A model generated the notes under the pieces. It was given only the letters and a program-made list of their open reading frames with translations, was not told the DNA's origin and made no database searches. Positions 1-54,977 of a stretch of DNA of 54,977 nucleotides are shown here, piece by piece. The translations under genes were made by a program, and so were the position numbers. Numbering within the stretch: position 1 is the stretch's first letter; each line of letters opens with the position of its first letter. The DNA lies in contig ML002260.1 in NCBI GenBank assembly GCA_003614675.1, forward strand, positions 1 to 54,977, in the 5' to 3' direction. This stretch comes from Dimargaris cristalligena (lineage: Eukaryota).

Positions 1-2
1 CG

Positions 3-422
3 CTTCACCTTGTCAGCCTGATGAATGTGCTTCCTGGCGCTACCCAGACTGGACTACGCCTGGCCGCCGATTGGCTTGGGGACAAGGGTGAGGTGAAATA
101 CCACCCTTACGACCCGAATAACTGGTCCACTGTTCGGGACACCAAATACATTGAGGTGGGGCAGGCCAAGCTAGCCAGCGCCTATCCTATGGGGATTTTC
201 TATACGTTCGTTTTGTACGAGTCGGGCCCTCTACTCTGTCACGTAGCCTATCACCCAAATTTTAGTCCGGAACTTAACGCGAACCTGCTTAAGCAGTGGA
301 TGGCTTTGAAAGTAGATACATATTCCCGTAGGCTGGAGCAGCACTCACCAGACATGGATGCGGTCCTAGTTCTTTTGAAAGCCCTAAATGTAGAGGCACA
401 GAGTAAATTGGGTTTTTATTAA
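3..422 (+). CDS. 3' part of an unknown protein, probably truncated by the window start
   Basis: The frame is open from position 3 to TAA at 420-422. The sequence is GC-richer than the AT-rich tract after 422. No recognisable motif. Confidence 0.4.
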   Translation, partial: LHLVSLMNVLPGATQTGLRLAADWLGDKGEVKYHPYDPNNWSTVRDTKYIEVGQAKLASAYPMGIFYTFVLYESGPLLCHVAYHPNFSPELNANLLKQWMALKVDTYSRRLEQHSPDMDAVLVLLKALNVEAQSKLGFY

Positions 423-1147
423 ACCCCCTAAAGTATGGTACTTTTTTCTAGTAGTGCCCATATTTAGGCCGCCATAAAAGCATTTTAGCCATTCCTTTTT
501 GACTACGCTCTGTTAATGTCCGACGATGTGCACACTTACGAAGTGGCGGTGAGTATTTGTGACTATTATAGATTTTATTACCGTAGGTTTATATTCGCCA
601 ATTTATAGACTATTTTGCCAAATTTACCAATTAGCTGTATTTAATAAAAAATCCTATGTTAATGGCCACATAAAAGTGATACATGTTTACAGGTACACAA
701 AAGCTGGGGTGTAGCTGAGTAGATGGGTAAATTTAAACTGGGGGTCTGCTATCAATGATGTTCTATCCAACTTAATCTTTCAAACTATAGCAATATGCTT
801 ACCAGGATGCTGCGTTGGGCTTATATATCAGAATTGATAGAAAACTGGCACCAGATTAATCATAATGGTCATTGCCCAAAGCCAATTTATTTCTAGGTAA
901 TTAAAATACCAATATAACAGGATATACTTTACAAAAAGCTACGGTGAAACTGCAAGTGGGTTAGGGAGTGAACTTGGTAAAGCTATAATGTATAGGGAAA
1001 AAGTCGCAAAGTCACTTTACTATCGCCATAGACTAGCCCTCGTTGGCAGCAACTGAAAAAAAAACTATTAAACATGTGGGGATGGGGGGGGGTTAAAGCG
1101 GGCAAATGGTTTCAGGGTATTTTCCAAAAAAAAATCTATTGGATACT

Positions 1148-2472
1148 TCACTCGGCAGGCATTGCAACCCGTGCCGGCTTGGGTGATATTTCTGCCTCTT
1201 CTATATCACTAACAGCCCCTTGCTCGGGCTGGGGCGATTCAATAATGTTAGGGAAATTCTTCTGCGGCACCGAAGGTAGTTCGGGAATGGCGGACTCTCC
1301 AATCTGTAGTGGAAGTAGTTTTGGAAATAAGCCATGTTAGGAAACGGATTAAAAGGGGGTGGATAGTGATCATCTGGACCACGGCTAAATGGGATTCATG
1401 GCGGAAAACAACGGGCCCGGCGGAGCTGGAAGATCGCCCAGGGTATCCTCCATGGACTCTTAAGTAGGTCCTCGGCCGATGAGACTCGATATGGAGTGAT
1501 TTAACGTGTAAAACGGTACTTACCTCAGTGGCCTGAAGGGCTCGCAATTCATTTTCCAGCTCGGCTTCGTCGTGGGACGAGAGTTTGGTACCGAGCATCT
1601 CGGAAACTTCCTGGTGAATTATCAATTAAAAGGCATGTTTTACGTTCCAGTATAGGGTGACAGATTATAGGTGGTTATTATCCTGGAACTTGTATATAAT
1701 TATTTAAAAGTATGGCATTGCGCAAGAAAACGACACAATTAGGGATGGAGACGGGAACATCGCTCTTGTTGTGAACTTACCTCCTGATAGGCTATAGCAT
1801 CGGCGGTTTCTTCCATCAGTTTTTCGACATTTTCAAGGGACATTTCCTGGTTGAGAGTCTTGAGCACTTGATTGCCTTGGGCGAGGCCCGCAAAAACTTC
1901 CTTTTCCACGAGGGCGAACTCGATGGTTTGGGTCTGGTATGGAGTCGAGAAGGGTTTAGGGATGCCGCGCAATGGTGTCAGTGTATTAAAGAAGTTTTTT
2001 ATGTCCCTCCTAAGGGAGTCTAGGAATAAAGGAAGGTTGAAATCAATACAATGTTTGGAATAATTTTAACAGGGCGATATAAATAATACCTACCAATTGT
2101 TCAAGATTCATTAGCTGGTTTTCGGTTTTAACCAGTAACTGCTCCTGGTATTTTTTCTTGCGAAGGGCGAGCAGTGCCTGTTGCTTGTTATTACGGCGGA
2201 GGTGCTCCTGGGCAATTTCGGTCTCTCGGTTAAGCACGACATTTATCTGAAGGGATAGGGCATGGTTGTGGACAATAAATATGGGCTTCTTCAGTAAGTA
2301 GGGTGGAGATGAGTAGAGGGTAAAAGCGGTGGGGTGGGGCGACCCTCATTCGGCTCTTGGACCTGAAGCTTACCCGCTTGGTGTATTGCTTTAGGCGGTC
2401 GCGTTGAACCTTGAGGTCCAGAATAGCCCTATCCTGAGGTGTAATTCTATTTTTGCTGCCATTGGCCCCCAT
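1148..2472 (-). CDS. VPS20: ESCRT-III subunit Vps20/CHMP6 (Snf7 family), 5 exons, 215 aa
   Basis: Exons 2472-2374, 2246-2094, 1933-1781, 1610-1524, 1303-1148, all GT-AG and in frame. Myristoylation-type start MGANGSK and motifs ITPQDRAILDLKVQRDRLKQY, ALLALRKKKYQEQLL, IEFALVEKEVFAGLAQGNQVL and MEETADAIAYQ. Confidence 0.93.
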
Positions 2473-3055
2473 GGAATGCAGTGGCGGAGCAACGGGGGGT
2501 TTTAAGAATGACGACGGGAGCAGTAACCGAAACGGGCGTAAACTAATGGGGGTGGAGAGAATGGGCAGCAGTGTAGGGTAGTCCAATGAAAGGGGGAATG
2601 GAGTCAAGTGGGGGGTTCTATGAAGGGGTCACAAGGAGAGGCACCAAGTCTGTATCATTGGGTGAGCTAAACAGTGGAAATACGAGGAAATTTATGCGCT
2701 TGGTTTAGTCTTGGGGCGCACAATGAAGAAGGGAAATCGGCTCAGCACGAAGGGAAGGAAAGTCGTTGAATGATTTATATGCCGCAGTGAGCTTAATGGA
2801 ACAGCTTTATGATCACGTTACCTGTGGGGCTTCGGGGTATATAATAATCAAGGGGGGGGATGGCGGAGTCCAGTGTACTGTGTCAATTAATCAGTTTCGG
2901 GTATATGCTAGTCCAAGTTACTCTGCCTTTCTTCCGGTTGTTGCCTTGGAACTTCGTTCTCCTTCCTGCCACTATTCTTCATTGGTCGACCATCTCGTAC
3001 CTTTTTATATTTCTATACTATCTCCATTATACCCCCCCCGCCTTACTATTCGGCC

Positions 3056-4714
3056 ATGTCCAACCTTGTTAAACGTGAGAACACCACCGTTGACCTCGGC
3101 CCAGGTAAGCCTTCGCCGCCCCTAGGCCTACGCCTTAAATAGGCGTACTACACCCCCGCTACCGACTTCTATGTATGACGAAACTGACCTGTATGATTGT
3201 AGATGCCCTTTGGGCTTTTTGTTAGAGTGAAACCACCGAAAAAAATACCTTGGGACATCTTTCGTCATCTACTGCGGCGTGCACTATTGAGGAGGTAAAG
3301 CATGAGCCTACGCTGCCTCCACATATATGTTAATGTTTATTTAACTCACTAGCCTCTTCGGTTGTACGCTTGTCTCCTTCCCCCGGTTTAATGTTCACTA
3401 GAGGCTGATGTAGCTGCCATCTCCGAAAATCTTCAAGATCTCACCGCTGAGGGCAAGGCTGAGGGCCTCATCGACAATGAGCACAACGTGAAAGTCCACT
3501 TGGTCGATCAGCAGGCCGACCCCGACTCCCCACTATACTCTGTCAAATCCTTTGACGAGCTGGGCCTGGCCGACGATCTGCTCAAGGGTGTCTACGGCAT
3601 GAAGTTCACCAAGCCCTCCAAGATTCAGGAGCGCGCCCTGCCGCTATTGCTACAGAACCCCCCACACAACATGATCGGACAGTCTCAGTCGGGTACCGGT
3701 AAAACCGCCGCTTTCGTACTGGCCATGCTATCCCGCATCGATCGTGCCGAGAAGTCGCCCCAGGCTCTGTGCCTAGCCCCTGCCCGTGAGCTGGCCCGTC
3801 AAACCATGGACGTGGTCCAACAAATGGGTAAATTCACCGACATCACCGCCAGCTACGCCATTCATGAAGAGGGACCCGCCAAGGGCCAGAAGGTCACCTC
3901 CCAGGTGGTCATTGGTACCCCCGGTACCGTCAAGGACCTGGTCCAGCGGGGGCAGCTTAACATGCGCAAGATCAAGATTTTTGTTCTCGACGAAGCCGAC
4001 AGCATGCTGGACCAGCAGGGTTTGGGAGACCAAAGTCTGCGGGTCAAGAACAGCCTACCCAAGACCTGCCAGATTGTGCTGTTCTCCGCCACCTTTGCCG
4101 ATGTCGTCAAGTCCTACGCCGAGCGGTTTGCCCCCAATGCCAACCGGATCATGCTTGAAGTGAAGGAACTCTCTGTGGACGGTATCAAACAATTCTATAT
4201 GGACTGCCGCGGCGAAGACCATAAGCTCGAGATTCTGCGGGTCCTGTACGCCCTCCTGTCGGTGAGCCAAAGTATTATTTTCGTGCGGCGTCGTGACACG
4301 GCTGACCGGATCACCCGGCTGATGAACGAAAGCGGACACGCCGTCGTTACCCTGCACGGTAAACTCCAGTCCTCCGAGCGTGACAGTGTCATGCACGATT
4401 TCCGTTCCGGCAAAACCAAGGTCCTCGTCACCACCAATGTACTGGCCCGGGGTATCGATATCTCACAAGTCAACATGGTGATTAATTACGATATTCCTGT
4501 CGACAGCAATGGGAACCCCGATCCCGAGACCTACCTACACCGTATTGGCCGTACCGGTCGCTTCGGCCGTACCGGAGTGGCCATTAATTTTGTGCACGAT
4601 AAGAAGTCGCACCAGGAAATGAAGGCGATTCGCGACCACTTTGACCGGGAAATCACCAAGATCCAGACCGAAAATCCCGAGCTTATGGAGAAAACCCTGA
4701 GACTTGCCCTGTAA
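3056..4714 (+). CDS. DBP5: DEAD-box RNA helicase Dbp5/DDX19 (mRNA export), 2 exons
   Basis: Exons 3056-3104 and 3402-4714, phase-1 GT-AG intron. Motifs DPDSPLYSVKSF, PSKIQERALP, SQSGTGKT, DEAD, SAT, TNVLARGID and YLHRIGRTGRFG. Confidence 0.96.
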
Positions 4715-5619
4715 TGAATCGACAGACCACTGACCTTCTCATTAGCATGTGATAGCCCTGTACTGGGTATACCCACTCGATTAGTGGAATAAATTTGGTA
4801 TTTTTCTATACTTGGAAGTCCTAATGGGCCTGGGAGCTGGTTATCGATTGTCTTAAATGATTGGGGCTTGGAGAGTATAATAGATATAGAATAGTGACAC
4901 TAGTACGGTCGAATATTTATGGCAAGAATGCTGGAGAGCTGTCCATTTGAAATCTGAGCTTTAGGACATGTATTTGGAACTATAAAGTGATAACTACGAC
5001 TGGAACGGTTTGAAATAGGCGGGCTATTTCCTGGATTGTAAGCAAAAGGCGAGGGCTGCTTTATAGGAATGTTATAAAGGAGAGTTATGTGGTCTAGCAA
5101 TCCTCTGTTTACTGCCGCCAAATCGCTGTATTCGTGAATATTAGCTTGATAGCTATTTATTAGTTCACCGTGAATCAATAATACCCCAACTGAGAAATAG
5201 AATTTACATAGAGAATCGGATTTGACAAAGCAGGATACTATCCCATGGGAGGAAAAATTTAGACTAATCCATCCCCTGTGGAACCTGCGGCGACAAGCTA
5301 TCACCCTGGCTTGGATAATGAAAACATAAACATGGCCTGTAAAAAAAGAGGGCCAATGCTTCAGTCGAGAGCAAATCACCTCTACAGCGGCGGTGATTAC
5401 ATTCGCTGGCAGCGCGACCCAACCTGCTGGTCAAGAAACACGCCTACCACCAACCAACCCTGTATTTGCCCTACCCACCTGAGGCTGCGGCCTGTTTCCA
5501 ATACCTCAACTTACCTTGGCTTAATTCGTATCCCGCTTTCTCCATTCTGACCCTTTGCCTATCTCCGGTCCTTTCTTATCCATCCCTCTCTTCGGCAGAC
5601 AAAAAAAAAGCAAACACGC

Positions 5620-5646
5620 GAACGAACGAACGAACGAAAGAACGAA
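5620..5646 (+). repeat. Short imperfect (GAAC)n microsatellite upstream of SMC4
   Basis: gaacgaacgaacgaacgaaagaacgaa. Confidence 0.7.
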
Positions 5647-5720
5647 CATAATACAGCTACTGCGCCATTTCACCCGGTCCCGCCGGTAAATTCAACATCG
5701 TGACACTTCATACGAGAGAC

Positions 5721-8700
5721 ATGCTGCAGGACCCGAATGAATCGCAACAGCCCGAAGGGATTTCGGCCTTCCCCGTAACCCAGGATTCCTTTGCAATCCC
5801 AGCTAGCCAACTGGCCACCGAAACCCCGCCCAGGGAACTGCCGGTCCAACGCCTCATCATCACCCGCATGGTGCTCAAGAACTTCAAATCCTACGCTGGA
5901 GTACAGACCATTGGTCCCTTTCATAAGGTAGGTTGTTCACAGTGCTACCCCCCCCCCCGTGTATACTTAACTAGGCCTCTAACCATCCCTATGCGGCTAA
6001 ACCGACCGCACTTCCAGTCGCTCATTAAGTCTATAGTTAGAATAGGCCGATTAGGAAAAATTACCGCCGCTATGTAATAGTAACCAGACTGACTCATATA
6101 CCCTTTACCTCCAATTGATGACCGTTTAATTTGACCACCACCACCACTATCCATCACATTTGCCTAGTCGTTCTCGTCCATTGTTGGCCCGAATGGCTCG
6201 GGGAAGTCTAATGTGATCGACTCACTTCTGTTCGTGTTCGGATTTAACGCCCGCAAGATTCGTCAAGCTAAATTATCCCACCTGATTCATTCATCGCAGG
6301 AACATCCCAATCTCGATAGCTGCTCCGTTGAAGTTCATTTCTGCGAAATTCTGGACTTGGTAAGTGATCATATATATTCCTCCATTTCCATTGGCGTTAT
6401 AAAATGGGATATTGTCCGTATTTGCAGCTCTGGCCCTCACTCTCCAGATCGTCTCCCACCCGCCTGCCATTAACTCCGTCCTTCCTATTCCGATTTCGGC
6501 AACTTATTCACCGCGAGTAGCCCGGCCCGGACGCTTACGAAACCGTTCCCAACTCCGAAATCATCGTATCACGGGCGGCCTTCCGCAATGATTCTAGCCG
6601 CTACTACATCAACGGTCGGACGACGACAGCCAAGGAGGTCAAGGCCCTGCTCAAGTCCAAGGGCATCGACCTGGACCACAACCGATTCCTTATTCTGCAG
6701 GGCGAAGTCGAGTCCATCTCCCAAATGAAACCCAAAGGCCTGACTGAGCACGACGAGGGGCTTTTAGAGTACCTCGAGGATATCATCGGAACCTCCCAAT
6801 ACAAAGAGCCCATCAGCGAGGTGGGTCGGGAACTCGAGGAACTAACCACAGATCGCACCGGTAAGCTTAACCGAGTGAAGATCGCCGAACGCGAGCGAGA
6901 TAGCCTGGTTGCCCGCAAAGACGAGGCCGAGGAATACATTCAGAATGAAAACAATCTGGTCATTAAGCAATCCCTGCTTTTGCAGCGACGTATGCTGGAC
7001 AATGGCACGCGCCTGGCCAAGTCAGAGGCCCAGTACAGTGCTCTCAAGACCCAAATCGACCACGAGCGGGCCAAATCGGCCGATTCCAAAGATCAGCTGG
7101 CGACCCTCGAAAACAACTACCGGTTGAGCCTGCGGGAATACGAGGCGGTTCGTACGCAGGCCGAGGCCCTGGGCCGGGATCTGAAAAAGATGGAGCGGGA
7201 GGATGTGCAGCTCCAGGAGAGTCGCAAATTCCTGAACGCCAAGACCAAGAAAGTCGATAAGGCGATTCAAAAAGATACGCTGTCCCTCAAGGAGCTCGAA
7301 AACACCATCCAGAATGCCCACAATGATACCGAGCGTGGTCAGCAGGAAATCACCGACATGGAAGGGCAGCTGGAACAGGAAGAACAGGTGTTGGGCGAGA
7401 TTACCGAGAGTCTTAAGGGTAAAACCGAGGTCTTTTCCCAGCAAATCGAACAGCTGCAGAACGAACGGGCGCCGTGGGTCGAAAAGATCCAGGCTGAGCA
7501 ATCCCTGCTTGATATCGCCCAATCCGAACTGAACCTGCTAGAAGAAAACGCCCAGGCCAACGCCAAACAAATCCAACAGGCCGAAACCGAAATCGAGGAA
7601 ATCGACTCACTGAAAACCCAAAAGACCGAAGCGATCCGAAAGGCCGAAAAGGAACTGACCAAGAAGCGCGGCGAATTAGAGGAGCTCTCTCAGGGCATCC
7701 AGGCCACCGACGGACAGGAGGCTGAATTCCGGGCGGACTCTCTACGGGCGCGTCAGAAGTGGGAGGAAGCCAAAGCCAACCTCGAGAACATGCAGTCCCG
7801 GGGTAAGATTCTGCAGGGTCTCCTACGTATGAAGGAAACCGGCCGTATCGAGGGGATTCACCACCGATTGGGCAGTCTCGGCGTGATTGACGACCAGTAC
7901 GACGTGGCCATTTCAACGGCCTGTCCCAGCCTGGATAACATAGTGGTTGCGGACGTGCCGGCCGCCCAGAAATGTATCGAGCATCTCCGTAAGAATAACC
8001 TGGGTCGGGCCGTCTTCGTTGTGCTCAAGCAATTAACCGCCCGCCCCACACCCACCCCAGACACGCCCGAGGGGGTCCCCCGGCTCTTCGATTTAATCCA
8101 ACCTAAGGACCCGCGCTATGCCCCGGCGTTTTACAACGCCCTGCGGGATACACTCGTGGCCCAGGATATGGACCAGGCGAACCGGATTGCGTTCGGGTCG
8201 GGCAAGCGGCGCTGGCGGGTGGTTACCCTCTCGGGGCAACTCATCGAAACCAGCGGGGCCATGTCTGGAGGTGGTACCCGAGTGGCCCGCGGCCTCATGT
8301 CCTCCAAATTCGTGGCCGATGACGTGACCTCCGAAGGGGTCCAGGCCCTAGAACGCAAATGGATGGCCATCGAGACCGAGTGGAAGAGCTTCATGAACCT
8401 CCGCCGGGACATGACCACGGAGTGCCAGATGATTGAGAAAAACCTTCCCGACCTGGAAACCCAGCACTCGAAACTTCAGCTCGAGGCGGGGGCCCTCGAA
8501 CAACAACAAGCTACCCTCCGGGCCCGCTTGGAAGCCGCCCACCGGGACACGTCGAAACAGCGGCCGGACCAACACGTCCTCGCCCGGATGACCGCCCTTC
8601 GGGACCAGATCGCCACCCATACCACTCGCCTCGCCGAGCTACGCGCCCAACAGGCCACCCTCGACGGCAATATCAAGGAACTCCAAAATAAGATTCTCCA

Positions 8701-10705
8701 AGTCGGAGGCGTGCAACTCCGGGTGCAAAAGGCCAAGGTCGTGTCGCTCAAAGAACGCGTAGAAACTTGCCAGGACCAACTGGTCAAACTCGACGTGGCG
8801 GCGAAAAAGGCCCAGAAGGACCACACGAAACTGGCCGCCAATATCACCAAACAGGAACGGGAATTGATCGAGGCCCAGCAGCAGCTGACTCAATTGGATA
8901 CGGACATTCGCCAGAAAACGCAGGCGGCGTTGCTACTGAAGGAACGGAGCGATGCGCTGGGGCACGACTTGGAAGATAAGAAGGACGCACTGGACCAAAC
9001 CAAAGCGGAACTGGATGAGAAGACCGAGGAATACAACGGCATGCGGTCAGCTGAGGTAAGCATAGATTATTAATTTTTTAAGCTGGCTTCACCTTTCCGA
9101 TAGAATAACGATTGATCAGGTTGAGTTTCCCCGAAAATTACCTATTTCTAATGCCCTTATTTTTGTTTTTTTAAACATCTACTAATACCCAATCTCTTTT
9201 ACATAGCTCGAACTGAAGCATACGCTGGAAACGGCGGAACGCGAGCATGCCGAATTCATTAAGCGGCAGCGGGTGCTTCAGTTTGAACTGTCGAAACTGT
9301 CCCTCCAGCACGTGGATACCGGTGACTCGGATGAGCCGGCGCCCCAATTGGAAACCTATCCTCCTGAATTTTTATCCGCCCTTGATGTGGCACAGTTGAA
9401 CATTGAGACCCAACAGCTTCAAGGTAGGTCAATACTGACTGGGGTACTTAATTGGCGGGACATAATGAGCTGAAGGGGGAGGTGCTAGTTAGTGCATGGT
9501 TCCTGACCCCTCACCCTCACCTGTGCGTATCTTTGTACAAATTCAACAAACTTGGACACCAACCGCCGCTCATAATTTACTAAACCGCTTACAACACAAA
9601 CTCTATTATATATACCCTTATTTCTACAATTGATTAGCCAAATTGGAGGGCTCCAAACCCAATCTTAGTGTGATCGCGGAATACAAACAGCGACATAAAG
9701 AACTCCAACTTCGGTCCCAGGATCTCGACGATATCACTGAAAGACGCGAACTGGCAAAACAAAAGTACGACGAGCTATGCAAACTCCGTTTGGATCAATT
9801 CATGGAGGGTTTTAATACGATTTCCTACAAACTCAAGGAGATGTACCAGGTAAGTGACACCGTTATTATTATATGACGACGGGAGTTGCGGGGGATATAA
9901 ATAACTGTCGCATCGATGGAACTATGCCAGCTTGTCTTTTTATACTCATTGCGGTTCTTACCCCTATGTATATACGTTCGAAACCACGTACCAATCACTT
10001 CATGGCGATTGCTACTATCTACTATAGATGATTACTCTGGGTGGAAATGCCGAGCTCGAACTGGTTGATAGTTTAGATCCCTTCTCCGAGGGTATTATTT
10101 TCAGTGTCATGCCACCCAAAAAGAGTTGGCGTAATATTGCAAATCTGTCCGGGGGTGAAAAGGTAATATACCTGGTTTATTATCCGTAATTATGACTAAT
10201 TTATGAGATCTCCGTCCTTGGTTTGAGTTATCAATAATTGCATCTTTCATTTTGGGACTTGGGATTGGTCTAGAGCTATAGTTTTTAAACGCATACATGA
10301 CTTATTTATCCCTTGCTAACCATCGGTCGACCTATATGAAATTACTATTTATTCTTCGGTTGGGTGGTTCTCGGCTCCATGCCTTGCAACCCCCAGACTT
10401 TAAGTTCACTGGCGCTGGTTTTTGCCCTGCATCATTTCAAGCCCACCCCACTCTACGTGATGGATGAGATTGACGCTGCTTTGGATTTCCGCAACGTTTC
10501 CATCGTCGCTAACTACATCAAAGACCGAACCAAGAACGCCCAGTTTGTGATTATTAGCCTGCGTAATAACATGTTCGAATTGGCCGACCGCTTGATCGGA
10601 ATCTACAAGACCCATAACCAAACTAAATCGATTGCCATCAACCCGAATGCGGCGGCCCAGTTGACCACCACCATTCGGCCGGATCCCAACTACCAAGCGT
10701 CCTAA
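5721..10705 (+). CDS. SMC4: Condensin subunit Smc4, 7 exons
   Basis: Exons 5721-5927, 6168-6359, 6521-9055, 9207-9423, 9638-9849, 10028-10162, 10397-10705. Motifs NFKSYAG, Walker A GPNGSGKSN, NRFLILQGEVESI, hinge (YDVAISTAC, WRVVTLSGQLIETSGAMSGGG), signature LSGGEKTLSSLAL and Walker B VMDEIDAALD. Confidence 0.97.
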
Positions 10706-11559
10706 ATATACAGACTTGCCATCGACCTCCGCGTGTGTGCCCTAGTGCCCACGCTTTGCTAAATCCAACCCCATTATTATTGCTTATCCTTCCTTCTAAA
10801 AATATCCCCGTTATATAAGATAGTACCGCTCAATAGTCAATAATTAATTCGCTCTCAGTGTACCTTATGTTAGATAGCCACACCCTTCATTACTCTATAA
10901 AAGATCCCGATTCATCGCAGTCGCAGTGATTAACTGTTATTTTATTGGCCACTTTCTTTCTTCTCTTTGTTTTTGATTTTTTTAGATATGGGGCTAATTG
11001 GAGATCGTTGGAGGTATAAATATAGACTAGGTATAAAGAAGGGTAAACATTTTGAGTGGATCGGGGGGAAGGTGCGTTGGTAAGGTAGATGTAGGCTCCA
11101 TAAGGAGGGTCGCCAGGGATTGTCCATGTTATGTTTTGCTCATATTACGGGAGGGAAGCCGAATTGAACTATAGGATGAGGGGAGGTATAATTTTAAGAG
11201 TGAAATAATTCGATTGATGGCTGTACACCAATACAACAATATAATAATAAAATTAGAAATCGTATAGAATAAGGCGGGAGGGATAGTAGGGGGGAGAGAG
11301 ACTGGGCCGATTGGCCCGACGAGTTGGGTAGATTCACGAGTACTGCTCTATGACTTATAATAAAACGTAATTAAGTCCATCAATAGAGTAATGAATTCAC
11401 CATCCGTTGATCCTAGCTTAAAGAATTGACGGTGTCGTTCACATGAGTGAAATGATAAGGGAGGAGGAAAATGGGGGAAGGAGATGAGGGGCAAGGGGGA
11501 AAGTATGTATGCCGGGCATAAAGGAAAACTGAGACTAGGAGTAGGGAAGTTGATCCAAT

Positions 11560-14396
11560 CTACAGAGTTGAACGAGGCGTAGGAGAACCGCTAACCGATG
11601 GGGACTGTCCTCCATGAGCTCGAGGCGAACCGGACCAGTCAGCCGACCGCAATGCCGACTTGGTCGGGGTACCGAACTTGACGGCGGTAGGAATAGGGGT
11701 CACGGGCAGCTTCTTATGGAACCGTTTGACCAGATTACTCTGCATCGACCACTGCACCTGCTTCTTACCCGTTGGAGTAGTACTAGTTCCGTTAGTGGTG
11801 GCGGTAGCAGTAACAGTGGCGGTGGTGGAAGTAGTGGGAGTGGGAGTGACCTTGGACTTGGTAGTGAAGGCAGTAGTAACGGGAGTCTGGGCATCTTCCG
11901 ATTTCTTCAAAATAGAGGAGGTTGGGGTGGATTTCTTGGCCGCTTTGGTCTCCTTTGTTGCCGTCGAAGCCACGGGGGTGGACGTCTTGGAAGCCGACGA
12001 ACTTCCGCGGGGTTTGGGGGCGGTACGCCGGGTAGGAGCTTGCTGCTCCACCACTAACCACTGGGCGTCGGCCCGACGTTTCTTCGCCAGCAGAATTTGT
12101 TTACGGAGGAAGAGCTGGGGGTTCGTGATCTGGGTGGGAAGCATGGCCGAAGAATCGTTGGCAAGGCCGTTCGAGACCTTGGTAGCTTTTTGGGATTCCG
12201 CAATGGGTGCCACTATTACAGTCGGTGTGGACGAGGCGGTAGCGCGGGCCGAGGACTTGGCCCGCTTAGTGGGTTGTTCGTTGGTTGCGGGGGCGGCTTC
12301 GGTGGGAGTAGCAGCGGCCTTCTTCGATTTGGTTTTCGTGAGAGGGGTGGCGGTGCTGCTCACCTTCGTCGCTTCGGCCTTACGCTTAGTTCCGATGGTC
12401 GGAGCTTCGGCAGGGTAGAAGGCCTCGAGGCGGCTGGACAGATTGTAAAGCACCTTACGGCACGGCGACCGGGTATGTTCCTTAGCGCCTTCAGTGAAGA
12501 GCAGGTCTTTAAGAAGGGCCAGCTCGCGATCGTAGTAGGGGTACTCTATAAATAGTGTACAGGGAGGGTAGGGTACAACATTAATAGGATGCGAAAGAAG
12601 TACAATATAATTAGAATCGATTGACGATGGATAAATACGATACAAACAGCTTACACTCAATAGGCGAAATGGCTAAAGGTCTCTAGGTAAATTCTTACCT
12701 TCAGAGTAGTCGGCCGAATCTCTCTGCTCAAAAAGGAGTTTAAAGACACGCTTTATAATAACTTTGCTAAAGAGGGAATCACAAATCTGGCCCAGATACG
12801 AGACAAACGGAGTCATTAGGGAAGTAAAAGGGATGGGCTCCCGTTTCTAAGTCGTAGAAATGCATTCGAGAATAAAATACGGACGTATTAGGCAATAGAA
12901 GTTAGTATTAGGAGGTGGATGGTTTACAAGGCATTAAAGGTGTGGCTTTCAATACAAAATTGCTAAATTACTTGGGGTCTAAGTAAGTGACATGGCACAT
13001 ACCTCCAGTGGAATCTGGTCTAATTCGGCCAGGAAGCATTCGCAGTATTGGCTCGTCAGACCTAATGGCAGTTTAAGCGAGGCAAGACTATGTAGGAGAA
13101 ACGAGTGCATCGTTGGGATCATTGGGCAATCGTGTAATGGTGTTGGCGGTGGTGGTTTTTTAAGGTGATACAAAAGGAGTTAGTTGATATGGATGAAATT
13201 CAAACCAGCTGTATAGGGTTCTATATAATACGTGTATGGACGAGTGTGTGTGAAAATAGCTTTTAACCAGTAATATTGGCCTCATCCAATGGATTTTTCG
13301 TTATACAGCCTGAATGAACTTCTCCCATATGCAATGATAGAAGCACTAATAGGCAATTGCCCCAAATAAGTAGAGAGCGACGGACATTCATTTAGTCTGG
13401 GAGCTCGCCCGGATATCGCCCAGAGGCCAATTAGCTTACTCTAAAATGGTGTGGGACATGGCAGAGTTGTATTCGGCTACTAGTTTGGCCTCCCATTGAA
13501 ATTTCTCCAAAACGAGGAACGAGTATCGGATCATAAACCGCACTAGCAGAAGGAATTTGTTTACGCTGTAAGGGGTTATCGGGGTATAATGCCAATCCGG
13601 TTTACCGATAGGTTGATGCAAGAGGTAGCCAAAGGGGAGGGAGGGGGGGTATAAATATGAATTATTATTATTATTAGTACCGCAACCGGGGAACGTCAAT
13701 TCTGTGAGGGGAGGGCACACGAGGAGGTAATGAAATACGACAATGTGGAAAGTAATCCAATTGATAGTATCCCCTATGGCATCTACTTACCGATGCTTAT
13801 CGATTTTCAACCACGACTGTTCCATCACCCGCCAAAAGCCCAAAATATAAGGGATGACCAAAGAACGGTCGACGGTTAACAGAGCACTTGCGAGGCGTTC
13901 AGTGAGTTCCTGCTGAACCAGCGGCTTGTCGGCCATCCAAACACCTAATCGGACGAGACAACGCCAGGGAGTTAGATAAGCAGGGGGATTGATTGGTGTT
14001 AGTGAATCAAATTAGGCGGTTTGAGGAACGCAAATATCATATTGAACTAAAATACAGTCGATCGATGCCAATTAGTATTTTTCCAGTACTCTCTGGCTAG
14101 GCCAAGCCGTCCGCACCTACACAGACTTACGCCCACAACCACTTGAGCTTGAGAGAACGGGGCCTTTCAAGTAAACGAGCCATTATTATATTTCGATTAA
14201 ACCAGCACATAAAATGACACGACTACGCGAACTTACAGTAAAACAGGCCTTCCCACACCTTGACCATGTCGTCTTCGCTCATGTCACGCGGGGCGGCCAA
14301 CCAGGCCAGCAGGGTGTCGGTGGCTTTGTCCCGCACAATCTTCTCATTGGAGCCCAGTCGCTTGCCGAAATCGGTTTTCGAGCCGTGGATCGCCAT
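11560..14396 (-). CDS. RRP1: Rrp1/Nop52-family nucleolar protein with a long K/T/P-rich tail, 6 exons
   Basis: Exons 14396-14237, 13944-13791, 13565-13440, 13087-13003, 12846-12699, 12545-11560 splice in frame. Nop52 motifs [38 protein letters not shown] and WLKIDKHRVNKFLLLVR. The C-terminal KKQVQW resembles an RVxF PP1-docking site. Confidence 0.88.
13187..13330. mobile_element. ~144-bp MITE-like element, copy A (inside RRP1 intron 3)
   Basis: Begins ATATGGATGAAATTCAAACCAGCTGTATA and ends TTATACAGCCTGAATGAACTTCTCCCATAT, an imperfect terminal inverted repeat. Aligns with copies at 24010, 32544/33024 and 33068. Confidence 0.7.
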
Positions 14397-15252
14397 GTTT
14401 TACAAAAAAAATAAAATATATAGGGGAGGGAATGGGTAAATATTCGGTGGTGAAGCAGGTATACGGCTGGAATGTAAGGCAAATGAGGGAGATCAAAGGG
14501 TGGCTATATATAGAGTATATGACCAATTCGCTCGGATTTCGCTTGGCGGGCCTAGGAAAGGAAAAAGGCGGCTTTGGAGTAGTATAGTAGGATACGGTGC
14601 TGTAGAACAAACTGTAAGGTTATATATAATATACAGAGGCGAGTTCCTTTTTCTTTTGATTATTGATGTAATATGTAAAACGCCCTACAATCCTTATTTT
14701 TTTCTCTTTGCGCAAAGTACAAATCGACATCCACTTTTCATCTGTGTGGGTGGGAGAAATCCTGGGTGGGAACTAATTATTTGTCCCACCATACCCTTTC
14801 TTGGTTCCAATTACCCTTGGTAACTAAATATAGTTGTATATATATTCTATACCCTCCCTAACAATACAATGGATAATCAATGGGATACCAGCCAGTTAAT
14901 TCACTCTCCTAGGCGGGGTGCCACATCTACTCTGGCGACTCGGTCTACAGCAAAGAACTCCTTCGAATTATCAATAGAATGTCATCCTCAAAAAGGTAAG
15001 GGCCCAGAATAACCCCAACTACAGGCATCGCAACCGTAATTTTGCGAATTATATGTTTTATTCCGTGAAATTTAAAACACTCTCGGTGATATTACCCTGG
15101 GCCTATAGTGATCAGGTTTGATGCTGAGCTGACTTGAACCCCCTGTAGCCTCCGAGCCGCTAGGAATGTTACAGTGTCATTAATTATAGGGAATTGATCA
15201 AGTGCACTTTGTACATAATGGCCACCTACTATTGACCAATGTGATATTAGTA

Positions 15253-16961
15253 CTACCGCATATCGTTTTGGCCGAAAACCTTGGCTACAATAGTAAGGAT
15301 AGTATTAGCCGAGGCCACTGCTAGATGGTCTGATGGTAACTGCGAGTATATACAGATTGGTTGAGTATAAAAAAAATACATTGAGATGTCATAAATAGAT
15401 GAGTCAGTAAGGTCAACACTATGGTGGCATAATAATCCAACTGACTTGACCCCTCACACTACTCGTATTTTACTTTAATAGGCCTGAATGTACTAAGATA
15501 ATTATAAACCCAAACTTACTAGGAGCCGACGAAACTCGGCACATTCGCGACAGAGATCCCGCAAAACGTACATGTCATCGGCATCTAATAGAGGATCCAG
15601 CCTTAATAGCAGGGAATATAGCCAGTTGCACTGTTGATCGCCGCATAAAATATGTAAAATCAGCCATATAGGGTATGCTTGTTAGCACTTTTCAACGGGT
15701 TTAAAGGTTCGAAACAGCAAGCCAATACTCCTAGTTCGGCGGTAGGTTCCTACCACAAAAAAATATATAGATTAAATATACGGCCAATTTACCTTTTCTA
15801 GTCGGATGCGGGATTGCTTAAGCCAGTTGGTGTGGTGTTGAATTAATCGAACCACTTCGTACTGTATTGAGAATAAACGAAATGTAAATAAGTGCAACAA
15901 AGAGTTGACGGTAGGTTGGTGTATGAGTATAAATCCACGTGTTTGAACATGCTTGGAAATTCGCGGTAAAGCCTGAAGAATAAGGTATAGGGTGCTGATT
16001 ATTGATGCATATTATCCAAGGTTTACTAAATTGGCCACACATTACCTGTTCCAATCGAAATAGCAAGGCGTGTGTGGGCGGATGGCCCTGAGGGCTATCT
16101 ATAGCTTCGGTTTCATTTGCAGCTGGGGGCCGACTAGTTGGTATTCCATAGCAGTAGCCTAACCACCCGTCCTTATCACTGGAAGCGGGATAAGCAGAGA
16201 TATCCATCGATTCATCTCGGCATGGGTCCTTGGTTTTATGAGAGTTGAACAAGCGCCAGAATTTCTGGCCAAGTCGACAGTCCCCAGTTCGCAGTAGTAA
16301 ATGTATAAAATATTTCAAACGTTAAGTACATGGTAGATGCGGTACTATTTGAATCGAGTTGAAACCCATGTAAAACAGTGCATTACTGTATAGAACCACA
16401 GTCTAGCTTGGGGGTTACCTTACCTTTTGACGTCCACGGAAATCTCGGGCCAGTTGAATCTGCCATTGTTCTCGTGGCTCGAGGCCGGGGGGTGGAGGTG
16501 CACAAGAGGAAGTCGAAAATATACTATTATCGGAGGTGCTTGATGGTGTTATATTTCTCGTTGAAGGCTGGGCGGGGCTTTGTTGGGCAACGGCGATACT
16601 GGGTAGTTGGCGGGCCTGCTGCCTATATATATATTTCATGATTGAGGAGCAGCGTGTATAGTTTAATATTTATTTTTGGAAAGTACCGATTGAGTTAATT
16701 AGAAGAAAGTTTCAGTGAATGCCCTCATGGGGGATGTAGTGAAACGACATGTCCCCGTCTGCATAGCCCAATTTCCGGTTAGTATATGGTCACCCAACGA
16801 ATAGAGGTGTATTTGGTCGTCGATTGACTTGGTTGGAAAACCTACCTAACCATGCGGAGGTACTTGTTCGCGCTGGTTGGGGGGTGGGAAAAGGGGTCAA
16901 CGTCCATGCGGTCCGGACGGACCACTGGTTCCTCGTCGACAGGCAACGCGGGCAGGTCCAT
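15253..16961 (-). CDS. GEMIN2: Gemin2 / SMN-interacting protein 1 (Brr1/Yip11-like), 6 exons, ~266 aa
   Basis: Exons 16961-16846, 16622-16424, 16264-16046, 15861-15793, 15630-15520, 15339-15253. Motifs PPTSANKYLRMVR.QA..LP, WLYSLLLRLDPLLDADDMYVLRDLCRECA and C-terminal ILTIVAKVFGQNDM. Confidence 0.88.
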
Positions 16962-17962
16962 GGCGATTAGAGTTAAAGAGGAACGTTTAAAGCACCTTTA
17001 TAACGCAAACAAATTCTAACGAGGCAAAAAGTAATCAGGTTAGGTCTAGGCAAATGCCCTCATTCACAAAAACTGAAACGGGAGCCTGGACCGTTATAAT
17101 GCCATCGCTAGGTGGGTGATTCAACGAGGGTTGGAATTCTTACCAAAGTATAACCCCGAGTATAATTTCCAGGCTACCCCGTTTTCCCATGGTATATAAT
17201 GAATAGGTCCATTTGGCCAGCTTGGTCACCTGAATACTTAAACGTCCGAGGTTCACCAAAAAGTTCGGTCAATACTTCAAACAAACGAGCCTTCAGGCCT
17301 CAATACATTAGAATTTAGTTCGCATTATTTGCAATACCCTGAAGTGTGTTTATAATCGTGCCTATACATATATTTAGCCGGCCATGTATCGCAGAGATAA
17401 CTGGCATAAGGAACAAAACTGTTCAACTACCCCGGTACATTAGAAAAAGGATTACTGTCTCCCAAGTCGTAACTTCAGACTCCTACCTTATAATATCGCG
17501 ATCAATCTTTATCCGACATCCGACATCCATCAGTAACTCTTATATTGGTGTTGTATAGTGAGAACAATCGAATACAAACGGTTGATACATCCAACACAGA
17601 ACGGTGAATATGAGGTTACTCAGCAGAACAGCAATTTCGAAAAGAGGTCTTATAATAGCCAATAAATGTGCTAATTGTTCAACCAAGGGGTAATAATTAA
17701 ATGGACAACGGGCATTCCCACGACAAGTCTAAACACTACAGGTATAGTTAATACATCCATCCACCGTTGGGCCGGAAAAGCCCTAAACGACAATACAAAA
17801 CACAACAATGAAATAATACCAATAGATGAAGGAGGTCAAGGTAAATGATTTATTGGGTAGAATGGCGGGATATACACTTGGTGAGTCCTGACCGAACATC
17901 GGGTACCCGGGGTTTTAACCAACTCGTATTATATGACAGAATGGGTGAAAGTATTGTCATAC

Positions 17963-19085
17963 TTAATGAGCACGACGCGATTCAGCGATGACGTTGCCGA
18001 GCTCTTCGACCTTTCTCTTGGCCCGGAGAAAGGTACCAAGCTATAGATTGGGTGAATCAAAATATATATGAAGTAGCAAATTAAGAACAGAGTTAGAATC
18101 GAGCTAGATAGAACTGATACCTAGCAGTTGCTCTCAAAAAGAACATCCTCACTAATCAGAGTTACTGAGAAATATAATCAACGCGGAGAGGTGTAACACT
18201 ATTGGTTCGATAAGCCTGCATACGAGACCCCGTAATGGCAATTTAGGGGGTAGGAAATAGAATCGCAACTTACTCTAGCCTTGGCCAGCTTACGGGCACG
18301 CTTGTCCTTGCTGTTCTTCAGCAATTCCATGACACGGCGTTCATAGGGAGCGAAACCAGTCACTTCACGGATCAGACTGCGGACGAACAGGGAGCGCTGG
18401 CTGTTGTGCTGTGAATAGGGGAATGGCGATAGTCAATACAAGGGGCATAGGCCAATATAATGAGTCAATTGCACGTAGAAAAAGTTTGGTTTGGGTAATG
18501 GAGTGTACACATATGCTCGTGGATTCCCAACGGGGGAATTCGACAGGGGAATATGGCTCTACAGTTATACACGATTCCAGTAGCACAGGGCTCAATGGGA
18601 ATGACCAAAGCTAATGTGCGGGTTGCGAGAAGACGAGTACGGCGACAGGCTGGTGAAAGGCGAAAAAAATGTACCCTGGTTACAAGGGAATGTTGGAATC
18701 CGCCCCATCGGCTACCGGTAAAGACCTGAAAGCGAATCCTGTCGGTCGCGCCAGAGGTTTAAATAGAGGCGATTCTTTACGCAACAGTGGGGTTCCGCCG
18801 CAAACCGACAGTGGCAGCCGTTACGGAGCTGGAGCCATCCATCCATCCATCCATCCAACTGGCCGGCCGGCTGTCGGTTTGCTCGTCTTTCTCTTGCCGC
18901 ACTGCTGGTGTATCGATCGATGATTCCAGTACAATCGTGTAAGTCTGTCTGTGTGCGTGTATAGGGGGAGGTAATGGTATACTTACGACGCGCTTGTTCG
19001 AGGGCTTCTTGGGGAGGACGCGGATCTGGGTGATGTGACCGTGGTTGTCACCCAGGATGATACCGGAACGATTAGCAACGGACAT
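17963..19085 (-). CDS. RPL36: 60S ribosomal protein eL36, 3 coding exons, 103 aa
   Basis: Exons 19085-18987, 18408-18274, 18040-17963. Sequence [52 protein letters not shown]. Confidence 0.97.
18837..18856 (+). repeat. (ATCC)5 microsatellite in RPL36 intron 1
   Basis: atccatccatccatccatcc. Confidence 0.85.
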
Positions 19086-19652
19086 GGCTGTAAATGGATG
19101 AGGAATCGATAGATTTCTCGGTCGCTTCGACAATAAACAGAGTATAAGAAGAAACGGTGAATAACCAAAGAGAAGGAACCACCCTCCGGTCGCCCATCGG
19201 TTGTCTTTCTTTAACCCCCTCTCCCACCACCGCTTTTCGCGCTAGGTTGGGCATACGCTACATGGTTTTGCTTAGGCATAGTTTAGTTCTGCACACACAC
19301 ACACACTACCCACCCCTCCAATGGAAATCAATCCCCCGTATAGAGCACTATTGTTTGATGGTGGAGGAGGAAAGCTAACCACTACCCGATGAGATGGTCT
19401 TACGGGTCACGTGTTAGAAGCCCACAGGTCTGGTTGCTGCTGCACAAAAATTGCCACCAGCTTCGGTTTGAGAGAAATGGGAGAGGCGGAGGAGGACTTG
19501 GTCCAAGAAAATAGCCAAATGAGAGTAGAAGTGATGCGGCCTGTCCAGCTGGTTTCGCTCTTCTAACATTGCCTAGTGAATCCCTCTTTTTATTTTATTT
19601 TAATTTTATTCCACACCGCGTCGTTACCCTCACGAAATCCCACCCCTCCAGT

Positions 19653-20954
19653 ATGGATGAAATCCCAAAACCAAATTTTGCCCATTTATCGGGACTGGCC
19701 ACCGCCATGCGAACCAGCTGCCCGGCGCTGTCCGCCTATTACAATTCACTGGTCAGCGAGCTCACCGCCATAAGCAGACGCCCATATCCCACCGAGCTCC
19801 GCAGCCAAATTTGCCAGTCGTGTGGTGAAAATTTAATACCCGGTGTGACTTGTAACGTGTCCGTGAAGTCGGCTCGGGAGGTATTGCTTCAAGCCCGGTC
19901 CGGCCAGTCGCCCGAACAACCCCTGAGCGACGCTGCCCGCCGTGCTTCCCCAGCCGACGCATCCGCCGATCACGACGGCCTTTACCAAAGCGGCCTCCGC
20001 CCCCCAGCCACATCCACCGTCGACCTGGTGACGTCCACCATGGTATCCCAAGAACGCCCGTTATACCAGCGCTCGCCTCCTATGCTGATCTATACCGATG
20101 CGCTACGGGCGAAGGTTAGCGACAACCGGCTACTGCTAATTAACCAAGCGAAATCATCGGCCTCTGGCAGTACGCCAAAGCGCCAAAGCCCCTGGCTTTT
20201 GGTTAAGAAATTCAACGTTTTCCAGTGCCGGCGCTGTGCCGCCAAGACCTGTGTTCCCTGCGTTTTTAAGCAGCGCCAAAAGCCGATCCGTAACCGTAAC
20301 CTCACGGAGGCGAACCAAAGTACCCAAGCGTATCTCGCTCAAATGGACGTAACGGTGCCCCCCACGAGCAGCTCCTCCTGGAAGGCCCCCACTGATTTAC
20401 CATTCCACCCCGAGGCGAATCCAGACCCAACCCTAGCCAAGGAGACCAAGCGATCCGGGAAGTCGACGCAAAAAGAGGCGATGCTGGCGGAAAAAACAGC
20501 GGCGTCGGAGGATGATATGCCGGAGAGTGAGGAGCAGGCGAAACTAAAGTGGCACGAGGAAGTGCGCACGAAGAAGGCCGAGTATAAGGAAACATTGAGG
20601 CAGTTGGAGACGGGAACACTGCCCGAAGCGGAGAAAGCGAAGCGGATCGCGGAGGTAAAGGATAAATGGGGTGCGCAGATGGCTGAGCTTTCTGCCTTGA
20701 GGAGGGAGATTAAAGCATCGAAGCGAGCGGATAAAGGGGAGCGACCGGAGAAGGTTCGAGTAAAGAAAGCGCGGGTTGGGAAGGACAAAGCCAAGGCCAA
20801 GACTAAGGGTATCATCGCATCAACCCCTCCCGTCGTAACGGCCAGTACTACTAATGATCTGCACTCCATGTTTAAGAAAGCCGTGACTGGCCGGCAAAGG
20901 CCCCAACAATCGGGCGCCCCAAATAGTTTGGCCGATTTTCTCAAATCGCTCTAA
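19653..20954 (+). CDS. RNase P/MRP Rpr2/Rpp21/Snm1-family zinc-binding subunit, extended (~433 aa)
   Basis: N-terminal helix HLSGLATAMRTSCPALSAYY, then ICQSCGENLIPGVTC...FQCRRC (two CxxC pairs) and a Lys-rich tail ending SLADFLKSL. First ATG is at 19653. Confidence 0.7.
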   Translation: MDEIPKPNFAHLSGLATAMRTSCPALSAYYNSLVSELTAISRRPYPTELRSQICQSCGENLIPGVTCNVSVKSAREVLLQARSGQSPEQPLSDAARRASPADASADHDGLYQSGLRPPATSTVDLVTSTMVSQERPLYQRSPPMLIYTDALRAKVSDNRLLLINQAKSSASGSTPKRQSPWLLVKKFNVFQCRRCAAKTCVPCVFKQRQKPIRNRNLTEANQSTQAYLAQMDVTVPPTSSSSWKAPTDLPFHPEANPDPTLAKETKRSGKSTQKEAMLAEKTAASEDDMPESEEQAKLKWHEEVRTKKAEYKETLRQLETGTLPEAEKAKRIAEVKDKWGAQMAELSALRREIKASKRADKGERPEKVRVKKARVGKDKAKAKTKGIIASTPPVVTASTTNDLHSMFKKAVTGRQRPQQSGAPNSLADFLKSL

Positions 20955-21305
20955 TATATACCTCTTCAGATGTTGGGGGATTTAACCTGGTCTTATTTAA
21001 TTGATTTCGCTGACTATTGCTAATAAACGATACTCCAGATTGCAATGCTATATACCATAATAAACCACTTCTTACTAAAATTCCTCTAGTTAGTGTTAAT
21101 AGATACTTGTTGGCCTGGATAAACTGTTGGATGATTTTTTTTATAAAGAAAAAAAGTTTTTACTTGGCTTTGGTTATACCCTACAGCCAACGAAAGGCCT
21201 GGGTAAATTAGCCAATTGTCTTATTACACATTTATTTTTTAAAAAACATTGACCTTAACCCACCCCAACTTTGCGGACTTGGGCAATTTCGTCGATTCTT
21301 ACAAC

Positions 21306-23726
21306 ATGACTACCAACAGTCGGCGCCCCAAGTCGCTGAATAAATCCCTCACCCGGGGCTGGAATGTCAAAGCACCCATCACTACCAAAGCCACGGTGGA
21401 CCCTGCCCCCGAGGACCCCATCGCCACCAGCGCTGAATCGGATCCGTATAGTTCCCCTGCCGCGCCCCGTAGCGCTGGCATTCGCTTCCACCAGATAGTC
21501 CCGGCCGATTCCAACCCCGAGCCGACCTACCATCGGGTGCCCATGCCCTCGTCCAAGAAAAAAATCAACCAAGCTTCCCCCGAACCTGCCGGTGTATCGC
21601 CAACCCCTGCGTCTGCCCCGGGTACCAACACGGATGCCGCTGCCAAACGGCCGCGGGGGGCGACCGGTCCGGACGAATCCGATAAGCGGAAGAAGGCCGC
21701 CACGGGTTCGAGTAGTGGTAGTCGCAAGGGAACGGTTCTGGTCGAACCCACCGTACGGCTCGCCGATGTGGGCGGGGTAGACGCCTGTATCGAAGAAGTT
21801 TTGGAGCAAATTGCCATGCCCCTGCTCCACCCGGAAATTTACCTCCACACCGGAGTGCAGCCCCCGCGGGGCATTCTGCTGCACGGGCCCCCGGGCTGCG
21901 GGAAAACTCTGCTGGCCAACGCCATTGCCGGAGAACTACGCGTGCCCTTCCTTCAAATTTCGGCTCCCTCCGTGGTCTCCGGCATGTCCGGGGAGTCGGA
22001 AAAGAAAATCCGCGAAGTATTCGCCGAGGCCCGGTCCCTGGCCCCCTGTCTAATGTTCATTGACGAGATTGACGCCATTACCCCCAAGCGGGAAACCGCC
22101 CAGCGGGAAATGGAACGCCGTATCGTGGCCCAACTTCTCACTTGCTTAGACGATTTGTCCTGGGATAAAACCGACTACAAACCCGTGTTGATTATCGGGG
22201 CGACCAATCGGGCCGATGCCTTGGACCCCGCCCTCCGCCGCGCCGGTCGGTTCGATCGCGAAATCAGTATGGTGGTGCCCGACGAGACCGCCCGCGAGAG
22301 CATTCTACGGGTCCAGTGCGCCAAACTGCGCATATCCGGCGATTTCGATTTCCGTGACTTGGCGAAAAAGACCCCCGGGTATGTCGGGGCCGATCTCAAC
22401 GCCTTGACCAGTGCCGCCGGTATGATTGCGGTCAAGCGTATTTTCCGGTTGTTATCAGAGACTATGGAGCTCCAAACCGCCATGGAACCGGAGAGCACCT
22501 CCATAGCTGACCTGACCGCCGAGCTGGAATCCGATATGACCATGGATGGGGATTCCCAGGATGAAGCCCTCGAGGAGGATTCCATTAATGCCGCCGTCAA
22601 GGAGGTCGTCAAGGAAACGCCGGCCACCCCGCTGACCTCCTTCCTCGACGGTTTCGACTCTTTAACTGTCAACGACAAAGTTCAGTCTATTTCCGCCTTT
22701 TTGCGGGCCCACCCGGGACCTCTTACCCCCGCGGAATTGGCCCCGCTCTCCATTACCCCTATTGACTTTGAGGAGGCCCTAAAGAAGGTCCAGCCCTCAT
22801 CCAAACGCGAGGGCTTCGCGACTGTGCCGGATGTGTCGTGGGCCGACATTGGGGCCCTGGCCCATGTGCGCGACGAACTCCGGATGGCGGTGGTCGAGCC
22901 CATTCGGCACCCGGAGTATTTTGCCAGTGTGGGTATCACGGCCCCGGCCGGGGTTCTCCTGTGGGGACCCCCCGGGTGTGGTAAGACCCTGCTGGCCAAA
23001 GCGGTGGCCAACGAAAGTCACACCAATTTCATTTCCGTCAAGGGTCCGGAATTACTCAATAAATACGTGGGGGAGAGTGAACGGGCGGTGCGCCAGGTTT
23101 TCGCCCGGGCCAAGGCCTCGTCCCCCTGCGTGGTGTTCTTTGACGAACTGGATGCCCTCTGCGGTCGGCGAGATGAAAATCAATCCGAAGCCAGCGCCCG
23201 GGTGGTTAACACGCTACTTACCGAATTAGATGGTATGGAAACGCGGAAGCAAGTTTTTATTATTGCCGCCACGAATCGTCCCGACATGATCGATCCCGCC
23301 ATGCTGCGGCCCGGTCGACTGGACAAGCTGCTCTACGTCGAACTTCCGACCGCCCCCGAACGACTGGAAATCCTGCGCACGTTGACCCGGAAGACCCCCA
23401 TGGAACCCGGTCGCGTTGATTTAGAAGCAGTGGCCCACCACCCCAGCTGCGAGGGCCTGAGTGGGGCCGATTTGGCCTCCCTGGTGCGTGAAGCCGCTGT
23501 GTCCGCACTACGGGAAACTATCTACGTTCTCCCACCGCCGGAGGCGGGTGATACGACTACCACTGGTGGGCTTTCCGCCCCTGGGCCTAATATGTCCTTT
23601 GGCAAGCCTATTCGTATCGTCCAGCAGCACTTTGAAACCGCCTTCACCAAGGTATCCCCTAGTGTATCCCAATCCGATCGCGCCAGCTACCAACGGTTGC
23701 GACAAAAGTTCGGCCTGCACAACTAA
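21306..23726 (+). CDS. RIX7: Type II AAA-ATPase Rix7/NVL (60S biogenesis), intronless
   Basis: Two AAA modules (GPPGCGKT twice; FIDEIDAI and FFDELDAL). Family-specific VSGMSGESEKKIR, TPKRETAQREMERRIVAQLLTC and VQPSSKREGFATVPDVSW. Confidence 0.95.
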   Translation: MTTNSRRPKSLNKSLTRGWNVKAPITTKATVDPAPEDPIATSAESDPYSSPAAPRSAGIRFHQIVPADSNPEPTYHRVPMPSSKKKINQASPEPAGVSPTPASAPGTNTDAAAKRPRGATGPDESDKRKKAATGSSSGSRKGTVLVEPTVRLADVGGVDACIEEVLEQIAMPLLHPEIYLHTGVQPPRGILLHGPPGCGKTLLANAIAGELRVPFLQISAPSVVSGMSGESEKKIREVFAEARSLAPCLMFIDEIDAITPKRETAQREMERRIVAQLLTCLDDLSWDKTDYKPVLIIGATNRADALDPALRRAGRFDREISMVVPDETARESILRVQCAKLRISGDFDFRDLAKKTPGYVGADLNALTSAAGMIAVKRIFRLLSETMELQTAMEPESTSIADLTAELESDMTMDGDSQDEALEEDSINAAVKEVVKETPATPLTSFLDGFDSLTVNDKVQSISAFLRAHPGPLTPAELAPLSITPIDFEEALKKVQPSSKREGFATVPDVSWADIGALAHVRDELRMAVVEPIRHPEYFASVGITAPAGVLLWGPPGCGKTLLAKAVANESHTNFISVKGPELLNKYVGESERAVRQVFARAKASSPCVVFFDELDALCGRRDENQSEASARVVNTLLTELDGMETRKQVFIIAATNRPDMIDPAMLRPGRLDKLLYVELPTAPERLEILRTLTRKTPMEPGRVDLEAVAHHPSCEGLSGADLASLVREAAVSALRETIYVLPPPEAGDTTTTGGLSAPGPNMSFGKPIRIVQQHFETAFTKVSPSVSQSDRASYQRLRQKFGLHN

Positions 23727-24009
23727 GCACGCAATTACAGTGCAGCAGAGGGGAGGGGGGCAATTGTGATTAGGCAAATGGCTATAAATACCTCTTTGCC
23801 GATTTGCATTAAATTAGACCTTGTTATATACATTCTGTAGTTGTTTTTGTGATGGCTGAACTTGTCGTACAATTCACTTGCTGCTTCGCCATAAGTATAA
23901 AAGATGATCTGAGCCCAAATTCATCAAGTGTTTCTTTTTTTCTTCTTAATAATATATTATTTATGCATTCTTGATAAAAACAAGGACGTATTTGGATAGG
24001 ACATGAAAA

Positions 24010-24154
24010 ATATGAGTGAAATTCTACCTAACAATAAGAGGTTTCACATGATATACGTTATGGGGGAATAGATAGGAGATTCATTTGCAACCAGTAGTAT
24101 TTGTCTCATCTAACGGACTATTCGTTATGCGGACTAATTGAACCTCTTCCATAT
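24010..24154. mobile_element. ~145-bp MITE-like element, copy B (just 3' of the NRPS stop codon)
   Basis: ATATGAGTGAAATTC...CAACCAGTAGTATTTGTCTCATCTAACGGACTATTCGTTATGCGGACTAATTGAACCTCTTCCATAT. More diverged than copies A and D. Confidence 0.62.
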
Positions 24155-24217
24155 AAAAGATAACGTTCGACTTCCCAACATGAAGGGGCATTATAATTAA
24201 AGAATACTCAGACGTAG

Positions 24218-27200
24218 CTATGATTTAAGACCAATTTGTTGGATAAGCACAGCCTGCCAACTATCCAGCAGCTGGTCGACAAACTCCACCGAGTGGGTGT
24301 TGCCGTCATACTCAAACATGATTTGCAGTGATCCGTTAACCGTTTGCGACATGGCATTAAGGGTGTGGAACATGGCTTGATCTCGCGGGAAATTGAGCGG
24401 GTCCCGTTGGGGATCCCAGTCGATGGTCAGGAAGGGCTGCTGATCATCCGGCACGGCGGGGGTCTGATTGTCGAAACTGCCGAAGTAATTAAAGGTCAAG
24501 TCAATGCCCACGGGGCTACGGGCCCACAGGCGACGGGCCTCTTCCGATGCCGACTCACCCTGATCAGCCGCATATTCAATCAGGTTGTATTCAAAACCCC
24601 GGTGAGGGAGTTTAGCCATGGTTCGTCGTACGGCAGTGAGGGAGCGGCGGAAGTCGGACCGGGGTAATTGGAAATGGAGTGGAAAGATAGTGGTAAACCA
24701 ACCTACGGTACGCGTCACATCCAAATCGAGGGCTGGCGACTCGCGGCCGTGGCACTCCATGCGTAAATCGATCATGTCTTGGCCCGTGTGCTGCTCATAC
24801 GCCATGAGAAATCCGGTGAGGAGAGCATCGGCCAGGGAAGATTTAAGGGTCTGGCAAATGTGGGTCGCCAACGACCGCGAAACAGCCGGATCCAGGCTAC
24901 GCTGGCGTAGTCTACGGCACGAGGCCCCCCGGTCGGTTGGTACCCATGTATGAGGATGGGCATCATGGTTGGTATGGGTACGCTGTTGGGGCCAGCTGTC
25001 GGCTGACAGCGTTAAAGCGTGTCGGTTTAGGGTCTCCGCCCACTGGTAGTAGGGAACGGTGGCAACGGGGAGGGGCTTGTTTCGCAGGGCTGCCGCCAGG
25101 TCCTCCCAGATAATCCGCCAGGAGTAGAAGTCCATGATGAGATGGTGGATAATAATCAGCACCCGATCACAGGAGGGAACTACGGAGTGATCGTGAAGTA
25201 AAGCCAGGGCAATCAGTGGGCCTTGGGTCAGATCCAATGAGCCCTGGAGTTGTTCAGTGATATGTTCCAACTGGGCTGACCCGTTGATAGTATGTTCCTG
25301 GGTTAAAATGTCTGTATTAGGTTGGCAAGTGACTCGGGGGATACTCTGGACCCACCTACCATCAACTTGAGAAAACTGGGCGCGAAGCACATCATGGTGA
25401 TCCATGACACTAGCTAAGGCTCTGGTTAGGTCACCCAGTGTTGCCGAGCCATGAAGTCGATACATGAAGGATTGGTTGAAGTAGTGTGGGTTGGGTAGGG
25501 ACTGGCGAAAAAACCCCCGTTGGATGGGGGCAAGGGCTACGGGCCCCGTCCTTTTAGTGGTCGTTAATGGAGTCTCGGGGTTAGATAAGGGATGCTCGGC
25601 CGGAGGAAGTTGCGAGGCAAAATCCTCCAGGGCTGGGTGTTGGTAGAGCAGTTTCAGCGGGACACGAACTCCCAGGATTGATTGCAGTTGGGCTATCATT
25701 TTCATGGCCGAGAGGGAGTCCCCGCCGAGTTCAAAAAACTGGGCGTTGGGGTTTAGATTCTGCGGTTCATTACCCAGCAGAGGGGCCCAGATGTCCCGGA
25801 CCAAAATCATGGGCTCGGTCCACGTTGCGGAGGGTGAAGGAGAAGCAGGCTCGACTAAAGTGGATTGGCTGGGTAAACGCGTCCGATCAATCTTACCATT
25901 GGTATTAACTTCAAATCTCTCCAGTAGAATATACTCCGCGGGTACCATATAGTGGGGCAACTGTTGCCGAAGGTGCTGTTTGAGTTGGGGCAAGTCGACC
26001 GTTAAGGGTTGCACATAGGCCACCAATCGATTATCACGCATCAGCGTGAGGCAGCGTTCCACACTCGGATATTTATGCAGCGCCGTTTCAATTTCTTCGA
26101 GCTCGATTCGAAAGCCGCCCAGTTTGATTTGGTTATCCCGGCGACCCAAGTATTCAATCTCGCCTGAGGGTAGCCAACGGGCCCGATCCCCCGTTTGGTA
26201 GACCCGGCCGGGTCCGAAGGGATTAGGCCGGAATTTGGCCGCTGTTTGTTCGAGCCGGTTGACGTAGCCTGCCGTGACCGTGGGTCCCCCGATCCACAAG
26301 TCCCCCACGACCCCGATCGGGACCAGTCGGTCCTGGGCATCCACAATGTACGCATGAGTGCCGGAGAAGGGCCGACCGATGGAAATGGGTTTACCGACGG
26401 CCAGTCGGGATCCAGTGACGGCGATGGTCGTTTCCGTGGGCCCGTAAAGGTTGAACAGTTCCGCATGGGCCGCCAATTGGGCCAGGAGGGAGTCCGGGAA
26501 GGGTTCGGCCCCGCAAATAATGTACCGCAAACGGGGTAGTTGGTCCAAATCCAGGCGACTGAGGAACGTCGGAGTGGCCACTATGAGATCGCACTGCGCG
26601 GCAGCCGCCACTAGGTCGGAGCCGGGGAAAACCGCTGTGCTACCCCGGCAAAGCGCCAAATAAACCGCATAACCCGCCGCATCAAAGCTCAGGGAAAAGG
26701 ACTGCAGAAGGCGAAGACCCGCGGCAAGTGGGAGGTGAGATTGGGCGGTCATGGCGAAGTGGGTGACATTGGCGCGGGTCACCATGACACCCTTGGGCTG
26801 GCCGGTCGTACCCGAGGTATATAGCACGTAAACGAGGTCTTCGGCCCTCCCCTGGGGCGGGAGATTGGGGTAGGGGCGCGTCAGGGGAATACAGCGGTCC
26901 ACGTACTGATCAATCAGGACCACTGTCTGGCTGAGGTCGGACGGTAAGTACAGGGCTAAGGCGGCCGTGGTTAAAATGAGCGAACAGTCGCTATCTGTGA
27001 AAATATATCGCATTCGCTCTGCCGGAGACTTGGAATCCACGACCACGTACACCCCGCCTGCTTTACTGATGGCCACCAGCAGCGTGACCCCCTCCGGGCT
27101 ATTATCGCAGAAGACGCCCACGTTGGTGCCCAATGTAACCCCCTGGGCCCACCTGAGGTACCAGGCCAGTCGGTTGGCGCGCTGGTTCGCTTCGCTAAAG

Positions 27201-30200
27201 GTCCAGGATTGGCCATCGGCCATAAACACAGTCCGGTGGGGATGCTGTTCCACGACTTGCTCGAAGTATTGGTAAGGCGCCCAGTCTAAATTGACCAAGG
27301 TTTCGGGCGGGTCCCCGGAGGCCAAGTCAAGTAATTGGTCGTGGTTGGCCCATGAAATGTCCTGGAGCTGGGGGTTCTCGGGGCTGCTTGAGAGGCTCAC
27401 CACCGACTGCAGCATAGCATCGAGCTGAAAGGCCAGCTGCTCCACCGCGGCGGTTCCCGCGAAACGGTGCTGGTGTACAATGGTTAGGTCCAATCTCTTC
27501 CCCGCATCTTGAAACTGGACGGAGAGGGGGTATTCAGTGGCTTCGTAGGTTTGGTAGTTGATAAACGGCGAGGTGGGTGAACTGGTTGATGGAGTCGTTG
27601 AATCGGGGGCGGACGAAGCAAAAAGGTCGGCATTGGGGAAGTTCTGGTACACTACAATAGAGTCGAACAATTCTTCCGAACCCCGCAGTCCACACCAATG
27701 TTTAATTTTGGCCAGGCCGGTATTCTCATACTGGGATGAACGAGCACACTGGGTTTGAATTACCACCAGGAATTCAGCCAGGGACCCCGTAGGATTGACT
27801 GTGGCACTTAAAGGAATAGAGTTGATACATGGGCCCACCGTAAATTCGATACCCGGTAAATTGACGTTACGACCGGATACCACAATTCCAATGACGACAT
27901 CAGTGATCTGTTTGTAACGAGCCACCAAAACGCACCACAAGGCGCGCAGAAGAGTCGCTACGGTAATATGAAAATGCCGTGCGCAGGCCCGGACGGAATC
28001 CAGTGAACACTTCAGGCGGTGATCATGGCGTCCGTAGCCTAGGGGGACTTCGGACGGGTTCGTGATCAGTGACATGGCATCACAGGCCTGAGCCCCTGCG
28101 AGCAATTGCTGCCAGTAGACCTTACTCGGCTCAGGGTCGAGATTCGCAATATGTTTAACAAATTCGGGGAACGAGGGGCCAGGGGGCACAAATTCACTAA
28201 GAATACTAGGTGCCAACCCTTCGGCCAGTTGCCGGTAAGAGCCCACTGCATCCTGGAGCACGATGGGGCCGGACCAGCCGTCGATTAGTGCATGGTGAAC
28301 CGACCAAAGCACATGCACCGTTTCGGAATCAATTCGTCGGAGGCTGAATCGCATCAAAGGGTCGAAAGGGGTAAACCCCCGACACCGGTCAGCCCGGCGT
28401 AATTCGGCTTTGCGTTCATTCAGACCCTGTGCAGACGGTTCATTTGACCAGTCAACAAAATCAAAGGGAATGGTTTCATCCGCCACCACCACGCGAAGGG
28501 TCCCCACTGTGGTGAAGGGTAGCTCACTCACAAATCGACTTCTCAGAATGGGGTGCCGAGCGGTCACGGCGGCCCAGCAGCGACGGAACCGATCCAGCGT
28601 GAAGGTGGAATCTTTAATATCCAAGGCGACTTGGACCAGGTAGGCCGAGGGGTCTTGGATGGATTTGAACACGAGCCCCTCCTGCAGGGGGGTGCACAGG
28701 AAAACGTGTTCAACTTGGTGGGAAGGAATGGCCAAGTGGACAATACGCTGGGAGACCACCTCGCGCTCGTCCTTAGTGGCATGCCAGGGCAGTGGGATGT
28801 CGGACAGGTCCAGGGAGGGCGTGGGACCGAGTCGAATAATACGGGCCAAGTGCTGCAAACTGGTTTTCCAGGCGGACAGCAGATGGGGTCGGGTAGACCG
28901 TAGCGTTTGGACGTGCAATATCCGATTGACTGGCATGGGCTGAACAATATAGTAGATCACGGTGGGTATCGAGGACAGGAAAGTGGTGGATGCCTCCCGG
29001 GATAGGGTTAGTTGAAACACCAGCGCCCGGTCTGACAAGTAGGAGTCGGTGGTTTCGTTAAGGTCCCGATTAAGCCGTTCGTGTTGTTTAACCCAGTCCC
29101 ACAGACTCCAAGCGCTGGTCAAGTCGGCAGGGGGAGCTAAGGTGACGAACGGGCAGCCTTCCAACATCAGGTGTTCCAAATCTGGGGGATAGTCCAGTGC
29201 GCCGAAAACAGTTATTGCGGGAGCTTGGCTGTGGTCTCGCGCCGTTGTCAACAGGGAGGCCACTAGCATCTGTAGGGTACTGTATGATGAACTGGGCATT
29301 TGTTGGTCATCGGTAGGCCAGGTAAAAGTGCTGCCCATGATGCGGTCTTCACCTATAGGCTTAGCAGCAGTTGTAAAATTATCGGTCGAGCCCAGGTCGG
29401 GTTGCTGCCAGGCGGGTAAATCGTCGCCCAAGGGGCGCTGTGAATGGCGGCTGAGGTAATACGCAAGAGTGGCCCGTATAATTTGCCAGCTTAATTCCGA
29501 ATTGATGTGCTTGTCGAGGTACACCACAAAGTTAAATCCCCCCAATTCGGTGACACCAATGCCCAGGGCCCAGAGTTGGCCCCGCCGGGCATCGACTTGG
29601 GCCCGTAGGTGATCCCGCTGGCGAGCAGGGTCAAGTAGATTTTCCCAGTACGCGGAGTAAACGGGCGCAAATGTTGGAGTCAAGCAGCGCTGCCAGGTTT
29701 CTAATTGATCGTCCATTTGGTAGGTGGCGAAGAGGGCCGGGTAGAGCCAATAGAGCAGGGCCTGGAAGGAGATGAGATCGCTGGCGTCCATGCTATCCAA
29801 AGGGAGGGGCAGTACACGGTACCCGTCACTAATCGACGACCCCTTTCCGTCGACGGGACTTATGCCGGATGAAAAAATGGGGGGAGAGGGAACTCGGGCT
29901 CGACTAGCGGGACTAGTCAGGGCTCGTGGACGGACAATCGAATGGTGACTCAAGAAATACGCAGCGAGTTCCTGTGGAGTCGGGTGCTGGTACAGGGCAT
30001 GGGATTCGATGGGCCAGCCCGCGTCAGCCAGTAGTCGGACGAGTTTGATGGTTGAAATAGAGTCGCCACCTAACTCAAAGTACGAGGCTTCGACCGTGGC
30101 CGGTCCGTAAACCCGGGCTGTATCGAGGCTGGCAAGGTAAAAATGGGACAGTATGGTTTCGATTAGGGGTCGGGCGGGACTCTCCAGACTCTGGACTAGA

Positions 30201-30301
30201 TACCCAAAGTCCACCTGAGTCAGTGAGCGGCCGTAGCCCCGTACCGGGGAAGGAATAGCCTCAATTAAAGAGCCACTGCTATGGGTACTGTAGATTGACA
30301 T
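24218..30301 (-). CDS. Non-ribosomal peptide synthetase, 2027 aa, intronless; domains T-(degenerate E)-C-A-T-E
   Basis: First T domain: YFELGGDSIS (~30060). C domain: TPLQEGL...HHALIDGWS (~28290). A domain: YTSGTTGQPKG, NLYGPTETT, YQTGD, GRRDNQIKLGGFRIELEEIE, NGKIDR. Second T domain: FFELGGDSLS (~25720). Terminal E domain: LAPIQ, FNQS, HHLIMDFYSWRIIWEDL, ECHGRE, RTVGWFTTIFP, FNYFG. Confidence 0.95.
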   Translation of the reverse strand: MSIYSTHSSGSLIEAIPSPVRGYGRSLTQVDFGYLVQSLESPARPLIETILSHFYLASLDTARVYGPATVEASYFELGGDSISTIKLVRLLADAGWPIESHALYQHPTPQELAAYFLSHHSIVRPRALTSPASRARVPSPPIFSSGISPVDGKGSSISDGYRVLPLPLDSMDASDLISFQALLYWLYPALFATYQMDDQLETWQRCLTPTFAPVYSAYWENLLDPARQRDHLRAQVDARRGQLWALGIGVTELGGFNFVVYLDKHINSELSWQIIRATLAYYLSRHSQRPLGDDLPAWQQPDLGSTDNFTTAAKPIGEDRIMGSTFTWPTDDQQMPSSSYSTLQMLVASLLTTARDHSQAPAITVFGALDYPPDLEHLMLEGCPFVTLAPPADLTSAWSLWDWVKQHERLNRDLNETTDSYLSDRALVFQLTLSREASTTFLSSIPTVIYYIVQPMPVNRILHVQTLRSTRPHLLSAWKTSLQHLARIIRLGPTPSLDLSDIPLPWHATKDEREVVSQRIVHLAIPSHQVEHVFLCTPLQEGLVFKSIQDPSAYLVQVALDIKDSTFTLDRFRRCWAAVTARHPILRSRFVSELPFTTVGTLRVVVADETIPFDFVDWSNEPSAQGLNERKAELRRADRCRGFTPFDPLMRFSLRRIDSETVHVLWSVHHALIDGWSGPIVLQDAVGSYRQLAEGLAPSILSEFVPPGPSFPEFVKHIANLDPEPSKVYWQQLLAGAQACDAMSLITNPSEVPLGYGRHDHRLKCSLDSVRACARHFHITVATLLRALWCVLVARYKQITDVVIGIVVSGRNVNLPGIEFTVGPCINSIPLSATVNPTGSLAEFLVVIQTQCARSSQYENTGLAKIKHWCGLRGSEELFDSIVVYQNFPNADLFASSAPDSTTPSTSSPTSPFINYQTYEATEYPLSVQFQDAGKRLDLTIVHQHRFAGTAAVEQLAFQLDAMLQSVVSLSSSPENPQLQDISWANHDQLLDLASGDPPETLVNLDWAPYQYFEQVVEQHPHRTVFMADGQSWTFSEANQRANRLAWYLRWAQGVTLGTNVGVFCDNSPEGVTLLVAISKAGGVYVVVDSKSPAERMRYIFTDSDCSLILTTAALALYLPSDLSQTVVLIDQYVDRCIPLTRPYPNLPPQGRAEDLVYVLYTSGTTGQPKGVMVTRANVTHFAMTAQSHLPLAAGLRLLQSFSLSFDAAGYAVYLALCRGSTAVFPGSDLVAAAAQCDLIVATPTFLSRLDLDQLPRLRYIICGAEPFPDSLLAQLAAHAELFNLYGPTETTIAVTGSRLAVGKPISIGRPFSGTHAYIVDAQDRLVPIGVVGDLWIGGPTVTAGYVNRLEQTAAKFRPNPFGPGRVYQTGDRARWLPSGEIEYLGRRDNQIKLGGFRIELEEIETALHKYPSVERCLTLMRDNRLVAYVQPLTVDLPQLKQHLRQQLPHYMVPAEYILLERFEVNTNGKIDRTRLPSQSTLVEPASPSPSATWTEPMILVRDIWAPLLGNEPQNLNPNAQFFELGGDSLSAMKMIAQLQSILGVRVPLKLLYQHPALEDFASQLPPAEHPLSNPETPLTTTKRTGPVALAPIQRGFFRQSLPNPHYFNQSFMYRLHGSATLGDLTRALASVMDHHDVLRAQFSQVDGRWVQSIPRVTCQPNTDILTQEHTINGSAQLEHITEQLQGSLDLTQGPLIALALLHDHSVVPSCDRVLIIIHHLIMDFYSWRIIWEDLAAALRNKPLPVATVPYYQWAETLNRHALTLSADSWPQQRTHTNHDAHPHTWVPTDRGASCRRLRQRSLDPAVSRSLATHICQTLKSSLADALLTGFLMAYEQHTGQDMIDLRMECHGRESPALDLDVTRTVGWFTTIFPLHFQLPRSDFRRSLTAVRRTMAKLPHRGFEYNLIEYAADQGESASEEARRLWARSPVGIDLTFNYFGSFDNQTPAVPDDQQPFLTIDWDPQRDPLNFPRDQAMFHTLNAMSQTVNGSLQIMFEYDGNTHSVEFVDQLLDSWQAVLIQQIGLKS

Positions 30302-32543
30302 GGTTAAAACTAGTGCGTGGCTGTTGTCGGATAATTTGGATGATTGAAGTCCGTTATATGAATGATTAATTATACCCCGATAAATACCAAGGTGGAAAAT
30401 CGACTTTTTTTACTTAAATTCGTTAAAGGACTAAAAACCTAAAGATATAACTAGTGTAAGGTTAATGTTGGAAGATTAAATCAAAGGGTAAGCGCAAGTG
30501 CTTTCAGATGTAACTTAAAATAATTATTGAAGAGAGAAAGAACCGACAAGGGGCTAAGTTAGGTGCCCACGGTTGGTTTTATTGAGTTGGATAAAAGCAG
30601 TAATTACGATAGAAGCGATGTCCCGAGTACGGGGAGATACAGTCAAAGGTATAGAAACGGTGGGACGCGGGAAATGAATTTCTAACAGTTATTGCAGGAA
30701 TGACATAGCAGGAGTTAGAGTGGATATCGATAATATATTGCGGAGGAGACTACCTTAGTGTCGTATGCGGTGCGCTTCTTAATAATATATGCTCACCTGG
30801 TGCTCCTTTTAATATATTCACACTTATGATTTATACCGCACTATTAAACAGAAGCAGCTTACACATCATAAGCCAATTGTGAAAACCTACTCCTTAGACC
30901 TTGGGGCACCTAACGCTTCTCACGACTATGCCCGCACAAAGCGACTGAGTTTAAACGTCGGCCATTATCAATCATTGGGATATTCGACCTGTTCCACTGA
31001 CTGGTTATACAATCCATCGTGGGCAGTAGTAAGGGGCCACCAGGGACCATTCATTGAGTCAAAACAACAACAAATTCATTTGTAATTATCCACTACAGCA
31101 AACTGATTCCAATTGATGTAAAGGTTTCGAAAGCAAGGCAGGAGTGGCTCAGAGCTATTAAAGGTCTATTAGCAGAAGATCCAATGCCTTTGGGCAGTGA
31201 TTCGGAATGGGTGAGAATGACAGGAATACCGGTAGGTAAGGGACGTGATGGCTTTCCACTCAGGACCCATCTGCTAACTTGCAAAGGTCCAATGGCGGCT
31301 GATTGAGTGGTATAATGTAGGTTCTGCTCCATCCACCCCCGCCCCTAAGAAATGCAGGTGGACGAGTCCAGGAGATGGTTGGGAGAACTATTCAGTCGCT
31401 CATGCGCGCGTCACACAAGTTATTAAATTCCCTTCGCGGCCAATAAACTCAAGGACATAGTAGGCTTCAAGGAATTTCGATATAGAGGGGGGAGTGATAA
31501 TAGTCCATTGTAGGCATGAATCCACCAACCTTAGATGGCACGCACTCGTCTTTGGCAAAAGTATCCGTTTTAATACGAGACTAGTTTGTATACACGCTTC
31601 CCCCACACTTTAAATTTGCAGAACATCTTCCAAACCTTAGTAAGCAGTATCGAATTTGCCAATATATCTTGGATTGGCTATTGTATACCGGTCGGTATAT
31701 TTTTGGAATAAAATCCTATCTGAACATAGTCAACTAGCCAAATGCCGGGATATAGCTACTAGATCGAGCGTTTATAAGGCTCGTATGTATACAATTAATA
31801 AATAGTATTTGCCGCAAGGGTACCAAGGGTTAGAAATTAATGAATTTACAACATGGATTACTCCTATATTTCTTCTGAGGAGTTTGGGCGGTCCCGGATA
31901 TCCAACCGACTACCTCCACGCCAGTGGGTCGAGGTCACTATCGGCTGGGGTTTATTAGTGATCAAGAGGGTAGATTATCCTGTCTCACAAAAATGGTTCT
32001 TAATCAACATGGGAAACCCTCAGTACAAGGGTATTCAATCTTGAATATAATCTAAATGGTAAACTAGACTAGACCTATATAACCACCAGTAGCACACTTT
32101 TTATAAAATGGGCTATTCGTCATATAAGCTACGCAACTGTCTTAAGCCCCATCTACTGGTGGTAGTTATGCCTCCCCCCTCCCCTCCCTTAGGAAGGCAT
32201 AGTTGTCTCTGAAACTAAAATAAAAAAATTGGAAGCTTTAAGAGGACCCTCCAGCTTAAGGTGTAGTATAATACCAACCCAACGCAACTCGGTTTATATA
32301 CTTTATTGGATACTTCCCAAATCCCATGCCTGTGCATTGCCATCAGAACCCCGCCCCTTACGGCGTAAGGCTTAGAAACGCGAGTGGGAGGGATGCAGGC
32401 TCCTTTTCCGGACGTCCAGGAATCGATTAGGGCGTCCCCTGGCTGACAGAGAGAGAGGGTTATTAGGCGTGTTGGAAGAAAAAAGGTTGAGGTGGGATAT
32501 GGTAGTAATTAAACTGAGGAATAAATTAATAAACGCGGAAAAA

Positions 32544-33071
32544 ATATGGGTGAAATGCGGCCCAGCTGTATAAGGTTTTAAATGATATGTATATGGGATA
32601 ATATAAGGGAGATTTATTTTAAACCAGTAATATTCACTTCATCTTGTAACAATATATGGCTTTAGAGAGCACCTCACTTCGTCCAACGTCAATGCTGGTA
32701 TTAAGATAAAGATTTATTCGAGATATAGGAAAATAATAGGTAAAAATAAGGAAACAAGTAGAAAAACTAGGATGGTAATGGTGTGGAATGTTGGGGGTGA
32801 TGATGATTGCTGTTTTTCAACGTCCACCGAGGACGTTCTTTTATAAGGGATTAATTATCGTTACTGAAAGCGAGACACGGTTATGGTGTGTTGCGGCGGA
32901 GCTGGGATACCCCGGAAGAATGCAAGGCAGCGATGACTCGAGCTACTGAAAGATAGTTAAAGAGACGCGGAGGGACACGTCAATAGTATTATGTGCATTA
33001 GACAAGGGACGTAAAACGTCACACATCCAACGGATTTTTCGTTGTACAGCTTGGTTGAACCTCTTCCATAT
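32544..33071. mobile_element. MITE-like element, copy C, split into two parts (32544-32643 and 33024-33071) by ~380 bp of unrelated sequence
   Basis: Left part ATATGGGTGAAATGCGGCCCAGCTGTATAAGG...AAACCAGTAATATTCACTTCATC. Right part CATCCAACGGATTTTTCGTTGTACAGCTTGGTTGAACCTCTTCCATAT. Together they reconstruct one unit. Confidence 0.6.
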
Positions 33072-33211
33072 GGGTGAAGTTCAGCTTGGTTATATAAGGG
33101 TTTAACTAATATGTGTATGGGAAAATCGGTGAGATGTTTATTTTCAACCAGTAGTATTTGCCTTATCCAATGGATTTTTCGTTATACAGCCTTGCTGAAC
33201 TACTCCCATAT
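33068..33211. mobile_element. ~144-bp MITE-like element, copy D (tandem with copy C, sharing ATAT)
   Basis: ATATGGGTGAAGTTCAGCTTGGTTATATAA...TTATACAGCCTTGCTGAACTACTCCCATAT. Best-preserved terminal inverted repeat of the four. Confidence 0.72.
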
Positions 33212-33976
33212 GCTACTATTTTGAATAAAACATTATTTAATAAGCAGTTGGTTTAGTAGGATGGTATATTTGTAAAAGTAAGGGAAAGGGAAAGATGTAA
33301 ACAGAACACTGCTATCTGTTTGGAAGAGGGCTCCTTGTTTAAGGGGTGTACAATTATCATTTTAAATATACCAAATTACACTCCATATTTCAAATTATTT
33401 TCATACAGTTTTAATAGCATATGGTCACTCTAGCAATCGTGAAAATTTCAATTAGGGAATATAATTCCCAAAGGCAAGGAAATATTCACAATAATTGGTA
33501 TAATTTTAGAGTCCGGTTTTCAGCATCTAAAATAGTAGTTATGCTTTGCTGTCCGTTATAGGTCATTTGCCTTTTCATAAGCCAGCTTTTCCTTAGGCTT
33601 TACGGCGAGTAATTGTAAACAATGGGAACATCTGCTGCGCCATAAATCACGTGATGTGGAACAGAGCCCAACCATCCCCTGCGTATGGGGACTACTTACT
33701 ATACTTGGCTAACCCGATTTTCACCCATACAATTTTGAGAACTCAAAGGAATTAAGGCGCTGGCGGGGCTTTTATATACAACAACAACCCAGCATCCCAA
33801 GGTAGACGGGAACAACATGAGCAAGGTGCTTCAAGTAGCCACTGGCTAACCCCATCCAGAGAAAACGCTCCATTCAGCCCTATATACATAATTTTATTAT
33901 ATCCTAACCCATTTTTTATTACATACTGCGTTACCCAAATCGAGTCTATTGAACCCATCCTCAGTATACTTCCCTC

Positions 33977-54977: not shown

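Follow-up and report, generated by a model that had tools for sequence, protein, structure and literature searches.

A carrier-first NRPS of Dimargaris cristalligena with a single adenylation domain, probably derived from a two-module synthetase of the Dimargaritales family

The NRPS gene of Dimargaris cristalligena described here encodes a protein, P0001, that is, on balance, an intact and functional synthetase of the Dimargaritales family. It would have originated from a two-module enzyme of the order A-T-E-C-A-T-E by loss of the first adenylation (A) domain and inactivation of the first epimerase (E) domain. The domains are arranged in the order carrier (T), X (a region of about 400 aa with no family match), condensation (C), A, T and E. 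The NRPS expansion of the Dimargaritales is already known; the carrier-first, single-A layout T-X-C-A-T-E appears to be new. The anatomy of the protein, the types of its domains, the conservation of its layout and its family membership are supported directly.

The gene occupies positions 24218..30301 on the minus strand of the 54,977-bp stretch of DNA that was analysed (the window). The ORF and the Pfam matches place it in one exon, stop codon included, and the frame runs uninterrupted from ATG to stop over 2027 aa, as the first-pass annotation had claimed for an intronless 6.1-kb ORF. On the 5' side of the ATG the frame stays open for only 36 further codons and contains no other ATG. An open frame of 6.1 kb with the full set of NRPS core motifs lies far outside what chance would produce. 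The ORF is identical to the letter in the DNA contigs of four runs; this DNA may itself derive from two of those runs. The GC content, GC3 (0.63) and CpG observed/expected ratio (0.88) of the gene match those of the neighbouring housekeeping genes. The CpG ratio is 0.81-0.98 in the five larger domains and 0.70 in the short T2, and there is no CpG depletion.

The gene is flanked on one side by a two-AAA-domain ATPase gene (21243-23726, plus strand). On the other side, an AT-rich spacer (30302..34140, GC about 0.41), in which tblastn and a profile scan revealed no NRPS-like coding piece, extends up to the divergently transcribed PSF3 gene. The neighbours had been named RIX7 and PSF3. The latter is confirmed by a PSF3_N Pfam match in an ORF (34000-34428, plus strand), and the ATPase fits RIX7, for which the Pfam AAA domains were the only ones tested. 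The remaining neighbours are housekeeping genes. Neither tblastn nor a profile scan of all six frames (2143 ORF segments) detected a further A, C or E piece in the window. The earlier statement that the window holds no second synthetase is therefore upheld, and no upstream exon that could supply an A domain was found by these searches. No adenylating partner, transporter or hydrolase was found in the window; a second AMP-binding match is also absent from it, so that no adenylating ligase adjoins the NRPS gene. No flanking repeat pair was found around the gene.

The N-terminal carrier, T1 (residues 40-125; 29927..30184, minus strand), is matched by Pfam PP-binding at residues 69-115 with an E-value of 4.1e-10. 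Its GGDS motif, correctly described beforehand as intact, starts at residue 78, which makes residue 81 the phosphopantetheine serine. T1 is not preceded by an A domain. The C domain (residues 531-985; 27347..28711, minus strand) is matched by Pfam Condensation at 531-975 and carries HHALIDG at 669. Its best solved relatives are McyB, BacC 480-830, PvdL 559-932, TycB C1 and SrfA-C. In the tree it falls within a clade of 63 sequences that holds all 43 of the C domains following an E domain, with none in the second C clade of 58; the domain is accordingly classified by its sequence as epimerase-following (DCL-like). The A domain (residues 1005-1480; 25862..27289, minus strand) comprises AMP-binding (1013-1346) and AMP-binding_C and possesses all core motifs, including SGTTGQPK (1163), YGPTE, TGD, GRRDNQIK and the A10 lysine. 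It scores 5.6e-76 against AMP-binding and 6.9e-103 against TIGR01733, over the cut-off of that model, and the ten residues of its specificity pocket are DAYVIGLIAK. The second carrier, T2 (residues 1490-1575; 25577..25834, minus strand; Pfam PP-binding 1501-1563), has a GGDS motif starting at residue 1526, with the serine at 1529. GGDS is found in 53/53 T domains that precede an E domain versus 15/44 that precede a C domain; it is present in both T1 and T2. With its A motifs, carrier serine and the HHxxxDG of the C domain, P0001 is a modular thiotemplate NRPS.

The protein terminates in an E domain (residues 1580-2027; 24221..25564, minus strand), where the last 460 aa match Pfam Condensation with an E-value of 9e-45. 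It contains HHLIMD at 1719, ECHGRE, RTVGWFT and FNYFG, which correspond to HHxxxD, xHGRE, RTVGWFT and FNYxG, the motifs that we take to be the E-type core. The best solved relatives are all E domains, namely those of GrsA (5isw, 2.5e-41), PvdL, TycB (6ta8) and TycA (2xhg). E domains of solved structure are matched at 1e-36 to 1e-41, C domains at 1e-8 or worse. The domain can be aligned over its whole length with the E domain of GrsA, the E motifs being conserved, and is found inside an E clade of 57 members with a support of 1.0. These comparisons assign it to the true epimerase type. A fungal CT identity was also considered and rejected: the search of solved structures did not match the CT domain of TqaA at E <= 0.001, and the domain groups with E domains in a tree that held no CT sequences. 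No thioesterase, reductase or other family was found in P0001 by Pfam at E <= 0.01, in agreement with the first reading that TE, R and fungal CT domains are lacking.

In bacteria, a COM-type docking tail extends the terminal E domain by about 30-40 aa and is marked by an acidic helix and a TPSD-like motif. Tails of 31-42 aa follow six of the nine bacterial terminal E domains in the comparison set. Such a tail is absent from all three ends checked here: P0001 stops 2 residues past the end of the E profile, its orthologue P0002 5 and P0027 7 residues past it. Five of the six Dimargaritales NRPSs seen with a complete end have an E or E-like end, which makes this end a trait of the family. P0027, P0049, P0123 and P0138, for example, start with A-T-E-C and end in an E or E-like domain. 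The E end had been read as a possible sign that the product is handed over to a next subunit. The end itself is genuine, but because E ends are common among the large synthetases of the Dimargaritales, and with the docking tail absent, it is weak evidence for a hand-over.

Region X (residues 126-530; 28712..29926, minus strand) lies between T1 and C, at the position of an E domain, and is thus placed between a GGDS carrier and a C domain of the post-E type. It has no Pfam match, Condensation included, even at E <= 10, and among 1.84 billion representatives P0002 was its only matched relative. Alignment with hhalign puts X in register with E domains at a non-significant E-value of 0.17. HHxxxD does not occur anywhere in residues 126-530; in the hhalign register its position is taken by DK...S. 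Against the E profile, X of P0001 scores 0.8 bits (7 of 272 scored shuffles, out of 500, were as good) and X of P0002 scores -2.1 bits (79/330 scored shuffles). Against the C profile, 38/294 scored shuffles were as good as X of P0001, and X of P0002 received no score. X is thus not above its shuffled copies against either profile. The last 70 aa of X score 6.1 bits against a profile of the E end (last helix) and the SDFPL-type linker, with 3/1000 shuffles as good; the equivalent 70 aa of P0002 score 2.1 bits, with 23/1000 shuffles as good. The structure model of X has a mean pLDDT of 34.2 and is too poor to use. Relative to P0002, X contains three low-complexity insertions. E ancestry is visible only as faint traces that are in register, and X is probably a catalytically dead relic of an E domain retained as a scaffold. 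The architecture initially proposed, T-E*-C-A-T-E, is therefore correct in its first T, its C-A-T and its terminal E, and only partly so in its E*, for which the position fits, the last 70 residues match the E end weakly, and the E and C profiles are not matched.

The orthologue of P0001 in Tieghemiomyces parasiticus, P0002 (1945 aa), is 42% identical to it over 96% of the length (839/1975 aligned positions). The domain order is the same and the start is equivalent, the P0002 start being that of a gene model. Identity amounts to 33% in T1, 37% in X (aligned columns), 42% in C, 52% in A, 42% in T2 and 50% in E. Both proteins keep the GGDS of T1 (GGDSI), the HHxxxDG of C and the HHxxxD of E, and all catalytic motifs of P0002 are intact. 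When the N-terminus of P0002 was compared with a profile extending from A10 to the linker, 7/1000 shuffles were as good; no A10 relic was seen in P0001 (385/1000). The presence of the same layout with intact motifs in P0002 suggests that the truncated architecture is old and under selection, a conservation defined by two sequences, P0001 and its one known orthologue. Since a related fungus retains the odd layout, P0001 is probably a working enzyme rather than a decaying fragment.

The Dimargaritales are obligate parasites of other moulds, and to our knowledge their NRPS sets are by far the largest among the early-diverging fungi. The A, C and E domains of P0001 each belong to a eukaryote-only clade (9 members with support 0.942, 6 with 0.999 and 7 with 0.947, respectively), in which its partners are NRPSs of Tieghemiomyces and Dispira, both Dimargaritales. 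Apart from P0001, the Dimargaritales were represented in the trees by only four proteins, and Dikarya NRPSs were absent from them. These clades place P0001 in the published expansion rather than in a separate, recent bacterial import. In the available parts of the two studies of this expansion, 27 NRPS genes are given for D. cristalligena (PMC6784888) and 25-89 NRPS and NRPS-like proteins for Dimargaritales (PMC9866270). The same parts, which include supplementary file 3, present counts of genes and of A domains together with an A-domain tree, and no domain architectures of these NRPSs were seen in them. No published link between any Dimargaritales NRPS gene and a product was found.

The history and the mechanism that would follow from the preferred reading are these. 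The ancestor would have been a two-module enzyme, A-T-E-C-A-T-E, in which the first A domain and the catalytic residues of the first E domain were lost before the split from Tieghemiomyces. What remained would be the orphan carrier T1, which could still take a phosphopantetheine arm, the scaffold X of about 320-400 aa, and one C-A-T-E module. T1 may be charged by the sole A domain or, alternatively, by an adenylating enzyme from another locus. The A domain would charge T2 with a hydrophobic alpha-amino acid, the DCL-like C domain would couple the unit on T1 to the amino acid on T2, and the terminal E domain would invert the C-terminal residue. A point against this scheme is that the handedness of the donor would not fit, since the C domain is of the DCL type and the E domain before it is dead. 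Members of the family end in E or E-like domains and lack TE, R and CT domains, so the dipeptidyl or acyl-aminoacyl product may be released by a route general to Dimargaritales NRPSs; diketopiperazine cyclisation, a separate hydrolase and catalysis by the E-type domain are the candidates.

The two mechanisms suggested originally, a dispersed assembly line and an iterative enzyme with a releasing E domain, both stay hypothetical. P0001 could instead be one subunit of an assembly line dispersed over unlinked genes, with T1 charged in trans by a stand-alone adenylating enzyme or an A-ending synthetase and the E domain passing the chain to a C-starting subunit. We regard this as unlikely, albeit worth weighing. 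In its favour, T1 lacks a dedicated A domain, the terminal domain is an E, the C domain is of a type that expects a D-configured donor, and the genomes contain many family members (27 and 25-89, as cited above from PMC6784888 and PMC9866270). Loading of an N-terminal T domain in trans is known in fungi, from EcdI to EcdA (available text of PMC4294208). P0006 of T. parasiticus, moreover, stops directly after an A domain; its two paralogues (54% identity), however, continue past the A domain with a T domain and an E-like end, so that P0006 looks truncated and not like a designed partner. The window holds no partner, the docking tail is missing, and an E or E-like end also occurs in large members equipped with a first A domain. 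At the other extreme, a self-contained enzyme can be envisaged, in which T1 and T2 are both charged by the one A domain, the dead E domain does no more than position T1, like a strut, at the donor side of the C domain, and the terminal E domain inverts and releases a dipeptide, for instance as a diketopiperazine containing a D-residue. This is quite improbable; if it were true, the release of a dipeptide by an E domain would be a release chemistry undescribed for such domains.

Two further explanations do without the mechanism altogether or without the family history. A 5'-truncated copy of a longer synthetase, slowly decaying and making no product, would account for the missing first A domain, the disappearance of every E motif from X and the low-complexity insertions in it. 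Such a leftover would hardly be expected to have kept a 6.1-kb open frame in which no A, C, T or E core motif is missing, the serine motif of T1 in both species, the layout in another genus at 42% identity, and an X region still 37% identical in aligned columns; CpG is not depleted and no flanking repeat pair is present. Decay of the gene is accordingly improbable. A recent and separate acquisition of a bacterial NRPS fragment is more doubtful still, and we consider it very improbable. The gene has no intron, the 120 listed matches are, apart from five proteins that their sources name as eukaryotic, bacterial or unnamed metagenomic ones at 24-33% identity, and a separate E domain and a DCL-type C domain are typical of bacteria. 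Against this stand the eukaryote-only clades shared with Dimargaritales paralogues (support 0.94-0.999), the orthologue in another genus, the GC, GC3 and CpG values like those of neighbouring genes, and the position of the gene among eukaryotic housekeeping genes. The suggestion of a bacterial-style gene plausibly acquired from bacteria thus survives for the domain types and not for a lone acquisition.

Like other Dimargaritales NRPSs, P0001 has a separate E domain, an epimerase-following C domain and an E end, and it resembles most of the published D. cristalligena NRPS genes in having no recognisable cluster. It differs in possessing one A domain instead of several, in starting with a carrier instead of A or C, and in that the E domain behind this carrier is unrecognisable. 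With the bacterial GrsA/GrsB, TycA/TycB and SrfA systems, which have T-E ends and DCL starts, it shares related E and C domains, the T-E-C order and GGDS carriers. In P0001, however, a single protein contains the T, the E relic and C, there is no A domain before T1 and no docking tail, and the window has no TE-bearing final subunit. EcdA, loaded by EcdI, likewise begins with a T domain that is not paired with an A domain and precedes the first C domain; according to the available text of PMC4294208, its ligase is encoded within the same cluster and cyclisation of the product is expected from a terminal C domain, whereas P0001 has no ligase nearby, about 400 aa between T1 and C, a DCL-like C domain and an E end. 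MpbA and MpcA of Mortierella alpina are, according to the part of PMC9365243 available, also NRPSs of bacterial character in an early-diverging fungus, with D-amino acids in their peptides, but they rely on dual E/C domains and have a thioesterase at the end, in contrast to the separate E domain, the DCL-like C domain and the absence of a thioesterase in P0001.

P0001 represents a natural case of an NRPS that has lost one A domain and whose orphan carrier has been kept under selection, and it bears on the question, relevant to NRPS engineering, of the extent to which an A domain that is distant or foreign can serve a carrier. Its gene is the smallest complete-looking member of the family seen in this analysis and, at 6.1 kb and with no intron, the most practical one to express and assay. 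Such an assay could show what retained dead domains do and how the E-ending synthetases of the Dimargaritales release their products.

The synthetase P0001 is encoded on the minus strand by a single uninterrupted ORF (24218..30301), which runs from an ATG to the stop codon and specifies 2027 amino acids. Upstream of this ATG the frame stays open for just 36 more codons, and these contain no ATG. Pfam assigns PP-binding to residues 69-115 and 1501-1563 (the carriers T1 and T2), Condensation to residues 531-975 (C) and to the last 460 residues (E), and AMP-binding, accompanied by AMP-binding_C, to residues 1013-1346 (A). GGDS, the carrier motif with the phosphopantetheine serine, is found at residues 78 and 1526, HHALIDG at residue 669, SGTTGQPK at residue 1163 and HHLIMD at residue 1719. 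Neither a thioesterase, a reductase nor any other release domain is detected by Pfam in P0001, and residues 126-530 (region X) give zero matches even at E <= 10. The layout read in the first-pass annotation, a leading carrier, one C-A-T module and a terminal E without a release domain, is borne out by the ORF, Pfam and the motifs. The same is true of the absence of a second synthetase from the window. In tblastn, each P0001 domain gave only noise outside the ORF, and when A, C and E profiles were run against the 2143 stop-to-stop segments of the six frames, this ORF was the sole match at E < 1.

By its sequence, the terminal domain is of a real epimerase type. Its matches among solved structures are the E domains of GrsA (2.5e-41), PvdL, TycB and TycA and part of BacC, whereas C domains match at 1e-8 or worse. 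At E <= 0.001, the matches do not include the fungal CT domain of TqaA. The GrsA alignment spans the whole domain, and the E-domain motifs HHxxxD, the glutamate of xHGRE, RTVGWFT and FNYxG are kept. A tree of C and E domains was built from 178 domains of 56 proteins (56 of the 120 matches listed, plus the query). All E domains form a single clade of 57 with support 1.0, and the terminal domain of P0001 lies inside it. Its epimerase motifs, noticed earlier, are those of an E domain; by the search of solved structures, it is not of the fungal CT type.

In the same tree, C domains fall into two clades, one of 63 that holds 43 of the 43 C domains directly following an E and one of 58 that holds none. 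The P0001 C domain belongs to the former. Its best matches (1e-33 to 1e-47) are McyB, residues 480-830 of BacC, residues 559-932 of PvdL, C1 of TycB and SrfA-C, all of them C domains located after an epimerase. The A domain has complete core motifs, and its ten pocket residues read DAYVIGLIAK (DATIAGGIIK in P0002, the orthologue from Tieghemiomyces parasiticus). The alignment columns of the pocket were checked on surfactin synthetase, for which they returned the two codes known for its Val and Asp domains. Both residues by which an alpha-amino acid is held, the acidic one and the lysine, are present in the P0001 pocket, the remainder of which is hydrophobic.

P0002 (1945 amino acids) is the best match of P0001, with which it shares 42% identity across 96% of the length, the domain order and an equivalent start. 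Residues 1-45 of P0002 match a profile of the A-domain end, comprising the A10 region and the A-to-T linker, with a score reached by 7 of 1000 shuffles; the P0001 N-terminus does not match this profile (385 of 1000). Besides P0002, only four of the matches listed carry a eukaryotic name: T. parasiticus accounts for two, and Dispira parvispora and the oomycete Aphanomyces for one each. All others on the list are bacterial or metagenomic, with 24-33% identity. In trees that cover NRPSs other than those of Dikarya, the A, C and E domains of P0001 each have their P0002 counterpart as partner (support 1.0), inside eukaryote-only clades of nine (A, 0.942), six (C, 0.999) and seven members (E, 0.947). 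The closest paralogous domains are those of the first A-T-E-C unit of the Dimargaritales proteins P0049 and P0027. The A domain of P0034, an Aphanomyces euteiches NRPS of 2792 aa, groups inside the Dimargaritales clade of nine and its E domain is sister within the clade of seven; transfer between eukaryotes, a common donor or contamination could account for this grouping.

Two further features were seen in the paralogues. In P0027 (~1600-2510) and P0049 (~1740-2780), a C domain is separated from the following A by ~900-1000 residues without any A, C or E profile match. The A domains at 2513 of P0027 and at 295 of P0006, another Dimargaritales NRPS, have glycine at Stachelhaus position 235, which is normally the aspartate that binds the amino group, a possible sign that their substrates are not alpha-amino acids.

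The genes around P0001 are eukaryotic housekeeping genes. PSF3, named as a neighbor in the first-pass annotation, is confirmed by PSF3_N in the plus-strand ORF 34000-34428; the other named neighbor, RIX7, is consistent with a two-AAA-domain ATPase at 21243-23726, on Pfam domains only. Also present are a DEAD-box helicase, an SMC hinge protein, an Rpr2 protein, Fcf1, an FHA/BRCT protein, a Grc3/NOL9-like kinase and Rad9; no tRNA genes were found in the window. Rad9 is spread across two ORFs (51664-52248 and 52386-54113), presumably split by an intron, so that introns occur in the D. cristalligena genome; the 6.1-kb NRPS gene has none. The start of the NRPS gene is separated from the divergent PSF3 by a 3.8-kb AT-rich spacer (30302-34140, GC ~0.41) without long ORFs, in which no remnant of a lost A domain is detectable. 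The other checked gaps next to the NRPS gene are much smaller (~490 bp downstream). Immediately beyond both gene ends lie short segments (24077-24128 and 30546-30692) with many contig breaks, where the summed contig depth is ~10-20x that of the gene body in sequencing runs X1 and X2 and higher in X3 and X4. They look like fragments of high-copy repeats. Flanking repeats were rejected as a vehicle of the gene: no repeat pair brackets P0001, and the flanks share none within the window.

According to excerpts of two published accounts, a lineage-specific expansion of NRPSs has occurred in Dimargaritales (PMC6784888, PMC9866270), with 25-89 NRPS and NRPS-like proteins (PMC9866270); D. cristalligena has 27 NRPS genes, mostly alone on short contigs, for which supplementary file 3 gives the A-domain counts per gene (PMC6784888). 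The P0001 gene has a GC of 0.56, a GC3 of 0.63 and a CpG observed/expected ratio of 0.88, which match its neighbors (0.54-0.60, 0.54-0.71 and 0.89-1.05, respectively). This composition, the eukaryote-only clades and the published expansion place the gene, as far as its sequence can tell, in the Dimargaritales expansion. The bacterial style read in the first-pass annotation is borne out by the domain types, an E and a post-E C; a separate recent import from bacteria, however, is made highly improbable by the clades and the neighbor-like composition.

Region X has few recognizable relatives. In phmmer against 1.84 billion representative proteins it matches P0002 (3.2e-14) and P0122 alone, and the latter, a bacterial repeat protein matched via 10 short repeats, was rejected as a repeat artefact. 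A search of the ESM Atlas gave nothing usable (top score 0.84, recognition 1483), and against E and C profiles X scores no better than its own shuffles. From hhalign against E domains (E 0.17) comes one local alignment, in which the HHxxxD position is in register and reads DK...S in X. The phmmer matches of T1 plus X to the E-like ends of the Dimargaritales proteins P0123 and P0138 are confined to the carrier parts. An AlphaFold2 model of residues 1-530, made from a two-sequence alignment, has a mean pLDDT of 34.2, with even the canonical carrier domain poorly modelled, and so gives no evidence. The sequence of X is not free-running: despite large insertions and deletions, it is 37% identical to its P0002 counterpart in aligned columns, where the C, A and E domains reach 42-52%.

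The context of X favors a dead E domain. X comes after a GGDS carrier and ahead of a post-E type C domain; of the carriers that precede an E, 53 of 53 have GGDS, vs 15 of 44 of those that precede a C. The 70-residue stretch ahead of the P0001 C domain fits a profile built on the final E helix and the SDFPL-type E-to-C linker (6.1 bits; 3 of 1000 shuffles as good), as does, at 2.1 bits, the P0002 counterpart (23 of 1000). Because of this position and the helix and linker match, X is probably the relic of an E domain without epimerase chemistry. The E* of the first-pass annotation is thus only partly borne out: these two features favor it, the E and C profiles do not. The C domain, being of the type that takes a D donor, would now follow a dead epimerase.

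Among the six Dimargaritales proteins with a complete C-terminus (P0049 is cut off and was excluded), five finish in an E or E-like domain (P0001, P0002, P0027, P0123 and P0138). The sixth, P0006, stops after its A domain. Its two paralogues, P0123 and P0138, run on with a T and an E-like end, and for this reason P0006 looks truncated, an unconvincing partner for a carrier-first protein; it was rejected as the missing A-ending half. Beyond the end of the E profile there are only 2 residues in P0001, 5 in P0002 and 7 in P0027, whereas of the nine bacterial terminal E domains compared, six continue for a further 31-42 residues, which include a TPSD-like motif. The short ends argue against docking to a next subunit in the bacterial manner. 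An assembly line dispersed over several loci is rather unlikely, given the E end without a docking tail and the truncated look of its candidate partner.

The anatomy, domain types, conserved architecture and family membership are established here, and the most probable working is a different one. The first A domain of an A-T-E-C-A-T-E ancestor would have been lost and its first E would have died, both before the two genera split. T1 is probably still in use, since its serine is kept in both lineages; its charging would fall to the single A domain or to an enzyme from another locus. C would then condense, the terminal E would invert, and the product would leave via a route general to the Dimargaritales NRPS family. 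That the gene is instead a silent relic is quite improbable. The ORF is unchanged in the DNA contigs of the four runs, two of which may be the source of the window's DNA, and therefore offers no polymorphism for measuring selection; the contigs differ at two upstream positions, 30528 and 30814.

The closest known kinds are the Dimargaritales expansion itself, of which P0001 is a member, and the bacterial T-E/DCL logic, with which it has the domain types in common. Excerpts on EcdA, a carrier-first fungal synthetase loaded by EcdI, describe a similarly orphan first carrier, but there the ligase is encoded alongside and the last domain is a C (PMC4294208). The bacterial-like NRPSs of Mortierella differ, in the portions available, by dual E/C domains and a thioesterase (PMC9365243). 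A synthetase of T, dead E and C-A-T-E was not found described in the literature covered, namely partial texts on Dimargaris NRPSs, terminal E domains and bacterial-like NRPSs of early-diverging fungi, with file 3 of the PMC6784888 supplement. The chief value of the P0001 gene is as the smallest tractable member of the Dimargaritales NRPS family in which the question of the release chemistry can be addressed.
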